Shown here one piece after another: positions 1-64,000 of a stretch of 64,000 nt of DNA. Origin of the DNA: Chitinophagaceae bacterium. Its GTDB lineage: Bacteria > Bacteroidota > Bacteroidia > Chitinophagales > Chitinophagaceae. The first letter of the stretch is position 1. Every line of letters begins with the position of its first letter. The stretch lies in NCBI GenBank assembly GCA_016703625.1, contig JADJBP010000001.1, positions 837,129 to 901,128 of the forward strand, given 5' to 3'. Made by a program: the position numbers and the translations under genes. Below the pieces are notes generated by a model. The model searched no databases and was not told where the DNA came from. It worked only from the letters and a program-made list of their open reading frames with translations.

Positions 1-1356
1 TCCTTCCCCGATCTGGTCTTCATATTTTTGTCCAGCAATTCCTGTTTTTCACGCAATGTATTTTCATAACCTCCCACAGCCAATAATGATTTAGTTACGG
101 GCTCTAATGCATTGACAAACATAAACGACATGTTCCCATTTATATCATTAACCCCGGGCCCCAGTTTTTTTATGGCTTTGGCTGCATAGCCGGGTATGGG
201 TTGTACATAGTTCCCTTTCTGTGCTTCACTTAAAATAAGTTTTGTGCGGTTTGCACTTACCGTTTCATTTTTTTCTTCCAATGCCTGCTGTTTTATTTTC
301 AGCTCATTTATCTTCTGCTGGCATTCATTTTTAAATGCTTTCCATTCCAATTCCAGTAATTTATTCTGTTCCACATCAAGTGGATAATCGGGCCAGGTAA
401 ATTTCCCCAGGCCCAGTGCATCCTGCGGCATGGGCCTGTCCCAGTTAATGTCATCACTCTTTAATTCGTAGCCCAGTTTTTTCAGCTTGTTATCCTTTTC
501 GGAACTGTAAGCTTTACTGATACTTTTTTTTGCTGCGGCAATGGCTGCCGGGATATTGCCTTTGCTTTCCTCGATCAAACATTTAGCCATATTGGCCTGC
601 GGATGATAGGCGTACATGCGTATGGCACTGTCGGCATATTTTTCTGCCCTTGGGATATCGCCCAATCCCAGCCATGCCTGTGTGATGTTATTGAGAATAC
701 TGCTGTTTTTGGGATAACGCTTATTGAGGTTATTTAAAATGGGCAATGCCAGTTGCTCGGCACCGCACATGGATAAAAAGGCAGCATAGTTATTTAAGTT
801 AATGGCATTGGAAGGATCTGCTTTACACGCTTCGCTAATAATATAGAGTGCCAATGTGGGTTTGCCATCCATCCACAATCCTACTGCCGTATTGGCCACA
901 GACTTATTTACACTTTTTATTTGCTGGTATATTACTGCTGCTTTTGTTTTAGCGGCCGGCGATAACTTTAGCATTACCGCCTGGTGCGTTTTATTAATAA
1001 ATGCACTCATTTCGGCATTGGAGAGGCTTACAGCCAATGCAGCATTTATCCTGGCCGCATCTTGTTGAGGTACGATCCTGTTATCGTCTTCGTATGCTTT
1101 TTTTCAGCTGGGCATCGCTTATGCCCGAAACGGTTTTCTGCATGTTTTTCACATCGGGCATTTTTATGCCCATACTGTCCATCATTCTTTTGTCTTCCGG
1201 GCTCATTTCATCCAGTGCCTGCTGCATTTCCTTCATCATCTCCGCCATTTCTTTTTGGGTGGGTGGTTTTTCAGAAGACTTTTGTTTGGGTTTAGCCTGT
1301 GCAAATATTGCTGCTGTTGCCAATACCAGGACTGAAGTAAGAAAGTATGTTTTCAT
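1..1356 (-). pseudogene. Secreted TPR-like repeat protein; its 3' end lies beyond the window and its frame is broken in a T7 run
   Basis: ORF 1081..1356 begins with the signal peptide MKTYFLTSVLVLATAAIFAQA and ends ...AQLKKSIRRR*. My translation of the minus strand from 1097 down to 1 in the neighbouring frame has no stops (AYEDDNRIVPQQDAARINAALAV..., TPR-like helices). Removing one base of run 1098..1104 joins the two parts. Confidence 0.6.
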
Positions 1357-1454
1357 GTTGTCATTTTATTAAATGCAGGTTCTTTAAAAATATTCTCAAT
1401 CGCTTTAAATATTTTATCCTCCATGTGTAACCTATATTTCACTTTCATTTGTTT

Positions 1455-2756
1455 CTATTGCTTCACTATTTTCACCACTTTTATTTTCCCATCGTCAAAT
1501 CTTACCAATAATGAATACATGCCGGGGGCAAGCGTATTCAATTGCATTCCCAAAAGATTATTACCGGCCTGTATATTTCCTGTTTGTTGCTTTACCAAAT
1601 CGCCTTTACTGTCCAACATCTGTATGGTAACTGTTCCGCTTTTTCCTGTTTGCAGACTTACCCATAAACTGCTATGTGCAGGGTTGGGATATACAAAAAA
1701 TGTTTCTATCCCTGCACTGCAATCATTTTTCAAAACCGGGGAATAAGTTTTATGGCCATCAATATCCTGCTCAATGATCCTGTAAAAATGTATACTGCTG
1801 TTCGGTTGCTGATCGGTGTAAGAATAATTTATTGAAGCAGTGCTGTTGCCCGCAGCAGGTATTGAAGTTATGTCATTCCAGTTGATCCCGTTGCTGCTAT
1901 GCTGTATGGTGAATGACAGGGTATTGTTTTCGTGGAATGTTTGCCAGCTTATTTTAACAGCATTGTTTACACATTGTGTATTGAAGGATCCCCAGGATAA
2001 CGGCAAAGCGTGAAGAGCGGAAGTAAGTGTCCACCTGGAAAAACCGGCGAGCCCTGTTTTTTCAACATAATTGCTGCCTGTATTCCTGGTATCAAAACCC
2101 TGGTTGGTCCAGGTTGAATTGTCACTGCTTTTCCACAGGGTAATTGTATTTTCATTAAGGCTGTTTAATTCAGCATCAAAATAATGTAAGCGAAGTATTG
2201 CATTTAATGCGGTGTTATTGGCAGGCGTAATATCATAATAACGATAGATCGTATTTCCATTGCCATACCCGTTTACCTGTGACTGATGCCCCCGTCGAAT
2301 TGCCGTGCTTCCCATGTTTTGTGCCGTAGTGATGATGGCACCAAGATTACCCGGGTTGGCTGCAGCGGGGGCATTTAAAGCATTGGTTATTTCAATATAA
2401 CCACCTGTTGTTCCGGTAATGCGGCTGGTTTCGCTTTCGCCATTTAATAAGGCAGCTGGCTGTAAAAGAATATTACGGTTGTTAAGGTCAATTAAACCCG
2501 AAGTAAACGTTATACCCGAACCAACCTGGATATTTTGTTGCAGGGAAATTTTAGCTGTACCTGTTTTGCCAATTTCGAGTATATCAAAAAGCGGGGTAAT
2601 GGTGCCGGAAATTGTATTATCAGATGTGCCGGTAAATAAAAATTTCCCTTCGCCTGCACTTTGGTTAATCGTGCCGTCATTGTCTAAATTCATGTTCTGC
2701 AGGGTTATTAAAGCCCCGCCGGTTGTTTTAATAACCGCACCCGGTTGAACTTTCAA
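1455..2756 (-). CDS. T9SS (Por) C-terminal sorting-domain secreted protein
   Basis: 433-aa ORF. The C-terminal ~80 aa (FFVYPNPAHSSLWVSLQ...YSLLVRFDDGKIKVVKIVKQ) has the typical T9SS CTD pattern. The in-frame upstream sequence KITWILLPSILAITCLQAQ is a signal peptide. ATG 2822..2824 is one base out of frame across T6 run 2816..2821, so the true start is probably 2824. Confidence 0.7.
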   Translation of the reverse strand: MKVQPGAVIKTTGGALITLQNMNLDNDGTINQSAGEGKFLFTGTSDNTISGTITPLFDILEIGKTGTAKISLQQNIQVGSGITFTSGLIDLNNRNILLQPAALLNGESETSRITGTTGGYIEITNALNAPAAANPGNLGAIITTAQNMGSTAIRRGHQSQVNGYGNGNTIYRYYDITPANNTALNAILRLHYFDAELNSLNENTITLWKSSDNSTWTNQGFDTRNTGSNYVEKTGLAGFSRWTLTSALHALPLSWGSFNTQCVNNAVKISWQTFHENNTLSFTIQHSSNGINWNDITSIPAAGNSTASINYSYTDQQPNSSIHFYRIIEQDIDGHKTYSPVLKNDCSAGIETFFVYPNPAHSSLWVSLQTGKSGTVTIQMLDSKGDLVKQQTGNIQAGNNLLGMQLNTLAPGMYSLLVRFDDGKIKVVKIVKQ

Positions 2757-2939
2757 TACATTTTGTGCCTGTAAGCATGTAATGGCTAAAATAGAAGGGA
2801 GTAGTATCCAAGTTATTTTTTCATAAACTATTCTTTTAATTTTATTTCAGCATTATTCTTTCCATGCAATTCCGGAAATTATAACGGAATAATTGTACTT
2901 ACTGCCTGAAAGCTGGAAATTGTTGGTTCATTAAACTTG

Positions 2940-4058
2940 TTAATTGCATAAAAAAGTAATATTGTGTGTGCCAGCCGGTAAATCAAAATAATCCGGTCCA
3001 AAAGTGTGGTTAGTATAGTAGCTACTGGGAAAAGTTACTCCATCTACATAATAATCATCGTCAGCTGTGCTATTTATGTAAACAGTAAAGGACCATTTCG
3101 TATTGCATGGTCCAAGGAGACAATTTTTAAAAGTTCTTATTTTGTAATATAATATTACTCTTGATGGCACTGGTAATACAATAGTATAGGCAGAAGCATT
3201 TAATGGATAAGAGTTTGTTCCTGTTAAAGCCAGATCATTAGTTATACCCGAAAACCCTGTTTTAATAACAGCACCTGCAGATACCCATCCTGCGCTGCTG
3301 CCTGAACCATTGCTTATTAGAAGTTCCCCATAGTTACCTGTATTTCCATTTACAGCCAGTGCACCATTTGGCTTTACAGCAAACCGCTCATTAAAAGTTC
3401 CTGCTGCATCATAACCAATTGCAACATCGGCATTCGGGTTATCAGAGTAGATCTGTAACCGGTTTCCCGCCACCCCAAAACCAACATCGCCGGTTGCACC
3501 GGGGTAGAGCGTTATTTTTTTACCTAATGATGGTGCAAATGCAAGCGGTGCATTGGGATTTTCATTTCCAATTCCAACCCTGCTGTTAAGGGCATTATAG
3601 GTAAAACCCCATCCGGCGGCACCACCATAAAACCCAATGTTCTGGTTATTTTGTGTACCCATAAAACCAAGCTGGCCGGTATTATCAGCTTTATAAAGTC
3701 ATACACCTGCACCACCGCCTACCGGATCAGTACTACCGTTTTTTAATATCAATCTTCCGTTTAAACTCATACCATCATAACCGGTATTCAATACCCGCAT
3801 TCTTTCAGTAAAATTGCTGCTTGAACCATGGCCAAATGCTATATTGGATACCGCTAAGTCAGTATGAATTTGCAAAAGGCCACCCTGGATACCAAAACCA
3901 TAATGGTTGCCGGTATTTCCGTATAAAGAAATTTTATCGCCAGTTGTATTTGCAAAGTTTAACGGGAAGCCGGGTGTAGTGGTTCCAATACCTACATTTT
4001 GTGCAGTTGCATAAAATACATGTGATGCTAAACAGGCAAAAAATATTATTTTTTTCAT
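2940..4058 (-). pseudogene. Secreted fibre-repeat protein (VGIG / YGFG modules) interrupted by an in-frame TGA at 3699..3701
   Basis: ORFs 3699..4058 (signal peptide [20 protein letters not shown]) and 2940..3662 are in the same frame, separated only by one TGA. The 12 codons between them are open (LYKADNTGQLGF). Both halves carry the same module (NVGIGTTTPGFPL...KISLY...YGFGIQGGLLQI and RVGIGNENPNAPL...KITLY...VGFGVAGNRLQI). Confidence 0.6.
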
Positions 4059-6511
4059 AAACTATTTTTTAAAAGTTGTTCAATCATTTTTCCTTGTTTA
4101 TCAATTTGTTTTTGCTGTTCTTTAATGGCTTCAATTAATACCGGGATCAAACCGGTATAGTTTACACTTAAATTTCCGTCGGGATTTGTTTTAACCAATT
4201 CAGGATATACTTTTTGAACTTCCTGTGCCAGCAAACCCATTTGCGTGGTATTGTCCATTTGCTGATCTATCCAGTTGTACGTGTATCCGTTTAACCGGTT
4301 TAATTTTTCTACAGGGTTTCTTACCTGCTGAATATTTGTTTTCAGCCGGGCATCGCTGGCCTGGGTAAGCGTACCCTGTAACCAGGCATTGCCATCGCCC
4401 TGGATATAAAAACGTTCTGCAAGTACACCGGTATTACTCCTGGTGTGAAATGAAAGTTTGGTTTGATTGGCGGTTTCATAAATATTACCAATGAAGCCGG
4501 TACGTTTTTCACCAGTAAGGTTTAGCCCGGCCCAGGTAACGCCACCTAATGAACCGCTTTGCCCAAAGGTTGAGAGTATCAGATGTGACTGTACATCAGC
4601 AGCTCCTGATAATGAATTTTTTATTTCCACGATCCGGTTGGTACCTGCATGTCCATATGCTACCGGAAAGTTGGTGCCAACGCCAATATCGCCACTGCCC
4701 AATATCCTCAACAGTTCAGTGGAGCTGAAACCATCATTATTTCCTTTAAAAAATACATGATCATCCAAACCATATGCCACCTGGTATCGCAACTCGCTGT
4801 TGTTTCTTCCAAATCCAAAAAAATTATGATCGTTGTTATTGCCAAAACCGGCCAGTACTATTTTCCTGTTTTCCTGGCTACTGTTAAACTCCAGCGGTGC
4901 CTGTGGATTATTGTTGTTTATACCTACATAACCATTGCCCGTAATACGCATCAGTTCATTAGAGGCTGTACCATTGATATCCCCTGCATAAAAAACATGT
5001 GACCGGGTATTTCGTGGCACCTGGTATCGCAACAAACCATCATTTACACCAAAGCCATAAAAATCATGTTCATTGCCCGGGATATTGCCGTGAAAATTAT
5101 TGTGCAGTACGATCCTGTTGTTAGCATAGGTATCGCCAAACTGTAACTCCGCATTTGGGGTAACCGTTTTAATACCTACATAATTATTGGAATTAATGGT
5201 CAGCGGGTTATCAAAAGGAGCGCCAATATAAACATTGCCTCCGCCATATTTGAAAATGTTCAAATTGTCACTTACATCTGTTCCAAAATAAACCGACTCC
5301 TGGGTATTCAGATGTTTCATTATTGATATCCCGTTCTTCGCTACACTGGGGTCATAATCTGTATGGATATTGAGTGTGCTGGGAAAAAAATTGTTTGGGT
5401 ACAAAAGATGCCCGATGATGATCTTGCCGTTTTGCATTTCCATAGTGGCCCTGTTGGCACTAAGATCCATATCTGCACCAACGCCAAAATATATAGCCCT
5501 GTCCGGTGTATTTGAGTCCTGCCCATCAGAAAAATTCCATAAATAACTTTTTAATGAACCAGGATTAAGATCAACACCCATAAATAATCCCTTGTCTTCA
5601 AAGTTTTGATTCTCCTGGTTAAAGTAAGTGATCCTTACCCCGTTTTTATTGTTCGATGGTGTGATGCCAACAAACTGGGATCGTGAATGTATGTCAAGCA
5701 GGTACCTTGGATTTCTTTGATATATCCCCTGTCCGTATTGATTGATATTAATGGCGGGCCTTACTGAGCCGCCAAACAAATCAAATCCTATTCTTATAGA
5801 AGCATTAAGATTATTCCCATAATTCCAGATATACGTTTCATTTGCATCTAACCTGTTATTGCCGATCACCAATCCCTTATTCAGATTGCTGTTTCCCAAG
5901 TCGAATAATTGATTTGGTATGATACGCATACCTTCTATATCAGAAAGTGGATTGGGGTCGCTCAGCCTCATGTCTAACCCATATTCGGGGTTCCTGTTTG
6001 AAAAGCCGATCATACCACCTTGTGAAACCTGTTTAAGTCTCAGTAATTCATTACCACCGGCAAGGAAAGAAACATCTTTTGGTTCAAAAGTTCCAAGGTA
6101 AGTATCGGTCTGGTAATTTATTGGCGCAGCATTATTTGATGAAGGCGGGTTGGTATTGCTGTTACCATGCAAACCCCAATACGTGCTGTCGGATTTGTTA
6201 TTATCTGTTAACCACTTCCACCGGCTGTTTTGATAATAATAAAAACCGCTACTATCCGGGCCTGTTTGATAAATAAGCAACCCGGGTGCCGGTGCAGCAA
6301 CAGCATTTTTTTCTGCCTTGGTTAACCTGGGTATCAGTAAACCCTTGGTCGTACTTTTTATGTCTAACATGGCACTGCTGTTGGCAGTGGACCCATCAAT
6401 GTTTATGGCAAAAGATTGCGCCTGGGAAAAATGGGGCACAATAAATATAATGATCAGGTATAATAATACTCTCATGATTTTAATTTTTAGAAAACTAAGG
6501 ATATTATTCAT
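4055..6511 (-). CDS. Tail-fibre-like secreted protein with a C-terminal peptidase S74 intramolecular-chaperone domain
   Basis: 818 aa with signal peptide [20 protein letters not shown]. Repeated modules: [32 protein letters not shown] and [33 protein letters not shown]. The C-terminus [56 protein letters not shown] has the S74 chaperone pattern. Its stop overlaps the next ATG (ATGA 4055..4058). Confidence 0.75.
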
Positions 6512-6644
6512 TTTATCAAATATGCTGTAAAATCGGGTTATTGACCATCCCCGAAAAACAGGATATTTACCCTGCTGTAAAAAATCATGGAAAAAAGGGA
6601 GCGGAATTCCTGAAAGGGGTTTGTTTATTTGTAATTATGGAGTA

Positions 6645-8609
6645 ATGCGTTATTTTAACAGTATGAGAAAGCTTTTAACTACTATCATTTTTTTGAACCT
6701 GGTGATCCCGGTCTTTCCGCAGCGGACAAACCAAGCGCAAAAGGTAGATAGCCTTTTAAAGTTGCTGGCTGTTTCCAAAGAAGATACGGGCAAGGCCATG
6801 ATTTTATTAACGCTGGCATCCTGGTATGAAACCAATAACCAGGATTCATCAGAATATTACCTGCAAAAGGGAAAAGCCTTATCGCAGTCACTCAGATTCG
6901 ATAGGGGTATTTATTATTTTTACCAGCAGAGTTCTGTACTTGCATATACAAAAGGCAACTACGATAAAGCTATGCAGGAATCCCAGGCAGGCCTTGTCAT
7001 GGCAAGGAAGCTGAAGGATTCATTAAAAGTGGTTTCGATGCTGAATAATATCGGTATCATACATGGTTATTACGGTGATTTTGCCAACCAGTTGAATTAC
7101 ACTTTGCAGGTGATGGGTATCATTGAAAAACTAAAAGACTCAGCCAGGTTGTCCGGTATTTATCACAATTTATCCAACTCTTATCATAATCTTGGTCAAT
7201 ACAAAAAAGGAATTGAGGCTGCAGGTTATGCTGTTTACCTGTGGTCAAAACTGGGACTGCTAAATGATTATATCAATCGAGCCTATGCAACTTTGGCGCA
7301 GTGTTATGATGGTCTTCATATGGCCGATAGTGCATTATATTATTATGATATAGCCATAAAGGAATCCGTGCGGCTTAATGATAAATATGCGGAAGGCGCT
7401 ATATACGGATATAAATGCAATTTACTGGCAGGTATGAACCGTTTTGATGATATGCTGGCTGCAGCTCAACAATCATTAGTACTGTCAAAAGAATTGCAAA
7501 GCCGGCAGATGCTCGCCAGTTCGCTGTATAACCTGGCATATGCATATTTTTTTACCAATAATAATAAGGAAGCCCGTAAAACGATAGATGAAGCGCTTGC
7601 CATTGCCATTGCCGACAGTTTGAGTGACGAACTAAAAAATAGTTATACAGTGCTGTCATATATTGCTGCAAAGGACGGGGATTATATAACTTCCATTACT
7701 GCAAAGCAAAAGGCAGATTCCATAAACAGCGCTTTTTTAAATAACCAGGTATTAAAAACAACAACTGACCTGGAAAAGAAATATGAAACAGTGAAAAAAG
7801 ATGACCAGATAAAAATACAGCAGGCTGAAATTAAGCGAAAGAACACATTCAATTATATCCTGATCGGCAGCGCTGCTGCAATACTTATCATTTCATTGCT
7901 TTCCTACCGTACATTCAAACAAAAACAAAGACTCCAGCAACAACGCATCAATGAACTGGAGACAGAAAAACTCTTGACAGCTACCGGAGCTGTACTTAAA
8001 GGAGAAGAACAGGAACGAACCCGCCTGGCAAAAGACCTTCATGATGGCCTTGGAGGTATGTTGTCGGGCATTAAATATTCATTAAATACCATGAAAGGAA
8101 ACCTGATCATGACGCCTGAGAATAGCCAGGCCTTTGAACGCAGCATTGATATGCTGGACAGTTCCATTAAGGAAATGCGCCGGGTAGCACACAATATGAT
8201 GCCGGAAGCATTGGTCAAATTTGGATTGGATACGGCACTGAAAGATTTCTGCAATGATGTGAATCAATCCGGTGCATTGCAGGTTTCCTATCAATCCATC
8301 GGACTTGAGCATGAAGTTGTGGAACAAACAACTGCAATCACTATTTACCGCATTGTACAGGAGCTGATCAATAATACCATGAAACATGCTGCAGCAAAAA
8401 CCGCGATTATACAGGTTGCAAAATCAGGTGGTCATCTTACAATAACAGTGGAAGATGATGGAAAAGGATTTGATACTTCCTTGTTGGCACTGTCAAAGGG
8501 AATTGGCTGGAGTAATATCCAGAACCGGGTTGAATTTTTAAAAGGTTCTTTAGATGTACGCTCAGAAAAAGATAAAGGAACTTCTGTGCATATTGAAATG
8601 AATGTTTAA
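6645..8609 (+). CDS. TPR-repeat sensor histidine kinase (HisKA_3 + HATPase_c, NarX/LiaS-like)
   Basis: N-terminal ~380 aa of TPR-like helices, one TM segment (FNYILIGSAAAILIISLLSY) and a coiled coil. H-box EEQERTRLAKDLHDGLGG. ATPase motifs ELINNTMKHA, EDDGKGF and GIGWSNI. The start could be 6621 (TTG), 6645 or 6663. Confidence 0.85.
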   Translation: MRYFNSMRKLLTTIIFLNLVIPVFPQRTNQAQKVDSLLKLLAVSKEDTGKAMILLTLASWYETNNQDSSEYYLQKGKALSQSLRFDRGIYYFYQQSSVLAYTKGNYDKAMQESQAGLVMARKLKDSLKVVSMLNNIGIIHGYYGDFANQLNYTLQVMGIIEKLKDSARLSGIYHNLSNSYHNLGQYKKGIEAAGYAVYLWSKLGLLNDYINRAYATLAQCYDGLHMADSALYYYDIAIKESVRLNDKYAEGAIYGYKCNLLAGMNRFDDMLAAAQQSLVLSKELQSRQMLASSLYNLAYAYFFTNNNKEARKTIDEALAIAIADSLSDELKNSYTVLSYIAAKDGDYITSITAKQKADSINSAFLNNQVLKTTTDLEKKYETVKKDDQIKIQQAEIKRKNTFNYILIGSAAAILIISLLSYRTFKQKQRLQQQRINELETEKLLTATGAVLKGEEQERTRLAKDLHDGLGGMLSGIKYSLNTMKGNLIMTPENSQAFERSIDMLDSSIKEMRRVAHNMMPEALVKFGLDTALKDFCNDVNQSGALQVSYQSIGLEHEVVEQTTAITIYRIVQELINNTMKHAAAKTAIIQVAKSGGHLTITVEDDGKGFDTSLLALSKGIGWSNIQNRVEFLKGSLDVRSEKDKGTSVHIEMNV

Positions 8610-8620
8610 CCAAATAAACA

Positions 8621-9241
8621 ATGGCCATTAAATTATTTATTGTGGATGATCATTATATGGTGATAGAAGGTATCCATTCTTTATTACAAAATGAAAAAGA
8701 TATCGAGTGGATGGGCCATGCCGGCAATGCAGCTTCCTGCCTGGCATTTTTACTACAGCAAAAACCGGATGTGCTGTTAATGGATATAAACCTGCCGGAT
8801 AAAAGCGGTATTGACCTGTGCAGGGAAGTAAAGGAATTATATCCTTCCGTTAATATCCTGGGGCTCAGTACTTTTAACCAGCAGAGCTTTATAGAAAAAA
8901 TGATGGGTAACGGGGCATCGGGTTATGTGATAAAAAATGCTACGCAACAGGAATTGATGGAAGCCATTCATACCGTGGCAAAGGGTAAACCATTTTTGAG
9001 TTTTGATGCTGCCCTGGCTATGAGAAAGCCGGATAATAAAAATGACAGCCCTGTGATCACACGCAGGGAAAAAGAAGTGCTGGAACTGATCGCAGACGGA
9101 ATGACGAATAATGAGATTGCCCAAAAACTTTTTATAAGTTCTTCAACAGTTGATACACACCGAAAAAACCTGTTGACAAAATTTGAAGCAAAAAATACGG
9201 CCTCGCTGATCAGGATTGCGGCTCAATTGAAGATCATATGA
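8621..9241 (+). CDS. NarL/LuxR-family response regulator
   Basis: REC domain (IVDDH..., LLMDINLPDKSG, ...GASGYVIK) plus a LuxR HTH (REKEVLELIADGMTNNEIAQKLFISSSTVDTHRKNLLTK). It lies 12 nt downstream of the kinase. Confidence 0.9.
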   Translation: MAIKLFIVDDHYMVIEGIHSLLQNEKDIEWMGHAGNAASCLAFLLQQKPDVLLMDINLPDKSGIDLCREVKELYPSVNILGLSTFNQQSFIEKMMGNGASGYVIKNATQQELMEAIHTVAKGKPFLSFDAALAMRKPDNKNDSPVITRREKEVLELIADGMTNNEIAQKLFISSSTVDTHRKNLLTKFEAKNTASLIRIAAQLKII

Positions 9242-9246
9242 CCGGT

Positions 9247-10528
9247 TTATTCAAAATCCGGATACAATAAATACTTCTTCCTGGTCGCTTTAAATGCATC
9301 CAGTTTTGGCTCCCAGCTTTTCCTGATCGCTGCTTCTGTTATACCATCTTTAACCTGTTGCATCAATTCATCATTGCCTGCCAGTTTATTGATGAAATTA
9401 TTCTTTAAAAAGAAACTGTCCTTGCCCGGGAATAACCGGTAAGCTTCGAGCAGGTATTTCAACTGAATTTTTTGATCTGCCATTTTTAAAACCTCTTCAT
9501 TACTGCCACTTAAATACCAGCCATAACATTGCTGGTAAAAGCATTTGCTGTTTTTGGCGCCTGCGTTGGGTTTGGGTGTAAAAGCGTATAAATGTTCCGG
9601 TAATGTTGGGTGCCCGAAGATCCGGAAAGGCTTATCGGTTCCCCTGCCTTCACTCAAAACGGTACCTTCAAAAAAACAGGTGGAAGGGTAGAGGTAAATA
9701 GCCTGCATTTCCTTTAAATTGGGCGAAGGCATTACCGGCAAAATATATTTACTGTTATGGTCGTAATTTTTACATTTGATCACCTGCATATGAAAAGGCG
9801 TATCAATGGTTGGATTGGTGGTAATATTGTAAGCATTGATGGCATTGGCTTTTGGGGATAACCGGTTTTCGCCTGTAAGCATTAACGCATATTCGCCGAT
9901 CGTCATCCCATAAACAATGGGTACCGGCTGCATGCCGATAAAACTGGTAAATTTCATATCCAGTACAGGCCCGTCAACATAAAACCCATTGGGATTGGGC
10001 CGGTCGAGTATCATTAAGGGTTTATGGTTTTCAAGTGCAGCTTCAATAAAATACTGTAAAGAAGATATATATGTATAGAACCTTACACCTACATCCTGGA
10101 TATCAAAGATCAGCACATCCACATCCCTGAGGTCTTCAGGGGTAGGTTTTTTATGATCGCCATACAGGCTGATAACCGGCAAACCGGTCTTTTTGTCTTT
10201 TTCATTTTTTACGTGTTCTCCTGCACCGGCATCGCCCCTGAAACCATGTTCGGGCCCGAAAATTTTTACAACTTTTATGCCGCTGCTGAGCAGGGTATCT
10301 ACCAGGTGGGTATTTTTTACCATACTGGTTTGATTGGCAAAAACAGCTACGGACTTGCCTTTCAGCATGGGCAGGTATACCTTCCATGCGTTCGGCACCG
10401 GGTTTTACCGGGTTATTGTCACTTTGTTTAACCGTAGTTTGTGCAGATGGCGAACAACAGGTAAACAGGACCGATATTAAGCAGGTTAATCCTTTAATCA
10501 TTTGCCAAATTTCATAAAATCTTTTCAT
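9247..10528 (-). pseudogene. DUF1343 / NamZ-like exo-beta-N-acetylmuramidase family protein, split near its N-terminus
   Basis: ORF 9247..10398 carries LKGKSVAVFANQTSMV...VKIFGPEHGFRGDAGAGEHV (DUF1343 pattern). ORF 10202..10528 supplies a signal peptide and ...NNPVKPGAERME. The two frames meet around 10376..10385 (GAERME | VYLPMLKGK). Confidence 0.7.
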
Positions 10529-10679
10529 TTGAAATTATTTATATGGTAATTTGCACCCGTTTTAACACAACCTGCCTTTTTTCTTCACTTGATCAGCAGA
10601 ATTAAACCGGTAGAAACAGGTACTTAAAATATTGCCGGAGAACAATTCACCGGCAGATAACAAGATAAAAAATAAAAAT

Positions 10680-11108
10680 ATGAAACAGGTAAAAGAAGGT
10701 GATGTTGTAAAAGTACATTACACAGGTAAGTTGGTTAATGGTGAGCAGTTTGATTCTTCAACCGGCAGGGAGCCGCTGGAGTTTACGGTTGGAGCCGGGC
10801 AAATGATCAAAGGATTTGATGATGCGATGCCGGGAATGAGTTTGGGTGAAAAGAAAACGATCAATATTGCAGCCGAAAATGCATATGGTGAAAGAAGTGA
10901 AGAGGCGATCATTGAGTTCCCGAAAGAAAATGTACCTGCCGATATGGTACTGGAACCCGGAATGCCGCTGACCTTAAGCAACCAGGCAGGACAGCCCGTA
11001 CCCGTAATTGTGGTGGAAGTAAAAGAAGAAGTGATCATTTTGGATGCCAATCATTTCCTGGCAGGACAGGAATTGATATTTGATATTGAACTGGTAGAGA
11101 TTTTGTGA
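10680..11108 (+). CDS. FKBP-type peptidyl-prolyl cis-trans isomerase (SlyD-like)
   Basis: MKQVKEGDVVKVHYTGKLVNGEQFDSS...LEFTVGAGQMIKGFDDAMPGMSLGEKK has the FKBP fold pattern, with an inserted flap region. ATG 10680 is preferred over the upstream TTG at 10632. Confidence 0.8.
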   Translation: MKQVKEGDVVKVHYTGKLVNGEQFDSSTGREPLEFTVGAGQMIKGFDDAMPGMSLGEKKTINIAAENAYGERSEEAIIEFPKENVPADMVLEPGMPLTLSNQAGQPVPVIVVEVKEEVIILDANHFLAGQELIFDIELVEIL

Positions 11109-11190
11109 GTCGAGAGTCGAGAGTCAAGAGTCAGGAGTCAGGAGTTGGGAGTTTGAGCAATTTTAAACTCCCAATTCCTAATTCCTAATT
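11107..11190. repeat. Tandem heptamer array (GAGTCNN x7), then a 10-bp hairpin and a CCTAATT repeat
   Basis: gagtcga gagtcga gagtcaa gagtcag gagtcag gagttgg gagtttg (11107..11155). The stem ttgggagttt / aaactcccaa follows, then ttcctaattcctaatt. It sits between convergent genes and overlaps both stop codons. Confidence 0.85.
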
Positions 11191-11740
11191 ACTTCTGCCC
11201 ATACCACCAACCCAGCCAGATACCGGCCAATCCCCACCCGGCAATACTATCGATCAGTTCCCCGGTTAGCACATCCCAGCCAATACTCATCCAGTTGTGG
11301 CCCATATACCAAACAGATAAAAAACTGATTAAGCCAAAAGTAAGCGTAGTAGTGAATACATTATAAAACCGCCGGTCAGTCATTTTCCCGATCACCAGGC
11401 AGCACAGCCACATGCAGACCAGGCAGATGAGAAATGCCCGAATGATAGGCATTACCATATCTATTTTATGGGCTTTGTGGTAATTGATCACAGCCCAGGG
11501 CTTGCCTTCATTCTTCTTCATGAATTCTTCCATTTCACTGTGCGGGGTGCCAACCGGCATATTGGGTAACAAATACTGGCCTTCTTCAGTTAGGCTGTTG
11601 CTGAGAACACTTAGTATACTGTCTTGGGCAGTTGTATGTTTCATGGCTTTTTCGTGAATTCCCATTACCATCCACGATGCAGCTTGCCAGCCAAATAGTA
11701 ATATGGCCCCAACCAGTGAACCAATGATGATTTTTTTCAT
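11189..11740 (-). CDS. Integral membrane protein of unknown function
   Basis: 183-aa ORF with about 4 hydrophobic segments (IIIGSLVGAILLFGW, MPIIRAFLICLVCMWLCCLVIG, ...). No recognisable catalytic motif. Confidence 0.5.
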   Translation of the reverse strand: MKKIIIGSLVGAILLFGWQAASWMVMGIHEKAMKHTTAQDSILSVLSNSLTEEGQYLLPNMPVGTPHSEMEEFMKKNEGKPWAVINYHKAHKIDMVMPIIRAFLICLVCMWLCCLVIGKMTDRRFYNVFTTTLTFGLISFLSVWYMGHNWMSIGWDVLTGELIDSIAGWGLAGIWLGWWYGQK

Positions 11741-11918
11741 ATTGAATGTTTTAGGTTGTGAAAAATAGAAACTTTGTTTTTAAAATGCAAGTGTTTGTTT
11801 TTGGCAAAGGGAAAAAAAGGAGAAATAGAGTTGTGCGTTAGTATACTGTACTATTTTCCTTCTTTTTATCCTTTGACCTCTTAGCCTATTTTAGTTAAGT
11901 TTGTAATAAATTGAAAAC

Positions 11919-13170
11919 ATGATCCAGATCAGCCCCGATAATATTGCCGACCGTTTTATGCGTTATGTACAGATCGATACGCAGAGTGACCCAACCAGTA
12001 CAGCACATCCTACAACTGAAAAGCAGAAAGACCTGGCTAAATTGTTGCTGAAAGAATTGTACGGTATGGGTATAACAGATGCCGGCACCGATGAGTTTGG
12101 ATATGTGTATGCAACTATTCCTTCCAACAGTGATAAAAAAAATATTCCGGTCATTTGTTTTTGCGCCCATGTGGATACAGCGCCTGATTGCAGCGGTACA
12201 AATGTAAAGCCCATACTGCACCGCTATTATGATGGTAAAGATATTGTATTGCCTGATGATCCGTCGCAGGTATTGCGGATGAGTGATTCGCCTTATTTGA
12301 AAAATCATATCAACAGCGGTGTGATCACCACCAGCGGAACCACTTTACTGGGAGCTGATGATAAAAGCGGGTGTGGCGGCTATTATGGAAGCTGCTTTAT
12401 TTTTTGTGCAGAACCCGGCGATAAAACATGGGGCAATTAAAATTTTATTTACACCTGATGAGGAAGTAGGCCAGGGTACTGTCAAAGTGGACATGAAAAA
12501 ACTGGGAGCCAATTTTGGTTATACCCTGGATGGCGGTGAAGCAGGAAGCCTGGAAGATGAAACCTTCAGCGCCGATGGTGCATTAATAACCATCAACGGT
12601 GTTATTACTCATCCCGGTTATGCCAAAGACAAACTGGTAAATGCATTGAAAGTTGCAGGTGCTGTGCTGGATGCTTTACCAAAAACAGCATGGAGCCCGG
12701 AAACAACAGAAAAAAGAGAAGGTTTTGTGCACCCTACATCGGTTAATGGGATTGCTGAAAAAGCAACCATACAATTTATTGTAAGGGATTTTACATTGGC
12801 CGGGTTACAACAGCATCATGAACGCCTGGAAAAAATAGCGGCAGAAACGGTTGCAAAATTCCCCGGGGCTGTAATGGAATATGTTTTACAGGAACAGTAC
12901 CGCAACATGAAAGAAGTACTGGACAAATACCCCCAGGTTGCCGCATATGCCGAAGAAGCCATACAGCGTGCAGGGTTAACCGTTAAAAAGGAAAGTATCC
13001 GTGGGGGAACCGATGGCAGCCGCTTCAGTTATATCGGGATGCCCTGCCCCAATATTTTTACCGGTATGCAGAATATACACAGCAAATTGGAATGGATCGG
13101 AACAAAGGATATGGCCAAAGCGGCAGAAACGATTGTGCACCTGGCGATGATCTGGGAGGAGAAGAGTTGA
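11919..13170 (+). pseudogene. pepT: Peptidase T (tripeptide aminopeptidase), frame broken in an A4 run
   Basis: ORF 11919..12440 (RFMRYVQIDTQSDPTS...LLGADDK) and ORF 12358..13170 (AGVAAIMEA...FTPDEEVG...) together form PepT. Dropping one A of 12363..12366 gives GADDKAGVAAIMEA. Confidence 0.85.
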
Positions 13171-13180
13171 TCACCGGTAG

Positions 13181-14215
13181 TTATTTTTTACCCTTCCTGT
13201 CATATCCGGTATACCACTCGGAAAAAACTTCCAGTTTGGAAAGGTTATTGGTATACCAGGCATTGTAATCTTCGGGGTAAGCTGACTGGGCTATGTAATA
13301 ACAAAAGGATGCCGTATGGTTCTTTTTTGCAAGGTCATAAAAAAATGGCACATAAAAATCCCACCAAAAACCACGGTTATTTTTTTTCAGTTCCCCCAAA
13401 ATGGTAAAAAACGAATGGCTGTTTTCGGCAAACAGTTCCATGTATGACTTGTTTTTATTGGCTTCATTCATCTTGCCGGCTTCCAGGATACCCAGCATCA
13501 ATTCAGCAGTATAGAATTCATCATCTTCCTTTTTTTTACCGGGTACCGTAATGGATGTTGATTTTTCATTTTCTTTCTTCACGCCGGTTTTTAATTGTTC
13601 CTGCAATAAACTCCAGGCTGTGGCCGACCGGTTGGATTTTGTTTCAAGCATTAAAAAATTGTACAGGGCCGGTATACTTTTTACGCGTTGCTCCTGCAGC
13701 GCCATTACATTACCGATTAATAAATGACTGCTTGCGTGTGCCGGGTTTAAGATCAAAGATTTTCCAGGCACGGTATGAACCCGTATGATCCTTTATATTG
13801 ACAAAGGTTAAGGCAAGGTTATAATACAATAAATGGTTGTCCGGGCATTTTTTAATCCTGCTTTATAAACCAGTATGGCATCCTGCTTTTTTCCGGCATG
13901 ATCCAGCGCAGTGCCTTTAACGATATATGCCTGGTCGGCAAAATCCGAGTTTGCTGCGATCACTTTATTGCTGTGTGAAATGGCGCCGGGGTAATTTTTC
14001 AGGGCAAGGTAAGTTGAGGCCATTTCATAATTTGCAAATGCCGATCCGGGGTTTAACTTCAATGCTTTTTTATATAATCCAACTGCACCTTCATAATCTC
14101 CTTTATCATGTAATTCAATTCCCTTATTTACAAGATCAGTGATGGCGGCTTCCTGTGCATAAACACCCGCATACAGTAAAATACAAAGCAGTAATAATGT
14201 TATTGTTTTTCTCAT
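13181..14215 (-). pseudogene. Secreted TPR-repeat protein split into two ORFs (about 2 frame changes)
   Basis: ORF 13808..14215 has a signal peptide and TPRs and ends ...AGLKNARTTIYCIITLP*. Adding one base to T6 run 13848..13853 gives GLKKCPDNHLLYYNLALTFVNIKDHTG. A second shift at about 13772..13795 is needed to reach ORF 13181..13771 (KSLILNPAHASSHLLIGNV...). Confidence 0.5.
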
Positions 14216-14227
14216 GCGACCTTTTTT

Positions 14228-14704
14228 CTAAAACGTTTTAAGGAAACTCTTTTCAAGAAACTTCCTGTATTTCTTCTTTAGTTTAAAATTATTTTTAGGA
14301 TCATCACAATAGGCCAGTACCAATTTGCAGGCCTGATGTTCAATACGCATGGGGTTAACAGCTTCTGCTTTGTTCTCCAGGCTGTATTTTGTCATGGCAG
14401 CTACGAATAAACTCAGCAGGTTCCTGTCATTACTGATATCCAGAACAACACCCTGCATATAAAAACTGTAATCTTTGGTACCCGTTACCCAGTTTGATAA
14501 AAATTGCAGGGCCCCCGACCTGCCTGCATCAATCTCAATAAAAGGCGTGGTGAGTATAAAGGTTGCTGCTGATAAGGCCAGTGGTTCTGTTTCCCTGTAA
14601 TCAGAAGGTTTTTCCAGTTTAATATCCTGGTAGGGATAAACGGTCTGGCAGACAGCCGTCTTATAGAAGAAAATAAAGCATATAAAAAATAAGAATTTAT
14701 TCAT
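14228..14704 (-). CDS. Hypothetical secreted protein
   Basis: Internal ATG at 14704 gives MNKFLFFICFIFFYKTAVCQ (signal peptide). The longer 14869 start lacks one. No recognisable domain. Confidence 0.5.
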   Translation of the reverse strand: MNKFLFFICFIFFYKTAVCQTVYPYQDIKLEKPSDYRETEPLALSAATFILTTPFIEIDAGRSGALQFLSNWVTGTKDYSFYMQGVVLDISNDRNLLSLFVAAMTKYSLENKAEAVNPMRIEHQACKLVLAYCDDPKNNFKLKKKYRKFLEKSFLKTF

Positions 14705-15405
14705 GATCAATAATTTGATTCCGGCAATTGATTTAAACCAGGTCAACAAAATGTAAAGCTCACCTTGTACTTTTGGTATTTTAGTACATGTTATAAAAAG
14801 CGGAACCTGTAAACCAGTGCATAAAATTACATTAAATCTGTAACCGAAAATAACAAAGCTACAATGCACCCTGTTGGTGAACTGTGCCCGGCTTATTTCC
14901 AGTAACTTAATTTTTAAGCTCTCCTCCAGGTAACCTGTGAATTAAAAAGTAAAACGCCTGTTTTCAATCTGGCCAGTTTTACTCATTTTGAAAAAGCGAA
15001 TTTTCCTTTACGGATAATCTTATTTTAAATTCCAACCCCTTGGTTTTCGAATCATTAATAACACCGGATCTTAAAAAATCTTATAGTATTTGGTGGGGAC
15101 TTGCCTGGTCAAAATAGGAAAATATTATTAAATATGCAATTCATTGATTTATAAATATTTACGAAACATAATAAAGGAACGGTTACTTAAAAACGCAGGA
15201 TGAGGTAAATGGTGAACGATCTTTCCTCATTATTACAACAGTGCGCCGGCAGAATAGCCGTCTTTTAATTTGTAAATACGCAACTGTTTTTCATTTCTGA
15301 TGGTCTGACTATTTAAGAGGAAGCCTGAATTTGGATACTTTTTTTAACCTAAACAATAATAATTTGAAACATTTAATTAAATCCCGTTTTATTAAACATG
15401 CTTCG

Positions 15406-15615
15406 ATGCTGTGTTTTTTAATGGTAACAGGCGCAATAGCCCTGGCACAGGACAGTACCGTTACATCAGCTAAAACTTCAACAGCTACAACCGAAACAAC
15501 TACCTGGTATGCCGAACCATGGGTATGGGCTGTGGGCGGATTGGTATTAATATTGGTGATTGTGGCACTGGTGAAGGGGAAACAGTGGCGGCAGCAGCAG
15601 CGGCCGTACAGATAA
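15406..15615 (+). CDS. Small secreted/anchored membrane protein (69 aa)
   Basis: MLCFLMVTGAIALAQ signal, a Thr/Ser-rich linker, then the TM segment WVWAVGGLVLILVIVALV. It is a paralogue of the convergent ORF 15719..15901. Confidence 0.4.
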   Translation: MLCFLMVTGAIALAQDSTVTSAKTSTATTETTTWYAEPWVWAVGGLVLILVIVALVKGKQWRQQQRPYR

Positions 15616-15666
15616 AGTAACGGTCACAAAACAACTTCATCTGATGTAAATTAGATTTGATCCGGA

Positions 15667-15705
15667 GCATTAAAAAAGCCTTGCATTGCAAGGCTTTTTT
15701 AATGC
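15667..15705. terminator. Bidirectional intrinsic terminator (perfect 19-bp stem)
   Basis: gcattaaaaaagccttgca t tgcaaggcttttttaatgc. A/T runs lie on both sides of the GC core, between two convergent small ORFs. Confidence 0.75.
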
Positions 15706-15718
15706 TGTTCATTTCTAT

Positions 15719-15901
15719 TTAATTTTTAGAACTGTTATTACGCAGCAGTGCTACCAGCAATAAAATGAAAACAGCACCGCCAACAATAATCCATATCCAG
15801 TACTTCTCAAAGAAATTACCGCCCTTTATCCGGGTTGGTATTGATGTCGATTGTCTACTTTTTTTCTCCTGGGCAAACCCGATCAGGGAAAACAGGGTCA
15901 T
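15719..15901 (-). CDS. Small membrane protein (60 aa), paralogue of 15406..15615
   Basis: MTLFSLIGFAQ..., then the TM segment YWIWIIVGGAVFILLLVALL. This is the same W-x-W-x-x-GG-x-V-x-IL-x-x-VAL pattern as its neighbour. The start is uncertain. Confidence 0.4.
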   Translation of the reverse strand: MTLFSLIGFAQEKKSRQSTSIPTRIKGGNFFEKYWIWIIVGGAVFILLLVALLRNNSSKN

Positions 15902-16209
15902 GGCAATATCATTGCTGCCCTGTCACACGTTTTTTTTACATGTGCTGTAATAAATTGTTTCATAATGTTAGATGTTGATTTAATAATACCTGTGGGGTAA
16001 ATATCATGCCAACATGACTTACATTATTTTTGAGTACAGTTATTCTTTTACATTTTTGGGTCAGCGCACCGGGTTTACCGGACTTTTTTAAGGGCAATTT
16101 GTATAGTTTCTTTTTTTATTTATATAATTAACATTTTTTAAAAAAGGGAGTAAATAATAAATATCTGCTGATTTATCTGGCTCACGCATGATGTATCCTG
16201 TATACTGCC

Positions 16210-18231
16210 CTATTGTTTGGTTTTAGGATTTAAAAATACTGGATCTGGGAGTTGGGTATTGTTATTGGCTGGGTTCATGGCTGTTTTTTTTTCATCTTCA
16301 ATAACTGCACTCATGTCTTTTACTATATCTTCATCAGTAGCTACGATTCCCCTGTTTTCGGCAGCGTAGATCAAATTACCGTTTTTACCTATTACAAATT
16401 TCCTGGGAATGCCCTCCACTTTATAATCTTTTACTGTTTTATTATGTACATCAAACAATACATTAAAACTGTATTTATTTTCCTGCATATATACAGCAAT
16501 TTCCTTTTCCTTTTTTTCAGACAGATCATTTTCCCAGGTATCAATAAAAAGAAAAACAACATCCGGGTCATTTGCATATTTATTCACCAGATCCTGCATG
16601 GCCGGAAACGTAGCTTTGCAGGGTGCACACCAGGTTGCCCAAAAATCAAGAACCACGATTTTATTTTTTAATGCAGACAGTGTTACTGTTTCGCCTTTCA
16701 TATTTTTCAGTGAAAAATCAGGTGACTTTAATGTTCCATAAACAGACTTAATAGACGCTTCATTTTTTTGCCTTGCAAGCATCAGCGATATTTCCTGCAG
16801 CCTGCTAAACTCATCTTCGGGAAGGTTTAATTGATTATAGATAGATCCCAATTGCTGCATCATTACCGGCGACTTTACACCCGATAGTAATTTTGTTTCA
16901 GGAACTGCCTTGTAAATGCAGTGCCTTTGCTTTTCGGCATAGGGAAGCATAGCGTTCCATGCCACCTGTATTCAATTCCTTGCCCTGCCTGCTCACCAGG
17001 TCCTGGTAATAAAAAGCAGAATCGGTTTGCCCCAGCTTATACATGATGCATGCGTAAGTATCATAAAAACTAAAATGGGTATCTTTCATTCCTTCATAAG
17101 CACTTACATCCATATTCGCGGAATCTTTCAGCATCTCCCCACTGTAATGTATCGACCTTGCTATGGCTTTTTTTAGCATGTTGCAGGTAATTTTCTGAGA
17201 TATCATTTTGCTTGCTGATCACCCGCCAGGTATAAAAATTGTACAGGTATGCTGTACGTATCTTTTCAGTAACCAATTGTTCATAGGGTAAAGCAGCAGC
17301 CCAGTTTGAATCCTGTATGCAGGTAGAAATAAATGCATTGTAAAAAACGTCCCTGGTTTTTGAAGAACTGTCATTAAACCTTTGCTATACTCATCCAAAG
17401 CTGCAAGCATTGCTCTGTTCCTTTTATCATTTTTTTGGTAATAATTGTTCCAGAATTTTCTTTGGCTCTTTTGCCATTGGGAAAGGCAATATCAATTTTA
17501 TCATCAACAACTTTTTTTCATCACCCATTTTAACCTGCTGTAAATACGTGCAGCTTTTGTCCATTTTTACTTCATCATTTTTAGCCTGCAGTAACAGGTT
17601 GGCATGATCAAGCAAAAGGCTGCCTGCCGGTTTTTTCGTTTTCGGCATACCGGAGAAAAAGATATTCGAGGTAAGGATTTTCTTTTTTTAATTCCGGGTG
17701 CAATTGATAACTGTCTTCATACATTTTGATAAGTGCCTGGCTGGATCTGCTTTTTAAGGCAAGTTCATAAACCGCATAATCATCCAGTAACCCGGCCAGG
17801 TCTGTTTTTTCGTAATTAAACCGTTTACCCTCTTTATTATGTAAGTAAATGATATATCCGTTTTCGTTATTGTTGTCAAATATTATTTTCTTTTCCATCA
17901 CCAGGCTGTTTTTTACCGGTATTATTTTACCGGGTACTATAATACTGAACATTAATACCGATGTAGAATCCGGCGCTTTAAAGGTAAACCGGTATGAATC
18001 AGCCACTTTATTTACCCGGATGGTTTTGGTGAAAAACTGCTCATTTGTTTGATACACAACCATCGCCTGTATGATGCCGGGAACCATAATATTTTTTGGT
18101 GGTTGATACAGGTACATATTGGAAACTCCTGCTTTCGGTTTTGGCTCCAGGGATCTGATGCTGCCCTGGTTTTGGGCACTGCATATTGAAAAAATAAATA
18201 ACCCTGCAATGGACAATATGTTTTTTTTCAT
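16210..18231 (-). pseudogene. TlpA/ResA-like thiol:disulfide oxidoreductase with a long N-terminal domain, fragmented by at least 6 frame changes
   Basis: Six overlapping minus-strand ORFs tile the region without gaps (17608..18279, 17427..17648, 17219..17410, 17094..17276, 16898..17206, 16210..16965). The first has signal peptide MKKNILSIAGLFIFSICSAQ. The last has the thioredoxin fold VVLDFWATWCAPCK. Junctions fall at T6/T7 runs 17631..17636, 17512..17518, 17430..17436 and 17168..17174. Confidence 0.75.
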
Positions 18232-18537
18232 CGGGAATTTATTAATTTGTTCGAAAAGAAATGGATGATCAATACTCAATCCACATTAAGTGAATTCAGC
18301 AAATAGCAGGTAACAATGTATAGCCGGTTTAAGATACAAGGTATACGATTATTTTTATAAATGTCCACAAGGATAAGATTGGCAATTTGTTAAGCCAATC
18401 CCAGGCTACTTTCAACGAAAGATTTATTAAACCCCTGAATGCTATGATCATAAAACGGCTTGCCTGAACAAAGCAACTCAAAGATTTCCTGCCCGGAACT
18501 TATTTTTTTTATATCTTCATCAACTAAACCAATAAAT

Positions 18538-19464
18538 ATGGAGTTTTTACAACAATACTGGTGGGTAATCGTTTTGGTGCTCGCCTTATTAGGGTGCTTT
18601 GTAACCGTTAACCAGGGTTTTATCGGCGTGGTAACCATGTTTGGTAAATACCGTCGTATCATGCGGCCGGGACTGAATTTCAAGATCCCTTTCCTGGAGC
18701 AGATATTTAAAAAAGTAAGTATCCAGAACCGTTCGGTAGAACTGGAGTTCCAGGCAGTAACCGTTGACCAGGCGAATGTATATTTTAAATCGATGCTCTT
18801 GTATTCGGTACAGAACGAACAGGAAGAAACCATTCAGAAAGTGGCGTTTAAATTCATCAGCGATAAAGACCTGATGCAGGCCTTGATACGTACTGTTGAG
18901 GGAAGTATCCGTGCTTTTGTTTCTACCAAAAGGCAGGCAGAGGTTTTAAACGTACGCCGGGACATTGTTGAAAATGTAAAGGAACAGGTTGACGTAGCCC
19001 TGGAAGGCTGGGGTTATCACTTACAGGATCTACAGATCAATGACATCACTTTTGATGAAGCTATCATTACCAGTATGAGCAAAGTGGTTGCATCAAATAA
19101 CTTAAAGGCAGCGGCTGAAAATGAGGGCCAGGCACTCTTAATTACCAAAACCAAGGCAGCCGAAGCAGAGGGTAATGCCATCAAGATCGCAGCAGAAGCA
19201 GAAAGACTGGCAGCCCAGTTACGTGGACAGGGTGTGGCGCTGTTCCGGGAAGAAGTGGCCAAGGGTATGAGCCAGGCTGCAACTGAAATGAAACAGGCCA
19301 ACCTCGATACCAATGTGATCCTTTTCAGCATGTGGGTGGAAGCCATCAAGAATTTTGCCGAATATGGAAAGGGAAATGTGATCTTCCTGGATGGCGGCAG
19401 CGATGGTATGGAAAGAACCATGAAACAGATCATGGCCATGCAGCAACTGGAATCGAAAAAATAG
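18538..19464 (+). CDS. SPFH/band-7 (stomatin/prohibitin-like) membrane protein
   Basis: MEFLQQYWWVIVLVLALLGCF TM segment, then VNQGFIGVVTMFGKYRRIMRPGLNFKIPFLE (SPFH pattern). The C-terminal half is Ala/Glu-rich coiled coil. Confidence 0.85.
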   Translation: MEFLQQYWWVIVLVLALLGCFVTVNQGFIGVVTMFGKYRRIMRPGLNFKIPFLEQIFKKVSIQNRSVELEFQAVTVDQANVYFKSMLLYSVQNEQEETIQKVAFKFISDKDLMQALIRTVEGSIRAFVSTKRQAEVLNVRRDIVENVKEQVDVALEGWGYHLQDLQINDITFDEAIITSMSKVVASNNLKAAAENEGQALLITKTKAAEAEGNAIKIAAEAERLAAQLRGQGVALFREEVAKGMSQAATEMKQANLDTNVILFSMWVEAIKNFAEYGKGNVIFLDGGSDGMERTMKQIMAMQQLESKK

Positions 19465-19487
19465 CCTGTTGATAAAACATAATTTCC

Positions 19488-19511
19488 GCCCCGGTTTACC
19501 GGGGCTTTTTT
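19488..19511 (+). terminator. Intrinsic terminator
   Basis: gccccgg ttta ccggggc followed by tttttt, 24 nt after the SPFH stop. Confidence 0.8.
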
Positions 19512-19646
19512 ATTTTATGGAATTATAAATCGCAAGATTAACATTTTGTTATGCAGCTATTGTAAATTTGTTTCGTTTCATTGCATAACTGAATAGTTTT
19601 GGCATAATTATAGCGCAGCTAACTTTACAAATCAAACCCGGCATAC

Positions 19647-20321
19647 ATGTTTACTATTTTATTACAGTTCGACAGCACAGCTATCACCACATCACCGGCA
19701 GGAGACGAATCCCTGTTCTCATTATTGGTAAAGGGAGGAGTATTAATGATACCCCTGGCTATTTTTATGGCCATGGCGATCTTTTTCTTTATTGAAAGGT
19801 TGATCGCCATCCGCAAAGCCAGTAAGATCGAGGATAATTTTATGAACATCATCCGCGATCATATCATCTCCGGTAATATTACCGCAGCTGCCAGCCTGGC
19901 CAAGAATACACATCACCCGGTAGCCAAAATGATCGACAAAGGGATCAAGCGTATTGGTAAACCGATTGATGCCATTGAAAAAAGCATGGATAATATTGGC
20001 AAACTGGAGATCTATAAAATGGAAAGGAACCTGCCGGTACTCTCCGTAATTGCACGCATTGCCCCTTTGTTTGGTTTTGTGGGTACCATCATTGGCCTGG
20101 TAATGTTGCTGCGGGATTTTGCTACCGCAACCAATCCTTCCATTACCGATATTGCCGATGCCATGTATGTAAAGATGATCACTTCTGCAACAGGACTTAT
20201 CATTGGTATGCTTTCGTTTTTGGGATACAGTTACCTGAATACACAGATCGATAAAACGGTGCATAAAATGGAATCGGCAAGTGCTGATTTTATTGATATT
20301 TTACAGGAACCAACGAGGTAG
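19647..20321 (+). CDS. exbB: MotA/TolQ/ExbB proton-channel family protein
   Basis: Three TM segments and the characteristic LSVIARIAPLFGFVGTIIGLV...A..MYVKMITSATGLIIG pattern. Confidence 0.85.
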   Translation: MFTILLQFDSTAITTSPAGDESLFSLLVKGGVLMIPLAIFMAMAIFFFIERLIAIRKASKIEDNFMNIIRDHIISGNITAAASLAKNTHHPVAKMIDKGIKRIGKPIDAIEKSMDNIGKLEIYKMERNLPVLSVIARIAPLFGFVGTIIGLVMLLRDFATATNPSITDIADAMYVKMITSATGLIIGMLSFLGYSYLNTQIDKTVHKMESASADFIDILQEPTR

Positions 20322-20326
20322 GTAAC

Positions 20327-20382
20327 TGGTTAATATGTTAATACGTTAATCCGTTGATACGTTAATTGGTTTATTGGTTTTT
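20327..20382. repeat. Tandem octamer array (NNGTTAAT x7) filling the exbB-exbD spacer
   Basis: tggttaat atgttaat acgttaat ccgttgat acgttaat tggtttat tggttttt. Confidence 0.85.
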
Positions 20383-20407
20383 TGGTAAGACAAGTAGAAA
20401 TTATAAT

Positions 20408-20812
20408 ATGAGTTTAAAAAAACGTTTACGGGATAATCATAACGAAGTGGATGCTGGTCCGCTCAATGATGTGCTGTTTATTTTATTGATGTTCTTCCTG
20501 CTGGTATCCACTTTGGCCAACCCCAACGTGGTCAAGGTTTCAAATCCAAAGGGTAAGAGTGATACAAAAGTGAGCCAGAATATTGTGGTAACGGTTACCA
20601 AAGATCAGAAAGTTTTTATCGGTACGCAGCAGATCGATATGATGTACATTGACTCATTGCTTAAAAAGGAAGTAGAGAATAATAAAAAATATATAGATAC
20701 CCCAACTGTTGTCCTCAATATTGATACCGCTGCTTTCTACGGCCAGGCCTTTAAGATCATGGAAGCGGCAAAAAGGGCAAAAGCAAAACTGGCAGCCAAT
20801 ATCAAGCAGTAA
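20408..20812 (+). CDS. exbD: ExbD/TolR biopolymer transport protein
   Basis: MSLKKRLRDNHNEVDAGPLNDVLFILLMFFLLVSTL (ExbD N-terminal TM pattern), followed by a periplasmic domain. Confidence 0.8.
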   Translation: MSLKKRLRDNHNEVDAGPLNDVLFILLMFFLLVSTLANPNVVKVSNPKGKSDTKVSQNIVVTVTKDQKVFIGTQQIDMMYIDSLLKKEVENNKKYIDTPTVVLNIDTAAFYGQAFKIMEAAKRAKAKLAANIKQ

Positions 20813-21665
20813 CCAGTATCATCCGTTCCTTACCGTATAGGTCTTTTTTTATCATCACCGTTTGATAATCTTTCCGGAACAGGTCCGCCGTTTCATGGGC
20901 ACGGTCCTCGTGTGTTTCGAGGTATATTTTTCCATTGGACAATAAATGGTCTTTACCGAACGCAGCAATTTTTTCATAAAAGATCAATGGTGAACCGTCA
21001 GGCACAAAAAGCGCCAGGTGCGGTTCAAAGCCTTTAACCCGTTCTTCCATTTTATCTTTTTCCTGAACCGGTATGTATGGAGGATTGCTGATGATGATGT
21101 CGTACATGGGAAGCGACTTCCAGTTTGATTCATTTAAAAAATCGAGCTCTGTAAATGTGATCTGCGCATGATGCATGGCTGCATTTTCTGTTGCCAGTAA
21201 CAGCGCATCCCGGCTGATATCAATACCGGAAATTTTGGATGCCGGTAAATTTTTCTTAATGGCAATCGAAATGCATCCGCTGCCGGTTCCAATATCCAGG
21301 ATGGCAGGATCGGTAAGCTTTGATTTCCGGTCTTTGATCAGTTGTTCAACCAGTTCTTCGGTTTCGGGCCGCGGGATCAGTACATGTTCATTCACTTTCA
21401 GTTTCATATTGTAAAACCAGGCTTCGCCCAATACATATTGTACAGGTTTATGCAACAGCAGTTCCTGCAGTGTTTTTTGTACCAGGTTGCCGGCAACCGG
21501 TGTAATCATTTTCCCGGGGTCCTTTAAGATATCTGTACGTTTCAGCGATGCCGTTTTTTCAAATACCCAGTCGGTTATGGCCGTAGCTTCACCCAGGCTG
21601 TATATTTTCTGCAGTTGAACTAAAAAATTCCGGTATAGCTCTTTTAACGTCATGACAGCAAACAT
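20802..21665 (-). CDS. prmC: Release-factor glutamine N5-methyltransferase
   Basis: VNEHVLIPRPETEELV, ILDIGTGSGCISIAI and IISNPPYIP motifs. Confidence 0.9.
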   Translation of the reverse strand: MFAVMTLKELYRNFLVQLQKIYSLGEATAITDWVFEKTASLKRTDILKDPGKMITPVAGNLVQKTLQELLLHKPVQYVLGEAWFYNMKLKVNEHVLIPRPETEELVEQLIKDRKSKLTDPAILDIGTGSGCISIAIKKNLPASKISGIDISRDALLLATENAAMHHAQITFTELDFLNESNWKSLPMYDIIISNPPYIPVQEKDKMEERVKGFEPHLALFVPDGSPLIFYEKIAAFGKDHLLSNGKIYLETHEDRAHETADLFRKDYQTVMIKKDLYGKERMILVTA

Positions 21666-21808
21666 ACTGATTCGCTGATTGATTTAATGAATTAAGTAAT
21701 ATGGATTTTGATTAACGCAATCTTCAGGAAATAATTGCCCGGTTATATTGTACAGGCAGTTTGTTTTTTGATGCGTATTTTTGTTGCTTGTCAGAACATG
21801 AACTATAT

Positions 21809-22828
21809 ATGCAGCGCTGCCTTCAACTGGCCATATTAGGTGCAGGAAATACTGCGCCTAATCCAATGGTAGGCGCTGTATTGGTACATGCCGGTAAAAT
21901 AATAGGGGAGGGTTATCACCAGCAATATGGAGGGCCACATGCCGAAGTGAATTGTATAAACAGTGTTGCGGATGCAGATAAGGATCTTATTGAAAAGAGT
22001 ACATTATATGTTTCACTTGAGCCCTGTTCACATTTTGGAAAAACACCGCCCTGTACCGACCTGGTCATTGCCAATAAGATCCCCGAAGTTGTGATCGGCT
22101 GCCGGGATAGTTTTGCAGCAGTGGATGGAAAAGGAATTGAGCGTTTAATGGCTGCCGGCATACAGGTAAATGTAGGTATTTTGGAAAAAGAATGCCGGGA
22201 ACTGAACAAACGTTTTTTTACATTTCATGAAAAGCATAGGCCTTATATCATTTTAAAATGGGCACAAAGCAGTGATGGAAAGATAGCCGCCCGGGGGGCT
22301 GACCGGATATTTATAAGCAATGAAATAACAAACCGGCTTGTTCATCAATGGAGAACAGAGGAAGCTGCGATATTGGTTGGAACAAATACAGTGCTGCTTG
22401 ATGATCCGGCGTTAACTGCAAGGTTGTGGCCGGGTAAAGATCCGGTAAGACTGGTCATTGATAAGGAATTAAAATTACCTGTACATTTAAAACTGTTTGA
22501 CGGGAGTGTAAAAACAATTGTGTTTAATTACATTAAACAATCCGCCACCGAAAACCTGGTTTATCACCGGTTGAATAAAGAAGAAGGTATACCTGTACAG
22601 ATCCTCAGCGCACTTTACAATATGCAGTTACAGTCAGTGATGGTAGAAGGTGGCTCAAAACTATTACAGTCATTGATTGATGAAGGACTTTGGGATGAGG
22701 CAAGGGTAATTACCAATTCGGCCATGGTTATTGGCGAAGGGTTGGATGCGCCGGTGTTAAAAAATGAAATGGAGCTTTCGGAACAAAAGATAGAAAATGA
22801 TGTGATCTCTTATTTTACAAGAAAATAA
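21809..22828 (+). CDS. ribD: Bifunctional riboflavin biosynthesis deaminase/reductase RibD
   Basis: MQRCLQLAILGAGNTAPNPMVGAVLVH...HAEVNCI...LYVSLEPCSHFGKTPPC (CMP/dCMP deaminase zinc site), followed by a RibD_C reductase domain. Confidence 0.9.
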   Translation: MQRCLQLAILGAGNTAPNPMVGAVLVHAGKIIGEGYHQQYGGPHAEVNCINSVADADKDLIEKSTLYVSLEPCSHFGKTPPCTDLVIANKIPEVVIGCRDSFAAVDGKGIERLMAAGIQVNVGILEKECRELNKRFFTFHEKHRPYIILKWAQSSDGKIAARGADRIFISNEITNRLVHQWRTEEAAILVGTNTVLLDDPALTARLWPGKDPVRLVIDKELKLPVHLKLFDGSVKTIVFNYIKQSATENLVYHRLNKEEGIPVQILSALYNMQLQSVMVEGGSKLLQSLIDEGLWDEARVITNSAMVIGEGLDAPVLKNEMELSEQKIENDVISYFTRK

Positions 22829-22858
22829 TTTCAAATTGAATTTTATTATAAATAAGGA

Positions 22859-22973
22859 TGTCAGCCTGAGCTTGCCTTGCTCTGCCATAGCGGCTACGCA
22901 GAGGCGAGTCGAAGGCGGATTTAACTAAGAATCCTTACCGGCTTCGACAAGCTCAGCCTGACAGCTCAAAAGA
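22859..22973. mobile_element. 115-bp MITE/REP-like palindromic element, copy 1
   Basis: Termini tgtcagcctgagcttg ... caagctcagcctgaca are complementary over 16 nt with 1 mismatch. Internal stems are gtcgaag/cttcgac and ctctgc/gcagag. It is the reverse complement of copy 2 (24834..24947). Confidence 0.75.
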
Positions 22974-22997
22974 ATTCTGAGCCAAAAATGTGAACCC

Positions 22998-23606
22998 ATG
23001 AACGACCAGGATTTTTATACCACCATTGAAAAGCCATCCAGTGCCGAATTCAAGGACCGTGGCAGTAAATTTATTGCCTTTGCTTTCCCGGTCGAATCAG
23101 CTGATGATTTTAAAAAGCAGCTGCAGATTTTAAAGAAAGAACATCCCAAAGCGGTACATCATTGTTTTGCCTACCGGATCGGTACCGATGGAAATAATTT
23201 CCGTTCTTCTGATGATGGAGAGCCATCCGGAACTGCCGGTAAACCCATACTGGGCCAGGTAGACAGCAAAGGAATAACCAATGTGGCGGTGATCGTTGTC
23301 AGGTACTGGGGCGGCACCATGCTGGGCGTGCCGGGTTTGATCAATGCATATAAAACTTCGGCAGCGTTGGCTTTACAGGTAACACCGGTTGTGGAAAAGC
23401 AGATCGAGGTAAATTATTCTATCGAGTTTGATTATACGCAGATGAATGATGTGATGATGGTAATGAAACAATTCAATTGTACCATTCACGCCAATGAAAT
23501 GAAGTTGTTCTGCAATATAAAAGCAGGGATCCCCAAAAACCGGCTGGATGGGGTTTTGAACCGCCTGGAAGACCTGCAGCATGTAACTGTAAAAAAAGCG
23601 GGATAG
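22998..23606 (+). CDS. yigZ: IMPACT/YigZ family protein (UPF0029)
   Basis: DRGSKFIAFAFPV...HHCFAYRIG...SSDDGEPSGTAGKPIL pattern. Confidence 0.85.
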   Translation: MNDQDFYTTIEKPSSAEFKDRGSKFIAFAFPVESADDFKKQLQILKKEHPKAVHHCFAYRIGTDGNNFRSSDDGEPSGTAGKPILGQVDSKGITNVAVIVVRYWGGTMLGVPGLINAYKTSAALALQVTPVVEKQIEVNYSIEFDYTQMNDVMMVMKQFNCTIHANEMKLFCNIKAGIPKNRLDGVLNRLEDLQHVTVKKAG

Positions 23607-23626
23607 TCGTTTTACAAAAATGGTGG

Positions 23627-23815
23627 ATGCTGGCACTGATACCGGTTTGTGGTTATGGTTTTGCCTGGGCAGGCCATTATTTTATTGAAAAGAACAGGCC
23701 GGCAACCTTTACATATCCTTTATACAGTTTGGGCAGTGATTTTGTCATGTTCTGGCACATCCTTACCGGGCAGATCGATAAAAAACTGGAAGAAGCCAAA
23801 AAAACGATCAGGTAA
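23627..23815 (+). pseudogene. DUF962 (Mpo1-like) membrane protein, C-terminal fragment only
   Basis: LIPVCGYGFAWAGHYFIEKNRPATFTYPLYSLGSDFVMFWHILTG matches the second half of the ~100-aa family as I remember it. The first ~45 aa have no room, because yigZ ends at 23606. Confidence 0.5.
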
Positions 23816-23817
23816 TC

Positions 23818-24147
23818 ATGAATATTGAAACCCTCCGGGAATACTGTTTACAAAAACCTTATGTTACAGAAGGATTTCCTTTTGGAGAAGATACGCTGGT
23901 GTTTAAGGTAAAAGAAAAGATATTCTTACTGGCAGGGCTTGACAGTTCCCCGTTACAATTCAATGTAAAATGCGATCCTGGTAAAGCAATAGAATTACGG
24001 GAAGAATTTCCCGAATCTGTTTTACCCGGTTACCATATGAATAAAAAGCATTGGAATACGGTTATTGTTGATGGCAGGTTAACGGCAAAGCAATTAAAAG
24101 AGATGATCGATGATTCGTATACATTGGTAGCTCAAAAAACCGTGTAA
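23818..24147 (+). CDS. MmcQ/YjbR family DNA-binding protein
   Basis: LREYCLQKPYVTEGFPFGEDTLVFKV..KIF...GYHMNKKHWNTV pattern. Confidence 0.8.
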   Translation: MNIETLREYCLQKPYVTEGFPFGEDTLVFKVKEKIFLLAGLDSSPLQFNVKCDPGKAIELREEFPESVLPGYHMNKKHWNTVIVDGRLTAKQLKEMIDDSYTLVAQKTV

Positions 24148-24150
24148 AAT

Positions 24151-24183
24151 AACTTTGCCAAAGTTCAAAACTTTGGCAAAGTT
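24151..24183. terminator. Bidirectional terminator palindrome (AACTTTGCCAAAGTT word)
   Basis: aactttgccaaagtt caa aactttggcaaagtt forms a perfect 15-bp stem between convergent genes. Confidence 0.8.
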
Positions 24184-24191
24184 TGTTTCAG

Positions 24192-24809
24192 TTACTTCAT
24201 TTGATATTTCCAGTTCCTTCCTTTTCCTTCAGTTATCCATTCCAAAGCAGTTGCCATTCTTTTGTTCCTGGTTTCCGCTGTCTTTGCTTCTGTGATCCAT
24301 TCCAGGTATTCTTTTTTATGGGAGTAAGGGAAATTTTCGAAGACCAGTTTTGCTTTTTTATTTTTAGCCAGCGCTTTTAAAAAATAATCAGGCACAGTCA
24401 ATTCTTTTTTCTCAGGGGTTTTTGCTTTGGACGGAAGCTTAATTCCCTTATCGGTTAGTATCATGGCTTCTTTGATCCAGGCCGTTATTTTTTTATCGGA
24501 TGGCAGGTCTTTTAAACTTGTAAGTTTTCCCAGGTGTCCCATGGCCGTTTCTGACTTTGCCTTTTCATTGAGTGCGGGGTCCTTCATCAATGCGGCTTTC
24601 CAGAAACTCATTACCGCATGTTGTTTAAAGGAAGCCATATGACACAACATCTCCCTTTTATAATCAAAGAAAGGCATGCCCCATTTTATTTTTTCTTCCA
24701 CATCCGGGCATGCTTTGTGTACCAGCTCACGGATATGGTTTAAAATGGGTTTTGCAAAATCGGCTGATTTGGCGATGTAGGCATCTATTGCTTTTTCTTT
24801 TTTTGCCAT
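24192..24809 (-). CDS. DUF1801 + YdeI-like protein
   Basis: The N-terminal half is YdhG/DUF1801-like. The C-terminus PDYFLKALAKNKKAKLVFENFPYSHKKEYLEWITEAKTAETRNKR is YdeI-like. Confidence 0.75.
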   Translation of the reverse strand: MAKKEKAIDAYIAKSADFAKPILNHIRELVHKACPDVEEKIKWGMPFFDYKREMLCHMASFKQHAVMSFWKAALMKDPALNEKAKSETAMGHLGKLTSLKDLPSDKKITAWIKEAMILTDKGIKLPSKAKTPEKKELTVPDYFLKALAKNKKAKLVFENFPYSHKKEYLEWITEAKTAETRNKRMATALEWITEGKGRNWKYQMK

Positions 24810-24833
24810 GATTATTCATTTAAAAATAATTGA

Positions 24834-24947
24834 TGTCAGCCTGAGCTTGTCGAAAGCGGTATATATTAAACGGAATATTTGGTGAACCCGCCTTCGACTC
24901 GCCTCTGCGTAGCCGCTACGGCGGAGCAAGGCAAGCTCAGGCTGACA
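24834..24947. mobile_element. 114-bp MITE/REP-like palindromic element, copy 2 (inverted relative to copy 1)
   Basis: tgtcagcctgagcttgtcgaa...ccgccttcgactcgcctctgcgtagccgctacggcggagcaaggcaagctcaggctgaca. The 62-nt right part differs at 2 positions from the reverse complement of copy 1. Confidence 0.75.
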
Positions 24948-24976
24948 ATATAGTGAACTGAAATCCATATCGTTTT

Positions 24977-25726
24977 TTAACTTTTTTTCTTTGCAGTACA
25001 CATCCAGTCCCAGGGATAAGGCTCAGACAGCCACTTGGGTGGCTTATGAAATTCGGTGGTCCAGTCGTAATTAATTTTTTTGATCAGTTGTACTTCAAAA
25101 CCTTCCAGGGTAAGCAGCAATTCCAGTTCTTCCTTTAAATAATGTTTGGTGGGCACATTATCAATATCGGTAACACCCTGTTTGATGTTCTTCACCTGGT
25201 CAATGGCTTTTTTGGGCTCCGGGTTTTTATCATGTTCAGCATCATCAACATTCCAGCGATCGGCAATGATGTTGGTATATAATTTCGATTCCAGCGACGG
25301 AACAACAAGCACCAGCTCTCCACCGGTGTGTAAACAAAGCGAAAGTGACTGGAAAAAATTGATCCTTTTTTCAAGTGAATGGGTGAGGATGGCATTGATA
25401 CAGATGGCGGTGTCGCAGGGGGTTACGGTAAGGTCATCGGCCGACATATCCAGCCTGTGGTATTCCACGTTATCAAAATCAGTATATTTTTCTTTTGCGA
25501 TCTGCAGGTTCTTTGCAGAGATATCCGCAGCAATAACCAGTTTGAATTTTGGAGACAGTATGGGGATCCATTTGCCTACAGCACAGCCAATATCCATGAT
25601 GCTTTTTTCAGGAGAAGCCATTGCTTCAATGGCGGCAATGATGCTGCCCGACTTGTCATTTTGCAGCACATCAAAAATTTCCGTTTCATATTTGGGTGCG
25701 ATCGTTTCCCAGTATTTTCTGTCCAT
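24977..25726 (-). CDS. Class I SAM-dependent methyltransferase
   Basis: MDRKYWETIAPKYE..., motif I IMDIGCAVGKW and post-I VIAADIS. ATG 25726 is preferred. Confidence 0.8.
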   Translation of the reverse strand: MDRKYWETIAPKYETEIFDVLQNDKSGSIIAAIEAMASPEKSIMDIGCAVGKWIPILSPKFKLVIAADISAKNLQIAKEKYTDFDNVEYHRLDMSADDLTVTPCDTAICINAILTHSLEKRINFFQSLSLCLHTGGELVLVVPSLESKLYTNIIADRWNVDDAEHDKNPEPKKAIDQVKNIKQGVTDIDNVPTKHYLKEELELLLTLEGFEVQLIKKINYDWTTEFHKPPKWLSEPYPWDWMCTAKKKS

Positions 25727-25908
25727 AATGCTATTTTTTCGATCATTGTACAAAGAAATGCCAAGCAAAAGTTACAGGAAATAATGCCATTTTCAAAGCC
25801 GTGATCGTATTGGCATTTTACCTGCCAAGGAATTTTCCCTGTTTTTTCGTGAAAAACCACTACAATAAACTACCCGGAAAAACTACTTTCGATTCAAAAT
25901 TAAAACAC

Positions 25909-26749
25909 ATGATACCCGAAGAAAAATTTTCGGAAAACCCGCTCGAAAATATCAAAATTGAAAATGATTTTTTGAAACTTAAATTAAAGGCACAGTATGG
26001 TGATGCTTTCTTTATGGAAAGCAATGCTGACCTGCCACCGGAAATGGAAAACCTGTTTTTAAAGAATATCATCGCATTTGAAACGAACACAGAAAAAGCG
26101 GAATATATTACCGTGTATGAAAAATAGGGAAACCAACATATAAACCGGCTGGTGGGATGAATCCTGTTGAAATTACAGCTGCCCTTAAGAAAATTACGGC
26201 CCTTATGGAGCAACAGGGTGTTTGCCTGGATATCTGCCAGGGGCCTTATCCCGATGATATTATTTATACATTCATCACCGAAGAATTATTCAGCCAGGAG
26301 ATCCAAAAAGAAATCCTTCCGGGAGGTGCATGGCATTTCATTTACGAAGAATTTCACCCGAATGATAAGCGGGATATTGAAAAAAATACCCATGAATTTT
26401 TGCTGCACTGGTTTAGCAGGGATTTTAACGAATTCTGTTCCGGATTGGCTTATGAGATCCTCACTGCAGATGACAGGCGGCTGAGCCGGGATGCCGTATT
26501 AAAAAAAATGAATTTATTTTTTGATGCATTTGAAACCTTTACAGATGATGGTTATAACATTGATGAGATCCATTTTGAATTTCCGGAACCGGAACATGGG
26601 TTGGGCCACGCAGAAGGCAGGTTGAAATATGATGCCGTTATGGAAAACGGGAGGTCTTACATTATGAAGGGCCCTATAAACTGTACATGCAGCGCCGGGA
26701 TAATTTTTGGACGATATTTTATTTTGTGATGCCGGGGTTTGTTTGGTAG
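25909..26749 (+). pseudogene. Hypothetical protein split by two frame changes
   Basis: ...ITVYEK* (ORF ends 26127) continues as IGKPTYKPAGGMNPVEITAALKK if one A is added to run 26120..26124. ...AVMENG continues as EVLHYEGPYKLYMQRRDNFWTIFYFVMPGFVW* if one G is added at 26649..26651. Confidence 0.45.
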
Positions 26750-26756
26750 TAATGAT

Positions 26757-26793
26757 AACTTTGGCAAAGGTCAAAACCTTGCCAAAGTTTTTT
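26757..26793. terminator. Bidirectional terminator palindrome (same AACTTTGGCAAAG word as 24151..24183)
   Basis: aactttggcaaagg tcaaaa ccttgccaaagtt followed by tttt, between convergent genes. Confidence 0.7.
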
Positions 26794-26794
26794 A

Positions 26795-27688
26795 TTACTT
26801 TCTGAACCGTTCACTCACCACCAGGTCTTTGCTGCCCGCGGTATATGTATAAAAACCTTCGCCGCTTTTTGCGCCCAGTTTACCGGCCAGAACCATATTC
26901 AACAATAATGGGCAGGGTGCATATTTGGGATCGCCGAATCCATCCTGTAAAACCTTTAAAATGCTCAGGCAAACATCCAGGCCAATAAAATCGGCTAACT
27001 GTAAGGGTCCCATGGGGTGGGCCATACCAAGTTTCATGACGGTATCAATTTCTTCCACACCCGCAACGCCTTCATATAAACTGTGAACAGCTTCGTTGAT
27101 CATGGGCATTAAAATGCGGTTGGCAATAAAGCCCGGGTAATCATTAACAGCGCAGGGAATCTTACCAAGCTGCTTACTTAATTCAATGATGGTTTCGGTA
27201 ACTTCTTTTTTAGTGGCATAGCCATTTATTATTTCCACCAGTTTCATCACCGGCACCGGATTCATAAAATGCATGCCGATCACCAGTCCCGGCCTTTGTG
27301 TAACAGCGGCAATTTTTGTTATGGAGATGGAAGATGTGTTGGTAGCCAGGATACAGCCTGCAGGCGCATAGGTATCCATCTGTTCAAAAATGGATAATTT
27401 AAGGTCCACATTTTCTGTGGCTGCTTCCACAACCAGTTGGGCATCCTTAACACCTTCTGCAATGATGGAGAATACTTCAATATTTGCCAGTGTTGCTTTT
27501 TTTTGATCCTCGGTGATGGTTCCTTTACCAAGTTGCCTGTCTAAATTTTTATGGATAGTATCCATCGCTCTTTGCAGTTGTGAAGGATTCACATCTACCA
27601 GGCTTACTTTAAAACCAGACTGGGCAAATACATGGGCAATGCCGTTTCCCATTGTTCCGGCGCCAATTACACTAATATTCTTTATCAT
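26795..27688 (-). CDS. hbd: 3-hydroxybutyryl-CoA / 3-hydroxyacyl-CoA dehydrogenase
   Basis: ISVIGAGTMGNGIAHVFAQSGF (Rossmann fold), ...TNTSSISIT..., MHFMNPVPVMKLVE and a C-terminal 3HCDH domain. Confidence 0.9.
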   Translation of the reverse strand: MIKNISVIGAGTMGNGIAHVFAQSGFKVSLVDVNPSQLQRAMDTIHKNLDRQLGKGTITEDQKKATLANIEVFSIIAEGVKDAQLVVEAATENVDLKLSIFEQMDTYAPAGCILATNTSSISITKIAAVTQRPGLVIGMHFMNPVPVMKLVEIINGYATKKEVTETIIELSKQLGKIPCAVNDYPGFIANRILMPMINEAVHSLYEGVAGVEEIDTVMKLGMAHPMGPLQLADFIGLDVCLSILKVLQDGFGDPKYAPCPLLLNMVLAGKLGAKSGEGFYTYTAGSKDLVVSERFRK

Positions 27689-27754
27689 GATAGCTTTTTT
27701 ATTACTCTAATTAAAATGAATTAGCTGAATTGTAATGAATATCCTTACCAATTT

Positions 27755-27780
27755 ACGGATTAACTAATAAACGGATTAAC
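27755..27780. repeat. ACGGATTAAC x2, inverted counterpart of array 28971..29058
   Basis: acggattaac taataa acggattaac, immediately 3' of the gcdH stop (27781). Confidence 0.7.
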
Positions 27781-28965
27781 CTATTTAAACGCATTAATCC
27801 CCGTCACATCCATTCCCGTGATCAGCAAATGAATATCATGCGTACCCTCATAAGTAATTACACTTTCCAGGTTCATCATGTGACGCATTACCGGGTATTC
27901 GCCTGTAATGCCCATACCGCCCAGCATCTGGCGGGCATCCCTGCAAATATTTGTTGCCACTTCACAGGCATTCCGCTTGGCCATACTCACCTGCTGTGGT
28001 GTTACTTTACCTTCGTTCATCAACACACCAAGCCGCCAGTTCATTAACTGGGCCTTTGTAATTTCGGTTACCATCTCTGCCAGTTTTTTCTGCTGCAGCT
28101 GAAAACTGCCGATAGGTTTTCCAAACTGGATCCTTTCTTTACTGTAGTTTAATGCTGTATCATAACAATCCATAGCAGCGCCAATTGCACCCCAGGCAAT
28201 TCCATATCTTGCCTTGGTTAAACATCCCAATGGCCCTTTCAATCCTTTTACATTGGGTAATATATTTTCTTTGGGAATTTTTACATTGTCGAATACCAGC
28301 TCCCCGGTTGCACTGGCACGCAGGCTCCATTTACCATGTGTGGTTGGGGTACTGAAACCTTCCATGCCCCTTTCCACGATCACGCCTTTTATATCTCCGG
28401 TTTCATCTTTAGCCCAAACCACGGCCACCTGTGCAAAAGGCGCATTGCTGATCCACATTTTTGCACCATTCAGTAAAACATGGTCACCGGCGTCTTTAAT
28501 AGTTGTTAGCATTCCGCTGGGGTCGCTGCCATGATTGGGTTCGGTTAAACCAAAACAACCAAGCCACTCACCGCTGGCCAGTTTTGGTAAATATTTGTTG
28601 CGTTGTTCCTCATTTCCATATTGATAAATGGGAAACATCACCAGGCTGCCCTGCACGCTGGCTGTTGAACGTACACCACTATCGCCACGTTCCAGTTCCT
28701 GCATCATCAAACCATAACTGATATAATCCAGTCCGCCGCCGCCATATTGTTCCGGTACGGTAGGACCAAAACAGCCCAGGTCGCCCAGCTGTTTGATGAT
28801 CTGTTGCGGAAATTCGGCCCGCTGGGCATAATCTTCTATAATGGGGGAGATCTCTTTTTTTACATAATTGCGTACAGATTCACGAATGAGCTTATGTTCA
28901 TCCGTCAGCAGTTCATCAACATTAAAATAATCGGGAGATTGAAAATTGTCTGTTTTAGCAGCCAT
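27781..28965 (-). CDS. gcdH: Glutaryl-CoA dehydrogenase
   Basis: ...LLTDEHKLIRESVRNY..., ELERGDSGVRSTASVQGSLVMFPIYQYGNEEQRNKYLPKLASGEWLGCFGLTEPNHGSDPSGM tracks the GCDH signature closely, as compared from memory with the human enzyme. Confidence 0.9.
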   Translation of the reverse strand: MAAKTDNFQSPDYFNVDELLTDEHKLIRESVRNYVKKEISPIIEDYAQRAEFPQQIIKQLGDLGCFGPTVPEQYGGGGLDYISYGLMMQELERGDSGVRSTASVQGSLVMFPIYQYGNEEQRNKYLPKLASGEWLGCFGLTEPNHGSDPSGMLTTIKDAGDHVLLNGAKMWISNAPFAQVAVVWAKDETGDIKGVIVERGMEGFSTPTTHGKWSLRASATGELVFDNVKIPKENILPNVKGLKGPLGCLTKARYGIAWGAIGAAMDCYDTALNYSKERIQFGKPIGSFQLQQKKLAEMVTEITKAQLMNWRLGVLMNEGKVTPQQVSMAKRNACEVATNICRDARQMLGGMGITGEYPVMRHMMNLESVITYEGTHDIHLLITGMDVTGINAFK

Positions 28966-28970
28966 TGTAA

Positions 28971-29058
28971 TGTTTATTGGTTAATTCGTTAATTAGTTAA
29001 TCTGTTAATCCGTTAATCTGTTAATGTTAATCCGTTAATCCGTTAAGTGGTTAATACG
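28971..29058. repeat. Tandem GTTAATNN array (about 10 units) in the gcdH 5' leader
   Basis: ggttaatt cgttaatt agttaatc tgttaatc cgttaatc tgttaat gttaatc cgttaatc cgttaagt ggttaata. Confidence 0.85.
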
Positions 29059-29154
29059 TGGACTCAGATCTTGCCATTCAGATTGGTATCTGTACCGCAA
29101 ATATAAATACGTTGAATCAGAAGCAAATTTTTTGTTTTTTGCCCCGGATTATTT

Positions 29155-29286
29155 AAAAACCCGACAGCGGCTTTAGAACCCCGACAGTGGTTGCAAACCT
29201 TGTCGGCGGTTATTGTAAATAATCCAAATAACCGCCGACAGGGCCTAGAGCCGCTGTCGGGGTTTTTTAACCGCTGTCAGAGTTTG
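29155..29286. repeat. About 130-nt compound palindrome built from CCGACAG(C/T)GG / CCGCTGTCGG words
   Basis: Arms ccgacagcgg..ccgacagtgg..cttgtcggcggttatt and aataaccgccgacagg..ccgctgtcgg..ccgctgtcag lie around the loop gtaaataatcca. There are three nested stems. Confidence 0.8.
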
Positions 29287-29364
29287 TATTTTTTTAAAAA
29301 AATAATTAAATGGATGCAACATTGATCAAATAACCATGTCTCTTAACTATAAAAACCTGGATTT

Positions 29365-29916
29365 TTGGAATTAGCTGTATTACCGCAAAGGGATGAACTG
29401 ATAGAACGCTGCCTGCAGGGTGACCGCCTGGGCTACCGGGAATTATATGACCGTTATTCAAAGGCCATGTACAATACATGCCTGCGTATTCTGAATCATG
29501 CTACGGAAGCCGAGGATGTACTGCAGGAAAGTTTTATTGAGGCGTTTAAAAACCTCGATAAGTTTGAATACAGGTCGAGTTTTGGAGGTTGGCTTAAACA
29601 GATCTGTATTAACAGGAGTATTAACCAGCTCAGGAAAAGAAAAGTGGAATGGGTGGATATAGAACGGGTAACCGGTTACGACCCGGTTGATGAAATGCCG
29701 GTAGATGAAGCCGCCATCGATCTTAAGGTGGAAACGGTAAAATCAGCGATCATGCAATTGCCGGATGGGTACCGAACTGTTTTGAACCTGTACCTCCTGG
29801 AAGGTTATGATCATGAAGAAATTGCGGAGATCCTGCATGTGGCCGAATCAACCACAAGAACACAATACATGCGGGCCAAACAAAAATTATTGCAACTATT
29901 AAAGGGTATATCATGA
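29365..29916 (+). CDS. ECF-type RNA polymerase sigma factor
   Basis: Region 2 (YRELYDRYSKAMYNTCLRIL...AEDVLQESFIEAF) and region 4 (LPDGYRTVLNLYLLEGYDHEEIAEILHVAESTTRTQYMRAKQKL). The listed start is TTG. ATG 29336 becomes in-frame if T5 run 29362..29366 is T6. Confidence 0.85.
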   Translation: MELAVLPQRDELIERCLQGDRLGYRELYDRYSKAMYNTCLRILNHATEAEDVLQESFIEAFKNLDKFEYRSSFGGWLKQICINRSINQLRKRKVEWVDIERVTGYDPVDEMPVDEAAIDLKVETVKSAIMQLPDGYRTVLNLYLLEGYDHEEIAEILHVAESTTRTQYMRAKQKLLQLLKGIS

Positions 29917-30481
29917 GTAATAAATTGAAAAATTTTATACAGGATAACCGCAGGGCTTTTGATGATGAAATGCCACCCGGTAAAATATGGGATCAAATTG
30001 ATGCTTCTTTTCTGATGTTCCCAAAAAGAGAAAATCATATGGACTCCTGTACAAATGGGCCATGGCCGCGGCAGCCATGCTGGTGATCGCATCGGGGATA
30101 TTTTACCTGGCCGTAAGAACAGACACGGTAACTCCCATTGCTGCCATCGAAAAAGAAACGGGTAAGCTGCCACCGGAATATGAATCGCAGATGAATCTCT
30201 TTGTAAAAATGATTGACACAAAGCAGGAAGAATTGAAAATGCTTGCCGGGGAGCAACCTGAACTTTACCGGAAGTTCACCACCGACATAATCCAGCTGGA
30301 TAGTTCATACCATACCCTTAAAAACCAGCTCGGCAGTACGCCCAACCGGGAAATGCTGCTGGAAGCGATGATTCAAAATCTGCAGCTGCAGCTGAATGTA
30401 CTGAATCAGCAATTAAACATCATTAACCAGATAAAACAATCAAAAAAGTATAACCATGAAAAAATTGATCAGACCATTTAA
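29913..30481 (+). pseudogene. Putative anti-sigma factor (single TM segment), frame broken in a T4 run
   Basis: ATG 29913 overlaps the sigma stop (ATGA) and gives MSNKLKNFIQDNRRAFDDEMPPGKIWDQIDASF. Adding one T at 30008..30011 continues as SDVPKKRKSYGLLYKWAMAAAAMLVIASGIFYLAV (TM), joining ORF 30062..30481. Confidence 0.55.
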
Positions 30482-31457
30482 AACATTATTGCCGTTATTG
30501 ATGCTGCTGCAGGTCAATGCATTTGCACAAAATGACAACGACAATAAGAACGATGACAACAAAAAGTATGGATTTGAAAAAAGTAAATCCGTTAACAGGA
30601 CATACAATGTGTCCGCAACCGACCGGCTGAATATTTCGAATTCTTTTGGTAAGGTAGAAGTGAATACCTGGAATAAGAACGAGATCAAAGTTGATGTGAA
30701 CATTGAAGTATCTGCCAATACCGATGCGCTTGCACAGAAAATGATCGACCGGATTTCTGTATCGGATGAAAAAAACGGAAAAGAGATCTCCTTTAAAACA
30801 ACGATAAAGGATATGAATAATTCCAAAGGGGAGAAAAGCAGGATGACGATCAATTACAGGATTTCCATGCCGGCTTCAAATCCTTTGCAGGTAAAGAACG
30901 AATTCGGTGCCACCATCATTCCGGATCATGCGGGCGAAGTGGACCTGGTGAGCAAGTTTGGATCATTAACAGCCGGGAACCTGTCGAATGTAAAAAATGT
31001 ACAGGTAGAGTTTGGTAAAGCAAATATTGAAAGTATCAATAACGGTAACCTGGTGATCAAATATTCAAATGCAACATTGGGAAAACTAACGGGTACCATT
31101 AAGCTGAATGCAGAATTCAGTACCGTGATAAAAATGGACCTGGATAGCAGGCTCGCAGGCCTGGATATAAAAGCGTCTTACTCAACTGTAAATTTAAAAC
31201 CCGCCACTGATATGTCTGCATCCTATACCATCAATACCAGTTTTGGCAGTTTTAAGAACCGTACTGAGGTAAAATTTGACGGGGATGACAATGACAAACA
31301 GGACAAAGGCCCAAAATTTGATTTCCAGTATAATGGAAAATCCGGCAGCGGCAATACCCGGATACATGTAAATACCAGTTTTGGAAATGTGATCCTGGGA
31401 GAACCCCGCCCGGAAGATATTAAAAGCAAATCGAAGACCAAGACAAAGACCTCTTAG
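30456..31457 (+). CDS. Secreted beta-strand repeat protein (DUF4097 / putative adhesin-like), third gene of the ECF module
   Basis: Signal peptide MKKLIRPFKTLLPLLMLLQVNAFAQ. Repeated short beta-strand units follow (NISNSFGKVEVNTW, VKNEFGATII, SKFGSLTAGNL, INTSFGSFKN, VNTSFGNVILG). Confidence 0.5.
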   Translation: MKKLIRPFKTLLPLLMLLQVNAFAQNDNDNKNDDNKKYGFEKSKSVNRTYNVSATDRLNISNSFGKVEVNTWNKNEIKVDVNIEVSANTDALAQKMIDRISVSDEKNGKEISFKTTIKDMNNSKGEKSRMTINYRISMPASNPLQVKNEFGATIIPDHAGEVDLVSKFGSLTAGNLSNVKNVQVEFGKANIESINNGNLVIKYSNATLGKLTGTIKLNAEFSTVIKMDLDSRLAGLDIKASYSTVNLKPATDMSASYTINTSFGSFKNRTEVKFDGDDNDKQDKGPKFDFQYNGKSGSGNTRIHVNTSFGNVILGEPRPEDIKSKSKTKTKTS

Positions 31458-31480
31458 TAAAAGTATAGCCATGAATCATA

Positions 31481-31513
31481 AAAGGCCTGTGATCTGTTCA
31501 CAGGCCTTTTTTT
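31481..31513. terminator. Bidirectional intrinsic terminator
   Basis: aaaggcctgtga tctgt tcacaggccttt forms a 12-bp stem, followed by a T run. It lies between convergent genes. Confidence 0.8.
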
Positions 31514-31560
31514 GCAATAGAAAATGTGGCAGCCTGGGAATGGTTCTTCCTGTTCAGGGA

Positions 31561-31761
31561 TCAGTCTGTTTGTTCAAGTATGAAGATATCTTCAACAGGT
31601 TTGCCGAATTCCCGGGCTATTTTAAGCGCCAAAACGGTAGAGGGAACATATTTATTTGCTTCCATGGCATTAATGGTTTGCCTGCTCAACGATACTTTAT
31701 TGGCCAGGTGTTCCTGCGTTAATCCCTTTATGGCTCTTTGTACTTTGATATTATTTTTCAT
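31561..31761 (-). CDS. XRE-family helix-turn-helix transcriptional regulator (66 aa)
   Basis: MKNNIKVQRAIKGLTQEHLANKVSLSRQTINAMEANKYVPSTVLALKIAREFG has the classic Cro/C1 HTH pattern. It overlaps the upstream membrane gene by 11 nt. Confidence 0.85.
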   Translation of the reverse strand: MKNNIKVQRAIKGLTQEHLANKVSLSRQTINAMEANKYVPSTVLALKIAREFGKPVEDIFILEQTD

Positions 31762-32227
31762 CGGTAGCAGTTTTAGCATTTTTGTACATCAGGTAATTGA
31801 ACCGGGTAATGAAAATGATCAGCACGGTAAACATGTTATAGATCATCACGTTAAAAAAAGCCATGCCATATACAAATATAAAAGCAAGCAGTAACAGGAT
31901 ATAACTTACCAAAACGGCCCAAAGCAGTGATGATAAGCGTATGTTGGCAATGAATTCATCTTCATTTTTTTCTTTTGAAAAACTGACCAGCATGGCACCA
32001 ATGATGAATAATACCGCAATAAACGTATTGGTGATATTGGTATGAATAAAACTGAAATATTGCTTTTTACCAAATACTTCGTCGTTGAAAAAAGCAAATA
32101 CTGTTGTATTGAGCCAGTCAGCCTCAAAGCCTGTTATACTGAGGATGATACCTGCAATGGTTGCAGGAACCAGGATAAACCAGCCAATGGTTTTGAACCT
32201 GGATGGTAATAAAAGTTGATGTTGCAT
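31751..32227 (-). CDS. Membrane protein co-transcribed with the XRE regulator
   Basis: About 4 TM segments (IGWFILVPATIAGIILSI, FIAVLFIIGAMLVSF, LLWAVLVSYILLLLAFIFVYGMAFF, ...). Confidence 0.55.
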   Translation of the reverse strand: MQHQLLLPSRFKTIGWFILVPATIAGIILSITGFEADWLNTTVFAFFNDEVFGKKQYFSFIHTNITNTFIAVLFIIGAMLVSFSKEKNEDEFIANIRLSSLLWAVLVSYILLLLAFIFVYGMAFFNVMIYNMFTVLIIFITRFNYLMYKNAKTATDEK

Positions 32228-32271
32228 AATATAAAGTTTTAGCAAATGTAAAAAAAATCTTACAATATGAC

Positions 32272-32302
32272 AAAATAATCTTACATTTTGTAAGATTATT
32301 TT
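32272..32302. promoter_or_regulatory. Perfect 14-bp inverted repeat (candidate XRE operator)
   Basis: aaaataatcttaca ttt tgtaagattatttt lies 45 nt upstream of the membrane/XRE operon start. An extra half-site aatcttaca is at 32256..32264. Confidence 0.5.
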
Positions 32303-32356
32303 AACATTTGATAGCCGGGTTTACTTCATTAACTTTATGCTGTATATAAGTAAGCC

Positions 32357-32980
32357 ATGATAACATATTCCTATTTAGCCCTGGGTGACAGCTATTCTAT
32401 TGGCGAACAGGTAGCTTTTGCCGATAACTTTCCAAACCAAACCATCCAACTGTTGCGCAAAGACAGCTTTGGTTTTTATGCGCCGGAGATCATTGCAAAA
32501 ACCGGGTGGACTACTGATGAGTTAAACGAAGCCATTGAAAATACGGTATTGCTTGAGACCTATGATATTGTTTCGCTCCTGATCGGTGTAAATAATCAAT
32601 ACCGTGGCCGCAGTGCAACTGAATTTAAAATTGAATTTGAACAGCTACTGCAACTGGCCATCGGGTTTGCCGGTAATAAACCTTACCGTGTTTTTGTGTT
32701 GAGTATACCGGATTGGGGTATTACGCCTTTTGCATCAACCCTGTTGATTGATGGAAAGGGAACAGACACCCAAAAAGTTGCTGAAGAGATAGATGCCTAC
32801 AATTATATATGTGAAACATCAGCAAAACAGTTCTTAACCAATTTCATAAATATTACCGCATCACAAAGGGAAGAAGGTAATAAACCGGGATTTTTAGCAC
32901 CCGATGGTTTGCATCCTTCAGGGTTGGAATATAAAAAATGGGCTGCAAAACTGGCCGATGCGGTTTTGAAACAATTATAA
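32357..32980 (+). CDS. SGNH/GDSL hydrolase family protein
   Basis: Block I YLALGDSYSIGE, block III GVNNQYRG and block V DGLHPS. Confidence 0.85.
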   Translation: MITYSYLALGDSYSIGEQVAFADNFPNQTIQLLRKDSFGFYAPEIIAKTGWTTDELNEAIENTVLLETYDIVSLLIGVNNQYRGRSATEFKIEFEQLLQLAIGFAGNKPYRVFVLSIPDWGITPFASTLLIDGKGTDTQKVAEEIDAYNYICETSAKQFLTNFINITASQREEGNKPGFLAPDGLHPSGLEYKKWAAKLADAVLKQL

Positions 32981-32981
32981 G

Positions 32982-33512
32982 ATGAAGACGATCGATTTTT
33001 CAGAAGTACAGCGTTTTAAAATATGGTGGGCCTGGATAGCCGTAACGGCACTGAATGTACTTTTTATGTATGCCGTAATGCAACAGGTTTTTTTGGGAAA
33101 ACCGTTCGGCCCAAAGCCTGCGCCTGATGTGGTTTTGATCTTCATTGAATCATTGTTATTACTTTTTCTGCTTTTCTTATTTTCCATAAAATTAAAAACA
33201 CACATAGATAGTACCGGCATCCGGTACCGGTTTTATCCTTACCAGTTTAAAGAAACATACATTGAATGGCATGAACTGAAAGATGCTTATATCCGGGAAT
33301 ACAATTCCTATTTTGAATATGGCGGATGGGGGATGAGAACAGGCGGTATCAAGTTCGGGAAAGCCATTAACACTTCCTCATCATCTGATAAGGGATTACA
33401 ACTGCAGTTTAACAACGGCAAACTTTTATTGATCGGTACCAGCAGGCCTGGTGAAATAAAACTGATCATTGATGATGTTATTGCATCGGGTAAAATTAAC
33501 AGGAGAGTTTAG
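32982..33512 (+). CDS. Membrane protein of unknown function
   Basis: Two N-terminal TM segments (WWAWIAVTALNVLFMYAV, VVLIFIESLLLLFLLFLF), then a soluble ~100-aa domain. Confidence 0.5.
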   Translation: MKTIDFSEVQRFKIWWAWIAVTALNVLFMYAVMQQVFLGKPFGPKPAPDVVLIFIESLLLLFLLFLFSIKLKTHIDSTGIRYRFYPYQFKETYIEWHELKDAYIREYNSYFEYGGWGMRTGGIKFGKAINTSSSSDKGLQLQFNNGKLLLIGTSRPGEIKLIIDDVIASGKINRRV

Positions 33513-33516
33513 CAGA

Positions 33517-34433
33517 TTAATATGCTGTCATTTTTCTTTCAACAGATCCGTCATTGTAAAAATCGAACAGGGCGTAGGCCGGTGCAAAATCCTGGAAAGC
33601 ACCTTTCCACCAGTTGCCGCTGACAGCCCCATTGCAATAATATTTTATGTCCAGGAAATTTACTTCGTCCTGTAAATGTATGTGGCCGCTCAGGCAGGTT
33701 TTAATATTGGGATGCTTTTTAAAAAGGTCTTTTATCTTTCTTGCATCAGTATGCAGCAAAGCCCTGGAAAGTTTCCAGTCGCCATTGGGCAGCATATCTT
33801 TGTAAAACAGGGCCGGGCAAAAAGAAATGATGGGGATATGGGAAACAATACAGATGTATTTTTGCTTATTGGCATCTAACTCTTTTTCCAGCCAGCTAAA
33901 CTGTTCATCATCCAGCAAGGCAATATAACCGCCTTTGTTTTCCTGCACACTGTCTAAAAAAATAAAATGCCAGTTGTTATGGGTAAAGCTGTAATACGTT
34001 TTGGGGTAACCTGTCTGTTGCAGCCACCATGCTTTACCATACCATGCATCGGTTTTACATCTTCTTTCAGTTGCCAGCCCCATATATCATGATTGCCAAG
34101 ACAATGCTTTACCGGCAGTTTATTTTCTGCCTGCATTATTTTATTGAACAGCTCCCATTGTGTGCTGGTATTTTCTTTATTGGCCGCCAATGCATCCATG
34201 ATGCTGTCGCCGCCATTAATTATAAAATCGGGTTGTTGTTTTAATTGATTGATGTGTTGCAACACTTTTTTCATTCCTGCTTCTGCAACATCCAAAGGTT
34301 TTATATGAATATCGGTGATGAATGCTGCTGTAAAAGACCTTTTCTTTTTAGGAGGTTCGGCGCTGGTTAGTTTTGGTAAAGTTGCTGAAGCAGATATCAG
34401 TGAAATGTTTTGGAGAAATTTTCTGCGTTGCAT
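33517..34433 (-). pseudogene. Tat-signal metallophosphoesterase, frame broken in a C4 run
   Basis: MQRRKFLQNISLISASA (twin-arginine signal), FITDIHI, NGGDSI and CLGNHDIW in ORF 33954..34433. Adding one base at 34078..34081 continues as GLATERRC...VSHIPI...SGHIHL (ORF 33517..34083). Confidence 0.75.
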
Positions 34434-34444
34434 AAAAAAGTTTT

Positions 34445-35273
34445 TTATATTTTTAGATAACTCGCCATTTCTGATTGATATTGATGTGCAATGGCCCTTG
34501 CTTCGGCTGCAAAATCTTCCCGCTCGCTGGCATAGATGATGGCACGGCTAACATTTACCAAAAAGTCCGCAGTCATTATTCAGTCCATATTTGCTTACTT
34601 CCTTCAAACTGCCACCCTGGAATCCAACGCCCGGCACCAGTAAAAAATGGCCGGGAATAATTTTCCGGATCTCTCCCAGGTCACTCGCTTTGGTTGCGCC
34701 AATCACAAACATCAGGTTATTGGTATTTCCCCAACTGCTTACTTTTTTTAAAACGGCCTCGTATAAAAATTCACTGTCCTGGTTACCATCCCCGCTAACC
34801 AGTTTCAACTGTTCAAAATCGGTACTGCCGGTATTACTGGTCAACCCTAAAACAATGGCCCATTTATGTTCAAATGCTAAAAATGGTTTAACACTATCCT
34901 CACCCATGTAGGGTGCAACTGTTATGGCATCAAAGTGCAGTGTTTCAAAAAAAGCTTTGGCATATTGTGAGGATGTATTGCCAATATCGCCACGCTTGGC
35001 ATCAGCAATGATGAATTGTTCTTTGGGGATATAGTCAACGGTTTTTTCCATGGCTTCCCAGCCCTTTTTCCCCATGGCTTCGTAAAAAGCGGTATTTATT
35101 TTATACGCCACACAAAGATCCTGTGTGGCATCTATGATCTGTTTATTGAATTCAAATACAGCATCGGGATGCGTTTGTAAATATGCAGGTATCTTATTGA
35201 TATCGGTATCTAAACCAACGCAGAGGTATGATCTTTTTAATTGTATTTGCTGAATGAGTTGTTTTCTTGTCAT
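34445..35273 (-). pseudogene. pyrF: Orotidine-5'-phosphate decarboxylase (type 2), frame broken in an A5 run
   Basis: [24 protein letters not shown] and [11 protein letters not shown]. The ORF stops at 34548 (..DCGLFGKC*). Removing one base of 34560..34564 gives [42 protein letters not shown], ending at 34445. Confidence 0.85.
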
Positions 35274-35282
35274 GCGGTAAAA

Positions 35283-35894
35283 TTATAATCTCTTTTTCAT
35301 TTCATCAGCAATTGCGGCTGAATTTGCATCGCCTCTTTTTTCCAACTGTTCAATAATATTTATTTGAGAGGCTTTATCCCTGTTCTGGCTCATTTTGAAT
35401 GTGTTTTCTATACTTTCTACCTCAATGCTGAATCCAACGATGGCTTTTACCATATGGTCGATGTAAGCTGCGGGTAATTGATCATAAGAGCTGGCTGACC
35501 CGGTGCCGGTATATTTATCAGAAACAGCTTTTACAGCATTTCGTGTACCGGCTTCATCGGTAAAAATAATTTTTCCTTTTGCCTGCACCGTCATATAATT
35601 CCAGGTAGAACCCATTTGCGGATCAGTGTACCAGGCAGCGCTTACAAAGCAATGCGGCCCGGGAAAAATTACCAGTACGCTGTTGTTTTTTTCAAAGGCC
35701 AGGTGATGGTCTGTTTTCCGCATCAGGTGCCCTTCTAAAAATATTTTATGATCAGTTATTTTAATTGCCAACGGGATCTGTGTGGCTACAGGAAAATTTT
35801 CTCCCATGCCGGTGATCAGGGCAAAAGGATTTTCTTTCATAAAATCAATGACCTTTTGTTCATCAGGTTCGGTGTAGTAAGGGAATTTGTACAT
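35283..35894 (-). CDS. FMN-binding negative transcriptional regulator (PaiB family)
   Basis: MYKFPYYTEPDEQKVIDFMKENPFALITG...ATQIPL...GHLMRKTDHH pattern. Confidence 0.8.
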   Translation of the reverse strand: MYKFPYYTEPDEQKVIDFMKENPFALITGMGENFPVATQIPLAIKITDHKIFLEGHLMRKTDHHLAFEKNNSVLVIFPGPHCFVSAAWYTDPQMGSTWNYMTVQAKGKIIFTDEAGTRNAVKAVSDKYTGTGSASSYDQLPAAYIDHMVKAIVGFSIEVESIENTFKMSQNRDKASQINIIEQLEKRGDANSAAIADEMKKRL

Positions 35895-35903
35895 ATTGTT
35901 TAT

Positions 35904-36021
35904 GGGCTAAAGCCCGGTTTTTTTTTATTTTTATCCCTGGCCTGAAGGCCAGGGCAATTCAGAAGGCCGGGGCAATTCAGGCTGGAGATTGTGTACAATA
36001 AATTTAATAGGCTTTAGCCCT
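35904..36021. repeat. Nested hairpins and direct repeats downstream of kmo
   Basis: gggctaaagccc (35904) is complementary to ggctttagccc (36011). The inner hairpin is ccctggcc tgaa ggccaggg. There is a direct repeat aaggccNgggcaattcag x2. Confidence 0.6.
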
Positions 36022-37363
36022 TTATTTTTTCCAAGATCATTTTTTCTATTTCTTCATCGGCCCACCTGTTCTCAATGCCGGGCAAAGCCATGATCTCCTG
36101 CATAATGGTTTCCTGTTTTTGTCCGTTTACCAATGCCTGGCTATACCTGATATGTGGACTGAATGTTACCTGTGCATAAGCCGGGATCCATTTATCGGGA
36201 TATTTTTTGCTGAATGCCGCTTCAATTTTTTTCTGCAGTAAAAAACGGGGATCAGCAACCTTATCACGCATTTCTACAAAATTATTCAGTGCCAGGTCGC
36301 AGATGGCATCGCCGTCGGGTTTTCTTAACTGCTGGTATTCGGCCAGGATCTTTGTCCAGTTCTCATCATGTTTTCCGATCAGGCTGTTTAAAACTGAGCA
36401 GTCTTCAAAGCCACAGTTCATACCCTGCCCAAAAAAAGGAACCATGGCATGTGCTGCATCACCGATCAGCGCAAATTTATCTTCCCGTATCCAGGGAAAA
36501 CATTTTACGGTTACCAGGGAAGATGTGGGGTTATTGAAAAAATCTGATTCCAGGGTTGGCATCAAAGGCAAAGCATCTGAAAAAGTCTTTTCAAAAAAAG
36601 TTTTTACTTTTTCTTTTGTATCCAGTGCGGCAAAAGAAACTTCGCCATCAAAGGGAAAGAAAAGTGTGCAGGTAAAACTGCCATCCATATTGGGCAGGGC
36701 TATCATCATGTAATTACCCCTTGGCCAGATGTGCAAAGCATGCTTCTCCAGTAAAAATGATCCGTTCTCTCCCGCAGGTATGTTTAGTTCTTTATAGCCA
36801 AAGTCGATAAAATACTGGCTGTACTGGAAACGGTCCTGTTGCAACTGGTGTGTAAGCCTGGCAGCAGAATAAGCGCCATCGCTGCCGAAAATAAGTTGGC
36901 CGTTATTTGTTGTTCGTTGCCCGGTAGCTACATGCTCAAATAGGATATCATTTTTATTCCAGTCAATGTGTTCACATTTTTGATTGAAATTAATTTCAAC
37001 GCCATGCTGTTCGGCAAGGTCCATCAACTTACAATTTAGTTCGCCGCGTGAAACTGAATTAATGTACTGCCCTTCTTTGCCATAGGGCTGATACGCAGTG
37101 GTTCCATCGGCATTGTGCATATACCTGCCATGCATGGGAATACATATCTTCCGGATATCATCCATCAGCCCAACTTCTTCCAGCGCTTTGATACCACGAT
37201 CACTGAGTGCAAGGTTAATGGAGCGCCCGGCAACCATATCTGTTTTACGCATATCTGAACGCCGTTCAAAGATTTTTACAGGATACCCGCGTTTGGATAA
37301 ATAGATGGACAGCAATGAGCCAACCAGCCCGGCACCGATAATTATTGTTTGCTTCTTTTCCAT
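36014..37363 (-). CDS. kmo: Kynurenine 3-monooxygenase
   Basis: IIIGAGLVGSLLSIYLSKRG (FAD binding), GRSINLALSDRGIKALEEVGL and LIGDAAHAMVPFFGQGMNCGFED. Confidence 0.9.
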   Translation of the reverse strand: MEKKQTIIIGAGLVGSLLSIYLSKRGYPVKIFERRSDMRKTDMVAGRSINLALSDRGIKALEEVGLMDDIRKICIPMHGRYMHNADGTTAYQPYGKEGQYINSVSRGELNCKLMDLAEQHGVEINFNQKCEHIDWNKNDILFEHVATGQRTTNNGQLIFGSDGAYSAARLTHQLQQDRFQYSQYFIDFGYKELNIPAGENGSFLLEKHALHIWPRGNYMMIALPNMDGSFTCTLFFPFDGEVSFAALDTKEKVKTFFEKTFSDALPLMPTLESDFFNNPTSSLVTVKCFPWIREDKFALIGDAAHAMVPFFGQGMNCGFEDCSVLNSLIGKHDENWTKILAEYQQLRKPDGDAICDLALNNFVEMRDKVADPRFLLQKKIEAAFSKKYPDKWIPAYAQVTFSPHIRYSQALVNGQKQETIMQEIMALPGIENRWADEEIEKMILEKIKG

Positions 37364-38637
37364 TAATCTTTATTTAAGATCAGTTTTACAATTTCTCCAA
37401 ACTTCCAGATATCTTCAAATGTATTGTATAAGGGTACCGGTGCCACCCTGATCACATTCGGTTCCCGCCAGTCGGCCAGCACCCCGTTTTGTTTTAAGGT
37501 ATCAAAGACTTCCTTACCTTTTTCCAGCATCAGCATGGATACCTGGCAACCTTTATTTTCTTTAGGGGTAATGATCGTGATCTTTTTTTCTGCCGAACCG
37601 GCATTGATCTCTTCAATTATAAAAAATAAATAATCGCTCAGCATTTTTCCTTTGGCAATCAAATTTTCAATACCGGCTTCTTCAAAATTATCAAGCGAAG
37701 CTTTATGGGCTGCCATGCTTAAAATGGGAGCGTTGCTCAATTGCCATCCCTCGGCTGTGGCAATGGGGTTAAAACCTTTTTCCATTTTGAAACGGGTTTC
37801 TTTATCATGTCCCCACCATCCGGCTAACCGGGGTAAAGCAGTATTGGTGATATGTCTTTGATGAATGAAAGCACCGGCAACACCGCCCGGCCCGCTGTTC
37901 AGGTATTTATAACTGCACCAGCAGGCAAAATCAACATCCCAATCATGTAAATGCAGTTCAATATTTCCTGCAGCATGGGCCAGGTCAAACCCGCAATAAG
38001 CGCCGGCTTCATGTGCTGCTTTGGTGATCGCATCCATGTCAAATACCTGGCCGTTGTAATAATTTACGCCGCTGAAAATGACCACCGCAGTTTCATCAGC
38101 ATGTTGTTTGATAGTTGACAGTATATCTTCAGTCCTGATCACGGGTTCACCATCCCGGGGTGCAACTTCAATAATTACCCGGCCAGGATCAAGCCCATGA
38201 AATTTTGCCTGTGTTTCAAAAGCATACTGGTCAGATGGAAATGCTTTTGCTTCGCAAATGATCTTATAACGTTCTTTTGTGGGTTGATAAAAACTGGCCA
38301 TCAGCAAATGCAGGTTCACGGTAAGCTGGTTCATCACCACGATCTCTTCGGGTAAAGCACCAACGATCTTTGTAAGCAGTTGTGGAAACATCTCATGGTA
38401 ACTGAACCAGGGTTGCCTGGCATGAAAATGTCCTTCCACGCCAAAGCTGGCCCAGTCTTCCAGTTCATTCAGCACATAATCCTGCGTGGTTTTGGGTTGC
38501 AGGCCAAGAGAGTTGCCGGTGAAGTAGATGCATTCATTCCCGTTGATGATGGGGATATAAAATTTATCCCTGAAATGATTTAAAGCATCCTGTTCATCTA
38601 ATTGTTTTGCAAAAGCGAAACTATTCTCAAATATCAT
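37363..38637 (-). CDS. kynU: Kynureninase
   Basis: YFTGNSLGLQPK, FSGVNYYNGQ and CWCSYKYLNSGPGGVAG (PLP-lysine region). Its stop overlaps the kmo ATG (TAATG). Confidence 0.9.
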   Translation of the reverse strand: MIFENSFAFAKQLDEQDALNHFRDKFYIPIINGNECIYFTGNSLGLQPKTTQDYVLNELEDWASFGVEGHFHARQPWFSYHEMFPQLLTKIVGALPEEIVVMNQLTVNLHLLMASFYQPTKERYKIICEAKAFPSDQYAFETQAKFHGLDPGRVIIEVAPRDGEPVIRTEDILSTIKQHADETAVVIFSGVNYYNGQVFDMDAITKAAHEAGAYCGFDLAHAAGNIELHLHDWDVDFACWCSYKYLNSGPGGVAGAFIHQRHITNTALPRLAGWWGHDKETRFKMEKGFNPIATAEGWQLSNAPILSMAAHKASLDNFEEAGIENLIAKGKMLSDYLFFIIEEINAGSAEKKITIITPKENKGCQVSMLMLEKGKEVFDTLKQNGVLADWREPNVIRVAPVPLYNTFEDIWKFGEIVKLILNKD

Positions 38638-38648
38638 TCATGTTGTTT

Positions 38649-39052
38649 TTAATCAATCGTAGCGACCACTTTTAATTCAATGGCTATGGGTGTTGGCAAA
38701 CTTTTTACTTCAACTGTAGTTCGGCAGGCCTGTACATCGGTAAAATATTCACCATAGATCTTATTGTAAACCGGGAAATCCTTTTTCATATGTGTTAAAA
38801 AAACCGTTACATCCACGATCTTATCCCAACTGCTGCCGCTTGCTTCCAGCACAGCTTTCACGTTAGCGAAACATTGGTGACATTCAGCCTCAATATCATA
38901 CTTAACAATATTTCCTTCAGCATCCTGTTCCAATCCAGGGATGGAATTGTCTTTTGCGCTCCTGCTGCCAATGCCGGAAAGAAATAATAAATTCCCAACA
39001 CGCCTTGCATGAGGGTAAGCCCTAATGGTTTTGCAGCAGCATCAGTATGTAT
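38649..39052 (-). pseudogene. ridA: RidA/YjgF-family protein (candidate 2-aminomuconate deaminase); no own start codon seen and the frame is broken at a C3 run
   Basis: IHTDAAAKPLG (frame of ORF 38858..39499), then, after adding one base at 39020..39022, AYPHARRVGNLLFLSGIGSRSAKDNSIPGLEQDAEGNIVKYDIEAE...TVFL...RTTVEV..LP. This joins ORF 38649..38933. Confidence 0.7.
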
Positions 39053-39101
39053 AGTTTCGTTTCTCGTTTCTCGATTGTTCGTTTCTCGTTTCTCGTTTGT
39101 T
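39052..39101. repeat. CGTTTCT heptamer array (left arm flanking the four-helix-bundle gene)
   Basis: cgtttct cgtttct cgattgtt cgtttct cgtttct cgtttgtt. On the minus strand it is translated as NEKRETNNRETRNE. Confidence 0.85.
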
Positions 39102-39499
39102 GAGACTCTGTTCTGAAATTTAGTCCCTGTTTTTTCAGATGTATTCAAATATTTAATTAATGCGCCAATCTTTTTACCTGTTTTGTCTGCCAATTCGTTA
39201 AGCTCTTCAAAAATTTCCTTTGAAAAGTGATTTCTGTTTACACATCTTATTATTTGTGATTGAAGTTCGGATGCCGAGGCCCTGGCAATACTTAAAAATT
39301 GAATGAATTCCAATCTTCCCGCTCTGCCAAATCCTTCAGCTATATTGTCAGGAATTGAACCTGCTGATTTATTTATCTGGTCTTTTAATGCATAGTCTCT
39401 GGAGAGGGTACCGCTACTCAGTTGTTCAAATATCTTTTTCTCCAGTTCATTTGCCAACTGCCATACTTCCAGATCAGTAAATTTTTTTATTGTTGCCAT
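39102..39499 (-). CDS. Four-helix-bundle protein (23S rRNA intervening-sequence / Avd-like family)
   Basis: MATIKKFTDLEVWQLANELEKKIF...YALKDQINKSAGSIPDNIAEGFGRAGRLEFIQFLSIARASASELQSQII fits the TIGR02436/PF05635 pattern as I remember it. There is no stop codon before the repeat array; the ORF runs on to 38858. Confidence 0.8.
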
Positions 39500-39520
39500 A
39501 AATTAGTAAATCATAAATTT

Positions 39521-39566
39521 AAAAAAACGAGAAACAACAAAACGTATAACGAGAAACCAGAAACGG
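39521..39566. repeat. Inverted AGAAACG array (right arm flanking the four-helix-bundle gene)
   Basis: aaaaaaacgagaaacaacaaaacgtataacgagaaaccagaaacgg. Its reverse complement aligns with 39052..39101 (for example 16 of 19 positions over cgtttctNgtttctcgNt). Confidence 0.8.
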
Positions 39567-39571
39567 TGTTT

Positions 39572-41027
39572 TTAATATTGTATACAAACATTTTTCGCTT
39601 CTGTAAAAAAACGCAATGCTTCCCATCCGCCTTCTCTTCCTACACCGCTGTTCTTCATACCGCCAAACGGTGTACGCAGGTCCCTCACCAGCCAACAGTT
39701 CACCCAAACAATACCACATTCAATTTTTGCTGCCATGCGGTTTGCTTTGCTGATATCCTGTGTCCAGATGGTAGCAGCCAGGCCATAATTTGTTGCATTG
39801 GCCAACGCGATCGCTTCTTCTTCTGTGTCAAAAGGCTGTATGGTAACTACCGGGCCAAAAATTTCTTCCTGGTTGGTTTTGCAGTTTTGATCCAGGCCTT
39901 CAATGATGGTGGGTTCTACAAAATAACCACCTGCACACCTGCCGGTTAACTGTACTGCATGCCCACCACATAAAACAGTTCCGCCTTCATCTTTGGCAAC
40001 AGCTATACAATTCATTATTTTTTCAAAATGTACTTTGCTTACAAGGGCGCCCTGTTTTGAGTTTTCATCAAGCGGGTCACCAACGGTTAGTTTTTTTGCA
40101 ATGGGAATAAAATGTTTTTTAAAATTTTCATACGCTGTTCTTTCCAGCAATATCCTGCTTCCACATAAACATATTTGTCCCTGGTTACCGAATGAAGACC
40201 TTATCGTTTCTGTGAGCATTTTTTCCCAGTTACAATCATTAAAAATAATGTTGGGGTTTTTACCGCCCAGTTCCAGGGATAATTTTTTAAACATAGGGGC
40301 AGCAATGCCGGCTATGCGTTCGCCTGCTTTTGTACTGCCGGTAAAAGAAATTGCTTTTATGTCGGGGTGTTTTACAATGGCCTCGCCGCAATGTTGTCCT
40401 ACGCCATGTATAATATTCAGTACCCCATCCGGCAAACCGGCTTCCTTACATATTTTTCCCAGCAGGAATGCTGTAACAGGGGTTATTTCAGATGGTTTTG
40501 CAATTACACAATTGCCGGCGGCCAATGCCGGTGCAATTTTCCAGGTGAATAAATACAAAGGCAGGTTCCAGGGAGAGATGCAGCCCACAATACCGATGGG
40601 TTGCCGCAGGGTATAGTTCACTGCTTTGTCTTCCATTTGATGGCTCTCGTTTGCAAAATGCATGATGCCTGTTGCAAAAAACCTGAAGTTGGATGCGGCC
40701 CTGGGAATATCAACCACCTTCTTTAACCATAAGGGTTTGCCGTTATCATTGGTCTCTGCCAGTGCCAGCGCTTCCCCGTTTTCATCAATGAGTTCAGCAA
40801 TTTTATTGAGGATGATGAATCTTTTTCAACCGGCAGAACACTCCACGCAGGGAATGCTTTTTTGCGGCTTTCACGGCAATGTCGATGTCTTTGGCATTGC
40901 TGTCGGGGATCTGGCCGTAAACTTCACCGGTAGCCGGGTTTACATTGTCAATAAAATTACCGCTGAGCGGACCGATAAAATTTCCGCCGATAAAATTTTC
41001 AAGGTGATATGGAATATCCAGTTGCAT
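39572..41027 (-). pseudogene. NAD-dependent aldehyde dehydrogenase (context: 2-aminomuconate-6-semialdehyde dehydrogenase), frame broken in a T6 run
   Basis: ORF 40803..41027 (MQLDIPYHLENFIGGNF...AVKAAKK) and ORF 39572..40717 (..ELGGKNPNIIF..NQGQICLCGSR..). Adding one base at 40858..40863 gives AAKKAFPAWSVLPVEKRFIILNKIAELIDENGEALALAETNDNGKPLWLKKVVDIPRAASNF. Confidence 0.8.
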
Positions 41028-41114
41028 ACTTAAAGGTAATTCAAATTAAAATTCTATCCGGTAATTCTCATTCCCGAAAAATTGCTGTAATTTAACCATT
41101 CTAAAATTCAGATC

Positions 41115-41672
41115 ATGTCAATTGCAGCACCTTTTAATTTAAAAAAATGGATCGATGATAACCGCAGCCTGCTGAAACCCCCGGTAGGCAATCAATGTAT
41201 TTATAAAGACGCGGAAAATTTTATAGTGATGATCGTAGGCGGCCCCAACTCCCGTAAAGATTATCATTTTAATGAAACAGAGGAATTGTATTACCAGGTA
41301 GAAGGGGATATTGTTTTAAAGATCATTGAGAATGGTGCACCACGGGATATCCCGATCAATGAAGGGGATATTTTCCTGCTACCGCCAAGAACACCGCATT
41401 CACCACAGCGTGGCCCCGGCACGGTAGGACTGGTGATAGAAAAGGTAAGGGAAACCGAAGAGGACGGATTTTTGTGGTACTGCGAAAACTGCGGCAATAA
41501 ATTGTATGAAGAGTATAAAGTGATCAATGATATTGTAACACAACTCCCGCCGGTGATGGAAGGGTTTTATGCCGATGAACATAAACGTACCTGCAGTAAA
41601 TGCGGTTCGGTGATGGCGCCGCCGGTAAAAGAAGGGTTAATCCGTAAAAACGTTAATCCGTATAAACGTTAA
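41115..41672 (+). CDS. 3-hydroxyanthranilate 3,4-dioxygenase
   Basis: IVGGPNSRKDYHFNETEELYYQVEGDIVLKI...FLLPPRTPHSPQR (cupin), plus a C-terminal rubredoxin-like site CENCGNKL...CSKCGSVM. Confidence 0.9.
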   Translation: MSIAAPFNLKKWIDDNRSLLKPPVGNQCIYKDAENFIVMIVGGPNSRKDYHFNETEELYYQVEGDIVLKIIENGAPRDIPINEGDIFLLPPRTPHSPQRGPGTVGLVIEKVRETEEDGFLWYCENCGNKLYEEYKVINDIVTQLPPVMEGFYADEHKRTCSKCGSVMAPPVKEGLIRKNVNPYKR

Positions 41673-41732
41673 TTCGTATTGACACGAAAACGGATTAACT
41701 AATTAACCAGTTAACGTATTAACCAATTAACT
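41634..41732. repeat. GTTAATCCGT array with inverted ACGGATTAAC / NNATTAAC array; overlaps the 3' end of the dioxygenase CDS
   Basis: gttaatccgt aaaaac gttaatccgt ataaac gttaattcgt ... acggattaac taattaac cagttaac gtattaac caattaac. The 10-bp stem gttaatccgt/acggattaac is perfect. Confidence 0.85.
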
Positions 41733-41744
41733 ATTCTATTCTCC

Positions 41745-42743
41745 ATGAAGATCGATATTCACACCCACATCATGCCCGCGATCATGCCCAACTGGGTACA
41801 TAAATTCGGCTATGGTGAATTTATACACCTGGAACACCGCAACTGCAAGGCCTGCATGATGAAGGGGGATAAAGTTTTCCGAGAGGTGGATGAAAATTGT
41901 TTTGATGCAGGCATCCGTTTAAAGGAAATGGATGAAACCGATGTTACCATACAGGTGCTTTCCACCATACCAGTTTTATTTAACTACTGGGCAGCAGCAA
42001 AAGACGGTTATGAAACCTCCCGCTTTTTTAATGACCATATCACTGATACGGTTTTAAAGAACCCAAAACGTTTTATAGGAATTGGTACGGTTCCAATGCA
42101 GGATATTGACTTGGCCATTAAGGAAATGGAACGATGTGTTGAGGACCTGGACATGCCGGGGCTTGAAATTGGCAGTAACATAAATGGTATTAATTTAAGC
42201 GATGAACAGTTCTTTCCCTTTTACGAAGCGGCTGAAAAGCTTGGCTGTGCATTGTTTGTGCATCCCTGGGAAATGATGGGGGAGCAGCAGATGCAGAAAT
42301 ACTGGCTGCCCTGGCTGGTAGGGATGCCTGGCGAAACTTCCCGTGCCATCTGTTCCATGATCTTTGGCGGGGTATTCGAAAAGTTCCCGAAACTGCGGGT
42401 TGCATTTGCACATGGCGGTGGTTCGTTTCCGTTGACCATCGGAAGGATCGAACATGGGTTTAATGTGCGTCCCGACCTGGTGGCTATTGATAACCCGGTA
42501 AACCCCAGGGATCATATCGGTAAATTCTGGATCGATAGCCTGGTACATGATGAAAAAGCATTGAAATACATCATTGATGTGATGGGGGAGGATACGATCT
42601 GCCTGGGAAGTGATTATCCTTTTCCGTTAGGCGAACATCATCCCGGTAAACTGATCGAAGGGATGAATTTCACGAAACAGCTTTCCAATAAATTATTGTA
42701 TAAAAATGCGCATGACTGGCTGAATATAAAAACTACTCATTGA
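41745..42743 (+). CDS. 2-amino-3-carboxymuconate-6-semialdehyde decarboxylase (amidohydrolase_2)
   Basis: MKIDIHTHIMP..., ..FVHPWEMMG.., AFAHGGGSFP and LGSDYPFPLGE. Confidence 0.9.
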   Translation: MKIDIHTHIMPAIMPNWVHKFGYGEFIHLEHRNCKACMMKGDKVFREVDENCFDAGIRLKEMDETDVTIQVLSTIPVLFNYWAAAKDGYETSRFFNDHITDTVLKNPKRFIGIGTVPMQDIDLAIKEMERCVEDLDMPGLEIGSNINGINLSDEQFFPFYEAAEKLGCALFVHPWEMMGEQQMQKYWLPWLVGMPGETSRAICSMIFGGVFEKFPKLRVAFAHGGGSFPLTIGRIEHGFNVRPDLVAIDNPVNPRDHIGKFWIDSLVHDEKALKYIIDVMGEDTICLGSDYPFPLGEHHPGKLIEGMNFTKQLSNKLLYKNAHDWLNIKTTH

Positions 42744-43690
42744 ACAAATTGGGATAATCCGAAATGATCCCGTCTACGCCCATCTTTTTTAATGCTTCTA
42801 TTTTACTTTTTTCATTCACGGTCCAGGGAATGATCTTCATATTAAGATCATGGCAATCCTTGATCAGGGTTGGAATGACCAATGCTGCTTCCGGGCTGTA
42901 AATGGTTGGGGTAAAGCCCAGGTCTTTCATTTGTTTACGAAAACTGTTGTTGTTACCCGCTTCAATGAGCAGGGCTGTTTTTATGGCGGGGTAATGTTTG
43001 TGCAGGTATTGTAAGGTACGCATGTCAAATGACTGGATAATTACCTGGTCTTCCATTTTGCTGTCTTTGATCTCTTTCATCAGCAGTTCTACAAAGGCAG
43101 CAGGTGCAGGATGATAAATATTATCAGTTACCGGTAAACTCTTGGTCTCAATATTAAAAAAGGGATAAGGCCGCCTGGCTGTCATCATATATTCCTTAAC
43201 TGCATTAAATACATCTGACAACAGTGGTTTTACTGCTTTCATTTTTGCTGATCGGGGAAACGCGGATGAGGTTTCATACCCACATCATATGTGATGATAT
43301 CGGTATAATTCATGTTGTACATATTCAGGCTGCGCTGATCTTTTTCTTCAATAAAACTTCCATTGGGCCTTGTCGTTATTTCATGATTAAAGAATGCTTC
43401 ATGCGAGAGGAACACTTTTTGTCTTTGCTGATGCAGATATCCATTTCTAAAGTAGTTACACCCAGGCCAAGGGCATTGATCATGGCAGGGATGGTATTCT
43501 CGGGCATTAAACCGCGGCAGCCCCGGTGGCCCTGTTTATCAAATGCCTCCCAACCCCCAAGCGGTGTGTTTTCGGGTTCTTTATTCATGGAAGTATTCTT
43601 TTTTGGTGACGAGCAGGATATGAATATAAGAATGATGAAAAATAAATTGAACAGTCTGATATTTTTGATTGGGTTATTTTGCTTTATCAT
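42733..43690 (-). pseudogene. Glycerophosphodiester phosphodiesterase (lipoprotein), frame broken in a T5 run
   Basis: ORF 43376..43690 (FISCSS lipobox, QGHRGCRGLMPENT, LEMDICISKDKK). Adding one base at 43416..43420 gives VFLSHEAFFNHEITTRPNG... and joins ORF 42733..43242 (..FNIETK.., IPWTVNE, GVDGIISDYP). Confidence 0.8.
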
Positions 43691-43746
43691 GCTTTAAAGT
43701 TAATCTCTTTTAAAATATAGGTTTACAGGTTTGCATATAATACAAA

Positions 43747-43767
43747 AGGCATGAAATAATCATGCCT
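43747..43767 (-). terminator. Candidate terminator hairpin after scpB
   Basis: aggcatga aataa tcatgcct. On the minus strand it is followed by tttgtatt. Confidence 0.5.
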
Positions 43768-43792
43768 AAGTGTAAATTGTTTTGAATTGATA

Positions 43793-44592
43793 TTAACTTC
43801 CGGTTTCTTCATCCGGGTTGTTGTCGCCGTTTACTTCTTCAATGATCTCACCCGTTTCAGTAACGGCCAGTATTTTACCCTCATTTTCTGTTATTTCTTC
43901 TTCACCGTTCAACATTTCTTCACCGGCAGTTTCTTCAGTCGCGAACAAGGCATCCGTATTGTCAGCTAAAGGTTCATCTTCAATAGAATTTGTTGCATCC
44001 ATATGATCTTCGGCTTCTTTTACATTGGTAGCCTGTATCAGTTCTTCCATTAATACTTCCGAAATTTTAGGAAGGTCTTCGGCACTGTTGATGCCGAAAT
44101 AATCCATAAAGGATTTTGAAGTGGCATAGATGAGTGGTTTTCCAACGGCATCTTCATTTCTTCCGGATATGATCACAAGGTCTTTTTCAAGCAGTTTCTG
44201 CACGGCATAATCGCAGTTCACCCCACGGATCGATTCTATCTCACTTTTGGTTATCGGTTGCTTGTAAGCAATAATAGCAAGGGTTTCAAGCGCTGCGGTA
44301 GAAAGGCGTTTTAAGAATTTATCGCCATTTAACTGGGCAACCGTTTTATGATATTCTTTTTGGTCAGGAACTGCCAGCCGCCACCGATCTGTCTTAATTC
44401 AAATGCATAAAACTCCGAACTGTATTTTTCGCTGATACCTTCAATGGCGGCATCTACCTGTTCGGCTGTGGCACGGTCTTCAATAAAAGCCAGGGCACTG
44501 TTTACCAGTTCAAGGATCTCATCATTGCCCAGCGGTTTATCGCTGGCAAAAATTAAAGCCTCTATATGCGGAATGATTTCTGAAAGTTCCAT
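43793..44592 (-). pseudogene. scpB: Segregation and condensation protein B, frame broken in a T5 run
   Basis: ORF 44329..44592 (IEALIFASDKPL...GGGWQFLTKK). Adding one base at 44357..44361 gives EYHKTVAQLNGDKFLKRLSTAALETLAIIAYKQPITKSEIESIRGVNCDYAVQKL, joining ORF 43793..44221. There is a long acidic C-terminal tail. Confidence 0.85.
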
Positions 44593-44599
44593 TTTTTAT

Positions 44600-44656
44600 G
44601 TTTGTGGTTTGTGGTTTGTTGTTGGTGGTTTAACCACAAACTAAAAACTGCAAACC
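44600..44656. repeat. GTTTGTG heptamer array with inverted AACCACAAAC partner
   Basis: gtttgtg gtttgtg gtttgtt gttggtg gttt aaccacaaac taaaaactgcaaacc, between the scpB start and the atpG stop. Confidence 0.8.
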
Positions 44657-44658
44657 TT

Positions 44659-45540
44659 TTAACCTTGTAGTGCAGCCGCACCACTCACGATCTCCGTTAA
44701 CTCGGTTGTAATGGCAGCCTGCCTTGCACGGTTATAGCTGATCTTTAATGATTTTAATAATTCGTTGGCATTGTCGCTTGCCTTGTCCATGGCTGTCATA
44801 CGGGCACCATGCTCGCTGGCATTGGCATCCAGCGTAGCTTTAAACAACTGGGTGTTTAAGATCTTCGGCATCAGCTCTGCGATCAAAACATCTTTTCCCG
44901 GTTCAAATATAAAATCAGCATTTTTCTGTCCTTCAGCTTTTGCAACTTTCTGTACGGGTAAGAAGGATTCTGCCACAAAGCGCTGGGTAGCTGCATTTTT
45001 AAATTCGCTGAATACCAGTTCAACGGCATCAATTTCCTTATTGGCAAAAGCATCCATGGCATGTTTGGCAGCAGCCTGTACTTTTTCAAAATTCAGGCCG
45101 GTAAAAATATCCCAGTATTGGTTTACGACCTTATAACCCAGTTTTGTAAAATTCTCATATCCTTTTTTTCCGATCGGAAGTATCTGCACTTTCCCTTTGG
45201 CATGCTGTTGGGGGTATTTTTCGGCGATCACCTGTTTTGCCAGTTTTATGAGGTTACTGTTGTAGCCTCCGCATAAACCACGGTCGCTGGTAACCACGAT
45301 GATCATCACATTTTCTACCGGGCGTTCGGCAGCCAGGGCCATGCTCACATCACCATCGCTGTTGCTCACGATATTGCTGAGCATTTCCTGCAATTTATGC
45401 GCATAAGGGCGCATTTGTGTTATGGCATCCTGTGCACGGCGGAGTTTTGCGGCACTCACCATTTTCATGGCTTTTGTGATCTGCTGTGTGCTCTGCACAC
45501 TCTTTATCCGGTTTCTGACTTCTTTTAAAGCACCACTCAT
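44659..45540 (-). CDS. atpG: F0F1 ATP synthase gamma subunit
   Basis: LKEVRNRIKSVQSTQQITKAMKMVSAAKLRRAQ ... ITTELTEIVSGAAAL. Confidence 0.95.
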   Translation of the reverse strand: MSGALKEVRNRIKSVQSTQQITKAMKMVSAAKLRRAQDAITQMRPYAHKLQEMLSNIVSNSDGDVSMALAAERPVENVMIIVVTSDRGLCGGYNSNLIKLAKQVIAEKYPQQHAKGKVQILPIGKKGYENFTKLGYKVVNQYWDIFTGLNFEKVQAAAKHAMDAFANKEIDAVELVFSEFKNAATQRFVAESFLPVQKVAKAEGQKNADFIFEPGKDVLIAELMPKILNTQLFKATLDANASEHGARMTAMDKASDNANELLKSLKISYNRARQAAITTELTEIVSGAAALQG

Positions 45541-45659
45541 AGTAATATCCTGGTTAAATTAACTATATGCTGCATAGCAGCTTTTAGGCGGGCAAAGGTA
45601 TAAGAAAATTGGCAATTTGCAATTGACCCGGAGCAATTTTAAACTAACAGGTTATATAC

Positions 45660-48497
45660 CTAAAATTGTCCCCTCGGAACCCCCATATTTCTCATATTCA
45701 TACCAGGCGCCGTAGTGCTTTGGCCTGCAAACCTTTGTAAACGGTAGGTGAAAGTGGCTATAAAATAGCGGGTTAACCTGTTTGTCCGGCTGTCGATGAT
45801 CGAATTGGCGGTTACCGTACGGTTGATATTGCTGTTTTGCTTAAAAAGATCAAAAGCCTCGATCCGGATGATACCATTCTTCTTTTTGAACAATTGTTTT
45901 TCCAGTGAAGCATTCATGATCACCTGGTTCCGGCTTACGCTGCTGGCCAAACCGCTGTTGATGGTATAATCAAAATCATATTTTAAGATAAGGGTTTTGG
46001 TAATGTTCACATTGATATTGCTGCTGATGGTCCAGGCATTGCTGGAAGAATTTTGTAAAGTGGACGTTTTGCCCGAAGGGTTCTTATATTTTACATCATT
46101 TAAACTGTAATTGATACCGGTTCCAAACTCCAGGATGTCTTTATAATTATACTCAAAATTAAAGCCCTGGCTTACTATCCAGTTACTGCCGATGTTGCGG
46201 ATACTGTCAACCAGGTTGATATTGTGGTTGTAATTGGCAGTACCTCTCAGCGACAACACATATTTCCTGTTCTTGTATGGTTTTGAAAAAACATAAAAAC
46301 CAAGGAGGTTGTAGTAACCGTTCACATTTTCGGGTATGCTTAACTGTCGGCCTGCACCTTTGTCGATGGTATTGTTAACGATCTGGTTCCTGATGGTGCT
46401 CACTGTTAGGTTGGTGAATAATACCTTGCCGCTCACAAAATTAAAGTTGTTGTAACTGAAATTCATATTGTGGTTCATCGAAGGTTTCAGGTTGGGGTTA
46501 CCCACTGTAATGCTCTGCTGGTTGCTTACATCCTGTACCGGCTGTAACTGGCTGAAACTGGGCTGGGTGGCGTTTCCGTTGTAACTGAAATTGAAAGTTT
46601 TGGTCCTGGAGAAATTATACACAAACCTCGCTATTGGGAAAATGCTGGCACGCCTGATGGTTTTGTAAGCGCTGTCCCTGGTAATGGAATTACCCTGCAG
46701 GTTTACCGGCTGTAAACTTAAACCAACCGTGTAATTGTATTTCTTTTTGGTAGTACGCAGCGATAACCCCACCCGGTTATTGTAAAAATTATTTTCGTAA
46801 TCATTGCTTAAAAAACTGTTCAGTGTTTTTGCCTGCGTAAGAGAATCCACATTGAATGTCTGCCGGTCGTTCCGGCTGTAATTTAAATTGTGCGAATAAC
46901 TGAAATCGAGGCTTTGGGTTTTATTTAAAGGTTCGCTGTAGGTAAAACGAACACCATAATTGTAGTTGTTGTTTTCCTGGTCAATGAACTGGAAATTATT
47001 ACGCGGGCCAATTACTGGCGGAACATACTGGTAACTTAAATTGGTAACATCCTGTTCCGAATTGTTATTCGAAGTACCCAGCGTTATACTGCTGGAAAAA
47101 TTACGGCCGCGTTTACGGAATTTATGATTGTATAAAATGGTAGCTGCCAGGTTGGGCGCCTGCGAGTTATTTAAATTCTTGTTGCTGCCATCACTGGTTT
47201 TTGTGCCATTGGTTTCCAGGTAATCAAAAACGGTGAGGTTATTGGCATCGCTTCCGCTGTAATTTACGCTGGGACTGATCTTCAGGTAATTGAAAGAATC
47301 GATCTGGTATTCAAAATTAAAGGTAAAGCGGTGCGAATTTCCTTTAGTGAGGTTATTTACATCCTGGTTATTGATAAAACTGCTGTTCTCAAAAAAGTTT
47401 TGTGATGATGAGTTTTGCAGCTGGCTGGTATTCCTGTGATTATAGGAGTAACTACCGTACACGCTTATCCTTTTACTCCATTGGTCGCGGTAATTAAAAC
47501 CAAAAGAATTGGTAGTTGATATGCCGCTGTTGCCGGCTCCGCTGAATGCAGATGAATTGCCTCCCTGCATCAGGTTGTTCATACCACCCATGCCGCCCAT
47601 ATCGGTCATAGCGCTCATGCCGCTGCGCATCATGCTGGTAGCGCCACGGTTACCGCCACCTCCAAAATTAAAAAGGGAAGTGTTGGTATTATTGCTGTTG
47701 GCCAATACAGATATCTGCCGGTCGTTATTAAAATAATTGCCGTTAAAGGAAGCCTGGTAACGGTCCTGGGTACCATAACCTGCAGTAGCCCTTCCAAAAA
47801 ATCCTTTGTTCTTGTCTTTTTTGATCTGGATATTCATGATCTTATCCGGGTCGCCATCCTTGATTCCCGAAACAGTGGCCTGGTCGCCATAATCATCAAT
47901 GATCTGTATCTTATCTACAATATTGGCGGGTAATTCTTTGGTGGCTGTTTTTACATCGCCGCCAAAAAAATCCTTGCCGTTCACTTTAACCCGGCTGACT
48001 GCTTTTCCCTGTGCGGTAACATTGCCATCCTTATCAACCTGTACACCGGGTAATTTTTTCAAGAGGTCTTCCACAACGGCTCCTTCTTTTGTTTGAAATG
48101 AAGAAGCATTATATTCAATGGTATCTTCCTTAACTACAATGGCCGGGGCTTCCACTACTACTTCGCTCAGCAGTTTGGCATCCTGTGCCATTACAAAACT
48201 GCCCACATCAATGGTTTTTTCAACTTTGTTTACCGGAACATATTTGGCCCTGGGCCAATAGCCCATGTGGCGGATAATGATCGAAAAATTGGAAGCAGGT
48301 ACTGTCTCAAACCTGAACTGGCCTTTATCATTGGTAAACACATAGCTGGTATCTCCGGGGTTTGATTTTACCACTAAACCGATGACCGCATTTTCAATGG
48401 GCTTCAGTGATGCTGAATCAATAAGGGTACCCTTTACCTGTGCTGTTGAAGTTAATCCTGTAAAAATTACAATACAAGTGAGTAAAAATTTGCCCAT
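45660..48497 (-). CDS. Outer-membrane beta-barrel protein with an N-terminal CarboxypepD_reg-like domain (TonB-dependent-receptor-like)
   Basis: Signal peptide, then VKGTLIDSASLKPIENAVIGL...YVFTNDKGQFRF (carboxypeptidase regulatory fold), a plug-like region, an Asn/Ser/Tyr-rich barrel and the C-terminal FIATFTYRLQRF. Confidence 0.8.
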   Translation of the reverse strand: MGKFLLTCIVIFTGLTSTAQVKGTLIDSASLKPIENAVIGLVVKSNPGDTSYVFTNDKGQFRFETVPASNFSIIIRHMGYWPRAKYVPVNKVEKTIDVGSFVMAQDAKLLSEVVVEAPAIVVKEDTIEYNASSFQTKEGAVVEDLLKKLPGVQVDKDGNVTAQGKAVSRVKVNGKDFFGGDVKTATKELPANIVDKIQIIDDYGDQATVSGIKDGDPDKIMNIQIKKDKNKGFFGRATAGYGTQDRYQASFNGNYFNNDRQISVLANSNNTNTSLFNFGGGGNRGATSMMRSGMSAMTDMGGMGGMNNLMQGGNSSAFSGAGNSGISTTNSFGFNYRDQWSKRISVYGSYSYNHRNTSQLQNSSSQNFFENSSFINNQDVNNLTKGNSHRFTFNFEYQIDSFNYLKISPSVNYSGSDANNLTVFDYLETNGTKTSDGSNKNLNNSQAPNLAATILYNHKFRKRGRNFSSSITLGTSNNNSEQDVTNLSYQYVPPVIGPRNNFQFIDQENNNYNYGVRFTYSEPLNKTQSLDFSYSHNLNYSRNDRQTFNVDSLTQAKTLNSFLSNDYENNFYNNRVGLSLRTTKKKYNYTVGLSLQPVNLQGNSITRDSAYKTIRRASIFPIARFVYNFSRTKTFNFSYNGNATQPSFSQLQPVQDVSNQQSITVGNPNLKPSMNHNMNFSYNNFNFVSGKVLFTNLTVSTIRNQIVNNTIDKGAGRQLSIPENVNGYYNLLGFYVFSKPYKNRKYVLSLRGTANYNHNINLVDSIRNIGSNWIVSQGFNFEYNYKDILEFGTGINYSLNDVKYKNPSGKTSTLQNSSSNAWTISSNINVNITKTLILKYDFDYTINSGLASSVSRNQVIMNASLEKQLFKKKNGIIRIEAFDLFKQNSNINRTVTANSIIDSRTNRLTRYFIATFTYRLQRFAGQSTTAPGMNMRNMGVPRGQF

Positions 48498-48620
48498 AAA
48501 ATAGAGTTAATATACGAATAATTTCGTGTAAATGTAGACTTTGAAATTAATAAGTATGAATTAATTTTTATGAATGGTAGTGTTTTGGGGATTTCTTAAC
48601 ATTTTGGCAAATAGCTGAAT

Positions 48621-49214
48621 TTAAAAAGCATACACCAAAGACACCGAACCCGGCCCGGCATTCAAAGTGATCTTATCAACCAAACCATTCAGTTTTTTAC
48701 CATGCTTACGGTGAATGGCATAATTAATGGCATCAAATACCAGTAAAAAGCCGCCCTGCAGCATAATGGAATTGCCGTAGCCTTTGAATTTGGCAGGATT
48801 TTTTTGGTTATCGCTCAGCTTATTCATAGCTAAACCGCCGCCAATATAAAGTACATCCAGGCCGGTATTGATCAGGAAGGTCTTTTCACTTTTATTCTGG
48901 TGTTTTAGTACAGAAGCTATAGTGGGATTATCGATTTTTTCCCTGCCTGCACCCCAATAACCGAGGCCGGCAATGGCGAGGTTAATACCGCCCCACATCA
49001 CATTCATCTGGTGAAAATAGCGCATTTCCGTATTGCTGGTGTTGGTGGCAATGCCGCTAGCAATGATATTGGCAGCCGACCATCCGGCTAAAACCTTCAT
49101 GGCATTTTTACTGTAACCTACACGTTCTTTTTCAAATTTAAGCAGGTCAACCTGTTGCGGATAAACAGTTAAAGAAACACATACCAGGCTTATTAAAAAC
49201 ATTGATTTTAGCAT
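48621..49214 (-). CDS. Hypothetical membrane protein
   Basis: 197 aa with a signal peptide and about 4 hydrophobic segments. No motif recognised. Confidence 0.5.
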   Translation of the reverse strand: MLKSMFLISLVCVSLTVYPQQVDLLKFEKERVGYSKNAMKVLAGWSAANIIASGIATNTSNTEMRYFHQMNVMWGGINLAIAGLGYWGAGREKIDNPTIASVLKHQNKSEKTFLINTGLDVLYIGGGLAMNKLSDNQKNPAKFKGYGNSIMLQGGFLLVFDAINYAIHRKHGKKLNGLVDKITLNAGPGSVSLVYAF

Positions 49215-49520
49215 AGATCGTTTTTTACAAAATACGTAACAATTTTTCCGGCAGATTGTTTGAGACTGCTTTTTTGAAAACCTCTTAACTAAACCCTCTA
49301 AACCCTCTAAACCTCCCCGCAGGGTTCTGCGAATAAACCTCCTTATCCCTCACTTCAAACTCCTCCCCCTCAACTTATAACTATTTCCTACCTTTGTCGC
49401 CCCCTGAAGAAGCGGGACGTACTGTCATTTTGGCTTTAATTTTTTTTAAGCACCAAATTTGACTACCGTATAACCATTATCAATATTAATTAAACAGCAT
49501 ACCCAACAATACTGAATTTT

Positions 49521-52500
49521 ATGATCGGCACCATTTCTAAACTTTTCGGCGGCAATAAAAGCGAAAAAGACGTAAAAAAAATCAGACCGGTGGTTGAACA
49601 GATCAACCGCTTTTTCAACGAATACAGATCACTGACCAATGATGAACTCCGTAACAAAACGGCTGAGTTTAAGCAACGCATTGCAACACATCTCAACAGC
49701 ATAAGTACCGAAATAGCCAATAAGCAAAAGGCTGCCGAAGACCTGCCGATTGACGACATAAACGGAAAAGATATTTTTTATAAAGAGATCGATGAACTGA
49801 AAAAAGAAAAAGACAAGCAACTGGAAGTTGTGCTGCAGGAACTGTTACCCGAAGCCTTTGCCGCGGTTAAGGAAACCAGCCGCCGCTTTATGGAAAATAC
49901 AACTTTGGAAAGTACGGCAACTGAATTAGACAGGACACTGGCTGCCAAAAAAGACAATATCATTATTGAGGGAGATAAAGCCATTTATAAAAATACCTGG
50001 ACAGCAGGCGGCGGAACCGTTACCTGGAATATGGTACATTATGATGTACAGCTGATCGGCGGTATGGTTCTGCATTCCGGCAAGATCGCCGAAATGGCAA
50101 CCGGTGAAGGTAAAACGCTGGTGAGTACTTTGCCTGCATATTTAAATGCATTATCCGGCGAAGGCGTACATATTGTTACCGTGAATGATTACCTGGCACG
50201 AAGGGATGGTGAGTGGAACGGGCCGATATTTGAATTTTTAGGGTTGCGCGTGGATTGTATCGACAAACACGAACCCAACAGTGATGCCCGCCGCCATGCC
50301 TACAATGCCGATATCATTTATGGTACCAACAATGAATTTGGTTTTGATTACCTGCGTGATAATATGGTACATACGCCCCATGAAATGGTGCAGCGCAAAC
50401 ATCATTTTGCCATGGTGGATGAGGTGGATAGTGTGTTGATCGATGATGCCCGTACACCGCTGATCATCAGTGGTCCGGTAGGGCACAGTGATAATACACA
50501 ACAGTTCTTCGATCTTAAACCCAGGATCGAAAAGCTGGTGGAAGCGCAGAAAAAAGTAGTTAACCAGTTTTTAATAGAAGCCAAAAAGAAAATTGCAGAA
50601 GGGAATGACGATCCCAAAGACGGCGGACTTGCTTTGATGCGTGCACACCGCGGTCTGCCCAAGAACAGTGCACTGATCAAATTCCTGAGTGAGCCCGGTA
50701 ACCGGGTTAAGTTGCAGAAGAGCGAAAATTATTACCTGGCCGATCAGCAAAAAGAAATGCCCAAGGTTGATGCGGAACTGTTTTTTAATATTGATGAAAA
50801 GAACAACCAGGTAGATCTTACTGACCAGGGCATCCAGTTAATTACCAAAAGCGGGGAGGACCCGGAATTCTTTATCATCCCCGATATTGCCACCAAACTG
50901 GCTGATATTGAAAAAAGCTCAGCAGGTGCCGAAGAAAAATTACAACTGAAAGAATCGCTGTTGAACGATTATGCGTTGAAAGCAGACCGTATTCATACTG
51001 TTCAGCAATTATTGAAGGCCTATACTTTATTTGATAAAGATGTGGAATATGTGGTGATGGATGAAGCGGTAAAAATAGTTGATGAACAAACCGGCCGTAT
51101 CCTCGACGGACGCCGGTATTCCGATGGTTTGCACCAGGCCATTGAAGCCAAGGAGAATGTAAAGATCGAAGCATCTACACAAACCTATGCCACGGTAACG
51201 CTGCAGAATTATTTCCGGATGTACCATAAGCTGGCCGGTATGACCGGTACTGCAGAAACAGAAGCCGGTGAGTTCTGGAGCATTTATAAACTGGATGTGG
51301 TAACCATTCCCACCAATGTAAAATGTATCCGTAAAGATGAACAGGATTATGTGTACAAGACCAAGCGTGAAAAATACAAAGCGGTTATTGACGAGATAGA
51401 GCGTTTACGCGGTATCGGCAGGCCCTGCCTGGTGGGTACCACTTCGGTTGAAGTGAGTGAATTGCTGGCAAGGATGCTGAAACAAAAGAATATTCCGCAC
51501 AATGTATTGAATGCCAAACAGCACAGCAAGGAAGCGCAGGTGGTTGCTGAAGCGGGTTTGACCGGGGCCGTTACCATTGCCACCAACATGGCGGGTAGGG
51601 GTACCGATATTAAACTGGGGGCCGGTGTTAAGGAAGCCGGTGGTTTGGCCATTATTGGTACCGAGCGTCATGAAAGCCGCCGGGTAGACAGGCAGTTGCG
51701 TGGACGTGCGGGCAGGCAGGGTGATCCCGGTAGTTCCAGCTTTTTTGTTTCGCTGGAAGATGACCTGATGCGTATGTTCGGCAGCGAACGTATTGCCGGG
51801 CTGATGGACAGGATGGGTTATAAGGAAGGTGAAGTGATCCAGCACAGCATGATCACCAAATCAATAGAAAGGGCACAGAAGAAAGTGGAGGAAAATAACT
51901 TTGGTATACGCAAGCGTTTGCTGGAGTATGATGATGTGATGAACAAACAGCGTAACGTGGTGTATAAAAAACGCAACCATGCCCTGTTTGGAGAAAGGCT
52001 GGCGCTGGACCTGGATAATTCTTTTTATTCTGTTGCCAATGGTTTGATTCTTTCTTTCAAGGAACTGAATAACCATGATGAATTTAAACTGGCTGCCATC
52101 GTGAATTTCGGGATTGATACGTCCATCACACCCGAAGAACTGGATAAAGACGATGCGAATGTATTGTCTGAGCGGTTATATCATGAAGCAGTTACGCAGT
52201 ACCGTCATAAAACCGATAAGATGGTGCAGCAAACATTGCCCATCATTAAAAACATCCGTAAAGAACAGGGGGACCATATTGAAAATGTATCGGTACCGTT
52301 TACCGACGGTAAAAAACTGATCCACGCACTGGCCAACCTGGATAAATATTTAGCCACAGAAGGAAGGGAACTGAATGATGCGCTGGAACGCAACATCACC
52401 CTGGCTTTGATAGACGATGCCTGGAAAGAACACCTGCGTGCCATGGATGACCTGCGCCAGAGTGTGCAGACGGCAGGTTACGAACAGAAAGATCCGCTGG

Positions 52501-52850
52501 TGATCTATAAGATAGAAGCCTTCGGTGCTTTTAAGCAAATGGATGACCAGGTGAATAAGGATATTGTAAGTTTCCTTTGCCATGCGCAGATACCGATGGA
52601 GCAAACCAATGCCGGGCAGATCCGTGAAGGAAGGGAGCGCAAAACAGATATGAGCAGGATGCGCCAGCGTAAGGAAGAATTTGCCGGAGCCGGTGGACCC
52701 GAACACCTGAGTGCAGAAAATGATTATATAGATCCGTCATCGCAAATAAAACAGGAACCCATACGCGTAGAAAAAGCGCCGGGTAGAAATGATCTTTGTC
52801 CCTGCGGCAGCGGCAAAAAGTATAAGCATTGCCATGGCAAGGATGTGTAA
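49521..52850 (+). CDS. secA: Preprotein translocase ATPase SecA
   Basis: MATGEGKTLV (Walker A), FAMVDEVDSVLIDDARTPLIISG, TNMAGRGTDIKLG, RQLRGRAGRQGDPG and the C-terminal zinc site CPCGSGKKYKHCHG. Confidence 0.97.
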   Translation: MIGTISKLFGGNKSEKDVKKIRPVVEQINRFFNEYRSLTNDELRNKTAEFKQRIATHLNSISTEIANKQKAAEDLPIDDINGKDIFYKEIDELKKEKDKQLEVVLQELLPEAFAAVKETSRRFMENTTLESTATELDRTLAAKKDNIIIEGDKAIYKNTWTAGGGTVTWNMVHYDVQLIGGMVLHSGKIAEMATGEGKTLVSTLPAYLNALSGEGVHIVTVNDYLARRDGEWNGPIFEFLGLRVDCIDKHEPNSDARRHAYNADIIYGTNNEFGFDYLRDNMVHTPHEMVQRKHHFAMVDEVDSVLIDDARTPLIISGPVGHSDNTQQFFDLKPRIEKLVEAQKKVVNQFLIEAKKKIAEGNDDPKDGGLALMRAHRGLPKNSALIKFLSEPGNRVKLQKSENYYLADQQKEMPKVDAELFFNIDEKNNQVDLTDQGIQLITKSGEDPEFFIIPDIATKLADIEKSSAGAEEKLQLKESLLNDYALKADRIHTVQQLLKAYTLFDKDVEYVVMDEAVKIVDEQTGRILDGRRYSDGLHQAIEAKENVKIEASTQTYATVTLQNYFRMYHKLAGMTGTAETEAGEFWSIYKLDVVTIPTNVKCIRKDEQDYVYKTKREKYKAVIDEIERLRGIGRPCLVGTTSVEVSELLARMLKQKNIPHNVLNAKQHSKEAQVVAEAGLTGAVTIATNMAGRGTDIKLGAGVKEAGGLAIIGTERHESRRVDRQLRGRAGRQGDPGSSSFFVSLEDDLMRMFGSERIAGLMDRMGYKEGEVIQHSMITKSIERAQKKVEENNFGIRKRLLEYDDVMNKQRNVVYKKRNHALFGERLALDLDNSFYSVANGLILSFKELNNHDEFKLAAIVNFGIDTSITPEELDKDDANVLSERLYHEAVTQYRHKTDKMVQQTLPIIKNIRKEQGDHIENVSVPFTDGKKLIHALANLDKYLATEGRELNDALERNITLALIDDAWKEHLRAMDDLRQSVQTAGYEQKDPLVIYKIEAFGAFKQMDDQVNKDIVSFLCHAQIPMEQTNAGQIREGRERKTDMSRMRQRKEEFAGAGGPEHLSAENDYIDPSSQIKQEPIRVEKAPGRNDLCPCGSGKKYKHCHGKDV

Positions 52851-52872
52851 AAGTTAAAGGATAAAAAAATAT

Positions 52873-52905
52873 AACCGTCTGCTTTTTAGCATGGCGGTTT
52901 TTTTT
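52873..52905 (+). terminator. Candidate intrinsic terminator after secA
   Basis: aaccgtc ... ggcggtt forms a 7-bp stem including one G-T pair, followed by T8. Confidence 0.55.
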
Positions 52906-52929
52906 ATACTATTTGTTTTTGTAATTAAA

Positions 52930-53050
52930 GTCATTGGTCATTGAGTTATTAAGTCATTGGTCATTAAGTCATTGGTCATTAAGTTATTAAGTCAATGGTT
53001 AAATTCTTTTCAAAAAGGATTTATTATAATGACTAATGACTTAATGACTT
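52930..53050. repeat. GTCATTR(A) 7-8-mer array with inverted AATGACT array
   Basis: gtcattg gtcattga gttattaa gtcattg gtcattaa gtcattg gtcattaa gttattaa gtcaatg gttaa ... ataatgac taatgac ttaatgac t. It abuts the nhaA stop. Confidence 0.85.
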
Positions 53051-54225
53051 TATATTTTCATCGCAGACGGTTTAAGCGTGAGCTTCAACCATAAAAAACC
53101 GATGGTACCGGCCACCACCGAGGCGATCAGAATGGCAATTTTTGATTCGTTTACAATGTCAGCATCTTTAAATGCAAGCAGGGTAATGAATATCGACATC
53201 GTAAACCCGATACCGCCTAAGAAACCTGCACCGATGATATTTTTCCATTTCAGGTCGCCGGGTAAAGTACATAGCCCCAAACCCACACCAATAAACGAAA
53301 AAAGAAAAATACCCAGCGGTTTGCCGATCACGAGGCCAAGCATAATGCCCAGGCTGTTTGTATGGCCCAGGTTATTTTGCCAGCCATCGCCAATGGCAAT
53401 ACACGTATTGGCAATGGCAAACAGGGGAAGGATAACAAACGCCACCGGTTTGTGTAAAATATGCTGAAGAATATATGAGGGTGATCTTTCGCCACCATTG
53501 CCAAAAGGAATGGCAAATGCCAGCAATACACCGGTTATGGTGGCATGCACGCCTGAGTTAAGCATAAAATACCACATGGCAATGCCGCCAATGATGTAAG
53601 GAATTAAGTTATGTACTTTAAGCCGGTTCAATACCAGCAGCAAACCAAAGATACCAAGCGCAATAAATAAGTTTGTATAAGCGATGGTTGCAGTATAAAA
53701 AACCGCGATGATGATGATGGCACCCAGGTCATCAATAATGGCCAGTGCAGTTAAAAATACTTTTAATGAAGCAGGAACCCGGCTGCCTAAAAGTGATAAG
53801 ATGCCGATGGCAAATGCAATATCTGTAGCCATGGGAATACCGGTACCTGCCTGAGTTGTAGTTCCGTAGTTCAATAAAAAAAACAGGCCGGCCGGAACAA
53901 TGATGCCACCGGTTGCTGCCAGTATGGGCAGGGTTGCACTTTTTAGATCTGTGAGTTCGCCCTGGTATATTTCCCTTTCCAGTTCGAGGCCGATCAGCAG
54001 GAAAAAAATGGTCATTAACCCGTCATTGATCCAATGAACCAGGCTATGGCCGCCCAGGTCAATATGCCAGAATTGAATATAACCATCCTGCCAGGCAGAG
54101 TTTGCCAGTAATAAAGAAATAAGGGTAACAAAAACCAGGATCAGCCCCCCGGCTTTTTCACTATCAAAGAATTCGGTGAAGAGTTTGGTTAATTTCAATC
54201 GTTGAGTATTTTCAGTAAAAATCAA
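53050..54225 (-). CDS. nhaA: Na+/H+ antiporter NhaA
   Basis: About 11-12 TM segments, with ..INDGLMTIFFLLIGLELEREI.. and ..ALAIIDDLGAIIIIAVFY.. (the conserved DD pair). TTG start overlaps the upstream stop. Confidence 0.9.
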   Translation of the reverse strand: MIFTENTQRLKLTKLFTEFFDSEKAGGLILVFVTLISLLLANSAWQDGYIQFWHIDLGGHSLVHWINDGLMTIFFLLIGLELEREIYQGELTDLKSATLPILAATGGIIVPAGLFFLLNYGTTTQAGTGIPMATDIAFAIGILSLLGSRVPASLKVFLTALAIIDDLGAIIIIAVFYTATIAYTNLFIALGIFGLLLVLNRLKVHNLIPYIIGGIAMWYFMLNSGVHATITGVLLAFAIPFGNGGERSPSYILQHILHKPVAFVILPLFAIANTCIAIGDGWQNNLGHTNSLGIMLGLVIGKPLGIFLFSFIGVGLGLCTLPGDLKWKNIIGAGFLGGIGFTMSIFITLLAFKDADIVNESKIAILIASVVAGTIGFLWLKLTLKPSAMKI

Positions 54226-55127
54226 TACCCCGCCTTAGCCCCGCCAATATTCTCGATCGGGTGCCAGGTGGTTTTTATTTCCTGGAAGTCCATGATAAAG
54301 TAAGGAGATTGGCCTGTTTCATCTGCCCATTTCACTTTATCATACAGCACAACCCTTTTTACATTGAGCGCTGATTTTTCTTTGATCATTTTTTGTGTGG
54401 CTGCATCGGCTTCACAAAAAACAGTTGCATTCACATCCATATGATCGGCAAAGAAAGTAACCAATTCTGCCACTTTACCGGTAAGAATATTTACCACGCC
54501 GCCCGGAAGATCAGAACTGTTAAGCACTTCGGCAAATGTTACGGCACAAAGTGGTTTGGTAGCAGAAGCTAAAACGATACCCGTATTTCCGCCGGCAATG
54601 ATGGGCGCAATAACAGAAACCAATCCTAATAAAGAATCGTTTTGCGGAGCAATAGCAGCTACTACACCAGTTGGCTCTGGAACAGAAAAATTAAAATGTG
54701 ATGAAGCAACGGGGTTTACGGAACTGTATAACTGCTGAAATTTATCACACCATCCGCTGTAATAGATCAGGCGGTCAATACAAAGGTTCACTTCTTTTTC
54801 TGCCTGTACTTTATTTGAATCCTGCCTTGTAAGTTCATCAATGAACTGTGCTTTTCTGCCTTCCAGCATTTCGGCAATGCGGTATAAAATCTGTCCGCGG
54901 TTAAATGCTGCTCTTCCGCTCCAGCCGCCAAAAGCATTCCTGGCTGCAACAACGGCGTCCCTGAAATCTTTTCTTGAACCCAGGCATACATTGGCAAGAT
55001 ATTCTCCTTTGCTGTTGGTTGCCATGTAATACCTGCCGGATTCGGTACGGGGAAATTGACCGCCGATGTATATTTTGTAGGTTTTTAAAACTTCAAGTCG
55101 TTTTTTTTCAACTAATGCTTTTGCCAT
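54222..55127 (-). CDS. Aldehyde-dehydrogenase-like protein lacking the catalytic domain (301 aa)
   Basis: It aligns by eye with the ALDH N-terminal / NAD-binding half (YIGGQF..., VVAAIAPQN, GNTGIVLAS, PGGVVNILTG). After the position of ELGGK (here LYDKVKW) only 33 aa remain, with no catalytic Cys. No room remains downstream because nhaA overlaps. Confidence 0.7.
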   Translation of the reverse strand: MAKALVEKKRLEVLKTYKIYIGGQFPRTESGRYYMATNSKGEYLANVCLGSRKDFRDAVVAARNAFGGWSGRAAFNRGQILYRIAEMLEGRKAQFIDELTRQDSNKVQAEKEVNLCIDRLIYYSGWCDKFQQLYSSVNPVASSHFNFSVPEPTGVVAAIAPQNDSLLGLVSVIAPIIAGGNTGIVLASATKPLCAVTFAEVLNSSDLPGGVVNILTGKVAELVTFFADHMDVNATVFCEADAATQKMIKEKSALNVKRVVLYDKVKWADETGQSPYFIMDFQEIKTTWHPIENIGGAKAGY

Positions 55128-55201
55128 GTTGTATTTTTTTTGCCGGTAAGTCGGGAAGGCGTTTTATTTTCCTTTTCGCCTTTCCGTCTTCCCGGCGATT
55201 T

Positions 55202-56686
55202 TTATTTTATCAAATTGATATACGCAGATAACCCATGCAAACCGCCTTCTCTTCCATATCCACTTTCTTTATAACCACCAAACGGTGAAGTAGGGTCAAA
55301 CTTATTAAATGTATTGGCCCAGATAACGCCGGCTCTTAATTTTGTTGTAAGATTGAAAATCTTGGAACCCTTGTCTGTCCAAACACCTGCAGAAAGTCCG
55401 TATGGCGAATTGTTTGCTTTTTCTATCACTTCATCATCGGTCCTGAAACTCTGTATAGCCAGTACGGGCCCGAAAATTTCTTCCTGTGCAATGCGGTTGC
55501 TTTGGGCAACGTTTGTAAATATGGTTGGCCTGCAATAGAATCCTTTCTTTGGAATGGCGCATGAACTCTGGTACATTTCTGCACCTTCCTGCTGGCCAAT
55601 TTTAATGTATTTATTAATGATATCCAGTTGTGCTTTTGAATTGATGGCGCCAATGTCAGTATTCTTATCCATCGGGTCACCAACAATTAAAGTTTCCAAC
55701 CTGTCTTTTAATTTACGAACCACTGCTGCAAAAACCGATTCCTGTACATACAACCTGGAGCCGGCACAACACACATGGCCCTGGTTAAAGAAGATACCGT
55801 TGATAACCCCTTCCACAGCCTGGTCGAGCGGCGCATCATCAAAAATGATATTGGCGGCTTTACCACCCAGTTCAAGTGTTGCTTTTTTATTGGTGCCTGC
55901 AATGGCACGCTGAATAATTTTTCCTACTTCAGTAGAGCCGGTGAAAGCAATCTTATTGATATCAGCATGATTAACAATGGCAGCACCTGTTGCCCCTGCA
56001 CCGGTAATAATATTTACAACACCCGGTGGAAGGTCTGCTTCCTGTATGATCTCAGCAAGTTTTAATGCCGTGAGTGAAGTATTTTCGGCAGGTTTTAAAA
56101 CAACCGTATTGCCACAGGCCAGTGCCGGCGCTATTTTCCAGGCAGCCATCAGCAAAGGGAAATTCCAGGGGATGATCTGGCCGGCTACACCCAATGGTTC
56201 TGTTTTGCGGTTTGGAAATGCATATTCCAGTTTATCGGCCCAGCCTGCATAATAAAAGAAATGATTGGCGGCTGTGGGTACATCAAAATCCCTGCTCTCG
56301 CGGATAGGTTTGCCGCCATCGAGTGTTTCAATGATGGCAAATTCTCTTGCACGTTCCTGGATCATGCGGGCAATGCGGTAAATATATTTGGCCCTTTCTG
56401 CAGGCGGCATTTTTTTCCAGGTCTTATCATATGCCGTCCTGGCAGATTTCACCGCTTTGTTTACATCTGCTGTGTTGGCTTCGGCGATCATGGAAAGTTT
56501 TTCTTCGGTTGCCGGGTTGATAGTAGCAAAATATTTTTTACTGACCGGTTTCTCAAACTTACCATTGATGAACAGGTCGTACTGCGGATCAATTTTGGCA
56601 GCACGCTTACTTTCAGGTGCAGGAGCAAGGTTTCTTGCACTGTCGAATTTTAATTTAAGGGTATTTTTTTTTGCAACTTTTGCCAT
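55202..56686 (-). CDS. NAD(P)-dependent aldehyde dehydrogenase
   Basis: LFINGKF..., IIPWNFPLLMAAWKIAPALACGNTVVLKPAE, FTGSTEVGK, LELGGKAANIIF and NQGHVCCAGSRLYVQE. ATG 56686 is preferred over 56719. Confidence 0.85.
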   Translation of the reverse strand: MAKVAKKNTLKLKFDSARNLAPAPESKRAAKIDPQYDLFINGKFEKPVSKKYFATINPATEEKLSMIAEANTADVNKAVKSARTAYDKTWKKMPPAERAKYIYRIARMIQERAREFAIIETLDGGKPIRESRDFDVPTAANHFFYYAGWADKLEYAFPNRKTEPLGVAGQIIPWNFPLLMAAWKIAPALACGNTVVLKPAENTSLTALKLAEIIQEADLPPGVVNIITGAGATGAAIVNHADINKIAFTGSTEVGKIIQRAIAGTNKKATLELGGKAANIIFDDAPLDQAVEGVINGIFFNQGHVCCAGSRLYVQESVFAAVVRKLKDRLETLIVGDPMDKNTDIGAINSKAQLDIINKYIKIGQQEGAEMYQSSCAIPKKGFYCRPTIFTNVAQSNRIAQEEIFGPVLAIQSFRTDDEVIEKANNSPYGLSAGVWTDKGSKIFNLTTKLRAGVIWANTFNKFDPTSPFGGYKESGYGREGGLHGLSAYINLIK

Positions 56687-56782
56687 TGTAATTTTTTTAT
56701 CTGTATTTTTTTGTTTCACGCAGAGGGCGCAGGGGAGCAGGGGAAGCAGGAAAAAAAGCGTTCTTTGCTACTCAGTGTGAAA

Positions 56783-57694
56783 CTAATCTATTGTAAAATA
56801 ATTTGCCGATTGATAAACGCCTGTCTTCTGTTTCATCAACTGCATCAGTATATCATTGGCCAGGCTGCTTGCGCCAAACCTGAACCACTCATTATTCATC
56901 CAGCCTTCGCCCAGTGTTTCATTCAGCATCACCAAATAATGCAAAGCCAGTTTCGATTTTGAAATGCCGCCGGCGGGTTTCATGGCGATCTTTTTCCCGG
57001 TCTTATAATAAAAATCACGGATGGCTTCCAGCATGACCAGTGTTACGGGCATGGTTGCAGCGGGTGAAATTTTCCCGGTGGAAGTTTTAATGAAATCGGC
57101 ACCGGCATACATGGCAATATCACTTGCCTTGCGTACTTTATCATAAGTAACCAGTTCCCCGGTTTCCAATATCACTTTTAAACGGGCTTCACCGCAGGCT
57201 TCTTTAATGGCTGCAATTTCATCAAATACAAAATTGTATTCGCCTTCCAGGAATTTTCCCCTGGAAATAACCATGTCCACTTCATCAGCGCCGTTCTGCA
57301 CGGCAAATTTGGTATCTCTTATTTTGATATCACGGGGTGCCTGCCCGCTGGGGAATGCAGTGGCAACGGATGCCACTTTTATTCCTGAATTGCCCAAAGC
57401 AGTTTTTGCTGTCTTTACCATCGACGGATAAACGCAAATAGCTGCCACAGTCGGTAAACCAGGGTAAGCATCATGGAGGTGCTGTGCCTTGTAACAAAGC
57501 TGTTTCACTTTGCCTTCTGTATCTTTTCCTTCCAGCGTGGTAAGATCGATCATGTTCAGGGCAAGCATCAAACCATTTATCTTGGTCTCATTTTTAATAC
57601 TGCGCTTGGTGAACCGGGAAGCTCTTTCTTCAATACCCACCTGGTCAACATGAACAGGAGTTGCAAAGTCGGGAATCGTTTTTGTTAAGATCAT
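56783..57694 (-). CDS. deoC: Deoxyribose-phosphate aldolase (long form)
   Basis: MIDLTTLEG.DT, VAAICVYPSMV, EVDMVISRG and ADFIKTSTGK (Schiff-base lysine). Confidence 0.9.
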   Translation of the reverse strand: MILTKTIPDFATPVHVDQVGIEERASRFTKRSIKNETKINGLMLALNMIDLTTLEGKDTEGKVKQLCYKAQHLHDAYPGLPTVAAICVYPSMVKTAKTALGNSGIKVASVATAFPSGQAPRDIKIRDTKFAVQNGADEVDMVISRGKFLEGEYNFVFDEIAAIKEACGEARLKVILETGELVTYDKVRKASDIAMYAGADFIKTSTGKISPAATMPVTLVMLEAIRDFYYKTGKKIAMKPAGGISKSKLALHYLVMLNETLGEGWMNNEWFRFGASSLANDILMQLMKQKTGVYQSANYFTID

Positions 57695-57715
57695 TATATT
57701 TTTATTTTGTCCTGG

Positions 57716-57762
57716 TACCTACCCGGTGAGCCACCGCAAGACGGTGGCTCACCGGGTAGGTA
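57716..57762. other. Perfect 21-bp GC-rich hairpin between the phosphorylase gene and deoC
   Basis: tacctacccggtgagccaccg caaga cggtggctcaccgggtaggta. It starts 1 nt after the phosphorylase stop and has no U-tract on the minus strand. Confidence 0.8.
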
Positions 57763-57763
57763 A

Positions 57764-58639
57764 CTAAGAAGCCGTTAATGCTTCCAGTGCTTTTTTGATC
57801 ATTTTTTCAACAGCCGCATCACTGTCTTTTGAAAACTCCTTTACCACGCGGTTTGCAATGATGGCATTTACGCTCAGGCATTCATGCCCCATCAGTTTTC
57901 CCAAACCATAAATGGCCGAGGTTTCCATTTCAAAGTTAGTGATTCGGTGATTATTAAAATTGAAATGCGTAAGCCTGTCAACCAGTTCTGGGCTGTTTAA
58001 TCCCAAACGCAATACCCTTCCCTGCGGCCCAAAAAATCCAGGGCAGGTTACCGTTATGCCTTTGTGGAAATGGTCACCGAATTTTTGCAGCAACAGGTCA
58101 CTGCCACTGAATGCGTATGGCCTGGTTATATTCATATCCAAACCGGTTTGTTCTGTAAATGCATTTGCCATTTCCTGATCAGCCGCCGTTTTTTCATACT
58201 TATAAAAATTAAGCAGGTTATCCAGGCCCAATCCATGTGTTGATGCCACAAAACTGTCAACCGGGATATCGGCCTGTAATGAACCCGATGTGCCAAAGCG
58301 GATGATATGTAATTTGGCCAGTTTTTCTTTTATTGTTCTTGTTTCAAAATCAATATTGGCGAGTGCATCAGGTTCGTTAAAAACGATATCAATATTATCG
58401 GGACCGATACCGGTTGAAATAACCGATACATGTTTATTGCCGATATAGCCGGTATGGGTGATGAACTCACGGTGTTGTAACCGGTGTTCTATCTTATCAA
58501 AATGAGCACTTACTTTTTTTACTCTTTCCGGGTCACCAACCACAATAATGGTGTCGGCCAGTTCTTCGGGCCTTACATCCAAATGGTAAATAGCACCACG
58601 GCTGTTGATGATGAGTTCAGATTCTGCGATTCGTTGCAT
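57764..58639 (-). CDS. Nucleoside phosphorylase (PNP/UDP family, uridine-phosphorylase-like)
   Basis: IIVVGDPERV, ISTGIGPDNIDI, RFGTSGSLQ and NFEMETSAIYGL. Confidence 0.85.
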   Translation of the reverse strand: MQRIAESELIINSRGAIYHLDVRPEELADTIIVVGDPERVKKVSAHFDKIEHRLQHREFITHTGYIGNKHVSVISTGIGPDNIDIVFNEPDALANIDFETRTIKEKLAKLHIIRFGTSGSLQADIPVDSFVASTHGLGLDNLLNFYKYEKTAADQEMANAFTEQTGLDMNITRPYAFSGSDLLLQKFGDHFHKGITVTCPGFFGPQGRVLRLGLNSPELVDRLTHFNFNNHRITNFEMETSAIYGLGKLMGHECLSVNAIIANRVVKEFSKDSDAAVEKMIKKALEALTAS

Positions 58640-58764
58640 AAGTTAACCGTTATTGAATAAAGATACCAAAAATGAACCTGAATCATTTTTTTAGATGCTG
58701 TTTGAAGAAAGGCTGTAGCAGATCTGTTTATAATAAATACAACAGGGATCGCAATAAATCCGGT

Positions 58765-59349
58765 TTACTGGGCGATCCTTTTCTGTTTCCGGAGCCGTTT
58801 TGGCCCATACCAAAGCCAGAAACCGGAAATGGTAAGCATGAGTAAAGAAAGGCCCATAATGGTTGTATAGGATAATTTGAACTGGTCATTTTCAGTATTG
58901 AATAATACGTCCAGTATCGTTCCGTCATGTATATTCTCAATGATATCCGACCTTCTCCGTTCAACCAGCAAAACCTTGCCTGTGGTGCCATCCAGCTGAA
59001 TTTCCCAGTAATCATCCGCAAAAACAAATTTCACCATTCCTTTTTGCGGCCTGGCATCGATCCTTTCCAGTTCATCAGAAAGGCCTGCTGATACGGAATC
59101 GTGCAAAGCCTTAACTGCAATGCCCCGGAGGCTGTCGATCGGGAGCCAGGTTTTAAGGTCTTTTGAAATACCTGTTGCAGATGGCGGAAGTATAAGCCCG
59201 CCGGAATTTTTTTTCCATCCAAGCAATAAACCGGACACATAAACAACCAAAAAGAAAGCGAATAAAAAAATGGCGATGGTTCTGTGTATTTTTCTTAAAA
59301 CCCTGATCAGGTTTGCCGGTTTATAGTATCGGGAATTTTTTGTTGTCAT
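58765..59349 (-). CDS. PepSY-domain membrane protein
   Basis: N- and C-terminal TM segments flank ..LRGIAVKALHDS...VKFVFADDYWEIQLDGTTGKVLLVERR (PepSY-like). Confidence 0.7.
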   Translation of the reverse strand: MTTKNSRYYKPANLIRVLRKIHRTIAIFLFAFFLVVYVSGLLLGWKKNSGGLILPPSATGISKDLKTWLPIDSLRGIAVKALHDSVSAGLSDELERIDARPQKGMVKFVFADDYWEIQLDGTTGKVLLVERRRSDIIENIHDGTILDVLFNTENDQFKLSYTTIMGLSLLMLTISGFWLWYGPKRLRKQKRIAQ

Positions 59350-59437
59350 GTAAATATTAATGCTTCATGCTGTTGCCTGATTTAGCACAAGTTACAAATA
59401 ATCTGTTGTGAAACCGGGCTGATACCTGTTATAAACA

Positions 59438-59470
59438 AATGCAGGATCATTGTAAAACTGATCCTGCATT
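59438..59470 (-). terminator. Terminator hairpin after the amidohydrolase operon
   Basis: aatgcaggatca ttgtaaaac tgatcctgcatt forms a perfect 12-bp stem with A/T runs on both sides. Confidence 0.65.
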
Positions 59471-59490
59471 AAAAAAAACATTTAAAATTT

Positions 59491-60798
59491 TTACTTTATC
59501 CCGTACTTCTTTTGATATTTTTCTGCCAGCTGTTTTTGTTTATTATCCAGGTCAACATACCTGCCCTGTATAAACGCATGGTTGATGATATTGGTGCGCA
59601 TTTCAAATATATCCCCTTCGCACACAATAATGTTGGCATCTTTCCCGGTTTCAACGGTACCTGTTTTATCAGCAATGCCCAATATGGTTGCAGCATTTAG
59701 CGTGATGGCAGTAAGGGCTTCTTCCCTGGTGAGGCCGTATGCTACAGCAGTACCGGCATTGAACGAAAGGTTACGGTAACGGCTATTTACATCATCATCC
59801 GTAAAAGTAAATAAAACACCTGCTTTTTGCAGTATGGCCGGCGTTTTATACGGCTGGTCTATATCATCATCAACCATGGTTGGTAAACTATGCAACTGGT
59901 TTAGGATAACAGCCATATTGTGCTGCTTTAATATATCTGCAATTTGCCAGCTGTCAACAGCGCCGGCAAGTACCACATCAAACCCGAATTCTTTTACAAA
60001 ATCAACCGCAATCAGCATTTCCTTTACAAGATTGCAATGGATGAACAGTTTTTGTTTTTTGCTGAATAAATTTCTGACTGCTTCAAATTTCAGGTTGGTT
60101 TGTTCATGTGCGGGTTCTGCCAGGTAAGCTTTTGCTTCACGAAAGAATATTTTTACGTTTTCGATCTGCTCCAGTCCCCTTTTTACCGGGTCTGCTGCAA
60201 CCTGTTGCCCGGGTTGTGCCCCGCCGCCTCTTGCTCCACGGGTCCTGTTTAGTAAAGAGGGCATTCTAAAATGAATGGCTACATCTGTTTTGTATGCTGC
60301 ATCTTCCCAGTTCCAGGCATCCAGTGGTACAACAGATGAAGAACCGGAAATGATACCGCCGGAAGGAATGATATTGGCCAGCAGGATCCCGTTGGTACGC
60401 AGGGTATTGATCACTTTTGAATCGGTGTTGTAAGCCACTATTGAACGGATGCTGGGGTTCATGTCGCCTATTTCTGTTGCGTCTACAGTTGCCCGTACAC
60501 TATTTACTTCAACAAGGCCCAACTGCGATGATGCCAGGATCAAACCGGGATAAATATGTTTTCCATTACAGTTAATAACCCTTGCCCCGGTTGTGGATGC
60601 AGTTGTGCTTACTTCAGTGATTTTTCCATCCTTTAAAACAACGGTCCCGTTACTGATCACCTGCCCGTTGCCAACATGAATGGTGGCATTGGTCAGTGCA
60701 ATGGTTTCTTTTTGTGCTGCAGCAGGTGAAATGGTTTCCTGTGCTACTCCTTTTGTGAATGGCAGCAAACAGGCTATATAAAAAATTATTTTTTTCAT
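59491..60798 (-). CDS. Periplasmic amidohydrolase family protein (435 aa)
   Basis: Signal peptide, NATIHVGNGQVISNGTVVLKDGKI..., PGLI.. and a C-terminal GTVETGKDANIIV pattern typical of metal-dependent amidohydrolases. Confidence 0.8.
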   Translation of the reverse strand: MKKIIFYIACLLPFTKGVAQETISPAAAQKETIALTNATIHVGNGQVISNGTVVLKDGKITEVSTTASTTGARVINCNGKHIYPGLILASSQLGLVEVNSVRATVDATEIGDMNPSIRSIVAYNTDSKVINTLRTNGILLANIIPSGGIISGSSSVVPLDAWNWEDAAYKTDVAIHFRMPSLLNRTRGARGGGAQPGQQVAADPVKRGLEQIENVKIFFREAKAYLAEPAHEQTNLKFEAVRNLFSKKQKLFIHCNLVKEMLIAVDFVKEFGFDVVLAGAVDSWQIADILKQHNMAVILNQLHSLPTMVDDDIDQPYKTPAILQKAGVLFTFTDDDVNSRYRNLSFNAGTAVAYGLTREEALTAITLNAATILGIADKTGTVETGKDANIIVCEGDIFEMRTNIINHAFIQGRYVDLDNKQKQLAEKYQKKYGIK

Positions 60799-60816
60799 GT
60801 GAATTGTTTTTACAGT

Positions 60817-63800
60817 TTAATTATTTTCTTCCAGTTCATCCGCATCAATGGTGAGCAAACCATGATCATGGTTATGGTCGCCGCATGCATGTATCACTTC
60901 AAGCCTGGGCCTGGCCCTTTGCATGCCTGCTGCTCCACCCGGACCGGCAGTTCTTTTTGCAGCGGCTAATTTTTGTACCAGCCTTGCTTTTTCTGCCTGG
61001 TTAAGTTTACGCATAGCCGCATCTTTATCCCGGTCGAAATAAATAATTCCGTCAACCATTGTTTTTTCTGCTTTGGCATAAATGGATAAGGGGTTATCGC
61101 TCCAGATCACCAGGTCGGCGTCCTTACCCACTTTTATACTACCCACTTTTGCATCCACGTGCAGCATTTTTGCCGGGTTGATGGTTACCATTTTCCAGGC
61201 ATCCAGTTCATTGATGCCGCCATATTTTACGATCTTGGCAGCTTCCTGGTTCAGGCGCCTGGCCATTTCTGCATCATCCGAATTGATGGCCACATTCAAC
61301 CCAACTTTTTGCATGATGTATGCATTGTAAGGAATGGCATCCACCACTTCCATTTTATAATTCCACCAGTCGCTGAAGGTAGATACAGCCGCACCGTGTG
61401 TCTTCATCTTGTCGGCAACTTTATAACCTTCCAGGATATGGGTGAACGTGTTTACGGTAAATCCGAATTTTTCGGCCACCTTCATGGCAGCATTGATCTC
61501 GCTTTGTACATACGAGTGGCAGGTTATGAATCTTTTCTTATTCATGATCTCCACCAGGGCTTCCAGTTCCAGGTCACGGCGTACAGTTACCGGCGTACTG
61601 CCTTTTTTCCTGTTGTTTACTTCGGCAGTTTTCCGGCTTGTTTGATAATCAGATGCCCTTTGAAAAGCATCCATCAATACCTGGTCAACGCCCATCCTGC
61701 TGTCGGGGAAACGGGCATTGCCCTGTGTGCTTGAACTTCTTTTTACATTTTCGCCCAGTGCAAATTTGATGAACGGATCGGCACCGGCAAATTTCAGGTC
61801 CTGGTCGTTGGCGCCCCAGCGCAGTTTTATCAATTGCGTTTGTCCGCCAATGGTATTGGCCGATCCGTGCAGGATATGCGAAGATGTTACGCCACCGCTT
61901 AGCTGCCGGTAAATATTGATGTCATCGGGATTGATGTTATCAGCGATCCTCACTTCGGAAGTAACACTTTGCCCGCCCTCGTTGATGGAAGCGGCTGCAA
62001 TGTGTGAATGTTCATAGTTGATGCCTGCGGTAACATGTTTGCCGGTTCCGTCAATAATCCTGGCAGTGGCATCGCCCAGGTTTTTTCCAATAGCTGCTAT
62101 CTTTCCGTTTTTTATCAAAACATCGGTATTCTCCAGTTTACCTTCATTTTCACTGGTCCAGACCGTTGCATTTTTTACCAGTATATTCTCAGCTTTCGGC
62201 ATTTCTTCCCAGCCATAACTTAAAAATGGATAGGTTACTTTCCCGGTTACCAATGGGGGCTTTGGCCTTGCGCTATCCGTTTTTGACACGGGCATTTTAT
62301 CAAAACCGGCTGTCCAGTTAAAAGCATTTCCCTGGGCATCTGTTCCCCTACCGGAGATCGTATTGCCGGATGTGGCGCCGCTCATGATGGTTTCTTTTGC
62401 ATTGGGCCCTCGGCCTTCGGTATAACTGAGTTTAATAAGTTTGCCATCAAAACTGTATTTGCCTGCAATGGTATCCCTGCTGATGAACTGGGCAACACCG
62501 GCATCTTTTAAATCAAGCGTAAAAGCTTTTGTGCCGCCAACTGTATTGGCTAAAAATTTATAGGAACCTTTCAGGTCGTACCAGTTCTCATCTTTAACTG
62601 CATTTTTAATACCCTGTGTCCAGTTTTGCAGGATCACGGTCTTATCAGCAAATACAGGACCGGAGGTAATTAAAAAATTGGCAATTTTGCCGGCATCAAG
62701 GCTTCCGATCTTATCATAAACCCCCAACAGGCTGGCCGGTGCTTTGGTTAATGCATCAAGTGCTTTGGTCTCTGATAAGCCATATTCGATGGCTTTGCGC
62801 AGGTTGGCCATAAATTCGGAACTGTTGGTAAGATCTGCTGTGGTCAGGCAGAAATTAATACCCGCTTTTTCAAAGGCGGCTGCATTGCCCGGGGCAAGTT
62901 CCCAGTGCTTCAGGTCATCCAGGCCAACAAAGCGCAGGTCATTCGGATCATCCACATCCATGGCAGCCGGGAAATTCAATGACACTATAAATGATGCTTT
63001 TGTTTCTGCCATTTCTTTGATTCGCTGGTATTCGTTACCGCCAGCCTTGATAATATATTGTACACCAAACTCATCACCAATTTTATCTGCACGCAGGCTG
63101 TTCCATTTATCATTGGCTTCAAAGATCTGTGGCAGTGCCTGGTTGTCGTTCCAGTATTTTAAAGAAATGTTCACACCTTCGGTAACAGGGGCAGCCATTT
63201 TATACCACTGTGCGTCCAGGTAAGTCTGGCGCAGCAGGGCAATACTGCCCATCAGGGAACTGGGATAACTTTGTGCCGAATTACCGCGGCTGAAAGAATA
63301 ATGTGCCGATGCTTTTTCTTTTACCAGAACAAAATTGTCGGCGTTATTGGCCAGCGTTACAAATGAGCCGGTTCCCCTGGCTATACCGTCTTTCTGGTGG
63401 GTAAGTACCGCGCCAAAACCATTGTCACGTAAAGCTTTTGCTTTGGAATCATCGGCGCTGAATATCTTATATGCCTGCGTTTCACTTTTAATGGCCTGGT
63501 TCCAGCCATATGCACCTTTGTTGTTTGAATTGATCTGTTGTGTTCTGAAAAAACCGGCTGCGCCTCCTGCGGCCTGCTGGCGTTCCTGGGCCGGCATACC
63601 ATAATCACTGTACATATCGATGAATGCAGGATAAATATATTTTCCCCGGCAATCAATTACTACCGCATCTTTTGGTATGGCAATATTGGTTCCAACCATT
63701 TCAATTTTTCCCCTCCGGATCACCATGGTTGCATTTTGTAAAATGGTTTGGGCATCTTTTACGATGACGGCATTGGTAAATGCATAACTGCCGTTTTTTG

Positions 63801-63903
63801 GATCGGCTACATCATTTACCGGGAAAGTTTCCTGGGCATTAATGCGTTGACCTGCGCCTGCAGTTACAATAAGCGCCATCAACAAAAATTTAATTTTTTG
63901 CAT
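60817..63903 (-). CDS. Large periplasmic amidohydrolase family protein (1028 aa)
   Basis: Signal peptide and two amidohydrolase-like halves (NAVIVKDAQ...GKIEMVG..YIYPAFIDMYSDYG and KNATVWTSE..GKIAAIG...TAGINYEHSHI...HILEG..NSDD..GSIKVGKDADLVIW). The tail is His-rich: HACGDHNHDHG. Confidence 0.8.
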   Translation of the reverse strand: MQKIKFLLMALIVTAGAGQRINAQETFPVNDVADPKNGSYAFTNAVIVKDAQTILQNATMVIRRGKIEMVGTNIAIPKDAVVIDCRGKYIYPAFIDMYSDYGMPAQERQQAAGGAAGFFRTQQINSNNKGAYGWNQAIKSETQAYKIFSADDSKAKALRDNGFGAVLTHQKDGIARGTGSFVTLANNADNFVLVKEKASAHYSFSRGNSAQSYPSSLMGSIALLRQTYLDAQWYKMAAPVTEGVNISLKYWNDNQALPQIFEANDKWNSLRADKIGDEFGVQYIIKAGGNEYQRIKEMAETKASFIVSLNFPAAMDVDDPNDLRFVGLDDLKHWELAPGNAAAFEKAGINFCLTTADLTNSSEFMANLRKAIEYGLSETKALDALTKAPASLLGVYDKIGSLDAGKIANFLITSGPVFADKTVILQNWTQGIKNAVKDENWYDLKGSYKFLANTVGGTKAFTLDLKDAGVAQFISRDTIAGKYSFDGKLIKLSYTEGRGPNAKETIMSGATSGNTISGRGTDAQGNAFNWTAGFDKMPVSKTDSARPKPPLVTGKVTYPFLSYGWEEMPKAENILVKNATVWTSENEGKLENTDVLIKNGKIAAIGKNLGDATARIIDGTGKHVTAGINYEHSHIAAASINEGGQSVTSEVRIADNINPDDINIYRQLSGGVTSSHILHGSANTIGGQTQLIKLRWGANDQDLKFAGADPFIKFALGENVKRSSSTQGNARFPDSRMGVDQVLMDAFQRASDYQTSRKTAEVNNRKKGSTPVTVRRDLELEALVEIMNKKRFITCHSYVQSEINAAMKVAEKFGFTVNTFTHILEGYKVADKMKTHGAAVSTFSDWWNYKMEVVDAIPYNAYIMQKVGLNVAINSDDAEMARRLNQEAAKIVKYGGINELDAWKMVTINPAKMLHVDAKVGSIKVGKDADLVIWSDNPLSIYAKAEKTMVDGIIYFDRDKDAAMRKLNQAEKARLVQKLAAAKRTAGPGGAAGMQRARPRLEVIHACGDHNHDHGLLTIDADELEENN

Positions 63904-64000
63904 GCAGATTTGTTTTGATTATTTGTTTGGGCGATAAATATAACAAATGATTACCTGTAATTACGGCCGGTTTTAAAATTATGTTTTGCATAATCATTAA

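Follow-up and report, generated by a model that had tools for sequence, protein, structure and literature searches.

What is a small four-helix-bundle (4HB) gene, bracketed by inverted arrays of heptamers, doing between two enzyme genes of a kynurenine operon? The gene lies in the window, the whole 64,000-nt stretch of Chitinophagaceae DNA analysed here, and an earlier note on this DNA had suggested that gene and arrays could be a self-contained insertion unit. To our knowledge, the family of the protein (PF05635/TIGR02436) is among the most abundant small protein families without known function outside diversity-generating retroelements (DGRs). Its genes are lodged between other genes in operons of unrelated kinds and have been interpreted there as functional partners, for instance of Cas proteins (PMC3936711). 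If the gene and its inverted heptamer arrays are a self-contained, replaceable cassette, such operon associations would be insertions, and the rRNA intervening sequences (IVSs) would be one case of a wider element.

We detected the gene between the aldehyde dehydrogenase (ALDH) and RidA genes, where it had been proposed to lie (Table 1). The protein matches PF05635 (E 7.8e-30, 103.7 bits, cut-off 33.8, residues 9-112) and TIGR02436 (E 7.2e-27, 93.8 bits, cut-off 24), both above the curated cut-offs. The ALDH stop codon, previously put at 39572, occupies 39572-39574, and the RidA homology, previously placed near 39052, begins at 39056. Inverted heptamer arrays were found on both sides of the gene by Tandem Repeats Finder, again in agreement with the proposal: a 22-nt unit built from TCGTTTC heptamers at 39056-39101 (95% matches) and AAACGAG with period 7 at 39525-39565. 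The 5' arm starts 6 nt past the ALDH stop codon, and the whole ALDH-RidA spacer is filled by the cassette, i.e., 5' array, short spacer, 4HB ORF and complementary 3' array. The box in front of the gene in relatives resembles the Bacteroidota -7 box TAnnTTTG without an exact match, and a promoter claim for it was set aside.

Table 1. Features of the cassette and of its host operon, in window positions
Feature	Position	Strand	Description
KMO	36014-37363	-	operon member
Kynureninase	37363-38637	-	operon member
RidA family, 2-aminomuconate deaminase type	38649..39056	-	without its own start codon; first 12 codons (TIHTDAAAKPLG) in the 4HB frame
3' arm	39058..39101	-	array of A/C-rich heptamers (AACGAGA units) that complements the 5' arm; translated as the linker STNEKRETNNRETRNE
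4HB domain, PF05635/TIGR02436	39122..39499	-	ATG at 39499; without a stop codon at its end
Spacer between 5' arm and ATG	39500..39521	-	short, A/T-rich, TAAATTTATGATTTACTAATTT; in relatives TATAATTTG
5' arm	39522..39565	-	heptamer array, G/T-rich when read on the coding strand, CCGTTTCTGGTTTCTCGTT...GTTTCTCGTTTTTT; precedes the 4HB start
ALDH, 2-aminomuconate/2-hydroxymuconate semialdehyde dehydrogenase type	39572..41027	-	split by a 1-nt frameshift
HAO	41115-41672	+	divergent from the minus-strand genes
ORF-less hairpin of cassette-like architecture	41627..41740	+	GTTAATCC units and complement; fills the HAO-ACMSD spacer
ACMSD	41745-42743	+	divergent from the minus-strand genes

The arms are 44 nt each and 75% complementary; a stem of about 45 nt had been suggested. 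In the folded minus-strand RNA (39030-39590) they are paired in both the MFE and the centroid structures (z -3.7; 0 of 100 shuffles as good), and the arms joined by a GAAA loop reach -42.9 kcal/mol, versus -21.2 +/- 3.2 for shuffles (z -6.9). Their local complementarity score is 23; the maximum among 685 displaced window pairs, which had a slightly different geometry, is 16.

The 3' array had been described as flanking the gene, but it is itself coding sequence, for the linker in a fused 4HB-RidA ORF. The window ORF (38858..39499, minus strand, 213 aa) comprises the 4HB, the linker, the RidA N-terminus and an out-of-frame tail. Relative to orthologues, RidA lacks 1 nt at the CCC run 39020-39022, which shifts the remainder to another frame; the undisrupted part matches PF01042 (profile search, E 5.6e-22), and the TIGR00004 score falls short of its cut-off owing to truncation of the ORF by the frameshift. 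The ALDH frameshift is also of 1 nt relative to orthologues and falls at a T5 run inside 40817-40831. Both are probably homopolymer sequencing errors; if real, RidA and ALDH would be pseudogenes in the window. The gene order ALDH-RidA-KYNU-KMO is kept in more than 40 loci. After the 1-nt correction the window ORF becomes a fusion of about 282 aa, as in L003, L009 and 44 other loci.

In these 46 related loci the 4HB ORF is stop-free and, staying in frame, crosses the 3' array to continue as RidA, the RidA ATG being lost, and the linkers have 18 lengths, every one a multiple of 3. In eight more loci a stop codon abuts or overlaps an ATG that lies upstream of the 3' arm, and the arm is still translated. 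The 3' arm is thus coding in the 54 scorable loci of the window's 4HB clade at the ALDH-RidA site. PF05635 and PF01042 were found together in all 120 90%-identity clusters listed (271-317 aa; the best of 1969 hits). The fusion affects annotation, since NCBI and JGI name the protein of about 282 aa after different domains ('four helix bundle protein' and '2-aminomuconate deaminase', respectively). Two general rules for unfused elements and arms were tried and dropped: translational coupling, with the 4HB stop beside the downstream ATG, was seen in only about half of the unfused elements (gaps of -4 to 137 nt), and 3' arms stop-free in all three frames numbered 19 of 71, no better than 5' arms.

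The translated arm bears on the function of the stem. The earlier note had proposed a processing site, and it is conceivable that the mRNA stem of about 44 bp is cut by RNase III, uncoupling ALDH from the downstream genes or setting their stoichiometry. In favour are the predicted pairing of the arms, the excision of the homologous Coxiella IVS by RNase III (PMC4990558), and the many spacers within and between operons that are filled by ORF-less array hairpins, as expected of RNA elements. However, the stem at the ALDH-RidA site includes translated sequence in all 54 scorable loci. In 46 of them the 3' arm is the sole link from RidA to a start codon, the 4HB ATG, so cleavage would orphan RidA, leaving a 4HB message that has no stop codon and a RidA that could not be translated. 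The stem mismatches (82 G-U and 138 A-C) have no sense-strand G-U excess, and the Dysgonomonas cassette is antisense to the operon on its flanks, both speaking against an RNA role. We consider a processing or regulatory stem unlikely.

Retention of the frame could also mean that the 4HB was domesticated and now serves 2-aminomuconate deaminase as a functional module at its N-terminus (for example, in oligomerisation or regulation), the arrays being remains of its arrival. Consistent with such a module, the fusion ORF occurs in at least 120 protein clusters, with strict retention of the frame, and each of its two domains has a predicted fold. AlphaFold2 modelled the orthologous fusion P0121 as two confident domains and a disordered linker (residues 124-146), with four main 4HB helices (11-27, 36-59, 62-88, 94-120), a short helix (30-34) and block pLDDT of 74-96. 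Both fusion domains are under constraint. Purifying selection acts on the 4HB ORF, non-synonymous change being well under synonymous (pN 0.32, pS 0.71; given instead of dN/dS because synonymous sites are saturated).

The comparison of related genomes argues against domestication. The ALDH-RidA site is empty in close relatives (L004-L008, L011, L012, L018 and others), which do well with RidA as a free protein and lack the 4HB. In the ALDH tree occupied loci are interspersed with empty ones, the outgroups are empty, and in sister genomes the site is occupied, empty or holds a different 4HB lineage. The identity of the host ALDH hardly tracks that of the 4HB (Spearman 0.22); in sister hosts whose ALDHs are 91-94% identical the 4HB is swapped for lineages only 50-58% identical, and the arms differ. 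The window's 4HB clade is also present unfused at other spacers of the same operon, and the complementarity of the arms, needless for a pure linker, is kept. RidA proteins are trimers, which would be an awkward symmetry match to the PDB sequence relatives of the 4HB (2gsc and 2rld), each deposited with five chains per entry. A domesticated module is, in our judgement, quite improbable.

Presence/absence polymorphism was detected between L090 and L011, and a near-isogenic pair carries an extra element in L163 that is absent from L164. In this pair the downstream sequences agree completely (100%) starting about 32 nt beyond the junction, and divergence is visibly greater on the upstream side; overall, 612 of 647 aligned positions are the same. 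There is no direct repeat (target-site duplication) around the element. Movement to new sites is read from the distribution only, because no transposase, recombinase or target-site duplication was found for the cassette. The insertion boundaries are not exactly fixable, since homology is regained only some 4-5 codons inside the downstream gene, at the point where conservation begins anyway.

The operon holds related hairpins without an ORF. In the window hairpin between HAO and ACMSD the 5' arm encodes the HAO C-terminus and the 3' arm stops 5 nt short of the ACMSD ATG; L025, L007, L030 and L150 have a 4HB cassette in this spacer instead. In L017 the ORF-less element of this spacer (153 nt) matches the ends of the 4HB element at 47 of 51 and 45 of 49 positions, the ends having been aligned separately, as global alignments were uninformative, and the homology of the two forms reaches past the arrays into non-repetitive ends. 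The same unit family occurs in a second spacer in L003, L009, L014 and L031, and the repeat families are lineage-specific. Hairpins were detected by a sliding inverted-repeat scan; a strict period-array detector found too few, missing the window's own, and was dropped. Arrays without a partner (solo) are also present in the window.

The bracket is not particular to this site. Inverted short-unit arrays also flank other 4HB genes. The set surveyed numbers 99, mostly from Chitinophagaceae and many of them orthologues at this one site rather than independent cases. The flank-complementarity score has a median of 20 for the 99 genes and 9 for 685 displaced controls (Mann-Whitney p 1e-51), with 87% of the genes above the 95th percentile of the controls and 77% above the 99th. 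This local score was used in place of RNAduplex energies on 130 x 170-nt flanks, which were dropped for poor discrimination (shuffles already at about -44 kcal/mol). Of 40 periodic arms, 39 have period 7; the consensus units number at least 25, and GTTT occurs in most of them. The bracket surrounds several 4HB subfamilies at many sites in four Bacteroidota families, including single loci in Dysgonomonas (score 26), Thermonema (33; gene order hsdS-4HB-hsdM) and Prevotellaceae (23.5).

Could there be no element at all, slippage-prone low-complexity arrays arising independently beside short AT-rich genes and being complementary as a by-product of base composition? Arrays do expand and contract freely (the 3' arm of L022 has about 35 AACCAGC units), which fits such an origin, as do the solo arrays of the window. 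Composition-keeping shuffles of the flanks are nevertheless exceeded at their 99th percentile by 71% of the real flank pairs. The arms are always mutually complementary across at least 25 different heptamer units, each mirrored by its complement on the opposite side, and the L017 homology in the non-repetitive ends would not be expected from slippage. This explanation is already disfavoured, and we regard it as very improbable.

The proposal of a self-contained unit is supported by empty sites, pairing arms and other 4HB genes that are likewise bracketed. We favour as probable that the locus is an IVS-type selfish, replaceable cassette in a protein-coding operon, here joined to the translation unit of the host gene. 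Between related genomes it would spread as an allele, through homologous recombination within the conserved genes on either side; the L163/L164 flanks, diverged on one side and identical on the other, hint at such recombination. The patchy pattern could come partly from one old insertion followed by many losses. The A/C-rich 3' arm would encode a hydrophilic, disordered peptide, and the downstream ORF would be harmlessly restarted upstream of the arm or fused, and therefore insertions right at gene starts would survive. The complementarity of the arms would be upheld by concerted evolution or by selection at the DNA level, not for mRNA cleavage. The cassette would then be a clear case from nature of a selfish ORF that was joined in frame to a metabolic enzyme and has stayed so across dozens of species.

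The 4HB protein is more likely to be a binder of the element's nucleic acid than a catalyst of its movement, as we infer from the absence of a recognised nuclease or recombinase motif, its mildly basic character (pI about 9) and the five-chain depositions of its relatives. It is the only ORF of the cassette, and no other family matched at the thresholds used; the PHROGs search gave no match and the PADLOC search one weak match (E 0.0036), with no matched stretch passing alone.

More tentatively, and with some doubt, we suggest that the PF05635 'IVS proteins', and perhaps the GxxExxY proteins too, may be the cargo of previously undescribed hairpin-armed mini-cassettes that colonise transcribed hairpins at their tips or spacers (rRNA helices in some phyla, operon spacers at gene starts in Bacteroidota), have 7-nt-period arms of free sequence and survive by read-through of the 3' arm by host ORFs. 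If so, the rRNA IVSs and the 4HB genes in restriction-modification, cas and metabolic operons would be one phenomenon, and PF05635 would acquire its first testable biology, a protein that binds or maintains its own array hairpin.

Among known systems, the 23S rRNA IVS with an S23p/PF05635 ORF (Coxiella burnetii, Leptospira; 16S/23S insertions in CPR bacteria) has the same protein family inside, is of the same size class (428 nt in Coxiella, about 430-510 nt for the cassette) and likewise encloses the ORF by inverted repeats forming a long stem. The Coxiella IVS was described as a selfish, horizontally acquired element (PMC4990558), and 23S_rRNA_IVP ORFs are scattered over 16S and 23S rRNA insertion sites (PMC11270868). 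The host molecule is different: an mRNA or operon spacer here, helix 25 or 45 of 23S rRNA for the IVS. Rfam and tRNA searches of the window gave no matches, hence no rRNA by Rfam, and the cassette lies between two protein-coding genes. The arms here, unlike those of the rRNA IVS, are tandem 7-nt arrays of many sequences. The ORF here is under purifying selection and translationally joined to a host enzyme, whereas the Coxiella ORF is apparently untranslated and decaying, and excision by RNase III, a feature of the Coxiella IVS, is predicted to be harmful at the ALDH-RidA site.

Avd of the DGRs belongs to the same Pfam family as the 4HB (PMC10053308), and both are small, mildly basic four-helix bundles. 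Avd, like XCC0516, is a homopentamer, and the five chains per entry of 2gsc and 2rld are a hint of such an assembly for the 4HB. All genes that were identified from 36.0 to 43.2 kb are metabolic (KMO, kynureninase, RidA, ALDH, HAO, ACMSD), with no reverse transcriptase homologue among them, and the same metabolic context was found in hundreds of loci.

REPIN/RAYT systems and MITEs such as the Neisseria Correia elements are hairpin-forming inverted repeats that populate intergenic spacers. The cassette resembles them in terminal repeats shared by gene-bearing and gene-less copies (L017), in lineage-specific repeat families, in residing inside transcription units and in presence/absence polymorphism among close relatives (L163/L164, L090/L011). 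It differs from them in its cargo, which is not a HUH/RAYT transposase and has no known catalytic motif, in its variable heptamer arrays in place of one conserved palindrome, and in the lack of a target-site duplication (L163/L164 pair) and of a cognate transposase (profile searches).

The STRR repeats are tandem 7-nt units in intergenic DNA that also lengthen a helix of RNase P RNA. They resemble the cassette in the 7-nt units and in having arrays on both hairpin sides, in a different phylum; we know of no described link between STRRs and PF05635 genes. These heptanucleotide repeats belong to heterocystous cyanobacteria (Mazel 1990; Vioque 1997; cited in PMC2858038).

As the earlier note had supposed, no prior description of the cassette was found in the searched literature. 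The 23S_rRNA_IVP genes inside cas operons, e.g., between cmr3 and cmr2 (Zhang, Doak and Ye 2014, PMC3936711), were read from their position as functionally associated with Cas nucleases, flanking inverted arrays and cassette behaviour not being noted there. Their arrangement between cmr3 and cmr2 resembles that of the 4HB gene between hsdS and hsdM in Thermonema.

The gene between aldehyde dehydrogenase (ALDH) and RidA (2-aminomuconate deaminase type) was identified by profile search as a match to PF05635 (E 7.8e-30) and TIGR02436 (E 7.2e-27), the four-helix-bundle (4HB) family of 23S rRNA intervening sequence (IVS) proteins, with 2gsc and 2rld as the closest solved structures; it is the only family member in the window. 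The earlier note had placed this gene between inverted arrays, and profile matches, arrays and pairing confirmed it: Tandem Repeats Finder detected arrays of period 7 at 39056-39101 and 39525-39565, pairing as complements over 44 nt (75%). In the 561-nt minus-strand RNA the arrays are paired in the MFE and centroid structures (z -3.7), and the arms alone give -42.9 kcal/mol vs -21.2 for shuffles (z -6.9). Across the window no Rfam family was matched and no tRNA was found.

Genes, ORF-less hairpins and array units bracketing 4HB genes, in the window and in related loci (L handles)
Feature	Position	Strand	Context	Fold
ALDH	39572-41027	minus	frameshift-split	
4HB gene	ATG at 39499	minus	downstream of ALDH	
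RidA	ends 38649	minus	after 4HB gene	
Kynureninase (KYNU)	37363-38637	minus	after RidA	
KMO	36014-37363	minus	last in minus-strand order	
HAO	41115-41672	plus	divergent from ALDH-KMO set	
ACMSD	41745-42743	plus	divergent from ALDH-KMO set	
Hairpin, GTTAATCC units and complement	41627-41740		fills HAO-ACMSD spacer	-26.8 kcal/mol, z -3.7
Hairpin, GTCATTG with TAATGAC	52928-53050		between convergent genes	z -7.9
Hairpin, GAGTCAA…GGAGTT with AACTCC	11107-11190		between convergent genes	z -5.9
Hairpin, GTTTGTGG with CCACAAAC	44600-44650		between co-directional genes	z -3.1
GGTTGAA and complement	L025		around 4HB in HAO-4HB-ACMSD	
TTTACCATT and complement	L043, L020		around 4HB in RidA-4HB-KYNU	
GTTAATTGG and complement	L019, L163		around 4HB upstream of ALDH	
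GAAAGTTGA, GGATAATGGATA and complements	L007, L030		around distant 4HB subfamily	

What stands out most among the new facts is a conserved fusion that joins the cassette ORF in frame to RidA via an array-encoded linker. The window 4HB ORF has no stop codon, which the earlier note had missed, and its frame continues across the 3' array (…KFQNRVSTNEKRETNNRETRNE) into TIHTDAAAKPLG, the RidA N-terminus; the remaining RidA (AYPHARRVGNLLFLSG…) lies in a different frame. Compared with orthologues, the window RidA is one base short at TTAGG-GCTTAC (CCC run 39020-39022, plus strand) and ALDH is one base short in a homopolymer inside 40817-40831. Both frameshifts look like homopolymer under-calls; they suggest homopolymer errors in an assembly of long reads or, failing that, an operon with two pseudogenes. 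At 12 genome loci the 4HB frame stays open across the 3' array and on into a RidA without ATG, giving products of 250-289 aa. With metagenome loci included, such fusions were detected at the ALDH-RidA site of 46 loci, with 18 linker lengths (18-231 nt), every one a multiple of three despite the 7-nt unit. Eight further loci (L016, L103, L108, L109, L116, L118, L120, L126) have a stop adjoining or overlapping an ATG (TGAATG, TAAATG) upstream of the array, which there encodes a RidA N-terminal extension; only in L015, with a distant 4HB, is the arm untranslated.

Among the protein matches listed (the best of 1969), all 120 clusters at 90% identity combine PF05635 and PF01042 (271-317 aa), named 'four helix bundle protein' by NCBI and '2-aminomuconate deaminase' by JGI. 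AlphaFold2, given 52 fusion sequences, predicted a helical bundle (residues 1-120) and a RidA fold (148-283), with residues 124-146 between them forming a disordered linker (pLDDT below 50). Non-synonymous divergence is well under synonymous divergence in the 4HB part (pN 0.32, pS 0.71) and the RidA part (pN 0.12, pS 0.75), with synonymous sites saturated in both, and the linker peptides are abundant in N, T, E, K, Q and R. The fusion ORF of locus L002 is truncated by a contig-end stretch (~2440-2493) with …GRASCRERVLWYV… and …RVGKECCGTCRS among its translations, which we take to resemble a recurrent assembly artefact.

The earlier note had proposed that the cassette is an insertion unit or that its stem is an mRNA processing site. 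The arms do pair in the predicted RNA fold, but a selected role in processing at the ALDH-RidA locus is unlikely: the 3' arm is translated and is the sole link of RidA to a start codon in 46 loci, stem mismatches (G-U 82 vs A-C 138) lack a sense-strand G-U excess, and a cassette can be antisense to the operon that it sits in. The insertion unit idea was supported, well past this locus, by empty and replaced sites and by the bracket at other 4HB genes.

Scanning species-representative genomes with the ALDH protein yielded 80 loci. The ALDH-RidA spacer contains a 4HB gene in the window, L001-L003, L009, L013-L017, L020, L022-L024, L026, L031 and L039, and is empty (5-130 nt) in L004-L008, L011, L012, L018, L019, L021, L025, L027, L029, L032, L035, L040 and others, of which L004-L008 rank among the closest relatives (ALDH 89-91% identical). 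In the neighbour-joining tree of ALDH, occupied loci are scattered across the Chitinophagaceae clade and interrupted at 8 places at least by nested empty loci; outgroups are empty. Between occupied L090 and empty L011, homology ends at the ALDH stop and returns ~5 codons inside RidA. Host and 4HB divergence hardly correlate (Spearman 0.22). The sister hosts L017/L024, L039/L023 and L107/L139 have ALDHs 91-94% identical and 4HBs only 50-58% identical, with different arm units; these sister hosts with divergent cassettes indicate repeated replacement of the resident cassette.

"Empty" spacers frequently contain other hairpin elements, e.g. of GCAGAGAA or GGGCTAAAGCCC types. The ALDH-RidA and RidA-KYNU spacers of L004, L005, L011, L018, L025 and L035 hold lineage-specific, multi-copy hairpin families (GCAGAGAA, GGGCTAAAGCCC…GCCCGGCC and CCCCCTCT types), one family often occupying two spacers of a genome.

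Identical copies of the 4HB protein P0016 are at the ALDH|RidA site in every case. Among contigs with identical P0016, a second cassette was detected in the adh_short-ALDH spacer of L163 and L166 and is missing from L164 and L165. In L163 the element stands in place of the 57-nt spacer and of ALDH codons 1-4 as present in L164, with no target-site duplication visible in this comparison. Identity is 100% downstream, starting ~32 nt beyond the junction, and divergence is visibly greater in the upstream flank (612/647 aligned positions identical overall), suggesting that homologous recombination brought the cassette in from a diverged donor. The L163 ALDH has no obvious start, since its ATG is lost to the element and a TAA remains in frame in the arm. 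In L019 an ORF across the arm begins at an ATG that lies in the ALDH frame, within the 3' end of the 4HB gene.

Inverted arrays also border every other 4HB gene detected in the loci compared, each with its own unit, including the distant subfamily of L007 and L030, confirmed as TIGR02436. An iterative HMM search of 934 kb yielded 108 4HB ORFs, 99 with sufficient flank for scoring local complementarity (130 nt upstream vs 170 nt downstream). The median score was 20 vs 9 for 685 displaced controls (99th percentile 14.6, maximum 16), and 87% and 77% of the genes exceeded the controls' 95th and 99th percentiles; the Mann-Whitney p of 1e-51 overstates independence, many genes being one-site orthologues, whose arms nonetheless differ. 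Arm alignments have a median of 41 nt with 81% Watson-Crick pairs. Of 40 periodic arms, 39 repeat every 7 nt, and their consensus units take at least 25 distinct forms, mostly nnnGTTT. T and G are abundant in the 5' arm (T 49%, G 26%), A and C in the 3' arm (A 51%, C 26%). The bracket is likewise present outside the kynurenine operon, with ~12 nt or less usually separating the 3' arm from the next ATG. Look-ups in three other Bacteroidota lineages detected a bracketed 4HB antisense within an ABC-transporter operon (Dysgonomonas), between biotin carboxylase and BCCP (Prevotellaceae), and, heptamer-armed, in a type I restriction-modification operon, where it separates hsdS from hsdM (Thermonema rossianum L179, 1501-1869); L179 has additional direct GGAGAATG arrays after the 4HB stop codon.

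The 934 kb yielded 196 strong hairpins, 80 with a 4HB domain inside (loops 356-696 nt) and 116 without one. Several ORF-less hairpins built like the cassette are in the window; the one between HAO and ACMSD encodes the last 12 HAO codons (…GLIRKNVNPYKR*) in its 5' array, and its 3' arm stops 5 nt short of the ACMSD ATG. In L003, L009, L014 and L017 the hairpin in this spacer has CGTTTCT units matching the genome's own 4HB cassette. The 153-nt L017 element matches the cassette ends at 47/51 and 45/49 positions, including non-repeat bases adjoining the arms, as would be expected for an element and its internally deleted copy, or for two copies that gene conversion has kept similar.

The L022 HAO-ACMSD spacer (347 nt) has ~35 tandem AACCAGC/AACCAGT units in the 3' arm vs ~5 in the 5' arm; arm growth can be very unequal. 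RidA lies between the A/C-rich 3' arm of the cassette and a downstream G/T-rich arm in L083, L031, L099/L100, L107, L112, L115, L117 and L139/L140; the latter arm belongs to an ORF-less hairpin of the cassette's unit family in the RidA-KYNU spacer, and the bracketing of RidA therefore reflects same-family elements in tandem. Solo GTTAATnC arrays (or complement), with no partner arm nearby, are at window 20329-20386, 27755-27797 and 28972-29056; two of the three border the minus-strand gene 27781-28965 in the order A/C-array, gene, G/T-array. A second small-ORF family in a hairpin loop was seen in L057 (8268-8939), a GxxExxY gene (TIGR04256, E 1.5e-32) within a 33-nt inverted repeat (…CACAGGGGCACAGAGGCACAGAG and complement).

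The STRR heptamer repeats of cyanobacteria are a possible analogue of the arrays. Literature searches by family names and accessions found no published description of this cassette, which we rate as an IVS-type element outside rRNA. Among known systems, RNase III excises the Coxiella IVS, a selfish 428-nt element with an S23p ORF inside (PMC4990558), 23S_rRNA_IVP ORFs lie within insertions of 16S and 23S rRNA genes in CPR bacteria (PMC11270868), and 23S_rRNA_IVP genes within cas operons have been interpreted as Cas-associated (PMC3936711).
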